Source of the DNA: an uncultured Planctomycetaceae bacterium
GTDB taxonomy: Bacteria; Planctomycetota; Planctomycetia; Planctomycetales; Planctomycetaceae
Direction: 5' to 3'
Assembly: GCA_963815195.1 (NCBI GenBank)
Contig: CAWFGE010000015.1
Location: 416,001 to 480,000, forward strand
Length of the DNA: 64,000 bases
Shown here in pieces: positions 1 through 64,000 of this stretch. A model generated the notes under the pieces. It was given only the letters and a program-made list of their open reading frames with translations, ran no database searches and had not been told where the DNA came from. Both the position numbers and the translations under genes were made by a program. The first letter of the stretch is position 1, and every line of letters starts with the position of its first letter.

Positions 1-333
1 AATGTCCGACTTCGCCAACTGCCCGGTGGGGGGCATTTCGAAGCTTTCGTATTTGATCGCTTCGATCAACAGGCTCTCTTCGGGTTTGCCGGGGACAATC
101 GCAGGGCCGCTTTCGCCGCCTTTGAGAATCGAAGCCCGCGAATCGAGCCGCAGGTGCCCTTCCTGTTTTTTCTCGCCGTGGCATTTGAGGCATTTCGCGA
201 CCAGGAGCGGCCGGACGTTCTGCTCAAAATAAAGGCCCGCCTTGCCCGGCGGTTCGGCAGCCAAAACCGGGGCGGCGATTAAGAGGATGGTAATAAACAG
301 CAAGGCAACAAAACGAGACATGGTTTCCATCAT
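1..333 (-). CDS. Planctomycete cytochrome c (PSCyt1) domain protein, probably DUF1549/DUF1553 type; 5' part only, runs off the window
   Basis: My translation of the reverse strand: MMETMSRFVALLFITILLIAAPVLAAEPPGKAGLYFEQNVRPLLVAKCLKCHGEKKQEGHLRLDSRASILKGGESGPAIVPGKPEESLL. It has a signal peptide, CxxCH and the typical GGESGPAIVPG motif. Not in the ORF track. Confidence 0.85.
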   Translation of the reverse strand, partial: MMETMSRFVALLFITILLIAAPVLAAEPPGKAGLYFEQNVRPLLVAKCLKCHGEKKQEGHLRLDSRASILKGGESGPAIVPGKPEESLLIEAIKYESFEMPPTGQLAKSDI

Positions 334-405
334 GATCGCAAGGCGGGAAATGGTAATGGATTGGAAGCAGAATCCGGCGGGCGTCTCTCACCAAGTATGG
401 CGAGA

Positions 406-3402
406 TTATTTCCGTTCGTAAACCGGCCGGCCTTCCAACAGGGCGGGCGAACCGTCGGCTTGGGAGAGTTTTGTGGCACCGGTTTTTAGTTCGCCGATTT
501 TCGTGTAGGTCACCGGGCCGGTTGCGGTCGTCCGCGTCAGCACGTAAAGGTCCGAGGTCCGGCTCGTGCCGGGCGTGGTCTCGTAGGTGATGGTCCACTG
601 GTTTTTGCGGTCGCGGTGCAGCCAACCCACCCAGGCATATTCCGGCCCCAGGTCGATGCTGTTGAGGCTCTCCAGATACGCAGGCAACCCCTTGAGGGCC
701 CCCTTCGTCGCTTGCAATTTGAGGAGAGCATCGGCGGCCTTTTGGCGTTCTTTGGGGGCGTCGGGGTTTGCGGGGTTGATCCAATTGGCGTTCGTGTCGA
801 TCTGGTCCCCGAATTTCGCCAGGGTCTCGGTATCCAGTTGAAGTTGCTGTTTGAGATACACGCTTCCCAGGGTGCCAAACTCCTGCATTGCTTTGACCAA
901 CTGGAATCTGACAAACGGATCCATCTTCTTGTCGTCTTCAAGCGTTTTCAGGATCTCCAAAAAATCCTGTTCCCAGGTTTTGGGGTCGGTGGCGAGTTTG
1001 TTGATCTTTTCCTTGGCGAACTTGCTGAACTTCATTTGCGGGCTTTCGAAATCATAACTCGCCCCGAGCGGCGAGTTCTTGACGTCCTCTTTTTTGACCT
1101 TGAGGTATTCTTCATCATCGAGGGCAATGTCCAACGCATAGCGAATCGTGATGTGCGTGTCCCCTAACGCCGTGGGAATTTTGGTCGAGTAATACTTCTT
1201 CCCGTCCTTGGTCTCGAGGAAATACAGGCTGCGGACAATGGGACGGTTGAGCACATCCTCCACGGCGGACTGAATCTTCCCCTGGTCGCGCAGCGCGAGG
1301 ACCTTGAGATACTCCACGATGGATTCAAGCGCGCGCTGTTCGGGAAAGCCGGGATATTTTTCGAGCACCGCGTTCGCCCGCGCGAGAAGATTGGGAACAC
1401 TCTTGGGATCGAGCGCCGCCAGGTTCGTTCCATTGAGCCGCTGCTTTAGCAAACGCCACTCTTCGAAGCCCGCCCACAGGTCGCTCTCGTTCTTGAGAAC
1501 CTGCTGAAACTCGCGGTGCCTGGGCGTTCCGGCGAATCGATCGTCCTGGACGTAATCGTCCAACTTTTCGCGATAGGCGTTGTGATCGCCGATGGCGCGG
1601 CCGATGCTGAGCAAATAGATCTCCTCGGCCTGGTTCAGTTGATGCTGCTGCTTAAGTTGGGCGATCTCGGCGAGCATCGGCCCCACCAATTGAGCCCCCA
1701 GTCCGGGGCTGAGCCATTTTCTGTCTTGGAGGACGTCGGCCTCCGTCTTGAGCCGCGGCAGTTCGTTGCCGTAGTTTGCCGCATCGGGGTCGAGCGATTG
1801 AATCTTCTGAGAAAAGTTCGCGACATCCGTCCGGAACCTCGTGTCCACCAGCTTTTGCACTTGCGTTTCTTTCGTCTGCGTTTCCCCGCGGAGCGCTAAC
1901 ACCTTGGCGCGCTCCATCTCGGTCTTGGAAATCTCGAACGCATCTTTTAGCGCATTCAATCCCTGAGGCACGGTTCCGAGCGAGGCAGGGTTCTCCGCCG
2001 AGAGTTCCTTGAGAACGTTCTCCGCCCGCGAGATATGCCGCTCGTATTTGGAACGGCGGTCCTTGTCGTCTTGCACTGCGTTTTCCATTTCGCGGATCAA
2101 GGCTTGAATGTCCGGATGGCCGTGGACTCGCGGGTTGTCGGCTTCGAGGTTCGCCACGTATTCCTGGGCTTTATCCAACTGTTTGTCGGCCAGAAGCCCT
2201 TTGAGATTTTCCGCGTGCGCCGAAACCTCCGCGCTCCGCGCATAAGTCCAAATCCCCGCCCCGACGAGCGCGAGCAGCAACACCGCCCCCGAAGCAATGG
2301 CGAGCATTTTGTTCCGCCGCCGGCGGGCGGTTTCCTGGTCGAGTTCTTCCACGCGAACCGTCAACCGCTCTCTAAGATTGTCCGGCACGCCGCGCCCGAA
2401 TTGCTCGATCTTATAGTACAAGGGTTCGAAGTCGGCTTTCGTGGCGTCTTGGCGGTCGAGGGCCCGCTCCAATTCTTTGACCGCCGCGAGATAAGCCGCC
2501 TGCTCGCGGTCCTGGCGGTCTTTCTCGGCGAGCCATTTGAGCGGTTCCTGAACCTTGGCCATGAGCGGATCTTGTTCCGAAAGCCTCGCGACCGCGACGT
2601 GCCGGCCCCATTCCTCGCGGAGCTTTCGGGCGGTCTCCACGTCCGACAGGGAATAGGCCTCGTTCAATAAGGGCTCGAGCTTGACCAGTTCGCTGCGGGC
2701 GTGTTTGCCTTGAATCTCCTGCGTTTTGGCGCTGGCGAAGCCAACGAGCTTGCCCGACGGTTTGACCCGCCATTCGCTGCTTTTGAGTTCCGACTCGATC
2801 GCCGCGAGACGTTTGAGATCCTCGCCGGCCGCGGCGGCTTTGCATTCCTCCAACACGTCGGCGAGGCGGGTCTTTTCGAATTCCTGGATCTCATCGTCCC
2901 ACAGAGGATTGTCCCGGTCGAGCCGGGCCAGTTGCCGCATGATCTCGATGCGAATGGGCAAGGGGCTGCGGGCGAGCGCGTGGAGCCGGTGCCGATACAT
3001 CAGGTCCGCGAGCGGCTCGGCGTCGGCCCAGGCGGTTTCGAGATCGTCCGCCACGTCCACCAAGAGCTCGGGAGCCCGCGCAAAGCCGCACTGCTGGACG
3101 TAATCGTTCCACAGTTCTTGCTCGTCGAAATCCAGCGTGTGCACGAGGTCCAAAAGCGTCGGCTCGACTTGGGCTTCCTGGATCGCCTCCGCCCGGAGGC
3201 CTTTTTGCAGCAGCTCGTCGCATTTTCGCAGCCGATCGTTCACCAGCCGCACGGCCTGGTCGTACTTCTGGTGCGTGCCACTGACGACGGAGGCCTCGAC
3301 TTCCGTGTCCAAACACAACAGCCCGTTGATGGCATCCACAAGCCGCTGAAAGTCCGCCGTGGTCTTCAGTTCGTTGAGTTCCATTTGTAAGTTCGGCATC
3401 AC
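406..3402 (-). CDS. Large alpha-helical/coiled-coil membrane-anchored protein (998 aa), last gene of the GTPase/GAP1 operon
   Basis: Long ORF with one TM (RRRRNKMLAIASGAVLLLALVGAGIWTY) at about aa 365-390 and helical repeats on both sides. Its start overlaps the upstream stop (TGATG at 3397-3401). Confidence 0.8.
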   Translation of the reverse strand: MMPNLQMELNELKTTADFQRLVDAINGLLCLDTEVEASVVSGTHQKYDQAVRLVNDRLRKCDELLQKGLRAEAIQEAQVEPTLLDLVHTLDFDEQELWNDYVQQCGFARAPELLVDVADDLETAWADAEPLADLMYRHRLHALARSPLPIRIEIMRQLARLDRDNPLWDDEIQEFEKTRLADVLEECKAAAAGEDLKRLAAIESELKSSEWRVKPSGKLVGFASAKTQEIQGKHARSELVKLEPLLNEAYSLSDVETARKLREEWGRHVAVARLSEQDPLMAKVQEPLKWLAEKDRQDREQAAYLAAVKELERALDRQDATKADFEPLYYKIEQFGRGVPDNLRERLTVRVEELDQETARRRRNKMLAIASGAVLLLALVGAGIWTYARSAEVSAHAENLKGLLADKQLDKAQEYVANLEADNPRVHGHPDIQALIREMENAVQDDKDRRSKYERHISRAENVLKELSAENPASLGTVPQGLNALKDAFEISKTEMERAKVLALRGETQTKETQVQKLVDTRFRTDVANFSQKIQSLDPDAANYGNELPRLKTEADVLQDRKWLSPGLGAQLVGPMLAEIAQLKQQHQLNQAEEIYLLSIGRAIGDHNAYREKLDDYVQDDRFAGTPRHREFQQVLKNESDLWAGFEEWRLLKQRLNGTNLAALDPKSVPNLLARANAVLEKYPGFPEQRALESIVEYLKVLALRDQGKIQSAVEDVLNRPIVRSLYFLETKDGKKYYSTKIPTALGDTHITIRYALDIALDDEEYLKVKKEDVKNSPLGASYDFESPQMKFSKFAKEKINKLATDPKTWEQDFLEILKTLEDDKKMDPFVRFQLVKAMQEFGTLGSVYLKQQLQLDTETLAKFGDQIDTNANWINPANPDAPKERQKAADALLKLQATKGALKGLPAYLESLNSIDLGPEYAWVGWLHRDRKNQWTITYETTPGTSRTSDLYVLTRTTATGPVTYTKIGELKTGATKLSQADGSPALLEGRPVYERK

Positions 3403-4991
3403 TGGGATTCCTTAAGGCTCCGCGCGAGGTACATCTTTTGGCCTTGGATTTCGGTGTAGACCGCATAACGGATCCGGGCCGACTTTTGCAGGTCCGCGAT
3501 ATGCGTTTGCATCTCGCCGCACCAGGCGATGTTTTGTTCGGCAAGTTTCATGTGAGACTGAAAACCATCGACAATGGCCTTTGCCTGGACGATCTGGCGC
3601 TCCACGAGCATCATGCTCTGCTCGAGTTGCTTTTGGACCGTATATGAAGGATTCTTATTGAGTTCGGCTTGCAATAATGCCAATCGGTTCTGCTGGTTGG
3701 AGACCACTTTGTTGGCCTCCGTATAGATCCGCGACTTTTCCATTTTTTCTTTGATCGCCGCGGCATCCTTCAGAAGCTTTTTCAGCACCACGGAATTCAC
3801 CGGTCTTCGGGACGCGTTAATCTGCGGTAATGAGCCTTTATTGATCTGCGCCGGTTTCAGCTCGTCCACGAACTTCCCTTCGGCAGAGGTATTGAGCACC
3901 AAAGCGGGACCGAATTTCTCATCAAACTGATAGGAAATCTCCAGCTCCACCTTCGTCTCCGAGTCGGGAAACATGATCGGGAAAATCGCGGTGTCCCCGA
4001 TCTTCATGCCTAGCTTCGTGGGAACCTGCTCCCCAATGCCTTGGAGTTCCACATCCAGGAGCAGGCCGCTCGGGTCGTGCACGGCTTGGGATTTCACGGC
4101 AAGGAAAATCCGCGTCGCCTTTCCCGAGTCGCCGTGCTCCTCATCGGCCAGTCGGGCATCGGGAGCATTGTTGGGAACGCATAACCGGCAAAACTCCGAT
4201 TTTCCGCCCTTGGCGATTTCGAGCAAACCGAACTGCAGGCTGAGGGGCTTCGTCCACGCCGGGGCTTCCATGTTCCACGCGAAGCTCAGGCTTCCGGCGG
4301 CCAGTTCAAACATCCCCACTTCCTCAAGCCGCTCTTGCTTTGTGAACGGGTCGACGATTTTCCTTTGCGCCGTCCAGCGGCGAAGTTTCCCATGATCCGA
4401 TTGTTGATCCTCCCGATCGATCACAAAACCGCGAGACGAGCCGGCTGTGTGGATTCTCAAATCGATTGTTGAGGGGTCAACCACAGGGATCTTGGCAATT
4501 TCGACCGGTCTGTTCTCGACGAGGCCGATCGTCTGCGCGCGCTCGGGCAGCGGCAAATAATGATTCTTCGCCAGGATGTCTTCGTTCCACCGGTCCAACG
4601 GTTCGGGTTTTGACGGGAGCGGTTCCGCCGTCGGCGTCAAGTTCTGGCGCGGGTCTTGGGGTTCCCGCCGGACAACCGGCACGGGATTCTCGGCTTCTTG
4701 TTTGGCTTGGAGTTCTTCGCGGGCTTTTTCCCTTTCGGATCGAAAATCCACATCAGCGACCGCGCGGCGATTTCGGGGGCGGGGTTCATCGGATTCGGAG
4801 GCGGCGACGGGCCGGCTGTTTTTGGCGAGCGTCAACATCGCATAAAACAGCACGCCCAGAAGAACGATCGCGGCTCCCGCGCCGATGCCGATCCATGCTC
4901 CGAGCGGCAATCCGCGGCGACTTCGCGCGGCCGGCGGAGGCGGCGGCGTCTTTTCTGCTCTGCGCGGCCTTGAACCTTGAGCACCCATCAT
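3399..4991 (-). CDS. Single-TM hypothetical protein, tandem paralog of the C-terminal module of the upstream GAP1 protein
   Basis: Pro-rich N-terminus, then a TM, then blocks near-identical to the 4988-6601 frame (VADVDF, WNEDILAK, LPLPER.QTIGL, KPLSLQ..LLEI.KG, GQK.YLARS). ATGA overlap with the upstream stop. Confidence 0.8.
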   Translation of the reverse strand: MMGAQGSRPRRAEKTPPPPPAARSRRGLPLGAWIGIGAGAAIVLLGVLFYAMLTLAKNSRPVAASESDEPRPRNRRAVADVDFRSEREKAREELQAKQEAENPVPVVRREPQDPRQNLTPTAEPLPSKPEPLDRWNEDILAKNHYLPLPERAQTIGLVENRPVEIAKIPVVDPSTIDLRIHTAGSSRGFVIDREDQQSDHGKLRRWTAQRKIVDPFTKQERLEEVGMFELAAGSLSFAWNMEAPAWTKPLSLQFGLLEIAKGGKSEFCRLCVPNNAPDARLADEEHGDSGKATRIFLAVKSQAVHDPSGLLLDVELQGIGEQVPTKLGMKIGDTAIFPIMFPDSETKVELEISYQFDEKFGPALVLNTSAEGKFVDELKPAQINKGSLPQINASRRPVNSVVLKKLLKDAAAIKEKMEKSRIYTEANKVVSNQQNRLALLQAELNKNPSYTVQKQLEQSMMLVERQIVQAKAIVDGFQSHMKLAEQNIAWCGEMQTHIADLQKSARIRYAVYTEIQGQKMYLARSLKESQ

Positions 4992-7626
4992 GGCCCATCT
5001 CCCCGTTTGTCATCCGGTTTTTTATCGTCCGGTTTTTTGTCGTCCGGCGTCGCGTTTTCGACTTCGGATTTGCTCCGCGCGAGGTAAACTTTTTGGCCTT
5101 TGACTTCGATGTAAATCGAATAGCCAATCCGAACGGACTTCACGAGGGCTTCAAATTCCGGGGCCATCGCATTGCTCCAACCGATGTTGGTTTGCGCCGC
5201 TTTAATGCGTTCGTCATATCCGCCGACGATTTCGTCCAGTCCATTGATGGACCGTTCGAGCGTGTCGATTTGACTCTGGATTCCCCCCTTGTCTTCGGGT
5301 TTTGCATTTTTCAGGTCCTCCCGGAGAGATCCCACATACTTGGCCTTTTTCGACCGTTCCGTCTTGATTTTAACCAGGTATTTTGAGCCACGCAGATTGT
5401 CTACAACCGTCTGCGAGTTCTTCTTGATCCGTTCGAAATCGCTCAAGTTTGTGGCAAACTTCATTCGTTCGAGAGGAATCTTGTGGGCTTCCTTGCGAGC
5501 GAGACTAATCGTTTCCATCTCCTCGTTTTTATTCTTTTTCTTATCCACAAGGACATTGCGAAACGTGTTTGCTGCGACTTCGAGACGGGGGCCTTGCTTG
5601 TCGTATTGAAAGCTCAGGTCCAATTCCACGTCACCGTCACCTGGGGCAACGTTTCGTTTGATTGTAAAGCTCGCCGTTTCTCCGACGCGCATTCCCTTTT
5701 TTTCGAACGGTTTTGAGGCGACCCCGTCCGCTCGGAGATCGAGAATCAAGGTGCTCGGGTCTTCGACGGCGCTCGAGTTGATGACTAAGGCCAGCTCATT
5801 CCCGCGGCTGGCGGGATCGAGGCTTCGACTTTCCGGATGTCTCGGTTCAGACAGTCGGCAGAGTTCCTGTTCTTTCCCTTCGCCCTTTGAGATTTCGAGC
5901 AAACAGTATTGGAGGCTGAGCGGTTTATACTTTTCCGACTTTGACGCTTCCATGTTCCAAACGAACGCAAAACGTTGATCGGCCAATTCAAACCTCCCCA
6001 CCTCGCCGACGTCGAAGTCTGTCCCGAGTTCTTTGGAACCCAGGGGATTCGGGACTTTCTTTTGGACAATCCACCGGCGAAGTTTCACGCCCTCATCGGA
6101 TTCCTCATCGTCGACTTGGAACACAAATCCGCCTGCGTTCGACCCGTTGCTGGCGGAGTGGAGTTTCAGATCGATCGATGACGGATCGCGGACGTTGATT
6201 TTCGCGAGTTCCACGGGTTTGCTTTCGCTGAGGCCGATGGTTTGCTTCCGCTCGGGTAGGGGGAGCGAGTGGTCCTTCGCCAGAATGTCTTCGTTCCAAT
6301 CGCCCAAAGGTTTTTGTTCGGGCTTGGGCTGCTCTGCTTTGGGCGTTTCTTTTTTCGGTTGAGTGATGACCGTTTTGACGCTTGCCGGCTTATTCTCGGC
6401 CTCTTGTTTGGCTTTGAGTTCTCGGAGTTCTTTTTCTCGTTGGGAACTGAAATCCACATCGGCGACCGGGCGCGTGCGGCGGTTTCGGGCGGAGTCGCGG
6501 GGCGATTCGGAGGCGGCGATGGTGGGGGGGAGGTTTTTGGTCATCATCGCATAAACCAGAGCGGCGACGCCCACGAACAGGACCAAGGCCGAGCCGCCCA
6601 AGATCCAGGGCAGCTTGGAGGAGGCGGCTTGTTTGGCGGGTTTGCCGAAGGGGCTTGCGGGAGCCGCGGGGCCGCCAAACGGACTGGGGGCCGTCGCCGT
6701 CGCGCCGCCGAACGGATTGGGAGCCGGGGCCGATTGCGGCGGGACGGGGACGGTCTCCGCGGCGGCGGGCAGGACCGTTTGCGCCGAGGCGCGAAGGTCC
6801 CGCCCATCCTGGGGGCCGAGGGCGAGGCAATGTCGGCCGGCCTTCCCGCGCGGGCGGCTTGGACGAAGGGGTTTCCTTCGGGGGCTCGGCGGCGGCTTTG
6901 GCGAAGCTCGACGAGATCGATTTTTCGCGAATGGCTCGCGGCGCGGGCTTGCTGGGCTTCGGGGCTCTTATCCAATACGAATCGCCACAGGCAATCCACG
7001 CCCGCGGGCAGCTTGGTGAAGTAGGTGCTGAAGGATGTCGTCCAGGCTTTCTCGCGGGGGAGGATCGACAGGGCTTCGGCGACGAGCGGCAGGACCTCGT
7101 CGCCGGGAGCGAAAATGATATACATCGGCCGGTTGCTGGCGTCGGCCGCCGACTCCGCCAGGACGCCCGCCCAGCCCGCATCGCCGGTGAGGGCTTCCCA
7201 GTGCCGACTCGGGCCCTGGTAAAACTCCGCCATCGGCAGAACCGGGCCGTGGGGTTCCCAGCGGGTTTGGCCGTCCCAGCGGGTCTGGCAGACGCCCGCG
7301 TCCAACAGGGCCGCGGGTCCGGACGCCGGCAGTTCGTCCAAAGTGAGGGCGACATGATGGGCGAGCTTGTTGGTCCGGCCCGAATAATCCATTCCGTAAT
7401 CGCCGACCCGCGACAGGATCTGATACCGCTTCCCGCCGAGGGTGTGCATCAAATGCGAATAGTTGACGGGGTGCGGCGGCTGGTCGGCCTGGCGGTATCC
7501 ACTGAGACCTTCCAGAAACTCTTTCAGATTCCGCGGCATGCCCTGCGTGCAGGACACGGTGCAAAACCCCTGGTCCGCGGGGTTCAAGCCTTCGGGAGCG
7601 GAGGTGTAAAGCAATTCCTGGCTCAC
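4988..7626 (-). CDS. GTPase-associated protein 1 (GAP1-N2 + GAP1-M) with Pro-rich linker, TM and extracytoplasmic C-terminal module; frameshifted near 6810
   Basis: N-terminus MSQELLYTSAPEGL..GFCTVSCTQGMP...LSGYR...DYSGRTNKLAHH and W..LTGDAGWAGVLA / WTTSFSTYFT resemble GAP1-N2/GAP1-M. A frame switch near the C-run at about 6811-6815 joins it to ..NPFGG..SPFGG..KLPWILGGSALVLFVG and the 4988-6601 ORF. AAGGAG RBS before the GTG. Confidence 0.72.
5005..5049 (-). repeat. 15-bp imperfect tandem repeat x3 encoding DDKKP/DDKRG at the GAP1 C-terminus
   Basis: Translation PDDKKPDDKKPDDKRG. Confidence 0.7.
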
Positions 7627-7639
7627 GGGCCGGTCTCCT

Positions 7640-9142
7640 TCAGGTAGGTTTCATTGGGGGCGGGATGTTCGGCGGGTTGGCCGTTCCGGGAGTCGTGCGT
7701 CGTTTTCTCCGACTTCCGCGAAACCGTTTCTTGCTCCTGGAGGGGAACCTCGCCGGCGCGGGGGCCGGCTTTGATTTGGGGCTGCGATGTTTTACGGGCG
7801 GCGGCGCCTGGTGACGCTCCTTTCGGGATGAACTTTCCGCGGCCGGCGGCCTCGCGGTCTCGGCGGTCACCGGCGGCACGAGGCCTTCGACCGAGCGGTG
7901 CATTGCGTAAAGCAGCGGCACTTCGGCAAATTGCGGCTCGACGTTCCGCGGACGCACGACGAGTTTCCCGCTCGACGGATCGACTTCCGGCGTCGTCCCC
8001 AGCGCGCTCACCGGAATGTAAGTCACATCCGCGAAGTTGCCCTCGGCGGCGGTGACCACTTCGGGCGAATACTTGTTCAACACGTTCCGCACCTGGGCGG
8101 ACAGCGACAGGAGCTTGCGAACGTCCAAACCGCTCCGGCCGTCGGTGCGGGGCTTGATCAGCCAACTCGGATCGAGGGCCACGTTGTTCGTGAGCGCCAA
8201 CCACGCATCGTATTTGGTCACGACCACCACCAGAGGCTGCGAGCATTTTTCGTGCTGGCTGAGTCCGTTTTGCGTTTTGATGCGGCTGGCGGCCTCGGCG
8301 ATGACGCCCTCCTGCGGGTTGACGCTGCCGTACTCGCTCAGCTGCGGATCGTCGCTTTTGCCTTCGCAGGCCTGGCGGAATTTGTAATGCTGCGTCGGGT
8401 CGAACAAATACAAGAGCGAACTGGAGAGGGCCAGGTGTTTGGTGACAAACTTCCCCGTCGCGTCGCCGCCCGGCATGAAATGCTCGCCCGCGTTGTCGTA
8501 CAGGCACAGCGCCCGCGTGAGCCGTTTGGATTGGGACGCGTCCTCGAACCGCGCACCGTCCGGCAGCAGCGAAAACACGAACGGCTTCGGATAAAACACG
8601 CCGCGACCCTTTTCAAAAACCGCGTTCAGCAATTCCCCGCCGGCGACTTCCGTCTTCCACAGCGAGACCAGCGAATCGGGCTTGGGGTTTTTGAAGAGGA
8701 TTTCCTCGTAGCGGTTTAAGACCTGGTTGGCTCCGGGATCGGAATCGACAAACGTGATGCCGAATTCCCTCGCCAAGGTGGTCCGCATCTTCCAGGTCAT
8801 CGCGGCCAGGAAGTTCGATTTGCCGGACGCGGGAGCCCCGAGGATCGAAATAAACAACGGCGACATCTCCACCAGCGCCCGCGAGACGATCAGATGGCAA
8901 CTGGGGCAGGCCAACTGGCTGCAGACGTCGCCTTTGATGTCGACCGCTTCCCCGCGCACCGTGAACCGCGAGGGCAAAAACCGGGCCTGGGCCTCGGTGC
9001 CCAAACGCTCGTCCCCCTGCAAGTCGGGGTGCGCGCTGACCCACTTGATGTCGCCCGGAGCGAACAGGCTCCAGCAGTGCGGGCACCTCACGCGGGCTTT
9101 GAGCGGGAGTTGGATGCGAGTTTTCTTTCTGCCTTTGGCCAC
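7640..9142 (-). CDS. TRAFAC-clade P-loop GTPase with N-terminal zinc ribbon (double-GTPase/GTPase-centric conflict system type)
   Basis: CPHC...CPSC ribbon; G1 GAPASGKS; G3 LYDNAGE; G4 VVTKYD; G5 PVSALG. Likely GTG start at 9142 with a GAGGGG RBS. A frameshift in the Pro-rich tail may move the true stop to 7623, overlapping the GAP1 start. Confidence 0.85.
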   Translation of the reverse strand: MAKGRKKTRIQLPLKARVRCPHCWSLFAPGDIKWVSAHPDLQGDERLGTEAQARFLPSRFTVRGEAVDIKGDVCSQLACPSCHLIVSRALVEMSPLFISILGAPASGKSNFLAAMTWKMRTTLAREFGITFVDSDPGANQVLNRYEEILFKNPKPDSLVSLWKTEVAGGELLNAVFEKGRGVFYPKPFVFSLLPDGARFEDASQSKRLTRALCLYDNAGEHFMPGGDATGKFVTKHLALSSSLLYLFDPTQHYKFRQACEGKSDDPQLSEYGSVNPQEGVIAEAASRIKTQNGLSQHEKCSQPLVVVVTKYDAWLALTNNVALDPSWLIKPRTDGRSGLDVRKLLSLSAQVRNVLNKYSPEVVTAAEGNFADVTYIPVSALGTTPEVDPSSGKLVVRPRNVEPQFAEVPLLYAMHRSVEGLVPPVTAETARPPAAESSSRKERHQAPPPVKHRSPKSKPAPAPARFPSRSKKRFRGSRRKRRTTPGTANPPNIPPPMKPT

Positions 9143-9198
9143 AACGGGTCCCCTCTGTTTTTGGCGTCCGTCTTCTAATACCGGGCAATCATCGATCG

Positions 9199-10233
9199 TC
9201 AATCCCTCTCTCTTTGCGGAACCCACCGGCCTCCACCGGATTCGCCGACGGGCGCTCGATGTCTATTTCGTAAGTTCGTCGGCAGTTGGGTGACGGCCGG
9301 GATGTTTTGTGCGGAAGAACTTGCCCGCGAATGGCTTCCGTCGAAGGCTCCCGCGGCCCACGCGAATAATAGAAACATGACCCCGAGGATGAAGAGGCTC
9401 AGGAACACCGCCAACCCGATCCAGACCGGCTGATAGTCCCGCCACAGATTGGAATCCGTCCGGCGGCCGGGAACCGACGGCTGCCGGGGAACGGCCGGTT
9501 TGGGCGGCGGAGTGGGAGCCGGAGGAATCGCCGGCAGATCTTTCGTCGGCAATGGCGGGGGGGATTTCTGCGCGGGAAGCGGAGGCATTCCTTTGGAACG
9601 CTCCGGCACCGGCGGCGGGGTTTTGGGATAATCCACCCGGTAAGCCTGAAACTCCAGGTTGCTGTCGTCCGGCGGCGCGTCTTCGGCGGCGACAACGGTT
9701 CTCGGCGGGGGCGAGATCAGTTTTGTCCGCGTGGTGCCAGTGGCCGATACCGTGTCCGTCTCCCCCGGAGGTTTTTGTTCGCGGCGTTTTTTTGTCCATT
9801 CGCCGATGAGTTCTTCGATCCGCTCGGAATCCACCTGCTGAACCAACGCCAGCCAGCGGCGGAGGTCGTTCACGTTGCACGACGGGCCCGAAAACGTCGG
9901 GTTCGTGGAATAGAGTTGATACAGTTGGGAAATGAGGTTTTGATCGTACTCCTGCCAGCGGTTTTCGTCGGACACCGTTCGCCGGGCCTCGGCCAGGAGC
10001 CGCTGAAAGGCCAGAGCCCGCTCCCGAACCTGTTTGTCCTTATGGTTTTGGCATTGAAACAGATAGTCGCCGGCGGCTTGGAAGGAATCGAGCAGCCCGT
10101 CCCGGTTCCGGCAGAGACGGGGTTGTCCCACCAGTTGGTAGAAATCCGCCGGCCGATCGTCGCGATTCAACCACTCTTTGAGCCGAGCTTCCACCATAGG
10201 TTTCGATGCCGTTTGCGTTGTCGTGTCTGCCAC
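9199..10233 (-). CDS. Planctomycete membrane protein with N-terminal J-domain-like helical segment, Pro-rich linker and TM
   Basis: WLNRDDRPADFYQLVG resembles the planctomycete 'WLGI..P.HY.LLG' N-terminal domain; Pro-rich stretch; TM VWIGLAVFLSLFILGVMFLLFAWAAG. Confidence 0.6.
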   Translation of the reverse strand: MADTTTQTASKPMVEARLKEWLNRDDRPADFYQLVGQPRLCRNRDGLLDSFQAAGDYLFQCQNHKDKQVRERALAFQRLLAEARRTVSDENRWQEYDQNLISQLYQLYSTNPTFSGPSCNVNDLRRWLALVQQVDSERIEELIGEWTKKRREQKPPGETDTVSATGTTRTKLISPPPRTVVAAEDAPPDDSNLEFQAYRVDYPKTPPPVPERSKGMPPLPAQKSPPPLPTKDLPAIPPAPTPPPKPAVPRQPSVPGRRTDSNLWRDYQPVWIGLAVFLSLFILGVMFLLFAWAAGAFDGSHSRASSSAQNIPAVTQLPTNLRNRHRAPVGESGGGRWVPQRERD

Positions 10234-10502
10234 ACTGGGAATCCTTTATCGTAAAGGGGGATCGGATGGGATTCAATCATCCAGTGCCCGGAATCGGCTT
10301 GTTTCAGAGGGTTTCTCGGTTTCGGCCCTGGCGGCTTGCGGCCGGTGTCCCGGAAGGCCGTGTGTGGGAAGCACTGGCAACAAGTTGCCATTGGCACTAT
10401 TGGCAGCCTTTCTTCCAATTCTCCGGAACCACGCCCCTGGATCGCGAAACCGGCCCCGTTCCCGACAGGGGGGCCGATTTTGGCGAACGGAAGGCCGATC
10501 TA

Positions 10503-13500
10503 TTATTTGGTGCCGCTCTTTTCCGCGAGCCAGGGATCGATCCAGACGGGGTATTGGCTGGCCAGATTGTTGCTGTCGGTGAGGATTTTCAGATGCTTCA
10601 CCTCCGAGACATCTACGGAAAATGATTGGCTTTTGCCGGGGTCGCGGAGGGGGTCGGAGGTCCAGAGCACTTTGCCGTCCCCCACGATATGGAAGGTGGT
10701 CGAGACCCGCGTGCGGTCGGCTTTTCCGTTGTCGTCGATGCCGACCTCTCCCGCCAGCCGGGTGTACCGCAAGCCGAGCGCATACTCCACGGACGCGGGC
10801 GGTTGGGGCACGCCCGTGCGGGTCCACAGGGAATGCTTTTTCGGCTTTCCTCCAACGGAAACCGCCCGCCCCTCCAAATCGCCGGCGATGTTTTGTTTGA
10901 GGGGCGTCAAATCTTCGAGATAAATCCAGTCCCCGACTTCCGAATCTGTGGAAGATGGCCGTGAAGGAGGCCGGCGGTCGGGCGCTGTTGCTCCTCCGCC
11001 ACCACCGCCATTACCTCCACCTCCACCACCGCCATTACCTCCACCTCCACCACCGCCGCTACCTCCGCCTCCGCCGCTACCTCCGCGTTGGGGCGTTTGG
11101 GCGAGTTGATTCAACAATTGGCGGGCTCGATTGGCCGCCTTGGTGTGGGGATATTGCTTGACTACATCTTCCAGCCATTCTTTGCCCTTGTCGGTCTTGC
11201 CTTGATCCAATAGACCGATTGCGAGCCGGACGCGCTCCGCCGCCTGTTCTTCGTCCGTGCGATTATAAACGGGGGGCTCCTTTTGTTTTTCCTCCGGTTC
11301 CTCGTTTGCCGATTCACCGGGCGACTCGGCGGGCGGGGAATGCGGGGTCTGCGAGGGATTTCCCTCGGCGAGCACCGTCGTTTGCGGCGTGCTGCCGGGA
11401 ATGGGAACCGCGTCCGGGCCTGTCGTCCGTTCAAACTCGCAGACGAGCAGTTTGTCGTTCGGTTTGAGCTTGCCGGTGTAGTATTTCACCTCGCCGTCGT
11501 TCTTGACGGCCACGCGGAACTCCGTGGGGTCGGCCGCTCCGTGATTGGCGTAATGATGGGCCAGAACGCGGTACTTTCCGCGCGGGGCGGTGCCGAGCGG
11601 CCAATAGACATTCTCGACGGGTTCCTCGGACCACTCGCCCCCCGCGTTCATATCGACATCCAGTTCGCCGCCGCACCGCGATTTGCGGTGGCGAAAGTAG
11701 ATCACCTCTCCCGAAGGCGCCTGCACGTGGAGATCGATGTCGTTGATGTTGTCCCACAGCAGGGAAACCTGCACATCGCCGGATTTGGCTCCGGCCCGTT
11801 CGAGCCGACTGCGAAAGTCCTCGCGGGGAACGGAAGCTTCCGGTTTGACGGTCGCCGTTCCCTCGGCGTGGATCGCCCCTGGCGGAGCAGGGGTTGCAAA
11901 CGCCTTTGCCACTTCCGCAGGGTCTTCTCGGGTGGGTTTGAGTTTGATTTCGCCCAACGCGGCGGGTTCCTCCGCCGTGAAGCGGGCCGTTCTCTGCTCG
12001 GGCTGAAACCCCTTCGCCGAGATCGTGACCAGGGCTTCGCCGGGCGGGAATCCCGCGAGGCGAAATTCGCCCTCGTCGTTCGGCGAGCCCTTGACCGATA
12101 TGCCTTCCACATGGATGACAGCCTCCGGCAAGGGCCGGCCCGCTTCGCTGACGACCGAACCGACGACCGCCCCCGCCCCGCTGAGGACAATATCCACGTG
12201 CGTTTCTTCGCCCGGGCCCAGCGTTCTCGAAACGACGGCCGGTTGATAGCCCGACCGCGCCGCGTCCAGGTCGGTTTGAGCGGCGGGCAGGTTCTCGAAC
12301 CGAAACTCGCCCTTGTCGTTGGTATTGGTTTTCCGCGAACTGCCGGCGATTTGGACCAAAACCCCCGCGAGCGGCCGGTCTCCCGGACTCGCGACGACGG
12401 TGCCCGTCAGCACGGCGTCTCCCGTCAATCCGATGTCCACAAGAGACTCTTCGCCGGTCTTGAGTTCCGCCTCCTGCTCCCGGCTGGGATAGCCCGCGGC
12501 GGTGATTTTCAATTTCACCGGGCCGGCGGCGATGTCTTCCAGGCGGAACCGGCCCTCGGCATCGGTCGTCGTCTTTTGCGTGCTTCCCGCCACTTCCACC
12601 AAAGCCGCGGGGATTGCGGTTTTCGCAATCGCATCCTGGATCCGGCCCGATAGAATCGTGCCGCCTTTCAGTTCGACGTTGATCGTCGCTTCCCGGCCGG
12701 CTTCAAATGTCTGCGGCAGTTCCTCCTGCCGATAGCCGCGCCCCACCACTTGCACCGTTGCGGCCCGGGCGGGAATCTCGGCGAGCATAAATGTGCCGTC
12801 CGCGCCGGTTTTCGCCGAGAGGTCGGTCCCCGCAATCCGCACTTCCACGCCGGACACCGGTTTTTTTTCGACCGCATCGGTGACGCGGCCCTTCAACAGG
12901 CAATTGCCGACGAGGGCAATCTCCAACGGCCTGTCCTCGCCCGCCGCGCGAATCGTCTGCTGGAATTCCAGGAAACCGGAAGCCGCCGATTGCAGAGGAA
13001 ACTCGCCCGGCGGGAGTTTTTCCAGCCGGAATTCGCCCCGCTCGTTGGTGGTCGCGGTCAGGTTCAATCCCGGCACTTCGACTTTAACATTCGCGAGCGG
13101 TTGGCCGTCGGCCTTGGCCTTCACAAAGCCTCGCGCCGTCCCCGCTCCATACAAACCCACGCGGATCGGCGTGACATCCCGCTCGACCTGCCGATCCACA
13201 TGCTCCGCAAGGTAGCCCGCGGCTTGCACGGCGATCGCGGCATCTCCGTGGGGAAGGCCGGCGATTTCAAATCGGCCGTCGGCGGCGGTCTTGGCGGTCA
13301 GCGGCGTTCCCAGCAAAAACACCGCCGCCTCTGGAACCGGCCGGAGCGTCAGCGCATCAATCACCGTCCCCGCCAATTTCCCCGTCCCCGCCAATTCCAG
13401 CGTGACGCGCCCCGGCGACTTCTCCCCTAGCGTTTCTTTGCGGGCCTCGGTTTGAAAGCCCTCCGCCGAGACTTCCACCTCGACCGTTCCGGCGGGGACT

Positions 13501-14549
13501 TCGGGAATTTGGAACTCGCCCTGTTCATTGGTTGGCACCGTGAGGCCCCATCGCGGAAGGGACACGAGTGCCGCGGAAACGGGCCTCTGGTGAATGCGAT
13601 CGATCACCCGCCCCGCGAATGTCGCCGCCCCGCGGAGGGGCACGTCCAACGTGCGCTCGCTGGCTTGGGAGAGATCGGCCTTGCGCTTCTCGGCGAGAAA
13701 TCCCGGCGCGGCGATTTCGAACTCAGCGGAGTCCGGGGCGAGATGCTCGAGATGAAAACGGCCCTCGGCGTCGGTTTGGGTTTGCGTTTCCGTTCCCGTA
13801 AGTTTGACCGTGGCCCCGGCGATGGGCTTTTGTCCTGCGAGCGACACCACCCGGCCTTCGACCGCGACCAACGCCGGCGGACGCGTGAGCCAATAGCCCG
13901 CGCCGCCCGCCAATAGCACCAACAATAACAGGGCCGCGAGCAGTGGAACCGGAGACCGCGGCACCTTGAGTTTGGCCCCGCACCGGGGGCACGCCGGGCG
14001 GCTTTCCGTGAGGATCGCCAGCGTTTGGCAATCCGGATCTCGGCAGATCACCGGCTGGCCGCTTGCTGAGGTTTTGCGTTCATAACCCCAAAGCCAAACC
14101 AGCCGCCACAGCCCGGACGAGTCGAGATATTTGCAGAACACGCCCGCTCTCGCCGCCTTGTGCGGGTCGGACCGGAGTTGTTTCAGGCCGCCCAGCATCA
14201 CGTGCCTTAAGGCGCGTTCGGTCCCGGTGTGGGCGGGAGCGGCTTCCAGTTTTTGTTCGATCGCGTCGAATTCCTTGCGGAAGGCTCCTTGGCATTCCGC
14301 CGCGGTCAGGGGCAGGATGTTTTTCGGAATCACCCGTTCTCCGGCATCGGTCCGCAATTCATACCGGACGAGATTGCCGTCCCACTTGGGTTCCGCGAGG
14401 TACGAACCGAGCCATTTCCGCAAAATCCCGGCGTGCGCACCGCCGCGGTCCAAAAGTCCCATCCCGGGCTGAAGCGCCAATCGGCGAAAGTCCGCCGCCT
14501 GATCCGACAAATCGACTAAAACGACGGAATTCACGCTCATCACCCCCAC
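10503..14549 (-). CDS. Large multidomain membrane-anchored protein: SrfA-like N-domain, Zn ribbon, TM, 8 carboxypeptidase-regulatory-like (CarboxypepD_reg) repeats, YfaP/DUF2135-like domain, TPR-like hairpin, Gly linker, NPCBM/NEW2 domain
   Basis: Eight ~80-aa G.V.D....P...A.V...TD..G.F repeats; GDVQVSLLWDNINDIDLHV..GGELDVD..PVENVYW (YfaP-like); C-terminal IYLEDL..LAGEVGIDD..FHIVGDGKVLWTS..FSVDVS (NPCBM); CRDPDC..CPRC before the TM. Confidence 0.8.
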   Translation of the reverse strand: MGVMSVNSVVLVDLSDQAADFRRLALQPGMGLLDRGGAHAGILRKWLGSYLAEPKWDGNLVRYELRTDAGERVIPKNILPLTAAECQGAFRKEFDAIEQKLEAAPAHTGTERALRHVMLGGLKQLRSDPHKAARAGVFCKYLDSSGLWRLVWLWGYERKTSASGQPVICRDPDCQTLAILTESRPACPRCGAKLKVPRSPVPLLAALLLLVLLAGGAGYWLTRPPALVAVEGRVVSLAGQKPIAGATVKLTGTETQTQTDAEGRFHLEHLAPDSAEFEIAAPGFLAEKRKADLSQASERTLDVPLRGAATFAGRVIDRIHQRPVSAALVSLPRWGLTVPTNEQGEFQIPEVPAGTVEVEVSAEGFQTEARKETLGEKSPGRVTLELAGTGKLAGTVIDALTLRPVPEAAVFLLGTPLTAKTAADGRFEIAGLPHGDAAIAVQAAGYLAEHVDRQVERDVTPIRVGLYGAGTARGFVKAKADGQPLANVKVEVPGLNLTATTNERGEFRLEKLPPGEFPLQSAASGFLEFQQTIRAAGEDRPLEIALVGNCLLKGRVTDAVEKKPVSGVEVRIAGTDLSAKTGADGTFMLAEIPARAATVQVVGRGYRQEELPQTFEAGREATINVELKGGTILSGRIQDAIAKTAIPAALVEVAGSTQKTTTDAEGRFRLEDIAAGPVKLKITAAGYPSREQEAELKTGEESLVDIGLTGDAVLTGTVVASPGDRPLAGVLVQIAGSSRKTNTNDKGEFRFENLPAAQTDLDAARSGYQPAVVSRTLGPGEETHVDIVLSGAGAVVGSVVSEAGRPLPEAVIHVEGISVKGSPNDEGEFRLAGFPPGEALVTISAKGFQPEQRTARFTAEEPAALGEIKLKPTREDPAEVAKAFATPAPPGAIHAEGTATVKPEASVPREDFRSRLERAGAKSGDVQVSLLWDNINDIDLHVQAPSGEVIYFRHRKSRCGGELDVDMNAGGEWSEEPVENVYWPLGTAPRGKYRVLAHHYANHGAADPTEFRVAVKNDGEVKYYTGKLKPNDKLLVCEFERTTGPDAVPIPGSTPQTTVLAEGNPSQTPHSPPAESPGESANEEPEEKQKEPPVYNRTDEEQAAERVRLAIGLLDQGKTDKGKEWLEDVVKQYPHTKAANRARQLLNQLAQTPQRGGSGGGGGSGGGGGGGNGGGGGGGNGGGGGGATAPDRRPPSRPSSTDSEVGDWIYLEDLTPLKQNIAGDLEGRAVSVGGKPKKHSLWTRTGVPQPPASVEYALGLRYTRLAGEVGIDDNGKADRTRVSTTFHIVGDGKVLWTSDPLRDPGKSQSFSVDVSEVKHLKILTDSNNLASQYPVWIDPWLAEKSGTK
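10999..11070. repeat. 24-bp tandem repeat x3 encoding a Gly-rich linker (GN/SGGGGGG)
   Basis: ccaccaccgccattacctccacct twice exactly, plus a third degenerate copy. Confidence 0.85.
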
Positions 14550-14682
14550 GGATCGGCTCAGGAAACGCCCGCAGATATTGGAAGGGAATTTTCTGGTTTC
14601 CCTTAATTGTAACGGGTTTCAGACCAGATCTCACGACCTTTCCCGCAAATTGCCGGCGTTCCGGAAGCGGATCGTCATCCCA

Positions 14683-16173
14683 TCAATCGATCCGACACAG
14701 CTCCGCAGTTTGGGCTTCGTCCGGGGGAGCAAACAGGTAGCTCGCGAACGAGCCGATGAGAATCGTGGGCAGGCAGGCGATGGCTCCGTACCACAATTCG
14801 CCGACGCCGGCCCACATCGCGGCCGCGACCGAAACCAGGCCGCCCGCAAATCCGACGATCGCTCCGCCGGTGTTGGCCCGGCGGGAGAATATCCCCAAGA
14901 GGAACACGCCGAGCAGCATGCCCAGAAACGTGCCGGCGATGACCATCAACACGCGAAACACATTCCCCCCGACTTCGCGGAGGACCAGGGCCGTCAAAAT
15001 CGCCGCCACTCCAAACCCGGCACACAAGAGCCGGCTGACCCACAAACCGGGATGCCGGCCGGACAGCCAATCGCAGACCACCGAGGCGGTCAAACTGTTG
15101 ATTCCGCTGTCGATGCTGCTCATGGCGGCCGCAAACAAGCCCGCCAACAGCAGCCCCGCCAACCCGTATTGCGGAACCACGCTGACGATAAACCGCGGCA
15201 AGAGCTGGTCCTCTTTCCCCGCGGCCGCCAACTCCGCATAAGCCGGGTCGCCGGTTTGCTGATAATAAGCGAACAGCGCGCTGCCCACGAGGAAAAAGAT
15301 CAAGCAGACGGCGGTCACCATGATCCCGTTGACGACCAGCGATTTGCGGGCGGCGGCGATGCTGGGCATGGAAACGTACCGCTGCACCGCCGTGAAATGC
15401 ACCGCATGCCCCGCGAGATACACGAAAAACCCCGTCGCGCAAATGGACGCGAGGTTCGTCTTTTGCACCAAGCCTTCATAACTCCAATCGAGATGCACGA
15501 GCCGGGTTTTGCCGTGCTCCGTGCCGATGCTCCACACCGCCGCCCAGCCGCCGTCGATTTGATTCACCGCGGTTCCCAACACAATCAACATGCCGATCCC
15601 CAAGGCGAAGGCCTGGAGCGTATCGGTCCAGACGACGGCTTTCACGCCGCCGATGGTGGTGTAAAACGTCGCGAACATCCCCACCGCGACGAGCATCCAA
15701 GCGAGTTGGGAATCGGTGAGCCGCATGACTTCCTGCAGGATCTTCCCCACCGCGACGAGCATATTGCCCATCCAGCCGATTGTGTAGAACATGAACAACC
15801 CGCTCGCCAGCAGCCGCACGCTCCGGTGAAACCGCAGCTCCAGGTATTCGTAACAGCTCGTCACGCGGAGCTGGAAGTAGAGCGGAATGAACAGCCAGCA
15901 CACGATCGGCGTCACGATGAGCGGGATAAACAGGATCGCGATGAAGAACTGGTAGTCGTCGTAAGCGGCCTCGCGGGGCAGCCCCACAAACGACAGGGCG
16001 CTGAACGTCCCCGCGAAAATCGACAAGCCGATCGGCAGCCAGTGCATCGTTCGGCCGCCGACGAAATAGTCTTCGTTGTCGTGCTGCTCGCGGGCGAACC
16101 ACACCCCCACCGCGAACACGACCAGCAAATACGCCGCACAAATGGAAAGATCGAGAATCATAATCCCTGCCAT
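14683..16173 (-). CDS. Sodium:solute symporter (SSS/SLC5 family)
   Basis: DYFVGGR, GLSIFAGTFSALSFVGLP, YEYLELRF, GGVKAVVWTD, VQRY, AAMSSIDSGINS; multiple TMs. Confidence 0.93.
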   Translation of the reverse strand: MAGIMILDLSICAAYLLVVFAVGVWFAREQHDNEDYFVGGRTMHWLPIGLSIFAGTFSALSFVGLPREAAYDDYQFFIAILFIPLIVTPIVCWLFIPLYFQLRVTSCYEYLELRFHRSVRLLASGLFMFYTIGWMGNMLVAVGKILQEVMRLTDSQLAWMLVAVGMFATFYTTIGGVKAVVWTDTLQAFALGIGMLIVLGTAVNQIDGGWAAVWSIGTEHGKTRLVHLDWSYEGLVQKTNLASICATGFFVYLAGHAVHFTAVQRYVSMPSIAAARKSLVVNGIMVTAVCLIFFLVGSALFAYYQQTGDPAYAELAAAGKEDQLLPRFIVSVVPQYGLAGLLLAGLFAAAMSSIDSGINSLTASVVCDWLSGRHPGLWVSRLLCAGFGVAAILTALVLREVGGNVFRVLMVIAGTFLGMLLGVFLLGIFSRRANTGGAIVGFAGGLVSVAAAMWAGVGELWYGAIACLPTILIGSFASYLFAPPDEAQTAELCRID

Positions 16174-16355
16174 CGTAACCCGACGGCCGCCGATTCCGCT
16201 ACGCGCCCGCAAAGGGATCTTGCCGCCGCGACGGAAGATGCCCGAAGAAGGCGTTTGTCATTTTGTCCCTTTGGGGAAACCTCGCGTTGTAAAAATGCAA
16301 CGCGAATCATTCCCAAAACCCCGCAAATCCCGGCGCGGGACGGCGAAATGGCGAT

Positions 16356-16371
16356 CGGCACGGGTTTTGTA
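16356..16371 (+). promoter_or_regulatory. Possible sigma54-like -24/-12 element (variant) upstream of the small ORF
   Basis: CGGCACGGGTTTTGTA = GG-N10-GT, against the consensus TGGCACG-N4-TTGC. Confidence 0.3.
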
Positions 16372-16422
16372 GTCTCTCTGGACACAACGGCTTCACAGGC
16401 TCGACTCCGGGACGCTTTCGCT

Positions 16423-16569
16423 ATGAACCTGAAACACGTGGCTCTTTTGGCGGGTTTCGTCGCGCTGGTCATGCTGATCGCCGCCGGCGGGCACATTCAC
16501 GCCGGTCTGGTCTTGACGGTCACGCTGACGTTGCTCCTCTGCACGGTGGACTTGATTCCCGCCCGGTGA
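16423..16569 (+). CDS. Small two-helix membrane protein (48 aa)
   Basis: MNLKHVALLAGFVALVMLIAAGGHIHAGLVLTVTLTLLLCTVDLIPAR fills the gap between two minus-strand genes. Confidence 0.5.
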   Translation: MNLKHVALLAGFVALVMLIAAGGHIHAGLVLTVTLTLLLCTVDLIPAR

Positions 16570-16645
16570 GCCTGGGCCGGATTCATCACCAGAATCATGG
16601 GACGCCGCATCATGATTCTGTTGATTCGTCCCCCGGCGACATCCT

Positions 16646-17467
16646 TTATTCGGGAATCAAAATCTCGCCTTTGCCGAGTTCCAGGAAATCGCCCAGGTAG
16701 CGGTGATACTTGGCCTGGAAACAGTCCTCCGGAACGGGAAAACCCTGGCGGGCGAGTTCTCTCAGAAAAATCTGGAGGAACACGGGCTGAAACGTGCAGG
16801 CGTGGCGGAACGTGGGCAGCATGTCCGGCGGGTCGGACGGCGAAAACAGCCCGATCGTGCCTCGCCGCATGCTCGCACCGGGGCGGATGCCGCTCTCGCC
16901 GAAGATGAGCACCGAGCCGGCGATCATATTAAATCCCGTGGCGTCGCCGGCCTGTCCGCCGACGGCAATCAGCCCCCGCCGCATCGTGTGGCCGATTTCG
17001 TTGCCGGCGTTTCCGTGGATCAGGATCTCTCCACCCGTCATGCCCCGCCGGCCGCCGCGATAGACCGCTCCGACCAGATGCCCGGCATTACCCAGCACGC
17101 GAATTCGCCCGCCGTGCATCTCCGCCCCCACCCAATCGGCCGCGTTGCCTTCCACGAGAATCTCGCCGCCTGTCATCTCGGCACCCAGATGCATGCCCGC
17201 GTTTCCCGCCACGCGAACCCGTCCGCGCTTCCAATGGGTGCCGATGAGCTTGACCTTCGAGCAATCGCCTTCCCAGACGAGTTCCTCGTCCTCCGCTGCG
17301 GATCCTTGGACCCGAAAGAATTCGCCCAAGGGCAGTTGTTGGTTTCCGCGCTGAATGAGGATTCGCTTCACCTCGTCCGGAGTCTGGGATCGCACGGTGT
17401 CGAGTTGGACCGTGTCCACTTCCAGCGGAATGGCCGAGGGCTGGGTGAGAGTGAGCGTCAGAGGCAT
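16646..17467 (-). CDS. fhcC: Formylmethanofuran dehydrogenase subunit C / formyltransferase-hydrolase complex subunit C
   Basis: Gly-rich beta-helix repeats (GNAGMHLGAEMTGGEILVEGNAADWVGAEMHGG, GMTGGEILIHGNAG, MRRGLIAVGG); C-terminal GDFLELGKGEIL; start MPLTLTL. Confidence 0.92.
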   Translation of the reverse strand: MPLTLTLTQPSAIPLEVDTVQLDTVRSQTPDEVKRILIQRGNQQLPLGEFFRVQGSAAEDEELVWEGDCSKVKLIGTHWKRGRVRVAGNAGMHLGAEMTGGEILVEGNAADWVGAEMHGGRIRVLGNAGHLVGAVYRGGRRGMTGGEILIHGNAGNEIGHTMRRGLIAVGGQAGDATGFNMIAGSVLIFGESGIRPGASMRRGTIGLFSPSDPPDMLPTFRHACTFQPVFLQIFLRELARQGFPVPEDCFQAKYHRYLGDFLELGKGEILIPE

Positions 17468-17596
17468 AGCGGCCGAGGGGATCGATGAAAAAGGAAAGGG
17501 ATCGACCGTTTCATCAACGTCGATCCCCAAGTTTTCGATTTCTTCACGGATTCTAGCCGCGACGGGCCGCTTCGCCAAGCGTGGCCGGTGTACTTC

Positions 17597-18325
17597 TCAC
17601 GGAGCCGCCTGGGCGAGGACGACCTGATTGACCAGGCGGTCCAGGAACTTGCGGCTGGCGATGTATTCGTTGGGAGTCATGTCCCGGATGTGATCTTTCA
17701 AGACCGCTTGCATTTGCCGGGCGGCATCGTGAATTTTCTTGGTGTTGGATCGGCTGCCGGTGTCCGCCTGCAACTGCAACTCGTCTTCGATTTGCTTTCG
17801 GTAATCGGAGTAGATCGGGGCTTCCAGAGCTTCGGGCCACTGCAGATCGCCAGTCTGCGTGTCGAACTGGCTGGGAGGAAGGACTTCGGGTTTGCGGTTG
17901 CGGTTGTATTCCAGCCGTTTTTTCAGGCGGGCGTCGAACGCGGCCCGATCCTTGGCGTACTCGGCCTGGTTCCTGCGCCTCCGCTCCCAATAGGTATTGG
18001 TCCACTTCGCTTGGTTATCGAGATATTTGGAATAGGCGTCCTGGTTGTTGATGTGTGCCTGCGAGATGTTCTCCGCCGCTTGTCCCTGGGAGCGAATAAT
18101 ATCGGCCATTCCGCGCTGAGCCCCTTCCACCGGAGAGTAGCCTCCTCCATAGCCCCCATAACCGCCGTATCCCCCCATACCAGCTCCGTACATACCAGCT
18201 CCGTACATACCGCCTCCGAAACCAACGGCGCCAACCCCCGGCCGATACCAGCGGACTTGGGCCTCAGTCGATTCGGTGAACACCACCAGGCTCATCGCGG
18301 TGAAGAAGAAAGTCAGCACCTTCAT
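17597..18325 (-). CDS. Secreted planctomycete hypothetical protein with Gly/Tyr-rich N-terminal segment
   Basis: Signal peptide, GMYGAGMYGAGMGGYGGYGG, then a helical domain (GDLQWPEAL, EYIASRKFL). Confidence 0.7.
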   Translation of the reverse strand: MKVLTFFFTAMSLVVFTESTEAQVRWYRPGVGAVGFGGGMYGAGMYGAGMGGYGGYGGYGGGYSPVEGAQRGMADIIRSQGQAAENISQAHINNQDAYSKYLDNQAKWTNTYWERRRRNQAEYAKDRAAFDARLKKRLEYNRNRKPEVLPPSQFDTQTGDLQWPEALEAPIYSDYRKQIEDELQLQADTGSRSNTKKIHDAARQMQAVLKDHIRDMTPNEYIASRKFLDRLVNQVVLAQAAP

Positions 18326-18569
18326 GGGGTCGCTATTCCGGTTTTGGGTAAGTGGACCATCAAGTCGAACAAAGCGTGCATCAACCAGAGTATTATAAAC
18401 CGGAGGCTTCGCAATTCATCCGAAATTCGCCAATTCTCTGGTGGAATCTCTTCCGGCAATCTGGCTAAAATGCAAAAGTAACGAAAACTCTCTCTTTCTG
18501 TTGTATCGAGCAAATTCCCAAACATCAACTTGAATCTGACGATTTCCCAATTTGGCCTTGGAGACTTTC

Positions 18570-20632
18570 ATGTTGAAATTGCTGCGTTTCTCACTGTTTT
18601 TGGCGGGAACGGTCTCGGCTGCTGTCGCCTCGGCACAGACGAACAGCGCCGCACGCGAGCGCGCCTTAGCCTTGGTCGGGAAATTGGAGAAGACCGAAGC
18701 TGGCGAACAATTTCAGGCGGTGGCGGATTTGGGCGATCTGGGGCCGCTCGCCAAGCCCGCGGTGCCCGCGCTGGTCAAAACCCTCAAATCCAGCAAAGAT
18801 TTGGCGCTTAAGCATGAGATTCTAATTGCCCTGGGACGGATCGGCGCCCCGGCCGCCGAAGCCGTGCCCGCAATCGCCGGCTTCCTCGATAATGATTCCC
18901 CCGTGCTCCAATACGAGGCCGTTCACGCCTTGCGGAAAATTGGACCCGATGCGAAAGCCGCTCTGCCACAACTGACCGAATTGATGAAATCCGACAAGCC
19001 CATCGTCGCCGTTCCGGCCGCCTGGGCCGTTGTGGTGATCGGCAACAAACCGGACGACCGCGGCGAGGCAGTGCCCGTGCTGATGTCCGGATTGGGCAAC
19101 CAGGATTTGAGCGTGGTGAGCGACGCCGAAATGGGCCTGGGTTCCGTGGGCAAGGATGCGATTTCCGGTCTCGCATCGCGCGTCCGGGGAGACAACCCCG
19201 ATGTCGCGAGTCATGCGGCGGACGCTTTGGGAATGATGGGACCCGAAGGCGAAGCCGGCATTCCCGCGTTGGTGTCCGCGCTGGGCCATTCGAACGCGGC
19301 CGTGGTTTCACACGCGGCTCAGGCCTTGGGCAACATCTCGCTACGGCCGGACGCCGTGGTCCCGGCGTTGGCCAATAAACTCCAGGACGCCACGAACGAA
19401 GTGCAAATGGCCGCCGCACTGGGTTTGGGCGGATACGGACCCGCGGCCAAAGACGCCGTCCCGCAATTGGCCGCCGCACTCTCGGATGATGCCGTGGAAG
19501 TCCGCGTGGCGGCGGCGCGGGCCTTGGCGTCCATCGGCCCGGACGCCAAACAGGCGGTTCCCCAGTTGAACAAGGCCCTCGATGATTCGGCGGGGATCGT
19601 GACATTTTCCGCCGCCGAGGCTTTGGGAGCCATCAAAGGCCCCGCGGTCGAGGTGCTGGCGAACCGCTTGGACGATCCCGCGTTCCTGCCTCTGGCGGCC
19701 GCCGTGTTGGGACACATCGGCCCCGACGCGAAAGCCGCGGTCCCGGCCCTCGTCAAACGTCTTTCCACGAAGGAACCCGAATCGCAAATGGAAGTGCTGC
19801 TGGCGCTCGGTGCGATCGGCCCCGATGCCAAAGCCGCCACCGAACCGCTTTTGGATCTCGCGAAAAATGGAGAGGGCCTTGCCCGCCGGGGAGCCGTTTA
19901 CGCCCTCGCGAAAATCGGCGCGAAACAAGCGGTCCCGCTGCTCCAACAGACCGTGAAGGAGACCGCGGACCCCTTGTTGCAGCGTGTCAGCGCCTGGGCT
20001 TTGGTGATGATCGATCCCCAAAATCCAGCGTACGTGAAGCAGGCGCTGCCGCATTTGACGGCGGGATTGTCGGACGAGAGGCCGCTGGTTCGCCGAGAGT
20101 GCGCGGTCGCCATTCAGAAGCTGGGGCCTCAAGCGAAAGTGGCCATTCCCGAACTGCGGATGGCCCTCGCATCCTCCGACGCGGACGTGCAGGCGGAAAT
20201 CCTCGATGCGCTGGTTCAAATCGGCCCCGAAGCAAAAGCTGCGATTCCCGAAGCCGTGAAACTCCTGAGTAGCCCCGATCCACAGGTCCGAAACACGGCG
20301 ATCTTTTTTCTCGGAACGCTCGGCAAGGCGGCTGAAGATGCCGCACCCGCACTGGAGCAATTCGCCCAAGGCCAGGACGAGTTCGGCCGCGCGGTCGCGG
20401 CCTGGGCGTTGGTCCGCATCAATCCCAACCCCCAACACGTCCAGCAGGCGATTCCCCTGATGATCAAAGCCTTGGATCATAGCGTGCCCGCGGTCCGGGC
20501 CAAGGCGGCGGAAACGCTGGGGCAAATCGGCCAAGGCAGCGCCCGGCCAAAGCCGCGCTGCAAAAAGCCACCCAGGACGACGACGAAACCGTCCGCAAAG
20601 CCGCCGAAAAAGCCCTCGCGGAGATCATGTGA
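18570..20632 (+). CDS. Secreted HEAT/PBS-lyase repeat protein; frameshift near 20545
   Basis: Signal peptide and many ALG.IGP.AK.AVP.L repeats. The last repeat resumes in another frame (AKAALQKATQDDDETVRKAAEKALAEIM*). Confidence 0.88.
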
Positions 20633-20724
20633 TCTGTTCGGAGCGGCCGGACGAGGTTGACGTTCCGCAACGCCGCGTGGCGTTTTCGTCACACAGGATC
20701 GCGGTGCGGCCCGTCCCTGTGCCC

Positions 20725-20739
20725 CGGCATGGAAGTTGC
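20725..20739 (+). promoter_or_regulatory. Putative sigma54 (-24/-12) promoter
   Basis: CGGCATGGAAGTTGC: GG-N10-GC with TTGC, about 55 nt upstream of ATG 20795. Confidence 0.45.
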
Positions 20740-20794
20740 CCGTGCATTGCATCTGATTGACGGCTCAGAATCTCGTACAAGAATCGCAACGCCG

Positions 20795-21523
20795 ATGATT
20801 ACCGTCGCGGAATTCCATCACGTCAACCAATTGGCTCCCTTGGCGGGGGTCTGGAAGCGATTGCACGAACAGACGCCCGCAGCCTGCCCCGGCCAATCGT
20901 TGGAGGCGATCATGTCCCTCAAACTCGGCGACCACGCGAAACTCCGCGTGCTGCTGGGAATGCTCGGCGGCCGGCCGTTCGGGATCCTGCCGCTGAAAGT
21001 CGAGACCCGGCTGACCCAAGTCGGCCCGCTGCGGATTTTGTCCGGAGCAAGCGAACCGCAGTCGCCGTTTGCCGGTCCCGTCGGTCCTCACACGACCGCC
21101 ATGCTCACCGCGGCTTTCCGGCGGCTTTCCCGCACCCGCCGGGATTGGGACCTCATCGAATTCCATCAGGCCGATCCCACCGAAATGGAGCATCTCCGTT
21201 TGCAGAACGCCTTTCGCCTTGTGGGTTGGCGGTGCGATGTGCAGGCTTTCCAGTTGCCGTTTTCCGAGCGGGAGACGCATGCAAGTCCGTCCGGTTTTCG
21301 CTACACTCACGTGAGAACCTGGGCCCTGCGTGCGCGCTGGCTGCAAATGTGCGGACGCATCGGAACCTTTTGGAGACGAGACGAACCCGCGCCGGCGGCC
21401 CCCGTTCCCGAACAACCGTGCGGACTCCAACTTTATTCGCCTCAGCCTCATTTCACCTTCCCCACCCCTCGTCCCGCAGACTCCCATGAAAATCGCGCTC
21501 GCCACGGATCATGCCGGTTTTGA
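20795..21523 (+). CDS. Hypothetical protein resembling the N-terminal half of CelD/BcsL-type GNAT proteins
   Basis: MITVAEFHHVNQLAPLAGVWKRLHEQTP, GILPL, GPVGPH, RRDWDLIEF; the C-terminal GNAT half seems to be missing. Confidence 0.5.
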   Translation: MITVAEFHHVNQLAPLAGVWKRLHEQTPAACPGQSLEAIMSLKLGDHAKLRVLLGMLGGRPFGILPLKVETRLTQVGPLRILSGASEPQSPFAGPVGPHTTAMLTAAFRRLSRTRRDWDLIEFHQADPTEMEHLRLQNAFRLVGWRCDVQAFQLPFSERETHASPSGFRYTHVRTWALRARWLQMCGRIGTFWRRDEPAPAAPVPEQPCGLQLYSPQPHFTFPTPRPADSHENRARHGSCRF

Positions 21524-21920
21524 ATACAAGGAACTCATCCGCGAGCATCTGCGATCGCTGGGGCACGAAGTGGACGATCTGGGGACGAATTCGGCCGAGC
21601 GGGTGGATTACCCCGATTTCATCCGCCCCGCCGCGCTCGCCGTCGCCGGGGGCCGCTGCGAACGGGGGATCATTTTGGGCGGATCGGGAAACGGGGAAGC
21701 CATCGTCGCCAACCGCGTGCCGGGCATTCGCTGCGCGGTGTGCTGGAACGTGGAATCCGCCCGCTTCGCCCGGCTGCACAACGATGCCAACATGATTTCC
21801 CTCGGCCAGCGGATGATGACCGCCGAGACCGCCCTGGCGATTGTGGACACCTGGCTGGAAACCCCGTTTGAAGGCGGCCGGCACGAAGAACGCCTCCGCA
21901 AAATCGACGCCCCACATTGA
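21486..21920 (+). CDS. rpiB: Ribose-5-phosphate isomerase B
   Basis: MKIALATDHAG, VDYPD, GGSGNGE, ANRVPGIR, ARLHNDAN, FEGGRH. Confidence 0.96.
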   Translation: MKIALATDHAGFEYKELIREHLRSLGHEVDDLGTNSAERVDYPDFIRPAALAVAGGRCERGIILGGSGNGEAIVANRVPGIRCAVCWNVESARFARLHNDANMISLGQRMMTAETALAIVDTWLETPFEGGRHEERLRKIDAPH

Positions 21921-22014
21921 GCCAAGAGACGGAGAGCGCAGAGCCAATCCCCAATGCGCGCGGTGCCCAGTGGCATGGCCGGACAATTTACAAAGACAGT
22001 GCAAGGAGGAATCC

Positions 22015-23394
22015 ATGGATTCCGAACACGGGCTGCATGTGATGACCAAGCCCATCGGCCCGATCTGCAACCTGGACTGCGAATACTGCTATTACCTCCA
22101 CAAGGAAGAACTCTACCCCAAGGGCGAGCGGTGGCGGATGCCCGGCGAAACGCTTTCGGCCTACATCCGCCAATACATCGAAGCCCAGCCCCCGCACGCT
22201 GAGGAAATCACGTTCGCCTGGCAAGGCGGCGAACCGACGTTGTTGGGCGTCGAGTTCTTCGAGCACGCCGCCCGACTCCAACAACAATACCAACGCCCCG
22301 GCCAGAAAATCGTCAACACGCTGCAAACCAACGGCGTCCTCCTGGATGACCGCTGGTGCGAGTTTTTTCAGCGGCAGGGCTTTCTCATTGGCATTTCCCT
22401 CGACGGCCCCGCGGAACTGCACGACCATTACCGCTTCGACAAACAGGGCCGGGGCAGTTTCCAGGCGGTGCTCCGCGGACTCAAACTGCTCAAAAAACAT
22501 CAAGTCGATTTCAACGTGCTCGTGGTGGTCAACCGCGTGAACGCCGATCACGGCAAGCGCGTCTATACCTACCTCCGCGACAACGGGGCCGAGTTCTTGC
22601 AGTTCATTCCCCTCGTGGAAAAAATCGGCATCGGCAGCCACGCGGAGACTGAGCCCCCATCCCCCGAACCCATCACGGCCGAGACCGATCCGCTCTCGCT
22701 GGTAAGTTCCCGCAGCGTGAAGCCGGAGCAGTTCGGGGACTTCTTGATCGAGGTCTTTGGCGAATGGATCCGCCGGGATGTGGGCAAGGTCTTCGTGCAG
22801 ATTTTCGATCAGGCTTTGAGCGCGTGGGTGGGCCTCGAACCGTCCTTGTGCATCTTCCGCAAGCGGTGCGGGTCGGCGCTCGCGATGGAGCACAACGGCG
22901 ATCTTTACAGCTGCGACCATTTCGTCGAGCCGGGGTATCTTTTGGGGAACATCCACGACCGCCCCATTTCGGAACTCGCGAACTCCCCCAAACAACGGCA
23001 GTTTGGCGAGGCCAAGGAAACTTCGCTTCCGGAATACTGCAAGCGCTGCGAGGTGCGGTTCGTCTGCAACGGCGAATGCCCGAAGAACCGCATCCTCACG
23101 ACGCCCGCCGGCGAGCCGGGCCTCAATTACCTCTGCGCGGGCTACCGCAAGTTCTTCAATTTTATCGATCCCTTCATGAAAATGATGGCCGAGGAAGTCC
23201 GCCACGGCCGCCCCGCCGCCAACGTGATGAACGCCCTCAAAACCAGCCGCCCCGCCAAACCCCAGCCCGCCGCCGCCCCGCCGATGCAAACGGCCAAGAT
23301 TCGCCGAGCTCCGCCCGGCCAAACGGTCAGCCGCAACGAACCCTGCCCGTGCGGTTCCGGCAAGAAATACAAGAAATGCTGCCTCCCGCGTTAG
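22015..23394 (+). CDS. Anaerobic sulfatase maturase (radical SAM/SPASM) with C-terminal SEC-C motif
   Basis: CNLDCEYC, WQGGEPT, QTNG, YSCDHF, CKRC..CNGECPK, RNEPCPCGSGKKYKKCC; AAGGAGG RBS. Confidence 0.95.
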   Translation: MDSEHGLHVMTKPIGPICNLDCEYCYYLHKEELYPKGERWRMPGETLSAYIRQYIEAQPPHAEEITFAWQGGEPTLLGVEFFEHAARLQQQYQRPGQKIVNTLQTNGVLLDDRWCEFFQRQGFLIGISLDGPAELHDHYRFDKQGRGSFQAVLRGLKLLKKHQVDFNVLVVVNRVNADHGKRVYTYLRDNGAEFLQFIPLVEKIGIGSHAETEPPSPEPITAETDPLSLVSSRSVKPEQFGDFLIEVFGEWIRRDVGKVFVQIFDQALSAWVGLEPSLCIFRKRCGSALAMEHNGDLYSCDHFVEPGYLLGNIHDRPISELANSPKQRQFGEAKETSLPEYCKRCEVRFVCNGECPKNRILTTPAGEPGLNYLCAGYRKFFNFIDPFMKMMAEEVRHGRPAANVMNALKTSRPAKPQPAAAPPMQTAKIRRAPPGQTVSRNEPCPCGSGKKYKKCCLPR

Positions 23395-23448
23395 CGTCAA
23401 GGGATTTGGAAAGTTGCAACGCCTTGCTGTTTTTCCCCGCGTCTTTCC

Positions 23449-23475
23449 CTCGTTCCCAAGCAGGAGTTGGGAATG
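23449..23475. repeat. REP-like intergenic palindrome
   Basis: ctcgTTCCCAAgcaggagTTGGGAAtg hairpin downstream of the maturase. Confidence 0.45.
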
Positions 23476-23622
23476 CGGGCGAGAAGGACATCATTTTGGC
23501 AACGGACGGCTTCATGCGAGCATGCTCCTGCCAAGCGGAAACTCCTCCGGCTTGGTTTTGCTTTTCCCGAATCCGTGCTTTATGCTCGATGAATCGGGCG
23601 GTTTTTCGCGAGGGGGCTTCTG

Positions 23623-25962
23623 TTGTTTCAGTATTTTCTCAATCCCTGGATGTTGGCGGGGCTGTTGGGGCTGTCGCTGCCGATTCTCGCGCATTTGCTC
23701 AGCAAGAAACGCTACGACGTGGTGCATTGGGGGGCGATGCAGTTTTTGGAGCTGAACCCCAACGCGAAGCGGAAGCTCCGGCTCGAGCAACTGCTGTTGT
23801 TGTTGCTCAGGATCGCCTTGATCGCGTTGATCGTATTCGCCCTCGCCCGGCCTTGGGCTCAGGGCGGCGTGTTTTCGCACCTGGCCCCGGCCAACAGCCG
23901 CGACGTGGTTCTGATCGTGGACGGCTCTTACAGCATGGGCTGGGAAGGCGGTGCCGTCACCCCGCATCAGGCCGCCCTGCGCAAAGCCTCCGAGATTCTG
24001 GACGACCTGCACTCGGGCGACAGCGTGGGTTTGATCGACGCCCGCGACCAGGTGCGGGCCGTGATCGAAACGCCTTCCCGAGACTTCGCGTTTGTCCGCG
24101 ACCAGTTGGACAAGCTCCCGCCGCCTTCGGGGGCCGGCAATTTGCCCGCGGCGATTCACCGGGCGATCACCATGCTCTCCGCTACGACGAACCCGTCGCG
24201 GGAAGTCATCATCCTCACCGACGGGCAGGCGCTCGGCTGGAAAGCCGATGATGAAAATCTCTGGGCCCGCGTGGACGATCTTCGCCGGCAACTTCCCGTT
24301 CCGCCCCGCATCTGGGTCTGGGATGTGACGCGGCCCGAAGGCGAGGACAGCGCGTCCTCCGTTTCCCCGGCCGCCCGCACGAACTTCAGCGTGGATCGGC
24401 TCGCGCTGTCGCGGGAACTGACGGTCCCGGATTTCCCGATTCGCCTCAAAACCAAAATCCGTTATCACGCCGGCACGAAAAAATCGGCCGAGGCTCCCGA
24501 GGAAACGTCGCGAAACGTGTATTTGGAAGTGGACGGGCAACGGCTCCGCGAGAAGCAGCAGACCGTGCGCCTGAAGCCCGGCGGCGAAGCCAGCGTCGAG
24601 TTTGAATACCGGTTTCTCTCAGCGGGATCGCATGTGTTGTGCGCGGTGCTCGACGACGACAACCTGCCCGGCGACAACCGCGCGGAAGCCGCCGTCACCG
24701 TCGCGGAGGCGATTCCCGTGTTGTTGGTCGACGGCCATCCGGGATTGGATCCCACCAAGACGGAGACGTTCTTTTTGCAGGCGGCCCTCTCGCCGTCGCT
24801 GTTGGATCATCCTCTCGTCCAAGCGACGGTGGTGCCCTGGAACGCCTTCCAACCGAGCCAATTGGACAAACAGGCCGTCGTGATTCTGGCGGATGTCCCG
24901 CGGTTGACCGCGCCGCAGGCCGAAGCCCTGAAAACGTTTGCGTCCAAAGGCGGCGGGCTGTTGATGGCATTGGGCGACGGCGTGGATGCCGCGGCGTACA
25001 ACGAACATCTCTATGCGGACGGCGAAGGCTTGTTGCCCGCGAAGCTGTTGCAGATTCAAACGCCTCCCAAAAACGACGGCGAAGGCGTGAACGTGCAGGA
25101 TGCGAGTTTGGAACTCACGTGGCTCATGCCGTTCCGCCGGGCGAACGACGGGGAGTTCTACACGGTGCGGTTTGAAAAATGGTGGCTGGTTCTGCCGGCT
25201 CCCGCGAATGCGGGGAACGAGGACGCGTCCCTCGCGTCCACGCCGATCGTCGCGGCCCAGTTGGAGACGGGCGATCCGCTGCTTGTCACGCGGAAGTTCG
25301 GCAAGGGCAGCGTGATGCTCTTCACGTCGCCCTTCGATGCCGAGTCCCATTGGAACACGCTGGGCATCAGGCAGCACACCTTCGTGCCGCTGATTTACGA
25401 GATGGTGTTTCACCTGGCCTCGCCGGGCACGTCGCGGAACGTGGAAGCCGGCATGCCGCTGGTCGTGGAGGTTCCCGCGGATTTGAAGTTGGACGATTAC
25501 ATTTTCGCCGGCCCGGATGAAACCGAACATCCCCCCGCGCCGCAGCCCGCGGAAGATGGGCGGCGGTTCGTGCGGCTGAATGAAACGCAGCTTCCGGGCG
25601 TTTACACGTTCCGCCATAAGGTCAAGCCCCCGCCGCCCGCCGCGCTCGCGCCCGAATATTTCGTGGCGAACTTCGACCGCAGCGAATCCGACCTGACGCC
25701 GCTTTCCGAGGAAGAACAAAAGCGGTTGGAACAGGACGGCCGCACGACATTCGTCGCCGGTCTTTCCTACCTGATGGAGAACATGGTCGACGATTCCACG
25801 CGGGCGGAGTTGTTTCGGTATCTGATGATCCTGTTTCTCATCATTCTGGTCGGGGAAGTCGTGATGACCCGCCGGCTGGTGCAAGGCGGCCACATCGATG
25901 TGGACATCGAAACCGCCGCGGGCGAAGAGCAAGACCACGAACCCGCCCGCATGCCGGCTTGA
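23623..25962 (+). CDS. BatA-domain / vWA membrane protein
   Basis: FLNPWMLAGLLGLSLPILAHLL..WGAMQFL (BatA); MIDAS DGSYS; ILTDGQ; C-terminal TM. Confidence 0.9.
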   Translation: MFQYFLNPWMLAGLLGLSLPILAHLLSKKRYDVVHWGAMQFLELNPNAKRKLRLEQLLLLLLRIALIALIVFALARPWAQGGVFSHLAPANSRDVVLIVDGSYSMGWEGGAVTPHQAALRKASEILDDLHSGDSVGLIDARDQVRAVIETPSRDFAFVRDQLDKLPPPSGAGNLPAAIHRAITMLSATTNPSREVIILTDGQALGWKADDENLWARVDDLRRQLPVPPRIWVWDVTRPEGEDSASSVSPAARTNFSVDRLALSRELTVPDFPIRLKTKIRYHAGTKKSAEAPEETSRNVYLEVDGQRLREKQQTVRLKPGGEASVEFEYRFLSAGSHVLCAVLDDDNLPGDNRAEAAVTVAEAIPVLLVDGHPGLDPTKTETFFLQAALSPSLLDHPLVQATVVPWNAFQPSQLDKQAVVILADVPRLTAPQAEALKTFASKGGGLLMALGDGVDAAAYNEHLYADGEGLLPAKLLQIQTPPKNDGEGVNVQDASLELTWLMPFRRANDGEFYTVRFEKWWLVLPAPANAGNEDASLASTPIVAAQLETGDPLLVTRKFGKGSVMLFTSPFDAESHWNTLGIRQHTFVPLIYEMVFHLASPGTSRNVEAGMPLVVEVPADLKLDDYIFAGPDETEHPPAPQPAEDGRRFVRLNETQLPGVYTFRHKVKPPPPAALAPEYFVANFDRSESDLTPLSEEEQKRLEQDGRTTFVAGLSYLMENMVDDSTRAELFRYLMILFLIILVGEVVMTRRLVQGGHIDVDIETAAGEEQDHEPARMPA

Positions 25963-26140
25963 GATTTCCCTCGTCGAGTTTTTCTGGTGCAAATTCGAAG
26001 CACGAAATCCGAAATAGGCGCCTTAGGTCCAAGAATCAAGGATGCGGATTTCGTGCGAGTGGAATTTCTCGCTCCGATGCATTAAAATCCATTGATCCTT
26101 CCACCAAAATCTCGCCAGCTCCAAGTCGAAGATCTCGCCC

Positions 26141-29077
26141 ATGATCCGAATTTCCGTTTTCCTGGCCTGCGCGGTTTCCGTCCCACTTTTCTTTGCCTCG
26201 GCCTTGGCTGACGAACCCACGGCGGAAGGGCGGAAGTTTTTTGAATCGAAGATTCGGCCCGTGCTCGTCGAGCGATGCTATCAATGCCATTCCGCCGAGG
26301 CCGCCCGCAAAGGCAAGTTGGAGGGGAAACTGTTGCTCGACACGCGGGCGGGAATCCGAAAAGGCGGCGAAAGCGGGGCGGCCATCGTCCCCGGTCAAGT
26401 GAAAGAAAGCCTGCTGATTGCGGCCATTCGGCATGAGTCCTTTCAAATGCCGCCGGATACGAAACTGCCGGCCGATCTGATTGGCGACTTCGTCAAATGG
26501 GTGGAGATGGGCGCTCCCGATCCGCGGGATGGAAAAGTCACCCAACCGAAAAAACCTCAAATCGACATCGAGGCAGGCCGAAAGTTTTGGGCGTTCCGGC
26601 CATTAAAAGCCGCCAAGCCGCCGCAGGTCACTCAGGCGGATCGGATCCGCACCGATGCGGACCGCTTCATCCTGGCGGGTCTCGAAGAAAAAGGGTTGAC
26701 CCTCAACCCAGCAGCGGGCCGGCGGAGTTTGATTCGGCGGGTGTATTTCGATCTGTGGGGCTTGCCGCCCGACCCGGCCGCGGTGGAATCCTTCGTCCAT
26801 GATCCTTCGGAGAACGCCTACGAAGAGTTGATCGATCGGCTGTTGGCCGGGCCCAATTACGGAGAGCGCTGGGCTCGGCACTGGCTCGATTTGGCCCGCT
26901 TCGCGGAAAGCAACGGCTATGCTTTCGATAAAGATCGGCCGGCGGCCTTTCACTATCGCGACTTTGTGATCAAAGCCCTCAATGCCGATATGCCCTACGA
27001 TGAGTTCGTGCGGTTGCAAATCGCGGGGGATCAGATCAAGCCAAACGACGACATGGCCCAAGCCGCGACGGGGTTTCTGGCGGCGGGGCCGTTCACATCT
27101 CAGCAGACCCAAAAGGAACGCGAACGCAGCCGGTACGAGCAGCTCGATGACATCGTGGGCACGATCGGCACCTCCATGCTGGGATTGACGACCGGCTGTG
27201 CCCGCTGCCATGACCACAAGTTCGACCCGCTGCCCACTCACGATTACTACCGCTTCGCCGCGTGTTTTGCCGCCACGGGTTTTCAGGATTACGATTACGA
27301 TCCCGACCCGGAAGGCACAAAAGCCGCCCAGGCGAAATTCGACGAGGCCCACCAGCCCTTCGTCGATGCCCGCGTGAAATACGAGAAAGACCAACTGCCC
27401 GTCCAACTCGCCGAGTGGCTCAAGACCAACAGCGAACCGCCTCCGAGCGAAACACTGGGCCCTTGGCACGTCATGGGACCGTTCCCCGCCGGCGATTTCA
27501 AGAAAGCCTACAATCAAGCCTTTCCACCGGAGAAGAAGGTCGATCTCACCCAGACCATCGGCCAACTCAAATGGACGCCCCAACCCGCTTGGAAAGACGG
27601 TGAAGTTCATAACACGCTCACCGGCGAGAACAGTGCGAATTACTTGTACCGCACGATTGAAGTCCCAGAAGCGGGGCCGTTGAATCTCTCCCTGGGACGG
27701 GACGATGCCATCAAGGTCTTTCTGAACGGCAAAGCGGTTTTGGGCAAAGAAGTGACGGGCGGAGCGGCGGCGGATCAGGATCAAATCACGCTGCAACTCC
27801 AAGCCGGCCAGAATGAACTCCTACTGAAAATTGTGAATGCCTCGGGGCCGTCGGGGTTTTACTTCAGCACGAAACCCGCGATCCCCCAAAACATCCAAGA
27901 CATTTTCAACCTGGCGGAGGCCAAACGCAGTGACAAGCAAAAACAAGACTTGCTCAAATGGTTTGCCCCCCGTGATCCCGCGTGGGCCAAACTCAACCAG
28001 GCCGAGCAAGCGCATTTGAAGCAGAAACCTCAGCCCGACATCACCAAAATCTTCGCGGCCCGCAAAGATGGGGCGACCTACAATTTCGGCCCGGATACCC
28101 GCAAGGTGTATTTTCTCGCCCGCGGAAATTCCAACTCCAAGCAAGGGCCGGCTTCGCCGGGATTTCTCCGGGTGTTGATGGTGGACGACGGGATCGAACG
28201 AGGATGGCTCACCTCGGAAAGCACCGGTGCCAAAGCCGAGCCACTTCCCCCGCGGATTGCTTTGGGGAATTGGATTACGGATGACCAACAAGGTGCCGGG
28301 CATCTCTTGGCGCGGGTGATTGTCAATCGGCTTTGGCAGCATCACATGGGCCGGGGCATCGTGGCCACGCCCAGCGATTTCGGCAGTCAGGGGGCGAGAC
28401 CGACTCACCCCGAGTTGTTGGATTATCTGGCAACCGAGTTGATTCGCGGCGGTTGGAAACTCAAACCGATTCACAAATTGATCGTGATGAGCGCCGTGTA
28501 TCGCCAATCGGGTGAGGACGACCCGCACGCTGCCCAAGTCGATCCGGAAAACCATCTCTGGTGGCGCCGCGGCGCGATGCGACTGGAAGCCGAGGTCATT
28601 CGCGATACGTTGCTCGCCGTGAGTGGTTCGCTCGATCAAACCATGTTCGGCCAAGGTTCACTCGATCAAGAAAACCCCCGCCGCAGTGTTTATCTGACGG
28701 TGAAGCGCAGCAGCCTGATTCCGATTCTGCAACTCTTTGACGCCCCCGCAGCCATTCAGAGCACCGGCCATCGCAATGTGACCACCGTGCCGCCCCAGGC
28801 GCTGGCGATGATGAATTCGGCGTTCATCCGCGGGTTGGCCGAGAAATTCGCCAAGCGGGTCGAGCCCTCACCGGATGCCACGCCGGAACAAATCGTCGAG
28901 AATGCCTATGCCTTGGCTTTGTCGCGTTCGCCGACCGCTGAGGAAAAACGCCGCATGGTCGGTTTTCTGGAATCTCAAACCGCTTCCTACGGTGGAAACG
29001 CTCAGGGCAAGGCCCGTGCCGTAGCGGATTACTGCCAACTGATGTTCTGCCTGAACGAGTTTATTTTCATCGATTGA
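26141..29077 (+). CDS. PSD1 / planctomycete cytochrome c protein (DUF1549 + DUF1553) with inserted beta-sandwich domain
   Basis: CYQCH, YGERWARHWLDLARFAES, CARCHDHKFDP, ARVIVNRLWQHHMGRG, PTHPELLD, TTVPPQAL. Confidence 0.93.
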   Translation: MIRISVFLACAVSVPLFFASALADEPTAEGRKFFESKIRPVLVERCYQCHSAEAARKGKLEGKLLLDTRAGIRKGGESGAAIVPGQVKESLLIAAIRHESFQMPPDTKLPADLIGDFVKWVEMGAPDPRDGKVTQPKKPQIDIEAGRKFWAFRPLKAAKPPQVTQADRIRTDADRFILAGLEEKGLTLNPAAGRRSLIRRVYFDLWGLPPDPAAVESFVHDPSENAYEELIDRLLAGPNYGERWARHWLDLARFAESNGYAFDKDRPAAFHYRDFVIKALNADMPYDEFVRLQIAGDQIKPNDDMAQAATGFLAAGPFTSQQTQKERERSRYEQLDDIVGTIGTSMLGLTTGCARCHDHKFDPLPTHDYYRFAACFAATGFQDYDYDPDPEGTKAAQAKFDEAHQPFVDARVKYEKDQLPVQLAEWLKTNSEPPPSETLGPWHVMGPFPAGDFKKAYNQAFPPEKKVDLTQTIGQLKWTPQPAWKDGEVHNTLTGENSANYLYRTIEVPEAGPLNLSLGRDDAIKVFLNGKAVLGKEVTGGAAADQDQITLQLQAGQNELLLKIVNASGPSGFYFSTKPAIPQNIQDIFNLAEAKRSDKQKQDLLKWFAPRDPAWAKLNQAEQAHLKQKPQPDITKIFAARKDGATYNFGPDTRKVYFLARGNSNSKQGPASPGFLRVLMVDDGIERGWLTSESTGAKAEPLPPRIALGNWITDDQQGAGHLLARVIVNRLWQHHMGRGIVATPSDFGSQGARPTHPELLDYLATELIRGGWKLKPIHKLIVMSAVYRQSGEDDPHAAQVDPENHLWWRRGAMRLEAEVIRDTLLAVSGSLDQTMFGQGSLDQENPRRSVYLTVKRSSLIPILQLFDAPAAIQSTGHRNVTTVPPQALAMMNSAFIRGLAEKFAKRVEPSPDATPEQIVENAYALALSRSPTAEEKRRMVGFLESQTASYGGNAQGKARAVADYCQLMFCLNEFIFID

Positions 29078-29101
29078 CTGCTCATTTCGGATACCAATCT
29101 C

Positions 29102-30547
29102 ATGCCGCAATCGACGTTTGATTTTCAGGCCCGGCGTTCCTTTTTGAAGCATGCGGGGCTGGGGTGCGGAAGCCTCGCCTTGACGAGTTTGCTGAACGAG
29201 GAAGGGTTGCTTTCGCCCGCCGCTGCCCGATCGCCGGGTTTGATGCAACCGCAAGCCCCGCATTTTGCTCCCCAGGCAAAGGCGGTGATTTGGCTGTTTA
29301 TGCCCGGCAGCCCATCGCAAGTGGACACCTTCGATTACAAACCCGAGCTGCAAAAACGCGATGGGACAAAGCTGGACGGGGCCGATCCCAAAACGGGCTT
29401 CTTCACCACCAGCGGAAAATGCCTCAAGTCGCCTTTCCGATTTCAGCAGCATGGCTTATCGGGGGCGTGGGTTTCGGAGATCTTCCCGCACATGTCCCGG
29501 CATGTGGACAAGATGGCCTTGCTTTACTCTTGCTACTCCCAATCCAACAATCACACCCCGGCCATGCTGGAGATGAACTCCGGCATGTTTTTGCAAGGTC
29601 GTCCGTGCGTCGGTTCGTGGGTCACATACGGCTTGGGCAGCGAGAATCAAAACCTGCCGGGCTTTGTGGTCCTGCATGGGGCGATGCCCCGCGGCGGCAA
29701 GCCGATCTGGTCGCCGGGCTTTTTGCCGAAAGCGTATCAGCCGACGGCAATCGATGGCCGCAATCAAACGCCTATCGCCGATTTGGCCCGCCCTCAAGGC
29801 ATGACGGAACAACAACAGCGGGCTCAGCTCGACATCCTCAAGGCGATGAACCAAAAGCACCAACAGCTCAGGCCCCACGAAGCCGACCTCGCCGCCCGGT
29901 TGGAATCCTTCGAGTTGGCTTACCGCATGCAAACCGCCGCACCGGAAGCGATGGATATCAGCCAAGAATCCCAAGCGACCCAAAAAGCCTACGGCGTGGA
30001 TCAGAATGAGACCGAACTCGTCGCCAAACAGTGCATCACGGCTCGGCGGCTCATCGAACGCGGGGTGCGGTTCGTGCAATTGTACGCGGGCACCAACGGG
30101 GGCGGTGGTGGTGTGGCGGATGTTCCGTGGGATGGTCACAACGACATCGGCGGGAACCACCGCATTGCCGCCAAAAGCGTCGATCAACCCATTGGGGCCT
30201 TGCTCGCCGATTTGGAGTCCCGCGGTCTACTGCAAGAGACCCTGGTGGTTTGGGGCGGCGAGTTCGGCCGGACATCCGATTCCCAAGGCAGCAAGGGCCG
30301 CGATCACAATCCCCACGCTTTCACGATGTGGATGGCCGGCGGCGGCATCCGGGGCGGCATCCAATACGGAGCGAGTGATGAGTTCGGTTACAAGGCCGTG
30401 GAGAATCGCATCGGCGTCAACGACCTTCACGCCACGATCTTGCATTTATTGGGTATCGATCACGAGCGTTTGACCTACCGCTTCAATGGTCGGGATTATC
30501 GCTTGACCGATGTCGCCGGCCGCGTGATCTCGGAAATCCTGGCCTAG
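29102..30547 (+). CDS. DUF1501 domain protein (Tat-type signal)
   Basis: RRSFLK, AKAVIWLFMPGSPSQVDTFDYKP, GEFGRT, GRDHNP, DLHATILHLLGIDH. Confidence 0.93.
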   Translation: MPQSTFDFQARRSFLKHAGLGCGSLALTSLLNEEGLLSPAAARSPGLMQPQAPHFAPQAKAVIWLFMPGSPSQVDTFDYKPELQKRDGTKLDGADPKTGFFTTSGKCLKSPFRFQQHGLSGAWVSEIFPHMSRHVDKMALLYSCYSQSNNHTPAMLEMNSGMFLQGRPCVGSWVTYGLGSENQNLPGFVVLHGAMPRGGKPIWSPGFLPKAYQPTAIDGRNQTPIADLARPQGMTEQQQRAQLDILKAMNQKHQQLRPHEADLAARLESFELAYRMQTAAPEAMDISQESQATQKAYGVDQNETELVAKQCITARRLIERGVRFVQLYAGTNGGGGGVADVPWDGHNDIGGNHRIAAKSVDQPIGALLADLESRGLLQETLVVWGGEFGRTSDSQGSKGRDHNPHAFTMWMAGGGIRGGIQYGASDEFGYKAVENRIGVNDLHATILHLLGIDHERLTYRFNGRDYRLTDVAGRVISEILA

Positions 30548-30701
30548 TTCTGCCCATCACCGCAAACCCTAGCACTTCTATGCGCACTTCCCGCGTGATG
30601 TGGAACCGCAAGTATGTTGCATCTCATCCGGCGGCCAATGGGCTGTTTCCTTTCGCAGGAACGCAGCCCATGTCGAGCAGAAATTGTGAAACGTCCGCCC
30701 G

Positions 30702-32084
30702 TCATTCCGCGGGCGATGCGATTTCGGGGACGGGGCGGGGTTCGACTTTTTCGCCGTCTTCGAGATTGGCTTCCGGGGCGATAATCACGTCTTCGCCGGC
30801 TTCGACGCCGGCGAGAATTTCGGCGCGGAAATCGTTGAGCAGGCCGACGTCCACGTTCACCCGCCGGGCCCGGCCGTCGCGGACGACGAATACCTGCCAG
30901 TTCCCGTCGCTGCCGCGGAACAACGCCGAGCGGGGAATGCGGAGCGTGTTTGACCGCTGGCCGGTGAAGATGCGAACCCGCACGCGGTAGTCCGCGCCCA
31001 AGACCCGGCCGCGTTTTTGGAGTTCCTCGAGTTCCCCCGGCCGAAAGGCGATCACCACCCGCACCCGCTGCTGTTCCACGCCCAGCGATGAGATCTTTGT
31101 AAAACCCTGCGGCTCGATGCGCTTGATGAGTCCCTGCACGGACCGACTGCCGATCGCCGGCCCGACGATTTCCACGGAGAACCCGTCCCGCATCACGACC
31201 GCATCCTCAGACAGGATCTCCGCCTCGACTTCGAGCTGTTCCATCCGGCCGATTTCCAAGAGGACTTCGCCCGCCGGCAGCACGCGCTGGTTGGAGACAT
31301 GCCGCTCGAGCACCGTCCCATCCACGGGGCTTTGAAGTTCGCTCCGCGCGAGGTCGCGTTCCAACTGCTCCAATTCGAAGCGGGCTTCGGCGAGTTCCTG
31401 ATCGAGCACCGCCTTCTCGAGGCTTTTCTTTTCGATGTATTTCTCGATCGATTCGCGGCCGACGACCATCGCACTCCGGACGGATTCCAGCGAACTCAAG
31501 GTCAGCATGTCCTTGGCGTAATCCACCCGGCTCTGCTTCTGCAGCAGGTCCGCCTCGGCGATTTCTCGGTCGGTGGTGGCGTTTTTGGCTTTGAGACGCT
31601 CCTGGCGGGCGAACTCGGATTCCGCAAACTCGACCTTGGCTTTGCTGGCGGTGGTTTGCTCCGCCGCGGCCCGCACCGTGTCGTTCATGGACCTTAAAAA
31701 CTCGTCGAACTGCTTAAGGGCGTTGTCCTCCAGGCGGGTGTCGTTATTCTGGACGATCTGTTTTTCCAACCGGGCCACGCGGGCTTTGCCTTTCGCAACC
31801 GAAGTCTCCAGGTCGGCCGCTTCCAGCCGGGCCACGACTTGCCCCTTCTTCACCGGGTCGCCCGCAATCAACGCGATGGGCAGCACCCGGCCTTCCAGGG
31901 GCATCGTGATTTTATACACCTCGGGCAGCCGGGTTTTGGCCTGTTCCTCGACAAACGTGGAAATCGAGCCGACCTCCGCCCGGCCGACGTCCACGGGCGT
32001 TCGCCCCGCGCCGAACATCGCCGTCGAAACCGCCACCCCGGTGATCAAGGCGGCGGCGAGAAGGACCCATTTCCAGCGGGACAT
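30702..32084 (-). CDS. HlyD-family efflux periplasmic adaptor subunit
   Basis: N-terminal anchor, lipoyl half motifs (GDPVKKGQVVARL; SPVDGTVL), FTKISSLGVEQQRV. Confidence 0.9.
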   Translation of the reverse strand: MSRWKWVLLAAALITGVAVSTAMFGAGRTPVDVGRAEVGSISTFVEEQAKTRLPEVYKITMPLEGRVLPIALIAGDPVKKGQVVARLEAADLETSVAKGKARVARLEKQIVQNNDTRLEDNALKQFDEFLRSMNDTVRAAAEQTTASKAKVEFAESEFARQERLKAKNATTDREIAEADLLQKQSRVDYAKDMLTLSSLESVRSAMVVGRESIEKYIEKKSLEKAVLDQELAEARFELEQLERDLARSELQSPVDGTVLERHVSNQRVLPAGEVLLEIGRMEQLEVEAEILSEDAVVMRDGFSVEIVGPAIGSRSVQGLIKRIEPQGFTKISSLGVEQQRVRVVIAFRPGELEELQKRGRVLGADYRVRVRIFTGQRSNTLRIPRSALFRGSDGNWQVFVVRDGRARRVNVDVGLLNDFRAEILAGVEAGEDVIIAPEANLEDGEKVEPRPVPEIASPAE

Positions 32085-32204
32085 GGCGAAGTCAATTCCG
32101 GGAAGAAAAAAGCCGATGGTTTGAGGGAATGTGCATTCCCCATCATAATCGGAATCCGAAATTCCATCGAACCCGGATTGGGAAGTTTTACGGGAAACAA
32201 GATC

Positions 32205-32868
32205 ATGACAAAACCGACGCCGCTCACCGTGGAGCAGATGCGAGACAACTTATACACGGCGGTTGTTTGTGACGCCTTGGATTCATTGGGCTATCTGCAT
32301 CAGGCCGTTCGCGTTTCGCTGAAGCCATTGACGTGGAACGGGCTCTTGGTGGGCCGGTGCAAGCCGACGCTGTGGGCGGACATGGCCCATCCCGATCCGA
32401 ACCCTTACGAGTTGGAGCTCGAAGCCGTCGATCGCTGCCGGCCCGGCGACGTGCTGATCGCGGCCGCGGGCGGTTCGATGCGGTCGGGGATTTGGGGGGA
32501 ATTGCTTTCGACGGCGGCCCGCAATTCCGGCTGCGTGGGGGCGATTGTGGACGGAGCCGTCCGCGACGTGGCCAAGATGCAGGCGATGCCCTTTCCCGTG
32601 TTCGCCCGCGGCACCTCGCCTTACGACAGCCAAAGCCGCCAGCGGGTGATCGATTATGATGTGCCCAGTGGAGATCGGCGGCGTGATGTTCGAGCCGGGC
32701 GACCTCGTGTTCGCCGACATCGACGGCGTGGTGGTTGTGCCTCAAGCCGTCGAACAGGAAGCCCTCGCCCGGGCTTGGAACAAGGTGCACGAGGAAAACG
32801 TCACCCGCGACGCCATCCGCGGCGGCATGAAAGCGACCGACGCCTACCGCAAATACGGCACGCTGTGA
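32205..32868 (+). CDS. RraA-family / HMG aldolase-like protein; frameshift near 32665
   Basis: YTAVVCDALD, GIWGELLSTAA, GAIVDGAVRD, then the second frame VEIGGVMFEPGDLVFADIDGVVVVP. Confidence 0.88.
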
Positions 32869-32873
32869 CGACA

Positions 32874-32966
32874 GGCGAGCGGCCGGCGTAAGCCGGCGGA
32901 TCACTTCCACAAACGAAACAACGCCATTTTTCAATGAAATCATAGGGCTGACGCCCGACGCTCGCC
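32874..32966. repeat. REPIN-like inverted pair (GGCGAGCG family) between convergent genes
   Basis: ggcgagcggccggcgtaagccgg ... agggctgacgcccgacgctcgcc (reverse complement ggcgagcgtcgggcgtcagccct). Related copies at about 40555 and 44395-44420. Confidence 0.65.
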
Positions 32967-32972
32967 TTGGGC

Positions 32973-35296
32973 CTACTGTCCGGGAGGCGGGGAGACTTCG
33001 ACTTGATACTTCTTGTCGAAGTGGACCAGCCAATCCTGGCGAAGTTTTTGGCTTTGTTGGTTCATTAAAACGTTCATCGTTTGGTGGGCCGGCGTGTCGG
33101 TCGGGATGAGAAAACTTTCGCGGAGGCTCGCCAGGTCTCCGCCTTCGCCGTATTTGCGTTCGAAGACTTTCCCGACGTAATACTCCGTGCCGTCGGCGTT
33201 CATCAGCACGCCCACATCCCCCACATCCAACTGATGAAACGCGGTCTCCATGAAGTCCTCGCCCGCTTTGGGGACGCCCGTGACCGTACCCAATTCCAAC
33301 CGGGGGAATTGGGGCGTGATGGGGTTCATCCAGCTGAAATCGAAGGCTGGCTGCACGGCGAGCTTCGTGGCGTTTTTCTTGCCGGTGATGGTTTGGCCTT
33401 CCAGGATCTTCTGGATGTCTTTGTTCTCGCCCTCGCGGACGAGTTTCGCGAGGTCCTCCGCGCGGGCCTTGGCTTTTTCGCGGGCTTTGTGGGTTTTCCA
33501 CGCGGCGACGACTTGATCCTGAATCCCCGCATCGTCCCATTCCGGAACGTGCCGGGGATGGTCCTCGATCTTCCAAAAGGCATACCGCGTGCCGTTGCCG
33601 GCGATGGCCTGGTTCGGACGGAACAGCTCGTTCTGGTCGCTCGTAAACACCTGATAGACCACGTTGGCTCCGCCCAAGCGCGGCGTGGCTTTGGGCTGGC
33701 CGGGCAGCGGGGCGGGATTGAGTTCCACGTCCATGGCCTGGCCGATCGGTTGGTCGGTCATTTCCTTCGGGGTCCACGCGGTTTTGGGCACCGTGTAACC
33801 CAGGCCGAGTTTCTTGGCGAGCCGATCCAACTCATCGGAGATTTCCTGCGGCGTTTTGTGCTCGTCGCCTTCGCGCTGCCAGTCCACGCTCAATTCGTTC
33901 ATTTTTCCCAAGGCTTTGGTGATCCGCTCATCGATCGCTTCGCGGGCCTTGGCGATCTCCTTTTGGTCGGCTTCGTCCAAGAGCAGGCTGGCGATTTCGT
34001 CGCGCACCTGATCGAGCGGCAAATACTCCGGTTTGTCGGCGACCGCCGGCCCGGTGTTGGCCTTGGGTTTTTGGGCGACGGCCGGTCCGCCGGGCGTGAG
34101 CGGCTCGGCGCCGCATTGTCCTCGAGCAGCCGCTGATAGGCCGGGTTCGGAAAATTGACGCGGTTCTTTTGATAATACTCGGCGATTGCCATGTCGGTCG
34201 GCTTGGGGGCCGATTTTTTGAAGGCGTTGAAGCTCGCGGTGAAATACGCGAGGCGAGTGCTCCGGGGCACGCCGAACGCCGGGCTGGGCTTCATCATTTC
34301 CACAGGCTCGACCCAGCCGTCTTGCGGATCCAAATATCCGGGCGGGAACTGGTCTTTGTATTGATTGAAGTACGCCGTCAGCTCTTGGTTGGTTTCCACA
34401 TTCTTGGGCACGGGCACCTGATCGGTGAAGGCGCTCACCGGTACGCCGGCGAGGTACATCGACTCTTTGACCGTCGTCCGCTCGTAAAACTCCCACATTT
34501 TTTCGGGAGGCGTGAGGGCGAGCGGATAGACCAGAATCTGATATTCGCGGGCCTTGATGTAATACCGGAGCAGATCGTAAAGCTCCGCTTCGCTCATCTT
34601 GAGCTCCTCGCGAAGCTCGGTGAACTTCTCGGACGTGAGTTGTCCCTTCGGTCCGCTGCCCGCTTGCTGCAAGTACTTCGTGATCGCCGCGTTGGAGACG
34701 CGGATGCCGATTTCATCGGCTTCCTGGGCCATCACCCAGGTGCGGACGGTCGCCTCCCGCGCCGTTCGCGGATCCTCCCGCAGCGAGGCAAACGCGACAC
34801 TCTGAAGTCCCGCATCCCAGAGGTCTTGTTGCCTTTGGATGCTCTGCTCGAGCATCTGCCGAATCTGCGGATTCGTCATCAAATGGCCGAACTGGGACAG
34901 CAATTCCTGCCCCGTCGGCCGGGGGCCGTGGCCCGCTTGATAGACTTCGTAAATAAACTGGTTGGCGGTCCGGCGCTCTTCGATTTTTTTCTGAAGCTCC
35001 GGCTCCTTCAGCTTGCCCACCGTGGTCGTCGCGGCATAATTCCCGCGGATGAAATTCGGTAAAAACAACATCACCGCGAATCCCACCACCACCCCCACGA
35101 CGGCCCACGCCCCCGCCTTGCCCGAGGGCTGCCCCAACAAATAGAACAAAATGCCGAAGGCCATCATGGACATCAAATATGGCAGGTGCTCCGGTTTGAG
35201 GTATTGGGCGAGGATGAAGGCAAACATGCAGAGCAGCACCAAGCCAGCGGTGAGGACGGTGCCGTGCTTCCGAAAAATACCGAACGGGGATCGCAT
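32973..35296 (-). CDS. Membrane-anchored SurA/PpiD-like periplasmic chaperone; frameshift near 34110
   Basis: MRSPFGIFRKH..LVLLCMFAFIL, EADEIGIRVS.AI..YL, ELTAYFNQYK, AIAEYYQKN, PLDQVRDEI, AFHQLDVGDVG. ORFs 33899-35650 and 32973-34496 join. Confidence 0.7.
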
Positions 35297-35717
35297 TCCG
35301 TGATTCCTTGTGCGGGCGGGTGCCGATTCACGCCGCCCCAAGTGTCGAGCGTCTCGGGGAAGAGTCACTTGACAGAGGTTGGAAAAATGATTTAAGGAGG
35401 ACTCCGCAAAGGGCGTTCCCCGAAACACACCCCCACGCCACCTTAGCGGCGGCGAAGGAAACACCCCAATATTTCGCGATGAAAATTGGGAAAATCGAAC
35501 GGTCTCGCGGGAATTCTCTGCTTCGCGCATTGTAGCTTGACCCCTGGGACTGGCAAGTCCAACGCCCGAAGCCGTCCCCCGAAATCGCCCGGTTCGGAAC
35601 GCGTTTTCCGAGCCGACCGGCGGGAATCTCCCCCAAACTGCCCTTGACAAACCGGCCCGCAGGTTGCCACTGTTTTTCCGAAGGGGGCTGGAGAAATCCG
35701 CGGCCAGGCCGCAAACC

Positions 35718-35774
35718 GTAGCAGCGGCATCCTGCCGCCGTGAGTGAATTTCGGCGGCTAAAAGCCACCGCTAC
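35718..35774. repeat. GTAG-type REPIN-like element
   Basis: GTAGcagcggcatcctgccgcc...ggcggctaaaagccaccgCTAC. Confidence 0.55.
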
Positions 35775-35855
35775 AAAGTCCCACACTCATCAAACAACCC
35801 ACACCTCAAGCCGCGCAAAAGAATAGGCGGCGTTTTTCCCAAAGGAACGAAGTTC

Positions 35856-38522
35856 GTGGCGAACAAGAAATGGAAAGCGCTAGTCATCGTCGAATCTCCC
35901 AAAAAGGCCGATAAAATCAGCGGCTATCTGGGAAGAGACTATAAAGTCGTCGCCAGCGTCGGGCACGTCCGCGACCTGCCCGCGAGCGCCGATGAAATCC
36001 CCGAGGAATACAAAGGCCAGGATTGGGTCAAACGCCACGCGGTGAACGTCAAAGAGGGCTTTCAGCCCTTGTATGTGGTTTCGCCGGAGAAGAAGAAAAT
36101 CGTCCGCGAGATCAAATCCGCCCTCAAAGAAGCCGACGAACTCATCATCGCGACGGACGAAGACCGCGAGGGAGAAAGCATCGGCTGGCATCTCGTCCAG
36201 CTTCTGGAACCCAAAGTCCCCGTCAAGCGGATGGTGTTTTCCGAAATCACCAAAGACGCCATCCTCAACGCCATCCAGCACCCCCGGGATCTCGATGTGG
36301 ATCTCGTCCAGGCCCAGGAAACCCGCCGGGTTGTCGACCGGCTGTTCGGCTACGAACTCAGCCCGCTCCTGTGGCGGAAGATCAAACCCAAGCTCTCCGC
36401 CGGCCGCGTGCAGTCCGTCGCGGTCCGGCTGTTGGTCCAGCGGGAACTCGAACGCCTCGCGTTCCACAGCGGAACCTATTGGGACCTCAAAGCCCAACTC
36501 TCCCCCAACGGCAGCGGCGGGTTCGAGGCGATGCTGTTCACCGTCGCCGGCAAGAAAATCGCCACCGGCAAAGACTTCGACGAGCACACCGGCAAAATCA
36601 AAGCCGGCGTGGACGTGTTGCTCCTCGCCGAGCAGGAAGCCCGCGATCTGCAAAACCGCCTTCGCGAGCAGCCGTGGTCCATCCAAAAGATCGAAGAGCG
36701 CAGCCAAACCCGCAAGCCCGCCCCGCCGTTCACCACGAGCTCGCTCCAGATGGAAGCCAACCGCAAGCTCAACATGAGCACCCGCCAAACCATGCGGGTC
36801 GCCCAGACGCTCTACGAAAACGGGCACATCACCTACATGCGGACCGACAGCGTCAACCTTTCGCAGGAAGCGTTGAACGCCGCCCGCAGCTGCGTCCGCA
36901 CCCGTTACGGCGACGAATACCTCAGCCCGGAGCCTCGGCAATACACCAACAAAGCCAAGAACGCCCAGGAGGCCCACGAAGCCATCCGTCCCGCCGGCAC
37001 GGAGATGCTCCCCGCGAAGGAGCTGGGCCTCGGCGGGGATGAGTTCAGACTCTACGAGCTGATCTGGAAGCGGACTGTCGCCACGCAAATGGCCGAGGCC
37101 CGCTTGACGTTCCAGACCGTCACCATCCAATCCGAGGACGCCGAGTTCCGCGCGAGCGGCCGGCACGTGGATTTTCCGGGCTTCTTCCGGGCGTATGTGG
37201 AAGGCAGCGACGATCCCGAAGCAGCGCTCGACGACCAGGAATCCGCCCTGCCTCCGTTAAAAGAAAACCAAACGCTGAGCCTCCAGGAACTCGAAGCCCT
37301 CAGCCACGAAACCAAACCCCCCGCCCGCTACACGGAAGCCTCGCTCGTGGGCAAGTTGGAAGGCGAAGGCATCGGCCGGCCGAGCACGTATTCCAGCATC
37401 ATCAGCACCATCCAGGACCGCGGCTACGTCCGCAAGAACGGCAGCCAACTCGTGCCCACCTTCACCGCGATGGCCGTCACCCGGCTCCTCGAAGACTACT
37501 TCCCCAACCTCGTCGATTACCAGTTCACCGCCCGCATGGAGCAGACGCTCGACGACATCGCCACCGGCGAAGCCGAGCGGCTGCCTTACCTCGAAGCGTT
37601 TTACTCCGGCGACGAAGGCCTCGAAAAACAGGTCGAGCAAAAGATCGAAGTCATCGACCCCCGCGACGCCTGCACGCTCAAGCTCGACGGTCTGAAGCAC
37701 TCCGTCCGCGTCGGGAAATACGGCCCCTACTTCGAACAGGCCAACGGCGAGGAAAAAGTCACCGCCTCCATTCCCGACGACATGGCCCCCGCGGACTTGA
37801 GCGACGAGTACGCCCAGAAACAACTCGAACTCAAGCAACAGGAACCGCAATCGCTCGGCATTCATCCCGAAGAGAACCTGCCGATCTATCTCAAAGTCGG
37901 CCCCTATGGTCCCTATGTGCAACTCGGCGAGCCGACCGACGAACAGCCCAAGCCCAAACGCGTCGGCCTCACCAAGGCTCAGGATCCCGAGAACGTCACC
38001 TTCGAGGAAGCCTTGGCCCTCTTGGAACTCCCCAAGCGGCTCGGCCATCACCCGGAAACGGAGAAGGTCGTCAAAGTCGGCGTGGGCATGTACGGCCCCT
38101 ATGTACTGCACGACAAGACCTACGGCAACTTCGACAAAAAAACGCACACCTACGAGTTCGAGGGTAAGACTTATAATGTCTTAAATGTCACTCTCGAAGC
38201 CGCGGTGGACATGCTCAAAAACGCGAAGAAACGAGCCGCCCCCACGCCCATCCGCGAACTCGGCAAGCACCCCGAAGACGAAGAAATCATCGGCATCTTC
38301 GAAGGCCGCTATGGGCCTTACGTCAAGCACAAAAAAATCAACGCCACGATCCCCAAAGACAAAGACCTGGAAAAAATCACCTTAGAAGAGGCCCTAAAAC
38401 TCCTGGAAGAAAAAGCCATCAAAAAAGGCGTCAAGAAAAAGAAAACCACCAAGAAGAAGACGACCACCAAAAAGAAAAAAGCCGCGAAGAAGAAGTCCAG
38501 CAAGAAAAAACAAGCCGGCTGA
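35856..38522 (+). CDS. topA: DNA topoisomerase I (type IA)
   Basis: LVIVESPKK, SVGHVRDL, ATDEDREGE, SAGRVQS, ITYMRTDS, AQEAHEAIRP, GIGRPSTY; C-terminal G.YGPY repeats and Lys-rich tail. Confidence 0.98.
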   Translation: MANKKWKALVIVESPKKADKISGYLGRDYKVVASVGHVRDLPASADEIPEEYKGQDWVKRHAVNVKEGFQPLYVVSPEKKKIVREIKSALKEADELIIATDEDREGESIGWHLVQLLEPKVPVKRMVFSEITKDAILNAIQHPRDLDVDLVQAQETRRVVDRLFGYELSPLLWRKIKPKLSAGRVQSVAVRLLVQRELERLAFHSGTYWDLKAQLSPNGSGGFEAMLFTVAGKKIATGKDFDEHTGKIKAGVDVLLLAEQEARDLQNRLREQPWSIQKIEERSQTRKPAPPFTTSSLQMEANRKLNMSTRQTMRVAQTLYENGHITYMRTDSVNLSQEALNAARSCVRTRYGDEYLSPEPRQYTNKAKNAQEAHEAIRPAGTEMLPAKELGLGGDEFRLYELIWKRTVATQMAEARLTFQTVTIQSEDAEFRASGRHVDFPGFFRAYVEGSDDPEAALDDQESALPPLKENQTLSLQELEALSHETKPPARYTEASLVGKLEGEGIGRPSTYSSIISTIQDRGYVRKNGSQLVPTFTAMAVTRLLEDYFPNLVDYQFTARMEQTLDDIATGEAERLPYLEAFYSGDEGLEKQVEQKIEVIDPRDACTLKLDGLKHSVRVGKYGPYFEQANGEEKVTASIPDDMAPADLSDEYAQKQLELKQQEPQSLGIHPEENLPIYLKVGPYGPYVQLGEPTDEQPKPKRVGLTKAQDPENVTFEEALALLELPKRLGHHPETEKVVKVGVGMYGPYVLHDKTYGNFDKKTHTYEFEGKTYNVLNVTLEAAVDMLKNAKKRAAPTPIRELGKHPEDEEIIGIFEGRYGPYVKHKKINATIPKDKDLEKITLEEALKLLEEKAIKKGVKKKKTTKKKTTTKKKKAAKKKSSKKKQAG

Positions 38523-38572
38523 TGCCCGTAAGAGCCGCGCACGCAGTAAGCGGACCGTTTCTGGTACACCAA

Positions 38573-38713
38573 GGGGTGGCCCAGGTTGCTTGCAACCTGG
38601 GTCGCGCAGCGACAAGAGGTTATCATGGTCGAGAAAGAAGTGACACAGATTACCCGTTGAGAACAAACCTCTTGGGCTTCGCCCCCAGGTTGGCAAGCAA
38701 CCTGGGCCACCCC
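38573..38713. repeat. REPIN-like element with 21-bp perfect inverted arms
   Basis: GGGGTGGCCCAGGTTGCTTGC (38573-38593) / GCAAGCAACCTGGGCCACCCC (38693-38713); each arm is itself a hairpin; inner CAAGAGGTT/AACCTCTTG pair. Confidence 0.8.
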
Positions 38714-38854
38714 GCGAGGAGTATGCATCCAGAACTAATGGCGCACTGCTTGAACGTCTAAAGGAATATCTGAGAAAACATAAAGGATGCGTTAAATATG
38801 GCGTACCTCCACGGACTCCTGCTTTCACACGATCGGGTCAAAGAGTAAGTAATC

Positions 38855-38932
38855 GTAGGGCAGGCTCCCGCAGGCTCCTGCCTGCCGATTTGTTGCGATT
38901 CTTAAAAGAAGACAGGCGGGAGCCTGCCCTAC
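38855..38932. repeat. GTAG-type REPIN-like element with 17-bp perfect inverted arms
   Basis: GTAGGGCAGGCTCCCGC (38855-38871) / GCGGGAGCCTGCCCTAC (38916-38932). Confidence 0.8.
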
Positions 38933-38937
38933 TTTTT

Positions 38938-40468
38938 ATGCCAGTTTCCCCACTCATCTCCATCGAACACATCACCAAGCGGTTCCCCGGCGTGACCGCT
39001 TTGGAGGATGTGAGTTTTGATGTGTTGCCCGGCGAACTCCATGCGGTGGTGGGGGAGAATGGGGCGGGGAAGAGTACGCTCATGAAGATTCTCTCCGGGG
39101 TGCTTTCGGCTTCGGAGGGGCGGGTTTTGCTCAAGGGGCGGCCGGCGGAGTTTCAGAGCACCCGCGATGCCGAGGCCGCGGGCGTGAGCATTATTCATCA
39201 GGAACTCAATCTTGTTGAGGAACTCTCGGTCGCGGCGAATATCTTTCTGGGCCGGGAACGCACGGGCCGCTGGGGACTGCTCGACGACCGCACGATGCAG
39301 CGGGAGGCGGCGGCGATTTTTGAACAATTGGACTGCTCCATTTCTCCGGCCCAGTTGGTGCGGGAACTGCGGGTGGGCGATCAGCAGTTGGTGGAAATCG
39401 CCAAGGCCCTTTCGATCAAAGCCGAGATTTTGATCATGGATGAGCCGACCAGCGCCCTCACCGAAGGCGAAGCCCGGCGGCTGTTTCGCGTGATCGATCG
39501 GCTGCGAAAGCAGGGCGTGACCATCCTCTCCATCTCCCACAAAATGGAGGAAGTATTTCGGCTGTCCGACCGCATCACCGTGCTGCGCGACGGCCGGCTG
39601 GTCGGCACGTTTCGAAACGGCCCAAACCACTCCCCGCGAGATCACCCATCAAATGGTCGGCCGGGAAATCGAGGAAGTCCACCTGGGCAAAGGCCGACGT
39701 CCGGGCGAGTGTCTGTTGGACGTTCAGAACCTCTCGCTGCCCTGGCCGGGCCACGCCCGGAAGTGGAGGCTCCGGGACATCAACTTTTCGCTCAGGTCTG
39801 GCGAGGTGTTGGGCATCGCCGGGCTGATGGGCGCGGGCCGGACGGAGCTGTTGGAATGTCTGTTCGGCGTCAGCGTGGTCCCGCCCGAGGGCCAGATCGT
39901 CATCGAGGAACAGCCGGCGCGGTTTCGTCATCCCGCCGACGCCATGAAAGCCGGCATCGCCTTGGTGACGGAAGACCGCAAACGCCAGGGGTTGTTCGGC
40001 CATCTTTCCGTGCGGGAGAACATCACCCTCTGCACGCTGCCGGAGGCGCTGCGAGGCGGGCTGGTTTCCGGGAGAGCCGAACGCCTTATGACGGAGGAAT
40101 CCATCGATCTGTTGGGCATCAAAACCGCGGGGCCGGAGTCTCCGATCACCAGCCTTAGCGGCGGCAATCAGCAGAAGTGCATCATGGCCCGCTGGCTGCG
40201 CACGCGGCCCAAGATCCTGCTGTTGGACGATCCGACGCGGGGCATCGATGTGGGGGCGAAAGCGGAGCTTTATAAAATCATCGACCGCCTCTGCCGGGAG
40301 GGATTAGGAATCCTCGTCACGTCGAGCGAGCTGCCCGAGTTATTGACGCTCTCTGACCGGATTCTCGTGCTCTGTGAAGGCCGGTTGACGGGGGAATTTG
40401 GGCGAAGCGAATTCCGCGAGCAAACCATTATGGAAGCCGCGACGAACCGCGAAAACCTGGCTGTTTGA
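38938..40468 (+). CDS. Sugar ABC transporter ATP-binding protein (RbsA/MglA type, two NBDs); frameshift near 39612
   Basis: GENGAGKST, IIHQELNL, DEPTSAL, SHKMEE, second NBD GLMGAGRTE, LSGGNQQK, DDPTRGIDVGAK. Confidence 0.93.
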
Positions 40469-40554
40469 TTAGTATTCCGGAGGAAGCCGTCTTGCCGAAA
40501 GCTGCGGATTGTGAGAACATCCCCGCCCCGATGAAATGGCCGCGCTGCGCGCCA

Positions 40555-40577
40555 GGCGAGCGGCCGGCGTAAGCCGG
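40555..40577 (+). repeat. REP-like copy (GGCGAGCG family)
   Basis: ggcgagcggccggcgtaagccgg, identical to the copy starting at 32874. Confidence 0.7.
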
Positions 40578-40617
40578 TTGATCGTTCGCCAATGATAATA
40601 AGACGGAGTGCTCAATC

Positions 40618-42306
40618 TTGGTTTTGCGGACGGTTGTGCAAAACATTCGGATCATGGGGTTGACGCCCCACGGTCGCCTGCCTCCCGGGAGAATCCGCGT
40701 GCGCCGCGGGGCCTTTCGCTGGGAGTTGATCGAGCCCCTCGCGCGTTGGCTGGATGGCGACGGCGAACTGCCGATTTCGGAATGGCTGGCCCTCGGCGTG
40801 GCCACGGTCATCAAGAGCGGGCCGCACCGCGCGGTGTACCGGCTGATCCTGCCGCAGGGGACGTTTTATTTGAAACATTACCGCACGCCCGATTGGCAGG
40901 CCGTGCTGCAAAACGTCGTCCGTCCCGCCAAGGCGGATTTGGAATGGCGGTCGGCCCGGCGGGTGAGCGAGCTGGGTTTGAAAACGATCGAAACCGTCGC
41001 CGTCGGGCGCCGAAGGGTGTTGGGCGTGGTGACGGACAATTTCCTCATCAGCCGCGCGATCGAAAACGTCCAGCCTTTGGATGAGTTTGTCGCCGAGACG
41101 CTTCCGGGCTTCGAGTCCTCGGAGCAATGCCGATTCCGGCAAGAAATCGCCCGGCGGCTGGGACGCCTGGCGGCGGCGCTGCATCGGGGCGGCATCCTGC
41201 ACCGGGATCTGCACCCCGGAAACGTCTTGATCCAAAGACAAGACAATGGGGCCCAGTTGTTCCTCATCGATTTGCACGCCCTCCACCAGAAACGATTTTT
41301 GACGCGACGACAGATCGCCCGGAACCTCGCACTCCTCAACAATTTCTTCGCCCGCCGATCCTCCCTCGCAGACCGCTGCCGGTTTCTGAAGGCGTATTTT
41401 GAAGCCTCGAATCAACGCCAGCCGGACCAACGCATTTCGCGCGACACGCTGCGGTTTGTGGAGTCCATCTGCCGGCGGGAGTTGGAAAAAGCCGACGTCC
41501 GCGGCGACAAAAAGTGGCGGCGGGGCAATCGGCGGCTGATCATCTTGGAAACGCCGCCGCATCGCTGCCGAGGTTTAAGCGGCTTGGGCCGGGTCCTGCT
41601 CCAAAGCCTGAAACAAAACCCCGACCAACTCGTGGAAGACTGGCCGCTCTTTTCCTGGCAGAAATCGGCGGAGGGCGACCAGCAGGCGGTGATCGAACTT
41701 CCCTACAACCGCCAAACGCAGCGAGCGGTGCTGACCGTCTTCCGCTCGACCGGCTCCGCCCGCGGGGCTTGGGAGATGGGGCATGCGCTCGTGCGGCGGA
41801 AATTGCCGGCGGCGGTTCCGCTGTTGTTTGTGGAGACGCCCGCGGGCCGTCCGGATTATTTCATCACGGAAGAAATCGCCGGGGCGGTTACGCTCAAGCG
41901 CGGGGCATGGGAACTCAAGCAAACGCTCCCTCCGACAAAGTTTGAGGACTGGATATCGGACGTGGCGGTCGCCGTCGCGCGGAATCTGCAATCGCTCCAC
42001 GAGCATGGATTTCATTACTCGGACATCACACTGTCCTCGCTGCTCGTCGCGACCGAAGGACCGCTGCGGTTGTGGTTTGCATCGCTGGAAAAACTCCGGC
42101 AGCACACCGGGGTTTCTCCCCGAGACGTACAAAAGACGTTCGCTCAATTGGGCGCGTCGTTGCCGGGGGAACTCGGCATTTCACGGAGCGCCCGGCTGCG
42201 GTTTCTGCGGTCCTATTTGGGGCCGCGGTTTGCCGCGGAGTGGAAATCGTACTGGCGAAACATCGCGGGCCTGTCGATGGACTTCGCTCAACGGGAGGCG
42301 GCTTGA
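40618..42306 (+). CDS. Lipopolysaccharide kinase (Kdo/WaaP/InaA family), tandem kinase domains; start uncertain
   Basis: VIKSGPHRAVYR, YLKHY, LHRGGILHRDLHPGNVLI, LIDLH; degenerate second domain FHYSDITLSSLLV; RLRFLRSYLG. Confidence 0.85.
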   Translation: MVLRTVVQNIRIMGLTPHGRLPPGRIRVRRGAFRWELIEPLARWLDGDGELPISEWLALGVATVIKSGPHRAVYRLILPQGTFYLKHYRTPDWQAVLQNVVRPAKADLEWRSARRVSELGLKTIETVAVGRRRVLGVVTDNFLISRAIENVQPLDEFVAETLPGFESSEQCRFRQEIARRLGRLAAALHRGGILHRDLHPGNVLIQRQDNGAQLFLIDLHALHQKRFLTRRQIARNLALLNNFFARRSSLADRCRFLKAYFEASNQRQPDQRISRDTLRFVESICRRELEKADVRGDKKWRRGNRRLIILETPPHRCRGLSGLGRVLLQSLKQNPDQLVEDWPLFSWQKSAEGDQQAVIELPYNRQTQRAVLTVFRSTGSARGAWEMGHALVRRKLPAAVPLLFVETPAGRPDYFITEEIAGAVTLKRGAWELKQTLPPTKFEDWISDVAVAVARNLQSLHEHGFHYSDITLSSLLVATEGPLRLWFASLEKLRQHTGVSPRDVQKTFAQLGASLPGELGISRSARLRFLRSYLGPRFAAEWKSYWRNIAGLSMDFAQREAA

Positions 42307-43166
42307 TGCGTCATTGCGTCCTGCTCCTGGCGGTCTTGGGGATCGTCCTGGGCTGCCGGCATACGCAGAATGTCAAACCGCCGGTCATGCCTCCGGTGCG
42401 GCATTCTCTGCGGTCGGACCGGTTGCTCGTGCAAAGCAATTTCAAGCTGGAAAAAGATCATCCGCTCATCGCGGATCTCGTGCGGCTCCGCGGGCAGGTC
42501 TCCGAAAGCCTCCGCCTTCCCGAACAAGGGGAGGATGTCGTCGTGTATCTCTTCAGCAGCGAAGCGGAATTTACCCGGTACCTGAATGCCACCTATCCGG
42601 GGCTCCCAAAGCGGCGGGCTTATTTCGTGGGCACGCCCCGCGAGCTCGCCGTCTTCACCTATTGGGGGGACCGGATTCAAGAAGACCTCCGGCACGAATA
42701 TACCCACGGGCTCTTGCACGCCTCCTTGAAAACCGTCCCGCTGTGGCTGGATGAAGGCCTCGCGGAGTATTTTGAAGTCGTCGGTTCCGAACCGGGGCAA
42801 GTCAACGGCGACTACGCTCAAAACCTGACGGCGCTGTTGGGCAACGGCTGGCGGCCGGATCTCAAGCGTTTGGAAGAACTCGACAAATTCGAGCAAATGC
42901 AGCGGATCGATTACCAGGAAGCCTGGGCGTGGGTGCACTTCATGTTGCACAGTTCGCCCGACACCCGCGAAATCTTGATCGGGTATTTGAACGATCTGAA
43001 AACCGATCGGCAGCCGACGCCATTGCACTTGCGGCTCGAGCAAAGCGGCCTGCGCGTGGCGGATCGGTTTATGAACTACGTCGCCACGCTCCGCACCGCG
43101 CAATTGCTGGCGGAACCCGCCCACGCGAAATCCACGCCCCCACAACCCCGGCACACGCGTTATTAA
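42306..43166 (+). CDS. DUF1570 / peptidase-MA-like lipoprotein
   Basis: Lipobox IVLG-C, HEYTH, PLWLDEGLAEYF; TGATG overlap with the kinase stop. Confidence 0.85.
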   Translation: MRHCVLLLAVLGIVLGCRHTQNVKPPVMPPVRHSLRSDRLLVQSNFKLEKDHPLIADLVRLRGQVSESLRLPEQGEDVVVYLFSSEAEFTRYLNATYPGLPKRRAYFVGTPRELAVFTYWGDRIQEDLRHEYTHGLLHASLKTVPLWLDEGLAEYFEVVGSEPGQVNGDYAQNLTALLGNGWRPDLKRLEELDKFEQMQRIDYQEAWAWVHFMLHSSPDTREILIGYLNDLKTDRQPTPLHLRLEQSGLRVADRFMNYVATLRTAQLLAEPAHAKSTPPQPRHTRY

Positions 43167-43343
43167 ATGAATCCAGCACTCGGTGCCGGACTTCCGGCCG
43201 ATCACGTCGAGCGAGATATTGGCCAGAACCATGTGGCTGACGCCCAGCCGATGCTTGAGTTCGGGTAATGCCGACGATGACGATGTCAGGCTGACTCGTG
43301 CTCAAACCGAATGACATCAAGGATGGGACGGAGCGGGCCGCGT

Positions 43344-44342
43344 TCACACCTCGAGCACGATTTTGCCGTCGAGGGTGCCGGCTTTGTTTAAGGTGTTGTC
43401 CTCTTGCAGTTGATGGGCGTCGGCGGCTTGGTCCAGCGGGAAGACTTTGCCGATGTGCGGTTTCCATTCGCCGTTCTCGGCGAGGATGTTGAGGGTTGAA
43501 GCGGATTCCCTCTGCTCTTCGGGGCTGGCATTGAACATCGCAAAGCCCAACATCCGGAGGTCGTTGACGTAAAACGGTCCCACGGGAAATTCGGGCCGGG
43601 CATCGCGGCCGGCCATCAGCACGATGCGCCCGCGTTTCGCCATCAAACCCACCGTGCGGTCCAAGGTCGGCTCGCGCTGGGTCTCAAACCAGACGTTGAC
43701 GCCCCCGCGGGGTTCCGCGAAATTGCGGATGTCCTCGTCCAGCGTGTCGGAGTGATAATTCAAGACCAGATCCGCCCCCAGGCGTTCGCAGGCGGATTTT
43801 TTCTGATCGCTGCCCACGGTGGCGATGACGGAGGCGCCCACGGATTTCGCCAACTGCACGACCGACGACCCCACGCCGCCCGTGCCGCCGTTGACGAACA
43901 CCACTTCGCCGCCTTTGAGCCCGGCATGCAGAAACAATCCCAAATGAGCCGTGATTCCCACCAAGGCCCCGGCGACGGCTTCGTTGTCGGATTGGCCTTC
44001 GGGAATCCGGTACAGCCATTTTTCATCGATCGCGGCGTATTCCGCGAACGTCCCCTGCCGGCCGAACAGCCCCTGATTGCTGCCCCACACGCGGTCGCCC
44101 GCATTGAGCACCGAAACCTCCGCCCCGCACTTCTCCACCACGCCCGCGACATCGCAGCCGGGGATATAAGGGTTCGGCAAATCGGCTTTGATGGCTCCCG
44201 CGCGGATGTACGTGTCGATGGGATTCACCGCCACCGCCCGCACCTTGACCAGAACCTCGGTCGGCCCCGGCTCCGGCTCCGGCAAGTCCCCCATCTGAAT
44301 TACATCCGGCGAACCGGTCTTGGAAATGTATGCGGCTTTCAT
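43344..44342 (-). CDS. qor: NADPH:quinone reductase (zeta-crystallin-like MDR)
   Basis: VNPIDTYIRAG, PYIPGCDVAGVV, GTFAEY, GGTGGVGSS, GKIVL; GGAGG RBS. Confidence 0.92.
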   Translation of the reverse strand: MKAAYISKTGSPDVIQMGDLPEPEPGPTEVLVKVRAVAVNPIDTYIRAGAIKADLPNPYIPGCDVAGVVEKCGAEVSVLNAGDRVWGSNQGLFGRQGTFAEYAAIDEKWLYRIPEGQSDNEAVAGALVGITAHLGLFLHAGLKGGEVVFVNGGTGGVGSSVVQLAKSVGASVIATVGSDQKKSACERLGADLVLNYHSDTLDEDIRNFAEPRGGVNVWFETQREPTLDRTVGLMAKRGRIVLMAGRDARPEFPVGPFYVNDLRMLGFAMFNASPEEQRESASTLNILAENGEWKPHIGKVFPLDQAADAHQLQEDNTLNKAGTLDGKIVLEV

Positions 44343-45112
44343 AGAGGTTCCTCCGGTGATAAATTCGAATCGTCGCGTTTCGCGGTTCCACATAACCCGG
44401 GGGATTACACCCCGCTCGCCTTAGTTTTTGTCTCCAGATCTCGCGCAGGATCGTTTCGCAGTAGCCGTCAGCGTTCGTTAGAGGGCTCCGAAACAGAGCG
44501 ATTCATTCGATCGCTCATCTCAAGACAAATGATTCGGCCGCTTTGTCTCAGTTGGTGAGAATTGCGGAAGCAATAATGTCTGATGAGCAGAGATCCCCAC
44601 CTGCCGCATCAAGTGAATTGTGTTCGCGGCGAGTTTCTTCTCCCTCCGGCCACTTGGGAGCTGACCATTGTATTGAAGCGGTCTGTTTGCCGTTGCGGTT
44701 CAAACACATGGGACGCGGCAAACTTCGCGTGGTTTGCCACGGGATCGGCGCGGCTCACTTCAAACTCGATCCATAACCGGCAGAATGCATGAGACGGCTT
44801 TTTGTCAAGGGCTTCTCCCAAGCATCCGGAAACACCGATTTAACCGCTGTCCAAAACAAAGTCAACACATACGGTCGGCCGCGGGGATGTGGATTGTTTT
44901 GATGCTTCGACCATCCAAGGTGATTTCCACTCGGAACCGTTAACTCGTGTGGACGAAGACGCACGGTTTCGCCCGAAACCTCAAGGCGACCGCTTGGCGG
45001 TTCCCGCCGGAATTGGTATTTTTAGACCGCGCGAGCGGGGTGGTTTTCGGATACAATACCGTGGAAAGATACCTTATTACTCCTTCGGGATAGGAGGCCG
45101 TGTTACGAAACC

Positions 45113-46735
45113 ATGTCTGTTCATTCCAAAATCCTCGAGAATCCAGCCCGTGCCGAAGGACCCGATCCGTTTGCTTGGACCTATTTCACGGAATATCTCG
45201 CCGCAAACAGAGAAAACGCCGCCTTGCTGCGCGAAATGGGAGAAACGATCAATCACTTTCGCCACGAAGCCCCGGAGATTCTGCTGCGGAAGTGTATGGA
45301 CGGCCGGACGAACACCACGGATCACAAAGGGTGCCCGCCAACAACTGTGGAAAACCAGCGGAGCGATGGCAACAAAGCGCTCGTCGATCCCAACAATACG
45401 GATTTCTGGCTGCCCATCCGAATCAAGATGGTTCGCGCGGCTTGCCGCACTCCCGGCAAGCCGGCGATTTTCATTACGGCCGCTCATCGATCGAAGCTCG
45501 CCGGATCGTGTGCGGCGTATGCCAAACCTCACGACCGTAAGGAGAACACGGACCGGCGTGCGCTCCAGGGAGTGATCGATCAGGCATTGGACGTGGAGAA
45601 TGCGCTATTCGGCACGCCGGACGCCGACCGGCTCTACTGTCTGGCTGCGATCACCAACACCGACATCGGCGCCATGGAACTGCACGTCCCAAGCGGCGAG
45701 CAACTGATCGACGCAGAGGAAGTGATGGCCCGCAATCGTTGGATGGCCCCGGGGCAGGTGTTCTCGCGAGAGTTTCTCGATCTTTCCATAAACGATCCCG
45801 ACGCGCACGAATCGATTCAGGGCCGGACATTGCGTTCGCTATTGTCGGGTCCGCCCGCCGAAGCGGTGGCGAACCAGCGTGTCAAGATCGCGATGGAGGC
45901 GTACCTGCTCAAGCAGTTCAACATGGTCTGCTCCAAAGGAGAGGATTTGCAGACGCTCGTAAGCCCATCGGCAGCGGAAGCCATCGGCCAGGCGCTCGAC
46001 CGGGCCGAGAGACTCCCTTCTTCGCTCGCGGGGTTCGTCGCTTATCTGATTGCCTGGAACCTCACCTATGCCCTTGAGCAAACGCGTCAACTGCTCCAAT
46101 TGGAGGAAAGTGACCCCGATGCGCTGGACCACCGCGTGGGTCACGATGAGCGGCTCATCGGCTACGGAAACGGGTTCGAAGCCGCGACCAAGCACAACAA
46201 CATGCTTCTGGTAAAGCCGGGCAGCGGCAACGACCGCCAAGCCATCAGCGTGGCCAGAAACGTCATTGAGGGCGTCGCCGAACGACGCCATCTCCCCAGA
46301 CGCCCTTTAGTCCATCTGAACATCGAGCTGGATGCCCCCATCACCACCTGGCAGCAACTGACCACCGTGCTCGCTCGCATGAACACCAAGATGGCAGTGA
46401 TTCGGAGCGTCTTCGGTGCGGACTCCCATGTGCGTGTGATGACGACATACTCATACTCTCATGGCGTGCAGGATGTCAATATTTCCAAGCAATTCTTTCC
46501 GCTCAACCCCAACCCCGCTGACCGGTTGATCGTTTGCCCTGAAAATCTGAGCGAAATCGACTCGCCTGATAACTTCTCCGCCGAGCGGTTACGGGAATTG
46601 GAGCATCGCTACACCAACTTGTCGGCGAATTCGGAGCCTGACGACCTCGCCGCCAAGCAGTCGGACTTTTCCATCGACCCATCGGACTATACCACTGACG
46701 AGTCAGACCTTGCCGCGGAGCAGTCGGACGGCTGA
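45113..46735 (+). CDS. CsoSCA-like (carboxysome-type) beta-carbonic anhydrase, stand-alone
   Basis: CMDGR (Cys-x-Asp-x-Arg), H..GSCAAY, TNTDIGAMELHVP and GHDERLIGYGNGF. From memory these parallel the CsoSCA motifs CADGR, H..GCAAH, DTDTDAIRVHVP and GHAERFI.VG.GF. Confidence 0.75.
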   Translation: MSVHSKILENPARAEGPDPFAWTYFTEYLAANRENAALLREMGETINHFRHEAPEILLRKCMDGRTNTTDHKGCPPTTVENQRSDGNKALVDPNNTDFWLPIRIKMVRAACRTPGKPAIFITAAHRSKLAGSCAAYAKPHDRKENTDRRALQGVIDQALDVENALFGTPDADRLYCLAAITNTDIGAMELHVPSGEQLIDAEEVMARNRWMAPGQVFSREFLDLSINDPDAHESIQGRTLRSLLSGPPAEAVANQRVKIAMEAYLLKQFNMVCSKGEDLQTLVSPSAAEAIGQALDRAERLPSSLAGFVAYLIAWNLTYALEQTRQLLQLEESDPDALDHRVGHDERLIGYGNGFEAATKHNNMLLVKPGSGNDRQAISVARNVIEGVAERRHLPRRPLVHLNIELDAPITTWQQLTTVLARMNTKMAVIRSVFGADSHVRVMTTYSYSHGVQDVNISKQFFPLNPNPADRLIVCPENLSEIDSPDNFSAERLRELEHRYTNLSANSEPDDLAAKQSDFSIDPSDYTTDESDLAAEQSDG

Positions 46736-46805
46736 TCGCCGGCGACGGGCCGTTTCACTCACTACCGCCCCCCGATTTTTCCCGCCAGGTGGTTCCTGCC
46801 GGGCG

Positions 46806-48287
46806 TCAATCGCTGCCGAGGCCGAGTGTTGGACTTTGACTTCTTAGCGAGCTTTCTTGTTTCGGCGTACTCACTTGAGGCGTGGACTCCGTCTTCGGAA
46901 TTTCTCCGTTGCGCAGACGCAACAGTCCCAATGCCGCGTGGTATCTTGAAGTGACTCCCGGTTGTGGAAACACGCCCCCGCCAAGTATCAAGGCAATAAG
47001 TATCAACACGGCGATTCTTTCGCGGTAGCGCGCCCGAAGAGAAATGGATGCAGTATGGTGTGTTCCCGTAAAGACGCGAAAATACGCGGACAAAATCGCG
47101 ATTCCGTTTAATGCCATGGCAACGACGACCGCCATACCAGTAAGCGGATAAACGGTCACCGCCCCTTCGATCAGCAATTCCGTTCCCACAAAACCCACCG
47201 TGCCGGGAAAGCCGATCGAAGCCAGCCCTGTTACGAGAAACAAGGCGGCCAGCGTCGGAGTGTGTTCGTAGAGTCCATGATACTTGTTTAACGACACGCG
47301 GCCGGTTCGCGATTCCACGCAGCGAAGAGTCAGGCCGAATCCCGCCAGAGACACCCCGACCGAGATCCACACACACAAAGCGCCCGTCAACCCGATCGGA
47401 GTGACCAATTCCAGTCCGACAAGGACCAGCGAGGAATTGCTGAGAAACAGGTAGCAAAAGAACCGCCTCGCATCGTGCTGTACGAGTGCCATGCCGCCTG
47501 CATAAACCGCCGTGAAGAGAGACGCGAGCGCGATACTTTGGAGAGCCCAGGCGGGGGCAATCGGCAGCACCAGCCGTATCACGGCGTACGCGCCGGTGAT
47601 GGGCGTGACAAACAGCAGAGCCGTTCCGAAGGTGGCTTTTTCAAACAGATCCGTCATCCAGCAATGCAGCGGGACAATGCCGCTCCGCAAGAGGCCGGCC
47701 GTGGTCAACATCGCGCCAGCGATGAGCCGAATCCCGGAATTGGGAGACGTCCGATCTACCAAAAACTGGCCGACCAGAAGCAATGCGACAAATAGGCCCA
47801 TGTGAACGGAATAAACTCTCGTCGAACGATGTCGACCACGGATGACAACAAACGGCGGAATGGTGGCGGCGGACAAAAGGACAACGAGCCCCCAAGGATC
47901 CCGGCAACTTAAAGTCGCAAGCAAGATCGCCTCTGACGTCAACGTCCACCCAAACGAAAAACGACTCACCTTGGTCCGCAACGTGGCCAGCACCGTCATT
48001 AAAAACAGAAGCGCGGCAAGCGGCAGCAGCGGCGCGCTCAGTTCGTCAACGACAAACACATCTCTGTGAAAAAGCGTACTGAGCACGTCCCAGTGATCGT
48101 GCGCTTCGAACGCGTGGACGGTGCCAAAGTCGATCCATTCTCCGACCGCAAAGACCAACGTAAGCGTGCAAATGACCACGCAGGTCGTCCATGCAACTTC
48201 GCGGTTCCGCAGAAACCCCACACCCATTGCACCAAGCAAGGGAGTTAAGACGGAGAGTTCCAGCCAGGGCAAGTGGAGTTCAGGCAT
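46806..48287 (-). CDS. Proton-conducting antiporter-like membrane subunit (NuoM-like), third subunit of DAB-type complex
   Basis: Multi-[35 protein letters not shown]; start overlaps the upstream stop. Confidence 0.85.
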
Positions 48288-49675
48288 CAGACGAATTCCT
48301 CTAACGATCCGGTTTGCAAGTCCACATTGTCAACTTCACCGGACTCTCCGCCCGACAAGAGATCCGTCCAGCGGCGTTCCATACGATCGCACCAGTGGAA
48401 GACTGCAATAAACGGGCGGACAATGTATTCATTCAAGATTGCGTCGAGGAACCCGCGTTCCATCGCGAATCGATATAACCAGGTACGGCCGATGTGCTGA
48501 ACGGCGGGTTCCCGAGGTTCCTGCTCGTTTTCAGAGTGATGCGCACCGATGGCGTTTTCAATTGTGTGGTAGTCGTGCAAAAGCGAGGGGGCTCGCAGTA
48601 ATTGCAACGTCCGCAGACAGGCATGTCCGATTATGTGGATCAGCGGGATGTAGCGCAGACCGAAGCCGATCTCAGCCACAATCAGCCCCACCTGTGTGAG
48701 CGACGCGAACGCCAACGCACACTTGACGTCCGATTGGACTCGCGCCGCGAGAGTTCCAAAAACCGCCGAAACCAGTCCCAGGACCACGACCGCGATGCTA
48801 AACAGTAAAGACGCTTCCAGGAGCGGGCTGACTCGCAAGAGCAGAAACGCCCCCAGATGGACGGATAGGGCTCCATAAAACACGGCGCTCGATGGTGTAG
48901 GGCCTTCCATGGCGCGGGGCAGCCAACCGCTGAAAGGAATCAAGGCGGACTTGCCGGCGACGGCGATCAAGAGCAACAGGCCGACGAATAGCGCGTGGGA
49001 TTGGGAGATGGTGGCGTGACTGTCGGGCCAAGGTCCGGACCGCATCAGACCGTCAAAGTCGCCGGCACCGGTCAAATGATGCAGCGTCAGGGCCGCAATC
49101 AAAAACGCCGCATCACTAATGCGGTAAACCGCCCAGACCCGTTGGCCGTTGAGAACGGGGTTTCGCCGTTCATGAAAATACGCAACCAGCAAAGCTGACG
49201 ACAACCCGACGAGTTCCCAACCGAAAAACAATGTTTCGATTGTTCCCGCGAGGGAGGACACGACCATACCGAGGAGAAATACAGCATAAAACACAAAGTA
49301 GCGTCCGTAGCCCGGTTCGCGATGCAGGTATCGGCTGGTGAAAGCGCCGATCGTTCCGGTCAGAACAAATGTCAGAACGACGAAAGGCACCGACAATCGG
49401 TCAAAAATGAACTTGAGATGAAAGTGAAAGTTTTGTTCGTGAATGACGACCCAGTCGCCGATTTCTATAGGCACATATCGGATGCCGAGCCCCAGCATCA
49501 TAATCAGAATCGCGACCGATGCGGTGAGTCCGACGACCACCGCCCCTTGGGTTAAGTGAGCCAACGCGCGCTCCCCCAGCGGACGTCCCAAAAGGGCCGA
49601 CAAACCGAACACCGCCAGCAATGCACTCGGGCTTGCGACAATACAGATTCCCAAAATAGTAAATACTGTTAGCAA
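48287..49675 (-). CDS. dabB: DabB / NuoL-like membrane subunit of inorganic carbon pump
   Basis: [65 protein letters not shown]; directly downstream of the DUF2309 gene. Confidence 0.88.
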
Positions 49676-49771
49676 TTTCGTAACTTTCGCGATTTGGGTT
49701 GTGGCCAGGCAGGGCTTGGTGCGAGAAACTCGTTGTTGTTCGGGCGGGCTGTCATTGTCTCTCTCGGCAGT

Positions 49772-52700
49772 TCACCCTGTCCGAGCGACCGTTTCCACGG
49801 CGGGAGTCGATTTGGCCGGCGCCAACGGGAGTTTCCGGATTGAGCAAAATCCAAGGTGGTCGCGCCAGCCGCGATACCAATCGAGGGACGACTCCTCGGC
49901 GGGCAACTCATCCGTCTCCGGTTGATAGGGAATGAAATCTCCTCGGACATAACGATGAACCTGTGTTTTCCCGGCGTCAAACACCGCCAGTTGAACCCAT
50001 TCCCCATTGACCAGTTGGGCAATGGCCGGGTTGTCGTCGATAATCCGCTGCATGGCGTCGAGGGATGTTTCGACGACGAAAAGCAACCGCACCGGTTCGT
50101 GGATTTCGACCATTTGCCAGGGCAAGCCAGGACGAAGGTCGCTGGCCGCACCATCCATAACCCCCAAGAGAGATGTGATGTTGTGCGGAAGTTTGGTGCC
50201 GCAACCGTATCCGGTCGGGTCCACGAACGAGAAATAGTATTCCAGATTGATTCCGGCACAGACGGGGATGACGGCTTGCAGCATCCGTTCCAGAATGGAA
50301 CTGCGTTCGTCGTCCTGAGCGGGATCATACGAAGTCAAAAACGCCCGGCGGTCAAGGAACAACCCGCGGCTCCAATCTCGACGACCGACGAAACATAACG
50401 CATTGGTGGCATGACCGTATTCGGGCCGCGTTTGGGACAAGTCTTCGGCGCGTCCTTCCACGTGGCGAAGCGCCGATTCGACCGAAATCGACAATTCCGC
50501 CGACTCGAATCGCCGGCAGCGTTCGTGAGCGCTGCGTTTGCGCGCCTCGTTAATCTCCGCCTTGGCGATTTCGAAGAGAGCGCGATGTCGAATGGAAACC
50601 CGGTCGACGTCGTACCACGTGACGCTGTCGTCACAGGTGTTATGGTAGCAACCGACAAACAACGTCTCATCCGAAATATTGATCCCGCGATCGGTCAGAA
50701 GCCGGCGGACACGCAAGTCGTTGGCCATTTGGGCGAAGGCGCGCGCGTTTGGTCCGCCGCGGCCGCCGCCGCAGGCCCCGCAATCGTGTGCGGCTTCATG
50801 CGGGTTGTTGAGACTGGCGGAACCGTGACCGCAAATCACAACGAGCCGCGAAAGCAATTCCACGTTTGCCAGTCCGAGTGCCCGGAGCCCCCCTTCAACG
50901 ATGGCCGCCATCTCGTCGATTGTGTAGCCGATGTGTCCGTCCGTTGGTCCGGGGTCGGCTTCGACCCTTTCGATCCGCAATTCCGTCACGGGCGATTGCA
51001 CGATCCTGCCGAACAGCCTTCGGATTTGTGCCGCGGTCCGCGGGAAGAGCACGCGCGCCACCAACGGAAACGCCGCCAATGACCCGAGCAGGCCGGCCGC
51101 CAGTCCGCCCAAAAAGGTCCGCGTGCCTCGGTGAGCCTGTTTCGTGGCCTGCCCGAGTCGCCGCCGGGCCTCCGCCCGCCGGCGCCCCGATTCCGCCTGG
51201 GTGCAAAGCGGCTCTTCCGTCACGTAATGTTGGGGCCTGATGCTCACCGGGCAAAGTGGTTTGAAGTGAGCATCCGTTGCCCCGCGGTAATACATCGCCA
51301 CACCAAAAAAACCGGCGATGCCAAAGGTTTCGCACTCGGGATCAATTTCCTCAAGGTGGCGGCGGAAGGATTCCTCCCGCTCATCGATGCAGCACGTCAC
51401 TTGAAATCGTGGAACGGAACGGCGGGTGTCGTCCTCGCTTGCCCGTTTTCGTTTGGAATGGGCAATCACCGCGTCGAGCGTCTCGTTTCTGTATTTCTGC
51501 TCGAATGCAAGGTGAAATACTCTTCGGCGTTCGAGTCCTGGGAAGTCGTCGATCTCCCGAATCAGTGCCGCCCACTGCTGCCTCGTTAAATGTTGCAGGT
51601 CTTCAGGTTTCCAACCCCGCACTTGGGCAAGTTGGAACACGATGAATGTTCGTCGATTTAATCCGTTCGCATCACCCTGGGGCAACCGCTGGATCGCCAC
51701 CTCACGAACGCCTCGCAGTTCCCCTCGGAATCCCAACGACTCTCGCGCCACATCGGCGATCGCCAAGCGTTCCAGGATCAGCCGAACGGCAAGGTACTCG
51801 GCGAGACTGCCAGGCGGGGCCGTACGAGGCATCCATTCCGCATTGGTCTCCATTTGCCAGACCATTCCGGCCCAACCGCGCAGCGCGAGCAGCGATCGTT
51901 CGACAAAACGATCCCGTTCATCGTCGGCCACCCCCAGGAGGGAAAGTGACTCTCCAATCGACTCCAGCGGACCGATCTCCGAATCCAGCAGTCGCCGCGC
52001 TTCATTCTTCAAGCCGGACAACCAAGGGGTCGGTGAAGCAAACGACACGCGATGGAGATTCAAGAACGCCCGGTAGATGCCCAAATCCCGGTTCGGAAGT
52101 TCCCAACTTGCAAAGCCCTGATCCAGAAAAGCCGAGCAGAAGCGAATCAACTGTTCATTCACCAGGACATTCACGTCCACTCCCGTAACTGCGAGCAATA
52201 GCTCGCGGTGTTGGAGCAACGGTCTTGGCCCGGTTGAGTGGACGGCGTCCGCTTCTACGGACCGCACGCCATTTTGACACACCCTCCAGAGAAAGTTCAA
52301 CGTGAACGCTTCCCAAGTCCTTTCGGTCCACGATTCCATTGACCTCCGATTGAATTGCTGTAAGACATCCGACAAAACCCGCTTTGCCGAATTCTCTCGA
52401 GAAGGATCACTGCTCCGAAGATCGCGCATCACCCAATGGCTGGTATCAGCAATTATGCGCTTGCGGACGGCGGGGGGGGCATCGTTCCGAAATCGCCTCA
52501 AAGCATCGGTTTCAGCGATCCCCCATCGTAATTCGGCGGAAGGTCCGGACCGCAGGGGAAACTGCAACATCGCCAGTCGGAGATCAAATCGCGTGCCAAA
52601 AATTGCAACGAGACGGTCCGCTTCCTGACCAAGGTCATCCAGCAAGACCGATTCCAAGTCTTTCAACCGGATGCGGCCTTGTTCAAATTTCTGACGATAT

Positions 52701-52965
52701 GCTTCTTCCGGCAGATACGCGTTACAAGAAAACAGCACCCCCCCGCTTTGACCCCCGCATCAAAGGGCAGGTCCTCGAACGAGTGCAACGTGTTGTGATG
52801 AACGAAGACCTCAATCGGCCCCTGGGCCGGGAGAAAATGAGCTGCGTGTTCAATGACATGCTGAATGTGACGGAGGTCACAATGGTCTTCTGCGCCGTGT
52901 GGAGGCGACAAACCTTGGCCCGACTTGCCTTCGACAAATGTATTTGTCGCATTGTTCATTTGCAT
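49772..52965 (-). CDS. dabA: DabA / DUF2309 (UPF0753) putative inorganic carbon transporter subunit; frameshift in the homopolymer at 52738-52744
   Basis: [100 protein letters not shown]. Confidence 0.92.
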
Positions 52966-52997
52966 TACAGATGTCCCCAAAAATGATTCTTTCGTCG

Positions 52998-53021
52998 CAA
53001 CTCAATCAAGCTGTTGAGTTG
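52998..53021. promoter_or_regulatory. Inverted repeat in the dabA leader (operator or RNA hairpin)
   Basis: CAACTCAA-N8-TTGAGTTG, about 33 nt upstream of the dabA ATG. Confidence 0.45.
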
Positions 53022-53137
53022 TCAAGCTGCCTGGGATCAAGAGGGATGCAAGATCGTCTCTGTCCGCAGACAATGCGTGTAGCCCCCGATGACGCGTTCA
53101 TGATCGGGTGTTACAGAGAACTGGGGCGCTCAGGCCG

Positions 53138-53476
53138 CTAAACGGGTGGCCCGCGAGAGAGCCAGGCTTCCGATCGACGAATCGCACCGCCAAGCGAACG
53201 ACCAACGGTTCCTGGAGAATCTTGCTTGGAGAGAACGAAAGGGACTTTGCCGATTAACGCGTCGCCGACCAGACAATCCCAGAGCGGGGCCGGATGATCA
53301 TCCTCGACCTCTTCTGCCGAATCGGTGCACTGCTGGGGCGGTTCGGCCTTCCCGAAAGGACCAAAGTTCACACGATTGCTGGAGACGTACAAAGAGAACG
53401 TGGCACACACAATCAGCAGTGTTACGCAGTTCGAGAGCGAAAAAACTGGAAGCCCAGAGAGGATAGATTGCCGCAT
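53138..53476 (-). CDS. Small hydrophobic upstream ORF ending in RGPP; candidate ribosome-arrest leader peptide (DUF2946-like architecture)
   Basis: 112 aa, AGGA RBS, N-terminal hydrophobic helix, C-terminus EAWLSRGPPV*; co-directional with and about 170 nt upstream of dabA. Confidence 0.6.
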   Translation of the reverse strand: MRQSILSGLPVFSLSNCVTLLIVCATFSLYVSSNRVNFGPFGKAEPPQQCTDSAEEVEDDHPAPLWDCLVGDALIGKVPFVLSKQDSPGTVGRSLGGAIRRSEAWLSRGPPV

Positions 53477-53488
53477 GTTCCGGTCCTA

Positions 53489-53506
53489 TTGGCACGACCG
53501 TGCCAA
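53489..53506. promoter_or_regulatory. Perfect palindrome immediately upstream of the uORF RBS
   Basis: TTGGCACG-AC-CGTGCCAA. Confidence 0.45.
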
Positions 53507-54021
53507 AACTACTTTAGGCCAATTTCACACGATTTGCATCCAACTTCCACCAAATCCGAAATACACATAATGGAATACGACTGCAGCTTCGTTTCATTCG
53601 GAAAATCGGTCAATGTGGGAAACACCCCAGGGGAGGAAATGGACGTTCCATGCCTTTCTGGGACTTGCTTTCAAACAAAGACCTTCCTCTACGAAAGAAG
53701 TGTTTGCTGAGTGTCGTCCCGGAGCTTATTATACTCACACGGGGATCTGGCGCATAGAATCCGTCCCGATTTCGTTCGCGAATCGGGAAAATCCCATGGA
53801 TGCTGCCCGTGACTTCCATTCGTCCTGGAAATGCGGGCGGACTCAATTGCGGCCGCGGTGCGAATCGGCGATGCTGTGTGACTGTCTGTTGTGCAACGCC
53901 CTCGCTTGGTGCGCGCATCGCCCGGAGCGGCGGCTTCCAGCCGACGAGTTTGGCCCGCCGCGACCGATGCGGCCGCGACACGGCTTCATCAAAGTCACCG
54001 CTGTTTGAAGGGAATTTCCGC

Positions 54022-55354
54022 ATGCATTCATCGCCCAGCACCAAACGCTTGCTGCTGTTCGCCATCGGAGTTGTGCTTTCGGTGGGATCCGTAGCGATTG
54101 CCGCCGAGCGGCCGAATATTCTGATCCTTTTCACCGATGACCAGGGCTATGCGGATCTCGGCTGCTTTGGAAACCAGAAGAACAAGACGCCTCGGCTCGA
54201 CCAGTTGGCCAAGGAAGGCACGCGGTTCACTTCGTTTTATGCCCAGACCGTGTGCGGGCCGTCCCGGTCGGCTTTGCTCACCGGGCGACATCCGATCCGC
54301 AGCCGCGGGTGGAGCATGCCCGCGTCCGAGATCACCTTCGCGGAACTCGCGCGGAGCAGGTTATCAAACCGCTTGCTTCGGCAAATGGGATGTCTCGAAC
54401 CGCCGGGCGATTGTCGAGCGGATGCCGAACGCCCAAGGGTTCGATGACTACTTCGGCACGCTGGGCGCCAACGACAGCGGGCAGGTCGCCTTTCACGAGA
54501 ACAATGAAAAAGCGGGTTCCACCAGCGACATGGGGAGCCTCACGACGCTTTACACGAACAAGGCGATCTCGTATCTCAAGGAAAAACGCGATCCGAAAAA
54601 GCCGTTCGTGCTGTACGTGGCCCATAATATGATGCACACGATCATCGGGGCCTCTAAGCGGTTCCGGGGCACGTCCAAAGGCGACCTTTACGGCGATGTG
54701 GTCGAGGAGTTCGACTACGAAACCGGCCGACTGCTCGATGTGCTCGACGAGTTGGGGCTACGGGAAAACACGCTCGTAATCTACACCAGCGACAACGGCC
54801 CCTGGAACCAGCCCAAATACACCGACCGCAAAAAGGGGCATCCCGAAGGCTCCATTTTCTGGGGCGAGGCGGGGCCGTTGCGGAACGGCAAAGGCTCTTG
54901 TTACGAGGGCGGCTACCGCCTGCCTTGCCTCGTGCGCTGGCCGGGCAAGGTCCCCGCGGGACGCGTTTCCGATGGCGTTTTCGCCACGATCGATTTCCTG
55001 CCCACGTTCGCGGCGCTCTGCGGTTTTGAAGTGCCGAAGGACCGCCGGATCGACGGCATCGATCAGACCAAACTGCTCTTCGGCGAAAGCGAAACGGGGA
55101 GAGAGGATTTCTATTTTCACAACGCCGGCGTTCGCCAGGGCAAGTGGAAGTATCTGAAGCCCGACGCCCATTTCTTCGGCTACGCGATCGAGGACGACCG
55201 CAAGAAACAGGATGAGCTGTACGACCTCGAAGCCGACGTCGGCGAGAAGACGAATCTCGCGGCCAAATTTCCCGAAAAGGTCGCCGAGCTCAAGGCCTTG
55301 ATGCGGTCGATCGAAGGCAAGGACGACCCCAAGATGCCGCAGAATATTCGCTGA
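54022..55354 (+). CDS. Sulfatase (arylsulfatase A-like, Cys-type); frameshift near 54350
   Basis: Signal peptide, RPNILILFTDDQGYAD, CGPSRSALLTG, GYQTACFGKW, TSDNGP, YEGGYRLP, LYDLEADVGEKTNLA. Confidence 0.93.
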
Positions 55355-55399
55355 GCGGGGAGGTTGACAACGGGGGATCGTCCATCAACCGGCTCTTCC

Positions 55400-57565
55400 T
55401 CAATCCTCATTGAGTTCGGCGTCACACTCTTCGCAGCGCCGATCTCCGGGCGGATTCATGTGCCCGCAAGCGGGGCAGGTCTTGAGGTGATAGCCCGCGG
55501 CGGCTTCGGCGGCGGAAACATCGTGGTCGTCGCTGCCGGGCGGTTCGGTCTCTTGGATGTAGGTCTTGCCCCGGTAGGTTTTGGCGATATAGATAAACAC
55601 CACGGCGGTCGCGAACATCGTCCCCGTGAAGAACCAATAATAAGACGCCCCCGGCAATTTGCTCGTGCCGTCGTCATTTTGGATGACTTTATTCACCAGC
55701 GACGTAAACAAGTTCCCTACAGAAACGGACAGCAAGTATAACGACATGATCAGCGACTTCATCCGCGGCGGGGCCTGCGTGTAGGAAAACTCCAGGCAGG
55801 TGATCGAGACCATGATCTCCGACGAGGTCAAAATGATATAGGCCAGAATCTGCCAGAGAATCGTCGGCTTGTGGCCCGTCGCCGCGACGTTGGGCCAAAC
55901 CTCTTCTGCGTAAGCATCGGCATGGGGCGGCATCTCGCCTTCCGCGTTCACGCGAATCCCGCCCAGGCTGACGGCATCCGCACCGGAGCCCTTTAAGATT
56001 CGAATCGTCACATACTCCGCCTTGACGGGCGAAAAGCGAAGCTTCTGAAATTCGTTCTGCGGCGCGAGCGTGAACTTGCCCACGCTTTTCCCCGGCTGAT
56101 TGCGGTCGGTGGAGACGAGCACTTCCACTTCGCGGGCGTAGTATTGTTCCGGTTTGGCATGCTTGAAACCGTCCTCCTTTTCCCGCTCTTCAAAATACGT
56201 CGTCAAATCCGAGGCGGGGTTGATCGCGACGGAAGAAATCTCCCAAGCTTTGCGTTCCCGCAATCGCAACGTGATCGACTGCGGAAGAAACGTTTTCTTC
56301 TGCTTGCCTTCCTGTTCCTTTTCCAGCCCCTCGTAATCCTCCTTCTTGCTCGACACCCAGCCGCGGCCGGTGACTTCGCCCTCTGGATTGACATTGTCCT
56401 CATCGAGCAGATTGTTCGCCGAGAGCAATTCGGGATCAGCGTGCGATGTGACTTGGTCTTTGAGGATCTGCCCGCCCGTGATGTTTTCTTCAATCAAAGC
56501 CGAGACACCAAACCCCGCCACCATGACGAAAAAGCCGATCGAAACTTTTCGCAACGGCGTGAGCGGAAACACGCGATGGATCGCCGGGTAGATCACATAG
56601 GAAAAGACCGGGATCAGCGCCAGGACGAAAATCGGGTTGATCGCCTGCATTTGCGACGAGAGCAATTCCACGCCCATCAAATGCCGGTCCATCGACTCGG
56701 CCTGGCCGACCCATTTGGAGGTCGTCTGATCGAATAACGACCAGAACATGGCGACGAAGATATAGATGCGGACCAGATTCAAAAGCGCCTGGCGTCCCTC
56801 GGGAGTGAAGGTCTCGCGCAGATAAGTCTGGAACATATCGGTCCATAAACGAACGCGAGCCGATATCGAATCAGGCGGGTCTCCTTCGCCGGAGAAGGAC
56901 TCGCGCACGAAACCCTCGCTCGCCGCCGGGATGTGGACGAACTTGTTCCGTCCCAGCCAAAAGACCCACGTGGCCAACAGCATCAATCCGCCCGGCACGC
57001 CGAACGCCACGTGCGGCCCGTACCATTGCAGCAGTTTGGGCGTCATCAGGCTGCTGGCAAACGCGCCCAGATTGATCGAAAAATAAAACCAGCTAAAGAT
57101 CTTGGGAAGAAGGTGTTCGTTGAGTTTGCCAAACTGGTCGCCCACGTGCGCGGAGACGCAGGGCTTGATGCCTCCGGAGCCGATGGCAATCAGCGTCAAG
57201 CCGATCGTCAGCCCGACCCGCGTTTCATCCAAAGCCAGCGCCAAGTGCCCCAAGCAATACACGATCGACAGGCTCAGAATCGTGAGATATTTCCCGAACA
57301 GCCAATCCGAAACGATCGCGCCCAGGATGGGGAAGAAATACGCAGACGCCACGAACAAATGCACGTAGGCCGTCGCCGTGGTCTCGTTCATCACGTCCGC
57401 CGTGCCGTCCGCCGCGATAAGATATTTTGTCATAAAGACAAATAAAATGGCCCGCATCCCGTAAAAGCTGAACCGCTCGGCGGCTTCGTTGCCGACGATG
57501 AACGGGATGCCCGGCGGCATGGTGCTGATGGCTTGCGGGGACGTGCGGTAGGCGTGCTCGGACAT
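55400..57565 (-). CDS. POT/PTR-family peptide:H+ symporter with inserted discoidin-like domain and C-terminal zinc finger
   Basis: EAAERFSFYGM (ExxERFxYY-like), GSGGIKPCVSAHVGDQF, FYFSINLG, LEFSYTQAP..MKS; soluble insert of about 200 aa; CPACGHMNPPGDRRCEEC. Confidence 0.92.
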   Translation of the reverse strand: MSEHAYRTSPQAISTMPPGIPFIVGNEAAERFSFYGMRAILFVFMTKYLIAADGTADVMNETTATAYVHLFVASAYFFPILGAIVSDWLFGKYLTILSLSIVYCLGHLALALDETRVGLTIGLTLIAIGSGGIKPCVSAHVGDQFGKLNEHLLPKIFSWFYFSINLGAFASSLMTPKLLQWYGPHVAFGVPGGLMLLATWVFWLGRNKFVHIPAASEGFVRESFSGEGDPPDSISARVRLWTDMFQTYLRETFTPEGRQALLNLVRIYIFVAMFWSLFDQTTSKWVGQAESMDRHLMGVELLSSQMQAINPIFVLALIPVFSYVIYPAIHRVFPLTPLRKVSIGFFVMVAGFGVSALIEENITGGQILKDQVTSHADPELLSANNLLDEDNVNPEGEVTGRGWVSSKKEDYEGLEKEQEGKQKKTFLPQSITLRLRERKAWEISSVAINPASDLTTYFEEREKEDGFKHAKPEQYYAREVEVLVSTDRNQPGKSVGKFTLAPQNEFQKLRFSPVKAEYVTIRILKGSGADAVSLGGIRVNAEGEMPPHADAYAEEVWPNVAATGHKPTILWQILAYIILTSSEIMVSITCLEFSYTQAPPRMKSLIMSLYLLSVSVGNLFTSLVNKVIQNDDGTSKLPGASYYWFFTGTMFATAVVFIYIAKTYRGKTYIQETEPPGSDDHDVSAAEAAAGYHLKTCPACGHMNPPGDRRCEECDAELNED

Positions 57566-57717
57566 CGGTGTCTCGGAGAGATTGGGGAAGGATGGTGGGC
57601 GCGCGAACGCGGATCAGAGGTGTTGATGGTAGGCCACGCCCCCGGAATGCACAAGCCGGACTTTCTTCCCGGGGAAATGGGGAGAAAACTGCTCACGCGA
57701 GCGTCCGGCCTCTGATT

Positions 57718-58179
57718 CTAAAACCCGGCAGGTTCGAGAGTCGCGGGGGGTTCGGCTTCGAAACTTACGGCCGCAGGCAAGTCGGCGGACCTGGCTTCCC
57801 GTTTGGCGGTGGGGTCGGCCATGCCTTCCGGCCAGATGTGGAATCCGCCCGTCCGGACGCGGGGGATGTCCCACAGGCCCCAGATGCCTCGGCCTTCGTT
57901 GTATCCCTGATAATACACCGCATGCCGGCCGATGTATTGCTTCGTCCAAACGCACTTCCCACCTTCGGTCTGATACCGTCCGCGAATCCAAAACGATCCG
58001 ACGTAATCCAGTCCTTCGCCGATCATGCGGCCGTTCTCAAACTCCAGCGAGAGTTCCATGCGAAACCGGCCCGCAAATCCCGGCTCGAGGAAGTAACCGA
58101 TCCACGGGCCGCTCGGAAAACGATCGTCGGTTTCTCGCCGCGAAGGTTCGCCTCGATCCTGGCTGGTCATTATTGGCAC
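57718..58179 (-). CDS. Hypothetical beta-rich protein
   Basis: FPSGPWIGYF..MELSLEFENGRMIGEGLDYVGSFWIRGRY..WTKQYIGRHAVYYQG; GAGGAG RBS. Confidence 0.7.
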   Translation of the reverse strand: MPIMTSQDRGEPSRRETDDRFPSGPWIGYFLEPGFAGRFRMELSLEFENGRMIGEGLDYVGSFWIRGRYQTEGGKCVWTKQYIGRHAVYYQGYNEGRGIWGLWDIPRVRTGGFHIWPEGMADPTAKREARSADLPAAVSFEAEPPATLEPAGF

Positions 58180-58195
58180 TCCTCTTATTGGACCG

Positions 58196-58775
58196 TCACT
58201 TCCACCATTCCGGGGCGGCGAAAAGGTTGGCGACGGCGATCCGAAATTCCGAGACGATCGGCCCGCCTTCCAAGGTTTGCCAATCGTCGAACTGTTTCGG
58301 CGCGCGGTTCTTGCCGTGGACGTGGCAGCGTTTTTCCGCGGGATCGATGACCCACACGAGTTCCACGCCGCGCTCGAGGTAGGCCAACACGCGCCTCGGC
58401 CATTTGCCGGCGGCGGTCGTTGGTGGAGGCGATTTCGCAGACCAACCGGGGCACGCGGTGGGAGTACACTTCATCCACCGGGCCGAAACCCTCTCCGCTC
58501 GCAAAATAACTCATCGCCGGGCTGAGCACGGAATCCGGATCCGTCTGGACCAAGACGCCGACATCAAAACAGGCCACGCCTTCGGGCGGGAGTCCGGGTT
58601 GATAGGTCGCCGCCATCGTTTTGGAGAGGTTCAACACGATGTTGCCGTGCATTTCATCGGGCGGTTGGAGCGTGATAATCCGCCCCGCGAAAAGCTCCGT
58701 CCAGCGGCCGCCGTCGGGCAGGTCGTATTTGAGACGGGCGAATTCCTCCGCCGTCACCAAGGCTTCATCAATCAT
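58196..58775 (-). CDS. Uma2 (DUF820) family endonuclease-fold protein; frameshift near 58397
   Basis: VTAEEF, ELFAGRII..P...HG, PRLVCEIAS, then YLERGVELVWVIDP in the second frame. Confidence 0.85.
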
Positions 58776-59012
58776 CGAATCACGTTCCCCGGAAAGGCGC
58801 GCCACACTTCGACGGAAATCCGCGCGCCTCCACTATATCGCAATCCCGCGAACCCGTGCCACCGAAAGTTGGGGAGCCGGAGACCGAGGAACGTGGAGAA
58901 GATCGAAACCGGCGCGAAAACCCTCTTGCGTGACGCCAATTGAGCCAATCTAATAGGGCATAGGACGCAGCCTGCTTTTGATGAAATTCCCCAAACTCCC
59001 GAAGGTGCAACA

Positions 59013-59489
59013 ATGGCGGCGGAATGGTATTACCTGATCGACAGCGAGCAGGTGGGGCCGGTCGAGGCCGTCCGGCTCAAGGAACTCGCCGACAGCGGTT
59101 TTTTAAAGCCCACGGATCTCGTGTGGAGGGAAGGCATGCCGGATTGGAAGCCGGCGTCTCAAATGAAAAACCTCTTCCCGCCCGACTCGCCGAGGCCGCG
59201 CCGATTGGATGACGACGACTATGACGACGAGCGGGAATACCGGCGGTTCGTCAGCAACAAGATCGCCGCCGGGCTGTGCGGGATCCTGATCGGCCCCTTG
59301 GGCATCCACAAGTTTATTCTCGGCCTGACGACGCCGGGGATCATCATGCTGCTCGTGAGCCTGTTGACCTGCGGATTGGGGACGATTGTCACCGGCCCCA
59401 TCGGCCTCATTGAAGGCATCATCTACCTCACGAAATCCGACGAGGACTTCTACGAAGAATACGCGATCGAAAAACGTGGCTGGTTCTAG
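59013..59489 (+). CDS. GYF_2 (DUF4339) + TM2 domain membrane protein
   Basis: WYYLIDSEQVGPV..L.PTDLVWREGMPDWKPA; KIAAGLCGILIGPLGIHKFILG..IEGIIYLTKSDEDF. Confidence 0.9.
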   Translation: MAAEWYYLIDSEQVGPVEAVRLKELADSGFLKPTDLVWREGMPDWKPASQMKNLFPPDSPRPRRLDDDDYDDEREYRRFVSNKIAAGLCGILIGPLGIHKFILGLTTPGIIMLLVSLLTCGLGTIVTGPIGLIEGIIYLTKSDEDFYEEYAIEKRGWF

Positions 59490-59841
59490 ATCGCCTCTTC
59501 CGAATGCGTCTTTCTTGCGTCCGCCCGTCGCGGTCTTTGCGACAAAATAACGGAGCGATGCGTTCACGACCTCAATTGATTTTGGGTAGAATAGGTTGGC
59601 GGGGTGCCGATGAGTCTACGCGGCGGCCCAGGTCGCGATTGCCCGAATCTGCCGGTTTTGCTTATGATGATTTTTGAATCGGGGGATTTCCAGGATAAAC
59701 TGTGGTCCAGCTTACAGACCCCCCACTCCCGATAAGCGATAATTGTTTGTACAAAATCTCGGGCCGATTGCCTTTTTCCGGTTCCCTCCCGACAAAAGAT
59801 CCTTTCTCTCAATCCGCTTCGCATTTGCGTTTGGAATGGCC

Positions 59842-62527
59842 ATGATGACGATTTCTGCTCGCGGTCTCCGTTTCGCCGCCCTGTTCGGTTTTCTGGGCGG
59901 ACTGGTGTGGTCTCAGTCGGCCGCGTTCGGACAACAGAATCCAACTCGAGCCGAAGAAACCCAAGCCCGGCTTCATCGATCTTCTCGGCCCGGAAAAGCC
60001 CGGTGCCGAGCCTCAGGCGGAAAAAAATGTCGAGGCGAAACTCACCCCCGCGAAGGGCAAGCCGGCGGACTTAAAGCCGGGCGACGAAGTGGTCCTGGCG
60101 ATCACCATCCACGTGCCGCCGAACAGCTACACCTATTCGACCACGAACAAAAAGGGGGCCAAGACGCAGTTTTCGATCAAGAAAACCCAAGGCCTGGAAG
60201 CGGTCGATGAAACTTTCAAACCCGAGCGCGAGCCGAAGACGGTCTTCGAGCCGGTCTTCGACGCGAACATCGAGAAATACGTGAAGACCATCACCTGGAC
60301 GCGGAAGTATCGGCTCGCCAAAAACGCCAAGCCGGCGGATGTGCGGATCGAAGGCCAGGTTGACGGCCAGGTCTGCGACGACCGCAGCTGCACTCTGCTC
60401 GACGAACCCATCTCCGTCGCCCTGGTTTCCTCGCAGGAATCGAACGCGCTGATTCACAAGGACCGGCCCGGCTTCGGCAAAAGGCCCGGTCCCGCGGAAG
60501 TTACGATCACGCTCGAACCCAAGACCGCCCAGCCCGGCGAGAAGGTCACGCTGACGGTCGGGCTCAAACTCGATGAAAACTGGCACACGTATTCGATCAC
60601 GCAGGACAAAAACGCCGCCGCCCTCCCGACTTCGATCGTGCTGGAAAAAACGCCCAACCTGAAAACGCTCGGCGACGGCTTCACCCCCAGCAAACCTTTC
60701 GAGCGAAAGAACGTGGATCTGGGGGACCGGACCGTCGAGCAGGAAGTCTATCACGGCACCATCGCATGGAGCCGGGAGCTGGAAGTCCTGCCGGCCGCGA
60801 AAACCGAAGGCTTCGGCGTCAAAGGAAAATTCAAATATCAGACCTGCGATCGAGTCTGCGTGGCGAAAACGATCGCCTTCGATCTGCACTCGAAGGAATC
60901 GAAGGTCGCCAGGGCGAAACCCAGGGCCAAGGCGACTTCTATCGAGGAACTGCTTCAAAGCGGCTCAAAATCCTCCGATAAGGAATCCGGCAATGGGGGC
61001 TCGGTCGACGAGGCGAGGAACAAAGGCTTATTCTTGTTTATCGTCGCCGCGGTCGTCGCGGGGTTTGGGGCATTGCTGACGCCGTGCGTCTACCCGATGG
61101 TGCCGATCACGATTAGCTTCTTCTTGAAGCAGGCCGAGAAACAACACCATCGCCCGGCGACGTTGGCTTTGGTGTATTGTGGCGGCATTATTGCGACGTT
61201 TACCGGGCTCGGGTTATTGATTTCGGCATTTTTCAGCGTGACCGCGCTCAATCAGTTGGCGAACAACATTTGGCTCAATCTCGTGCTCACGCTGGTGATC
61301 ACGTTTTTTGGCATCAGCATGCTGGGCATGTTTGAAATCCACATTCCCAGTTGGCTCTTGACGTGGTCGGCGGGGAAAGAGCAAAAAGGCGGCATCATCG
61401 GGACGCTGTTCATGGCGCTCACGTTCACTCTGGTTTCCTTTACCTGCACGTTTGCGTTTGCCGGTTGGTTATTGGTGATGGCCTCGCAGGGCGAAGTGTT
61501 TTGGCCGGTGGTGGGCATGCTGGCTTTTTCGGGGGCGTTCGCGTTCCCGTTTTTCCTGCTGGCGCTCTTTCCCAAAATGCTGACGAGACTGCCCAAGAGC
61601 GGCGGCTGGATGAACATTATCAAAGTCACGATGGGCTTCGTGGAAATCGGGGCGGCCTTGAAATTCCTGAGCGTCGCGGATTCGATTTATTTCGGCCAAC
61701 CAACCTTTCTGCCCTATGCCGCGGTCATGGGGACCTGGTTTGCCTTGGCGTTTCTCGCCGGGCTTTATCCGCTCGGCTTGTTCCGCATGCCGCACGACAC
61801 CCCCGGCAAATTCACGTGGGGCCGCTTGGTGTTTGCGGCCCCGTTCTTGGCCTTAGCGGGCCTGTTGGGGTCCGCATTGTTTACGTCGTTTCAACCGTCG
61901 GGGTTCATTTGGGACAACATCGCAGCCTTTGCTCCGCCCCGGTTTGAAGGAAACACGCAAATTGCAGCCGTCGGTCGGGACGCGCGAAATGACGAGAAAG
62001 ACATTGGTCCTTATCTCGAGCATGACAATCTGAAATACTCCCTCGACTTTCTACAAGCGCTCGAATACGCCCGCAAGACGAACCAACCGCTGTTCTTGGA
62101 TTTTACCGGGTTGAACTGCATCAACTGCCGGCTGATGGAAAACCGCGTGATGCCTCAGCCCCAGAACCGCGAGCTCTTGCAAAAGTTTGTGCGGGTCCAA
62201 CTCTTTACGGATACCGTCCCCCTGATCCGGGATCGCGAAAAACGCGATCAATTGGTGGAACAAAACCGCCTGCTTCAAGAGGCTTTCGGCGATGTCACAT
62301 TGCCCGGCTACGTCATCATCAATCCCTATGATGTGGCCGAGTCTGGAAAGCTGAAGCCGTTGTCCCATTACCTGGGCTTGGAACAAACCGAAGGCGAGTT
62401 TGCCAAGTTTCTGGACGACGGCCTGAGGAAATGGCAGCAGGAAACAAGCCAGGAACCCGTGCAATCGGCATCGCGGCCGGTTGAGAACCCCGAACTGTCC
62501 AACTCGAAGTTCACGGTGCAGCGTTAA
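59842..62527 (+). CDS. dsbD: Thiol:disulfide interchange protein DsbD (two N-terminal Ig-like domains, TM domain, thioredoxin domain); frameshift near 59950-60000
   Basis: Signal peptide at 59842; QVCDDRSC and QTCDRVC; LLTPCVYPMVPIT; SFTCT; LPKSGGWM; DFTGLNCINCR. Confidence 0.88.
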
Positions 62528-62778
62528 CGTCCGTAAGGATTTCGTTGGTCATTGGGGCTTGGTCATTGGGATTTTTTCTATTCCGGCGCTGAAATTGCGC
62601 AGATGCTTGATTCGCCCTGCTTTCCCGACCGTTTGAGAGGGACATCATACGACCTTCCACCGAAACCACGCCCGCCCGTCCGCCTGCCCCGCCGTTTGAG
62701 ACCGAGAACCTCGACCACCACCGCCAGCGCCTGGCGGAGATCGAACGCCAAGGTCCGCGGAACCTGTTCGCGCTTGCG

Positions 62779-64000
62779 ATGTTTCAGGTGTGCCTCAGGA
62801 TCGGGTGGATCTTCAAGACCGAGACGGTGATCATGCCGGCGTTTTTGGACGCCATCGCCGGGGCGGGCTGGCTCCGCGGGTTTTTGCCGATTTTGAACCG
62901 CCTGGGCCAGAGCGTGCCGCCGCTTTTGTTCGCCGACCGCTTGCAGCACATGTCCCGAAAGAAATGGGCCCTCGTGAGCACGGCCCTGTTGATGGCGGTG
63001 CCGTTTTTGATCCTGTCCGCATTGTGGCTGTGGCTGGGCTGGCTGGGCGTCCCGCGGACGGATCAATGGTGGCTGCCGGTGGTGTTTCTCGTGCTGTACG
63101 CCGTGTTCTTCTCCATGACGGGCTTAAACCAGTTGTCCTTCAGCACGCTGCAAGGGAAATTGATTCAAGCCAACCGCCGGGGCCGGCTGATGACGGTCGC
63201 GGGGATCATTGGATCGGGCTGCGCGATCGTGTGTGCGTGGTTTTTGCTCCCGGCGTGGCTCCAGCGGGAAGGCGGCGGGTTTGGCTTGATCTTCGCCGTC
63301 ACCGGGCTGGGGTTTGTGCTTTCGGGATCGATCGGGCTGTTGGTCCAAGAGCCGGCCGACACGCTCCCGGCCCGGCACGTCCCGCCGCTTCGGGAATACT
63401 TCCGCCGGGCCTGGGAAACCTATCAAGGCGACGCGGACTTCCGCCGGCTCGCCTGGTGCACGATGCTGTTCATGGGCTCGCTGATGCTGTTCCCGCATTA
63501 TCAAGCGCTGGGGCGAATCCGGTTGGGCAGCGAGCAGCAGGACCTGTTGGGCTATCTGATCGCCCAGAACGCCGGGGCCGGGGGCTTTAGTTTGATCACC
63601 GGAGCGATCGCCGATTATTACGGCAACCGCTTGAGCCTGCGGGTGTGCATGTTTCTCTCGGCGACGGCTCCGCTCTTAGCGCCTCGGCCTCGCGAGCGGT
63701 TGGCTTCCCGGCGGCCGGGATTGGTATTGGCTGACGTTTGTCGTCCTGGGCCTGACGCCGTTGACGATCCGCAGCCTGATGAACTACACCCTCGAACTCG
63801 TCGAGGAAACCGGCCACGCCCGTTACGTCAGCACGCTGACTTTGACGATGGCCGTTCCGTTTCTGCTCTCGCCTTTGGTGGGCTGGTGCGTCGATTTGCT
63901 GGGCTTTGAGATTGTGTTCCTCTCGATCGACGCCCTGATCCTCAGCAGCGGTTTCATGACCTTCCGCCTCGTCGAACCCCGCCACGCCGCGGAGTTGTGA
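62779..64000 (+). CDS. MFS transporter; frameshift near 63680, true start may lie upstream
   Basis: GWIFKTETVIMPAF, GKLIQANRRGRL, GAIADYYGNR, second frame NYTLELV..RYVSTL..SPLVGWCVD..EPRH; stop at 63998-64000. Confidence 0.85.

Follow-up and report, generated by a model that had tools for sequence, protein, structure and literature searches.

A zinc-ribbon GTPase–GAP1 gene cluster with predicted membrane-anchored partners in a Planctomycetaceae bacterium

Gene content and membrane topology

The window, that is, the whole stretch of 64,000 nucleotides analysed here, contains a co-directional minus-strand gene cluster with a zinc-ribbon GTPase and a GAP1 protein (Table 1). The ORF list places six long ORFs between 406 and 10233; the co-directionality claimed in the original prediction was borne out, but not its count of five genes. 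Six separate genes were ruled out as well, since two of the ORFs form one frameshifted GAP1 gene. A sixth gene, found in 4/4 congeners, moves the upstream end of the block to 14549. A promoter scan stayed at chance level.

Table 1. Features of the cluster and the basis for each call.
Feature	Position	Strand	Basis
1348-aa accessory protein (likely)	10503..14549	-	Pfam, TM prediction, congener synteny
344-aa single-pass protein	9199..10233	-	ORF and TM prediction
Zinc-ribbon TRAFAC GTPase, ~506 aa	7623..9142	-	motifs, family, start and SD
GAP1, ~879 aa as one gene	4988..7626	-	Pfam, congener frame
530-aa stand-alone TM and periplasmic tail	3399..4991	-	identity to GAP1 tail, AlphaFold
998-aa third core protein	406..3402	-	locus linkage, AlphaFold model

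A simple hydropathy scan predicts one TM helix in each partner and none in the GTPase, as had been proposed; with the 1348-aa gene included, five predicted membrane-anchored partners stand beside the GTPase. The N-terminal side of this single hydrophobic helix is richer in Lys/Arg in every partner, and Lys/Arg is more frequent before than after the helix in 43/50 GAP1 homologs and 39/43 homologs of the 998-aa protein. From these scan-based calls, we infer an N-in/C-out topology of the partners.

The 1348-aa protein consists of an N-terminal domain (~1–195), a Cys-pair motif, a TM helix at 203–221 (predicted single-pass) and a C-terminal part for which Pfam reports eight carboxypeptidase-regulatory-like beta-sandwich repeats and an NPCBM domain. 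Its gene lies directly upstream of the block in 4/4 congeners with differing flanks, and relatives occur inside motor-type operons (L003, L004, L055). However, the tie to the cluster, from which a 269-nt gap separates the gene, is weakened by three paralogs elsewhere in the genome. It is likely an accessory member, which the original prediction had overlooked. An N-domain paralog in this genome heads a cluster ending in a Virul_Fac (PF10139) gene, which we take to resemble SrfA-SrfB-SrfC-like operons, the SrfA label being given by position only; the present locus differs in having no Virul_Fac gene and an N-domain for which Pfam holds no model.

The 344-aa protein comprises a helical N-domain, a Pro-rich linker and a predicted TM helix at 272–290. 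It had been called J-like; no Pfam match at E ≤ 1 backs this label. The position of its gene is kept in three congeners and in two further loci (L004 and L072), and an Hsp70 gene adjoins the homolog in L004.

The three-gene core and its family

The GTPase carries the zinc-ribbon motifs CPHC (20) and CxxxxCxxCH (74–83), and C20, C23, H38, C74, C79, C82 and H83, invariant in its homologs, are predicted metal ligands. All the motifs of the proposed zinc-ribbon GTPase with intact G1/G3/G4/G5 were located: G1 GAPASGKS (102), G2 T164, G3 YDNAGE (215) with the family-typical Walker-B Glu, G4 TKYD (309) and G5 SALG (379); D216, G219 and E220 are invariant across 40 homologs. The DO-GTPase check gave a divided outcome, in that the window's own protein scored 15.9 bits against DO-GTPase2, below the cutoff of 27, whereas 34/40 aligned homologs matched this model (PF19993) at E ≤ 0.001. 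A PDB sequence search with the GTPase yielded no useful match.

For GAP1, the Pfam check was positive, with GAP1-N2 (76 bits) and GAP1-M (58 bits) exceeding the cutoff of 24. The order is GAP1-N2 (1–121), GAP1-M (144–239), a Pro-rich linker, the TM helix and a periplasmic tail; conservation of the GAP1 part stops at approximately residue 265, and neither the window ORFs nor 47 GAP1/tail proteins gave a GAP1-C match. A one-base frameshift located at 6772–6833 splits the gene into an ORF with the GAP1 domains and no TM (6544–7626) and one with the TM and tail (4988–6967), so the proposed GAP1-like TM protein was right as to domains and TM, but spreads over two ORFs. The corresponding linker of a congener (G001, P0123) lies in a single frame, and the TM follows the GAP1 domains in 50 homologous ORFs of at least 340 aa. 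The second one-base frameshift, near 7754, sits in the low-complexity tail of the GTPase. Contigs of two independent runs (X1, X2) hold one extra base at 7753/7754, which gives a GTPase end as in six close homologs and, once corrected, a GTGA overlap with GAP1 at 7623–7626. Other genes of the same assembly are also split, and shifts in congeners lie at different positions. Judging from these sequence comparisons, both frameshifts are likely assembly errors; programmed frameshifting is disfavoured by the single frame of the congener and by the differing site in the other runs.

The 998-aa protein is predicted to have a helical cytoplasmic domain (~1–360), a TM helix at ~366–384, a long periplasmic helical rod and a distal alpha/beta domain. 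Its model (pLDDT 88.4, pTM 0.48) returned only generic helical matches in fold searches (Foldseek TM ≤ 0.12; best Z 10.0 over 75 residues), and the N-domain fell into unnamed ESM Atlas clusters below 0.9. The gene is present in 69/69 GTPase and GAP1 loci with at least 4 kb of room; reciprocally, 12/14 loci found through the 998-aa protein alone contain GTPase and GAP1, and in one case (P0115) it is fused to the GTPase. The core of soluble zinc-ribbon GTPase, GAP1 and 998-aa protein is invariant.

Since GAP1-N2 and GAP1-M score above cutoff, the GTPase homologs match DO-GTPase2 and the gene block is syntenic in other genomes, the assignment to the GTPase–GAP1 conflict family made in the original prediction stands. 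The GAP1-N2 family was described as a computational prediction, with no experiment, in Kaur 2020 (PMC7159879), where planctomycetes are among the carriers, 67% of the systems have TM components and GAP1 is often TM-fused; the membrane association of the family is therefore already known. The locus shares with these systems a zinc-ribbon DO-GTPase2 with the Walker-B Glu directly upstream of GAP1-N2/M, a TM-fused GAP1 and variable, TM-rich partners. It differs in its single GTPase, in the 998-aa helical membrane protein as third core member and in the duplicated, seemingly polymorphic periplasmic tail. Because GAP1-C and FNIII were not found (no fn3 match by Pfam in core genes or tails), we consider it a variant of the Kaur 2020 systems, in which the 998-aa protein appears to take the place of the FNIII partner. 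With respect to the planctomycete GYF subtype of that study, relatives have its paired-GYF TM or trypsin gene, but this locus is without GYF. The main text of that study mentions no MotA, ExbB, TolQ, proton or PilB. It is also distinct from GAP1-N1 DO-GTPase systems in being of the N2 type, and the 998-aa protein has no GASH match in Pfam at E ≤ 0.1.

Periplasmic tails, motor modules and descent

The 530-aa protein, 39–42% identical to the GAP1-fused tail, had been read as a GAP1 paralog; it contains no GAP1 domain and is a copy of the TM and periplasmic tail only. AlphaFold (pLDDT 88.8, pTM 0.80) predicts beta-sandwich domains interrupted by a coiled-coil hairpin ~100 aa long. In fold searches, the hairpin of the tail model gave matches with Z up to 10.2, the beta-sandwich matched Ig domains too weakly for an assignment (Z 5.4, rmsd 4.5, 104 residues), and Foldseek returned nothing at E ≤ 0.001. 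Only three other matches came from a tail search in a 5.8-billion set; 28/52 tails are linked into one family, and the tail is duplicated in several lineages (L004, L032, L072, L084). Compared with G001, amino-acid identity is 42% for the tails and 83–87% for the cytoplasmic core. The corresponding dS values of 2.0–2.6 for the tails, which are near saturation and derive from one genome pair aligned at 42% identity, contrast with ~0.6–0.83 for the core and 0.59–0.65 for two flanking control genes. With a tail omega of 0.21–0.28 in the same comparison, the tails are, as judged by divergence, polymorphic yet under purifying selection. Their GC4 is 0.76 and 0.80 versus 0.89–0.93; it is lower in tail than core in 33/39 intact GAP1 genes, and the 998-aa protein likewise shows a lower value in its periplasmic part (29/36). 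Relaxed codon selection could be an alternative source of the low tail GC4, and a test for recombination mosaics was weak (67/2000 permutations).

ExbB-type motor genes occur in 28/43 long-type loci of relatives and are missing from 15/43 within the stretch examined; one motor-type locus (L064) belongs to the cultured Allorhodopirellula solitaria. In relatives, GYF genes occur alongside this motor; the GTPase and ExbB are joined there by a membrane protein with GYF and by two single-TM proteins that each have an invariant Asp. A GYF-PilB/GspE ATPase is found in 11 loci of one clade, which is without the periplasmic parts; vWA, trypsin and Hsp70 are other variable modules. The two single-TM proteins barely resemble ExbD (hhalign probability <1%; ESM Atlas TM 0.30/0.40 over 112 residues, weak), and the second had no useful match in a PDB sequence search.

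These modules would suit a housekeeping envelope machine for adhesion, surface movement, uptake or budding, similar to Myxococcus MglA/GltJ/AglRQS, whose tails would be variable adhesins or substrate binders. Compared with Agl-Glt (PMC11135422), the relatives, though not this locus, share GTPase, zinc ribbon, GYF membrane protein, Pro-rich partners and a TolQ/ExbB-type channel with two small partners; the GYF domain of GltJ binds Pro-rich sequences there, and the linkers here contain 23–28% Pro. This reading is also favoured by the ATPase of the clade without periplasmic parts, by a shortened 998-aa homolog beside motor genes, without GTPase, in three genomes and by the sugar-binding NPCBM domain of the 1348-aa protein. 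However, the GTPase belongs to another family, neither Glt nor outer-membrane parts were found and this locus is without GYF and motor, which makes the likeness one of analogy, not membership. Given, in addition, the motor-less 15/43 loci and this genus, the restriction of the core to ~5% of the phylum sample and the weak ExbD likeness, we regard such a machine as rather unlikely.

In this genus, the ExbB/TolQ channel with ExbD/TolR partners, GYF and the PilB/GspE ATPase are absent from the locus; ExbB in 4/4 genus genomes is only a paralog at 27–29% identity, the family median being 52%. As the genus clade is nested among motor-bearing loci in the GTPase tree, we infer that the cognate motor was lost. 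The locus would then represent a natural motor-less form, with three core genes and one polymorphic periplasmic domain, to set against motor- and ATPase-bearing relatives. Its two frameshifts, the missing motor and GYF genes and the long branch to the genus (0.78) might instead mark a decaying remnant undergoing pseudogenisation. Such decay is highly improbable in view of omega values of 0.11–0.32 in every part, of the frameshift not present in two independent runs and of the other splits in this assembly and differently placed shifts in congeners.

The core occurs in 15/300 other phylum genomes and is patchy within genera (1/3 and 2/3 genomes); duplicate loci (L083, L088) were removed from the counts. 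A quick-method GTPase tree, with incomplete loci left out and 72 rows kept, groups the loci mostly by family (Pirellulaceae, Thermoguttaceae, Planctomycetaceae), which fits vertical descent better than a mobile conflict locus. The cluster flanks differ among congeners, but this is no proof of mobility, because the flanks themselves are jumbled.

Possible function

Zorya ZorAB is an anti-phage membrane defence with an ExbB/MotA-type motor. Relatives of the locus resemble it in having such a motor in a predicted conflict operon, and their ExbB weakly matches ZorA models (E 7e-5), in the channel helices only. A Zorya-style defence would sense periplasmic breach and signal through the GTPase to growth arrest or to effectors encoded elsewhere. 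The defence role predicted for the family (Kaur 2020, PMC7159879), its patchy occurrence and the polymorphic tails agree with this. On the other hand, PADLOC 2.0 gave a single match of 34 residues, to a P-loop (E 0.0026), among seven proteins of the window, the neighbourhood consists of metabolic and housekeeping genes with no defence island or defence genes among them, and scans of 47 GAP1/tail proteins and of 30 neighbours that recur across loci detected no nuclease or pore-forming domain. Genes of the ZorB OmpA type or for a nuclease/helicase were not seen, the motor is not in this locus and the GTPase tree is largely vertical. We regard anti-phage defence of this kind as somewhat unlikely.

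The original prediction noted no enzymatic effector and proposed trans-envelope sensing or membrane remodelling rather than nuclease-type defence. Indeed, Pfam, NCBIfam and PADLOC identified no enzymatic effector or toxin domain in the locus, and the polymorphic tail, like the motor and ATPase modules found in relatives, speaks for trans-envelope sensing. The step from a missing enzyme to a role outside defence is invalid, as non-enzymatic effectors are argued to dominate such conflict systems (Kaur 2020, PMC7159879).

We favour, with a probability of roughly 0.45, a GTP-gated inner-membrane receptor-scaffold whose exchangeable periplasmic tails may recognise a foreign or neighbour-derived macromolecule. 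We propose the following hypothetical sequence, in which (i) the two tails bind a ligand and the signal crosses the membrane to GAP1-N2/M; (ii) GAP1-N2/M would set the nucleotide state of the GTPase; (iii) the GTP-bound GTPase would bring the 998-aa rod together with the accessory membrane proteins as a patch in the envelope; and (iv) the output would be physical, as containment or local envelope remodelling, with no nuclease or toxin. An ExbB-type ion motor would supply power in most relatives; with the cognate motor lost, the complex of this genus would therefore be unpowered or use the paralogous ExbB operon of the genome. If the tail is the specificity determinant, planctomycetes would have a GTPase-driven recognition system that acts across the inner membrane. 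A speculative extension, to which we give little weight, is a self/non-self machine in which a GTPase-switched receptor carries strain-exchanged tips and can be coupled to different engines, either an ion motor or a pilus-type ATPase, or, as here, to none. A stand-alone double-GYF gene (C7) is just 29–33% like the operon type.

Gene content and reading frames

Six long ORFs were found on the minus strand where the original prediction had counted five genes, but five genes remain in substance, since GAP1 is split across two of the ORFs. This reading rests on frame changes near 7754 and near 6800, on a congener (G001) whose GAP1-M, linker, TM segment and tail all lie in one frame (P0123), and on further split genes elsewhere in the same assembly. 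At 7753/7754, one additional base is present in contigs from two independent runs; the frame with this base gives the GTPase an end as in six close homologs and an overlap with the GAP1 start. The site near 6800 was covered by no public contig. A TM segment follows the GAP1 domains in 50 homologous ORFs.

The predicted GAP1 was confirmed by GAP1-N2 (76 bits) and GAP1-M (58 bits) matches, both above the Pfam cutoff. The GTPase of the window matches DO-GTPase2 at only 15.9 bits, below the cutoff of 27, but 34 of 40 aligned members match PF19993 at E ≤ 0.001; among 8000 candidates scored, 1350 were relatives, many with a precomputed PF19993 match. Its proposed intact G motifs and Zn ribbon hold, G1–G5 and seven Cys/His residues being invariant among the aligned homologs. 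The supposed GAP1 paralog, however, is a copy of the GAP1 tail only. The remaining four ORFs of the cluster gave no real Pfam match. The genome (8.87 Mb, 25 contigs, 94.6% complete) holds one GAP1-N2 copy, and the closest named locus among the matches listed is from a Planctomycetaceae MAG.

Features of the cluster, its surroundings and the compared loci
Feature	Location	Remark
J-like TM protein		first of five genes; J-domain label presumed
GTPase		~506 aa after frame correction
GAP1-TM-tail		~879 aa as one gene
GAP1-N2/GAP1-M ORF	window:6544-7626	
Stand-alone copy of GAP1 tail		
998-aa protein	window:406-3402	
1348-aa protein, N-domain	window:13941-14540	190 aa, unnamed
N-domain copies, same genome	L123:9412-12093; L124:328-3940	
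N-domain paralog cluster	L125:10874-19726	G000 C23, plus strand
Stand-alone ExbB-type operon	L101:7238-13219	G000 C19
Shortened 998-aa homologs	L126; L127:8903-13067; L128:1-3106	
ATPase-clade loci	L012, L014, L016, L017, L019, L025, L026, L027, L029, L035, L036	
Second full GAP1 gene	L003:7034-9754	upstream of GTPase; N2 domain scores identical, tail different
Start of planctomycete cytochrome c protein	window:1-333	72 nt past operon
Sodium:solute symporter, GXGXG-motif protein	window:14683-17578	upstream neighbours
DabA inorganic-carbon transporter gene, two Proton_antipo_M genes	window:46806-52738	
Sulfatase in two frames	window:53800-55354	likely another assembly indel

A conserved core and its relation to predicted systems

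The comparison covered the best 80 of an estimated ~1400 stretches, 8 loci from relatives and 14 found by the 998-aa protein alone. With duplicates removed and the window included, 99 GTPase loci bear out the expected synteny: GAP1 is present in 90 and the 998-aa gene in 72; among GTPase–GAP1 loci with at least 4 kb of room, the latter gene is present in 69 of 69. Reciprocally, 12 of the 14 loci found by the 998-aa protein carry GTPase and GAP1, the other two being a 4.7-kb contig and a partial match, and in one database protein (P0115) the GTPase and the N-domain of the 998-aa protein form a single chain. The cluster is real, conserved and under selection, with omega at 0.11–0.32 in all parts (versus G001); decay, the reading that the broken frames might invite, is very improbable. 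Of 300 other genomes of the phylum, each scored for two candidates, 15 have the large protein. Its predicted model runs from a helical cytoplasmic domain through a TM segment and a long rod to an alpha/beta domain at the distal end, and fold-match searches with it returned no telling match.

Close GTPase homologs without GAP1 within 4–10 kb occur at L073, L075, L034 and L076–L078, the first two sharing a neighbour set that differs from that of the system. In P0014, P0027 and P0047, a Ser/Thr kinase domain is fused N-terminally to the GTPase.

Literature searches on DO-GTPase with GAP1, or on GAP1-N2, found only PMC7159879, the accessible part of which already contains planctomycete GAP1-N2 systems, TM-fused GAP1 and paired GYF genes; a search for a planctomycete/TRAFAC/ExbD/TolQ link, judged partly by title, found none. 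Because this locus has no GAP1-C and no proven FNIII, the cluster is a variant rather than a canonical member of the predicted family. Relative to that accessible part, three things are new: the form without a motor, the tail that is both duplicated and polymorphic, and the clade with the ATPase.

Polymorphic tails, variable modules and a possible mechanism

The GAP1 tail behind the TM segment spans 350–800 residues and is barely alignable between genera, yet iterated profiles joined 28 of 52 tails in one family (reversed-sequence control, E 0.009 at best). The predicted model of the stand-alone copy (pLDDT 88.8) shows beta-sandwich domains into which a coiled-coil hairpin is inserted, and it matches Ig domains weakly. 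Compared with G001, a single genome pair, dS is 2.1–2.6 in the tails (near saturation) and 1.3 in the periplasmic rod; the cytoplasmic core has values of 0.6–0.8, and two control genes in the flanks have ~0.6. Tail GC4 is lower in 33 of 39 intact genes, and a mosaic test gave a weak signal. The divergence pattern would fit an exchange of old alleles.

The sequences read as a soluble switch and a GAP1 tethered to the membrane, together with a conserved rod and polymorphic tips that face outward. We propose, with a probability of roughly 45%, that recognition occurs in the periplasm, that the signal would be relayed to the GTPase, and that an envelope patch would be assembled with a physical output. 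Phage defence proper, in the manner of Zorya, is less probable; a mobile defence locus is at odds with the lack of any PADLOC match beyond a short P-loop stretch, the ordinary neighbour genes and a tree that follows families.

Modules were counted in 43 long-type loci (GAP1 and large protein continuing past the TM segment) outside this genus, each with at least 2.5 kb of downstream sequence. A GYF gene is present in 38 and an ExbB/TolQ/MotA gene in 28, the other 15 having no ExbB within the stretch covered; behind the motor gene come two coiled-coil proteins, related to each other, each with a single TM segment, an invariant Asp and a weak likeness to ExbD. A mechanical housekeeping machine, by analogy with the Agl-Glt machine of Myxococcus in the accessible part of PMC11135422, would be slightly less probable still than phage defence. 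In one clade of 11 loci, GAP1 and the large protein both end right after the TM segment, and the next gene fuses a GYF domain to a PilB/GspE-type ATPase. Three genomes (G321, G103, G178) have a shortened 998-aa homolog adjoining ExbB and the pair of single-TM genes; neither GTPase nor GAP1 lies within the stretches examined.

In the window's genus, no GYF or motor gene adjoins the block, and the sole ExbB match is a 27–29% paralog (4/4 genomes). In the stand-alone operon of the window's genome, a long-tailed ExbB-type gene is combined with two genes that distantly resemble the single-TM partners of the motor; all four genus genomes have a similar ExbB. Since a quick tree places the genus on a long branch nested among motor-bearing loci, loss of the motor is the likely direction.

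The upstream repeat protein

The 1348-aa repeat protein lies 269 nt upstream of the cluster, a place kept in 3/3 congeners. Its N-domain has four copies in the genome and 288 relatives at 50% clustering in a large library; this query found none in 300 phylum genomes. The family heads repeat proteins of 800–2400 aa; among 33 scanned of 150 listed relatives, 11 carry Ig-like or carboxypeptidase-regulatory repeats and one a TIR domain, the rest giving no match. In one further cluster of this genome, a paralog with Ig-like repeats stands at the head and is accompanied by a 1126-aa protein and a terminal Virul_Fac gene (PF10139, 156 bits), an arrangement that we take to be SrfABC-like.

Follow-up and report, generated by a model that had tools for sequence, protein, structure and literature searches.

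The regulation of DAB-type CO2 pumps in heterotrophs has been little studied. The window analyzed here, a stretch of 64,000 nt from an uncultured Planctomycetaceae bacterium, contains a dab operon preceded on the same strand by a small ORF that ends in RGPP. The questions raised by this locus are whether the small protein is an arrest leader of the pump genes and, if so, which signal it reads.

The leader and the dab operon

The preliminary description reported a 112-aa ORF with a ribosome binding site, a hydrophobic N-terminus, and an RGPPV-stop end, 172 nt before a same-strand dabA. The sequence agrees with this, and all of these features lie on the minus strand (Table 1). The same description listed a "C..C" element together with an acidic run; the run, EEVEDD, is present, but CxxC is absent from the leader, whose four cysteines are residues 17, 24, 50, and 68. 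The leader matches no Pfam family at E values up to 1, including DUF2946, and no NCBIfam family of note. In its AlphaFold model, a helix spanning residues 14–36 is the sole confident element, and the remainder is predicted to be unstructured (pTM 0.33). DNA contigs from sequencing runs cover parts of the leader and show no differences from it. A promoter and terminator scan of the minus-strand spacer detected no sigma-70-like promoter and no terminator-like site.

Table 1. Positions of the leader, its parts, and the neighboring genes within the window
Feature	Coordinates	Strand	Remarks
Leader ORF, 112 aa, RGPPV-stop C-terminus	53138..53476	-	Sequence; listed among the called genes of the protein collection
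Shine-Dalgarno-like AGGA, 7 nt 5' of the leader ATG	53484..53487	-	Sequence
Predicted signal anchor or signal peptide; hydrophobic residues 17-31	53384..53428	-	Hydropathy 2.31
EEVEDD acidic patch (residues 55-60); distance to the last motif Pro, 52-57 residues	53297..53314	-	
RGPP motif codons, residues 108-111 of 112	53144..53155	-	No column other than R, P, and P is invariant
172-nt spacer, leader stop to dabA start	52966..53137	-	Sequence; GGGGA at 52974-52978
dabA, in two PF10070 pieces	49772..52965	-	Frameshift at 7-base homopolymer 52738-52744; ATG at 52965
NuoL-like membrane subunit (DabB-like)	48287..49675	-	PF00361 + PF00662; NuoL models best, under cut-off
Third operon gene, NuoM-like membrane subunit	46806..48287	-	PF00361; NuoM models best, under cut-off
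Convergent 540-aa gene, candidate CsoSCA-like beta-carbonic anhydrase	45113..46735	+	Atlas features 0.91-0.94, low recognition score

By its domains, the target operon is of the DAB inorganic-carbon pump type, with a PF10070 subunit that carries the zinc-ligand motifs CxDxR, GHGS, and DCG and with PF00361 partners. The dabA gene of three relatives is in frame across the homopolymer spot at which dabA is interrupted here, where no sequencing contig spans the frameshift, and the interruption is likely an assembly error. Further frameshifts are seen in the sulfatase gene beside the leader (at 54347) and in another gene at about 58500. An independent contig carries a 2-base insertion at 54347, and the assembly therefore probably contains indel errors. 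In the product of the convergent gene, an unannotated protein, the residues C61, D63, R65, H125, and C133 (CxDxR plus His and Cys) are invariant, and 12 relatives have been found. Its match to 2fgy is weak (E 0.44), and the protein is, as a lead only, a probable CsoSCA-like beta-carbonic anhydrase.

Leaders upstream of dabA and SulP genes

A DabA match was obtained in 199 of 300 family genomes. Loci were mapped for the 155 better-scoring matches, leaving out 71 weaker ones, and five loci that were too short or truncated were removed, so that 150 loci from 142 genomes were left, 143 of these loci in the family. A leader was scored where a same-strand ORF ending in R[AG]PP lies 150–750 nt from the DabA match. 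Such an ORF occurs at 30 of the 150 loci, in 14 genera, which bears out the earlier expectation of conserved uORFs with this ending upstream of dabA homologs. The control motifs were found at these loci far less often (A[AG]PP 0, PP[AG]R 4, P[AG]PR 0, RP[AG]P 0, antisense 1). In the source genome, from which the window comes, the R[AG]PP tail has a base rate of 31 in 5157 genes, and adding a hydrophobic filter brings this down to 1 in 5157. A motif-blind scan for the architecture, a hydrophobic segment plus an acidic patch, was run on the other 120 loci and returned 11 sense and 0 antisense candidates, of which seven end in RPPP, two share another tail, and two are noise-like. The leader is thus present at 37 of the 150 dabA loci (30 RAPP/RGPP and 7 RPPP) and in 16 of the 51 family genera. 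Gimesia species are also carriers of the leader. Against 0 loci for AAPP/AGPP and 1 in antisense, this is not a chance occurrence.

The RAPP/RGPP motif is replaced by RPPP in the dabA leaders of two genera and in a single leader of SulP (L154, L158, L160, L161, L164, L165, L170, and L300). Two loci of one genus (L022 and L175) have the same hydrophobic segment and acidic patch about 406–408 nt 5' of the DabA match with a tail that ends in RLSLLGRLLV, and the leader at L343 has yet another non-RAPP tail; from their sequences, the tails of these three leaders are possible new arrest motifs. In the other families of the class, the motif together with the architecture occurs at 1 of 65 dabA loci; one additional leader there has RSPP in its tail, and the tail of another is different.

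The remaining 113 of the 150 dabA loci, including those of all three same-genus relatives, have no leader. On a FastTree phylogeny of DabA, the presence of the leader needs 13 label changes compared to a mean of 26.7 in shuffles, and its distribution is therefore clustered but patchy, a pattern that would fit one origin followed by losses as well as repeated recruitment. All four proline codons are in use in the motif, and close pairs of leaders differ mainly at third positions, with 7 synonymous compared to 1 non-synonymous differences in one such pair. This synonymous variation of the motif codons argues that selection acts on the peptide. Together with the conserved position, length, architecture, and motif, it supports the arrest-type leader that had been proposed ahead of the DAB operon. 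Judged by these sequence features, the leader is very probably a RAPP-class arrest leader of inorganic-carbon uptake genes, on which the ribosome would stall at RGPP and so govern the genes downstream. Many RAPP-like sequences do not stall efficiently, as described in part of PMC10987492.

The leader is not confined to dabA. A paralog on contig C13 of the source genome sits 5' of a SulP gene and shares the acidic stretch and the RGPP end, and the two paralogs also have Asp-His-Pro and Asp-Cys-Leu stretches in common. No leader was seen at the other SulP gene of this genome, on contig C10. Located 5' of the C13 SulP leader (L190, about 794170-797750, minus strand) are two response regulators, a CusS-like histidine kinase, and a frameshifted gene that is PII-like by eye; a kinase is also found 5' of SulP in three relatives without a leader. 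Among 30 SulP loci, five have a leader, and all five are within the nine closest.

A profile built from 29 leaders of dabA and SulP genes was run over 301 family genomes, with 16 candidates scored per genome, and gave 50 matches, 35 of them known already. Twelve of the 15 new matches end in R[AG]PP and precede SulP (10), DabA (1), or a HyfB-like gene (1); this target specificity is partly circular, since dabA and SulP leaders had served as the training set and only these candidates were scored. The other three lack the motif and were dropped. A Pfam check of the new SulP targets covered 9 of the 10. A class-wide profile search added eight matches, five before SulP and one before DabA; the remaining two lack the motif and were dropped as false.

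The Hyf-like operon behind the HyfB-linked leader ends in a SulP gene. Among the operons for Hyf-like membrane complexes (L251, L302, L303, and L008), this SulP ending is seen in one genome and a place directly before dabA in another. Because they adjoin SulP or dabA, these operons are tied to carbon uptake. For one leader-linked SulP subfamily, the BicA model gives the highest score, 422–431 bits, which is under the cut-off of 880. In 7 of 10 loci of another subfamily, the SulP gene is directly 3' of the NuoM-like gene of the dab operon, and one member of this subfamily is fused to a C-terminal PII domain (L252:1610-3601, minus strand). From these sequence relationships we infer that the leader-linked SulPs are likely bicarbonate transporters, and linkage to the leader suggests which planctomycete SulP proteins carry bicarbonate. 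Since one leader design recurs before two unrelated transporter families, its targets form a candidate carbon-uptake regulon.

An unbiased census of the source genome alone gave 18 loose-filter candidates, including the two acidic leaders of dabA and SulP and one His-rich leader that bears CxxC. The latter (C13:1125780-1126304, minus strand) ends in RGPP, lies 5' of a DUF1559-type gene, and is of the CruR-like metal type. A first scan had given only two real leaders in the source genome, a result overturned by this third one, and the claim has therefore been narrowed to two leaders of the acidic type.

The acidic patch and the signal it may read

The mean column identity of the aligned leaders is about 20% (21%), and beyond the R, P, and P of the motif the conserved features are an N-terminal hydrophobic segment and an acidic patch. 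The N-terminal segment has a hydropathy of 2.07–3.15, and the tail after the motif has 1–14 residues, in 35 of 35 leaders. In a non-redundant set of 31 leaders (mutual identity <50%), the end of the hydrophobic segment lies 66–79 aa from the Arg in every leader. The most acidic 12-mer is centered 42–57 residues before the Arg in 30 of the 31, compared to a mean of 10.5 and a maximum of 18 in linker shuffles, the window of 38–58 having been picked after inspection of the data. Asp and Glu make up 37–43% of the residues at distances of 41–55 and 10–17% at distances of 1–35 in these 31 leaders. A net charge of -5 or lower in the patch window is found in 24 of the 31, whereas only 2% of the control ORFs, 762 sequences with a hydrophobic N-terminus, reach this value; two Gimesia-type dabA leaders have a net charge near zero there. 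The net-negative peak of the family is 46 residues from the last Pro, with a span of about 41–60, and the run of the source leader falls in the distal part of this span (Table 1). Among 46 newly listed library matches, which include some duplicates and come without genomic context, the motif is present in 45, and the patch is at 40–57 in 43 of these.

A precedent for this spacing is CruR (Bp2923, DUF2946) of Bordetella pertussis, in which, according to sections of PMC9426467, a distance of 45 residues separates the sensing CxxC from RAPP, stalling blocks Rho termination, and copper frees the stall without a signal peptide. Because the acidic patch fills the CxxC slot of CruR, sensing or force generation by the leader is probably the task of this patch. 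Acidic residues at a similar distance are known to be pulled on by the membrane potential. In E. coli SecYEG, as reported in part of 10.1101/310698, a five-aspartate segment behind a membrane anchor experiences a potential-dependent pull with a peak at L+n of about 50, and this peak is lower with indole and is gone in a simulation without potential. DAB activity itself requires a membrane potential or a cation gradient, according to parts of PMC13144422 and 10.1101/476713. Based on these three observations, the position of the patch, the pull near the same distance, and the dependence of DAB on potential, a readout of membrane potential is favored. We tentatively propose, as a plausible reading that we would not call probable, that the arrest leader gauges membrane potential to control carbon-uptake genes.

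In the proposed mechanism, a ribosome stalled at RGPP would govern the downstream genes, and the hydrophobic segment would dock this ribosome on the Sec translocon, so that the acidic patch would lie within the channel. At a normal potential (positive outside), the acidic residues would be drawn outward and the stall released; under a weak potential the stall would stay. By analogy with CruR, the stalled ribosome would then shield the spacer from Rho, so that the operon would be transcribed. Rho is encoded in the source genome. The C-G skew of the spacers is 0.07 compared to 0.02 (p 0.04), a weak bias of C over G whose p is overstated by related genomes, and their pyrimidine fraction is 0.57 compared to 0.51. 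No conserved hairpin, RNA structure, or Shine-Dalgarno switch was found, the folding z being near zero in most of 30 loci, and a modelled stalled ribosome left the dabA Shine-Dalgarno sequence unopened. The boldest version of the proposal is a natural voltmeter, in which the potential would be read by the acidic patch while it is held in the Sec translocon and would set the expression of a planctomycete inorganic-carbon regulon of DAB, several SulP subfamilies, and the Hyf-like operon, with look-alike leaders upstream of SulP genes in other phyla; as a whole, we regard this version as doubtful. The spacing is not specific to a readout of membrane potential, because the CxxC of CruR has the 45-residue spacing as well, with a release that needs no signal peptide, and the patch of the source leader lies slightly past the optimum of the five-aspartate segment.

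SecM, ApdA, ApdP, MifM, and VemP are Sec/YidC monitoring substrates. The leader could likewise monitor Sec/YidC capacity, in the manner of SecM, MifM, or ApdA/ApdP, and pace the synthesis of large multi-pass transporters, with the acidic patch merely aiding translocation. The hydrophobic N-terminus at a fixed distance in all 31 leaders would fit such a role, as would the polytopic membrane proteins encoded by every target operon, and passages of PMC12992588 describe a translocation-driven pull as the established way in which arrest is relieved in this class. The targets, however, are limited to DabA, SulP, and one Hyf-SulP operon and do not extend to membrane proteins broadly, and known monitors sit upstream of the machinery genes themselves, which makes a capacity monitor unlikely.

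Alternatively, the patch could act just beyond the exit tunnel, as in CruR, by binding protons or a hard cation (Mg, Ca, Na, or K), with folding freeing the stall independently of the translocon. The patch does occupy the CxxC position of CruR, which needs no signal peptide, and it is the sole conserved chemical feature of the linker. On the other hand, an invariant acidic column and a fixed ligand geometry are both missing, and the linker is predicted to be unstructured. Moreover, carboxylate pKa values are well under cytoplasmic pH. Binding of this kind is therefore improbable.

The favored reading, like both of these alternatives, assumes a regulated role. The ORF might instead encode an exported small protein, or be an element that stalls ribosomes constitutively, and exert no signal-dependent control, with dabA transcribed from its own promoter. 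The length of the 172-nt spacer, the lack of a conserved RNA coupling element, and the many dabA loci without a leader would agree with this. It is nevertheless quite improbable, as the same design is found before unrelated transporter families and the C-terminal motif, which proteomes avoid according to passages of PMC12992588, is kept at such low column identity.

The preliminary description had also suggested zinc as a signal. In this case the leader would sense zinc through Cys and His and match its supply to the zinc enzyme DabA, which binds zinc according to parts of PMC13144422 and 10.1101/476713. The leaders have a median of 4 Cys and 2 His, and the two source-genome paralogs share the stretches containing His and Cys mentioned above. 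No Cys or His column is conserved, however, 1 of the 31 non-redundant leaders contains CxxC and 2 contain a His cluster, and 10 of the 31 have at most one Cys 3' of the hydrophobic segment. The His/CxxC-type RGPP leader before the DUF1559-type gene is quite unlike them, and most DUF1559-linked leaders of the published list (among 30 of 58 places listed) are His- or CxxC-rich by eye. As Cys and His are not conserved and the targets other than DAB are mostly SulP transporters, zinc sensing is unsupported and very unlikely.

Comparison with known arrest leaders

Small secretory or membrane proteins ending in RAPP/RGPP precede diverse genes beyond those of protein localization, according to passages of Fujiwara et al. 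2025 (PMC12992588). The leader resembles those described in them in being a small ORF with an N-terminal localization signal and a C-terminal RAPP/RGPP, followed by a same-strand gene. The supplementary uORF list of that paper has at least 15 rows with a SulP gene downstream, and the pairing with SulP is therefore already tabulated there; about 5 of 15 listed SulP rows have, by eye, an acidic cluster 40–50 residues before the Arg. The top-30 RAPP groups do not include SulP, section 13 of the results makes no mention of it, and the acidic-patch feature was not found in the passages covered. DabA terms have no match in the main text or in part of the supplements, a scope that does not extend to the RGPP list and Appendix Fig. 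S2. In the wider literature, in which subscription journals were thinly covered, no paper was found that ties a RAPP leader to DabA or bicarbonate transport, nothing relevant was found on DAB in planctomycetes, and no natural potential-sensing arrest regulator was found. What is new here is the acidic module at a fixed spacing and the target set of carbon-uptake transporters.

By its sequence, the leader belongs to the RAPP/RGPP class and is not a CruR/DUF2946 member. As described in the sections of PMC9426467, CruR is similarly an exported leader with a C-terminal RAPP, a sensor module about 45 residues upstream, and an intergenic spacer, and a Rho-based model is possible for both. In contrast to CruR and CutF, the present leader has neither CxxC nor DUF2946 but an acidic patch, and its targets are carbon transporters rather than copper uptake. 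At the slot where CruR-type leaders carry Cys or His, acidic residues would represent a third sensor chemistry.

With SecM, ApdA, ApdP, MifM, and VemP, as treated in part of PMC10987492, the leader shares a membrane-targeted nascent chain and a force-sensitive arrest motif. Unlike SecM, ApdA, ApdP, and MifM, which act on secA, secDF, or yidC, it is linked to DabA, SulP, and HyfB-like genes. The acidic residues of MifM are within its stalling sequence according to the same part of PMC10987492, whereas here the patch is located 41–60 residues upstream of the arrest site. The leader also resembles the LepB-D5-SecM force sensors described in part of 10.1101/310698, in which an acidic segment behind a membrane anchor lies about 50 residues from the arrest site. 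Those sensors are artificial E. coli constructs, and if the patch reads membrane potential, the leader would be a natural use of a force so far known from engineered constructs.
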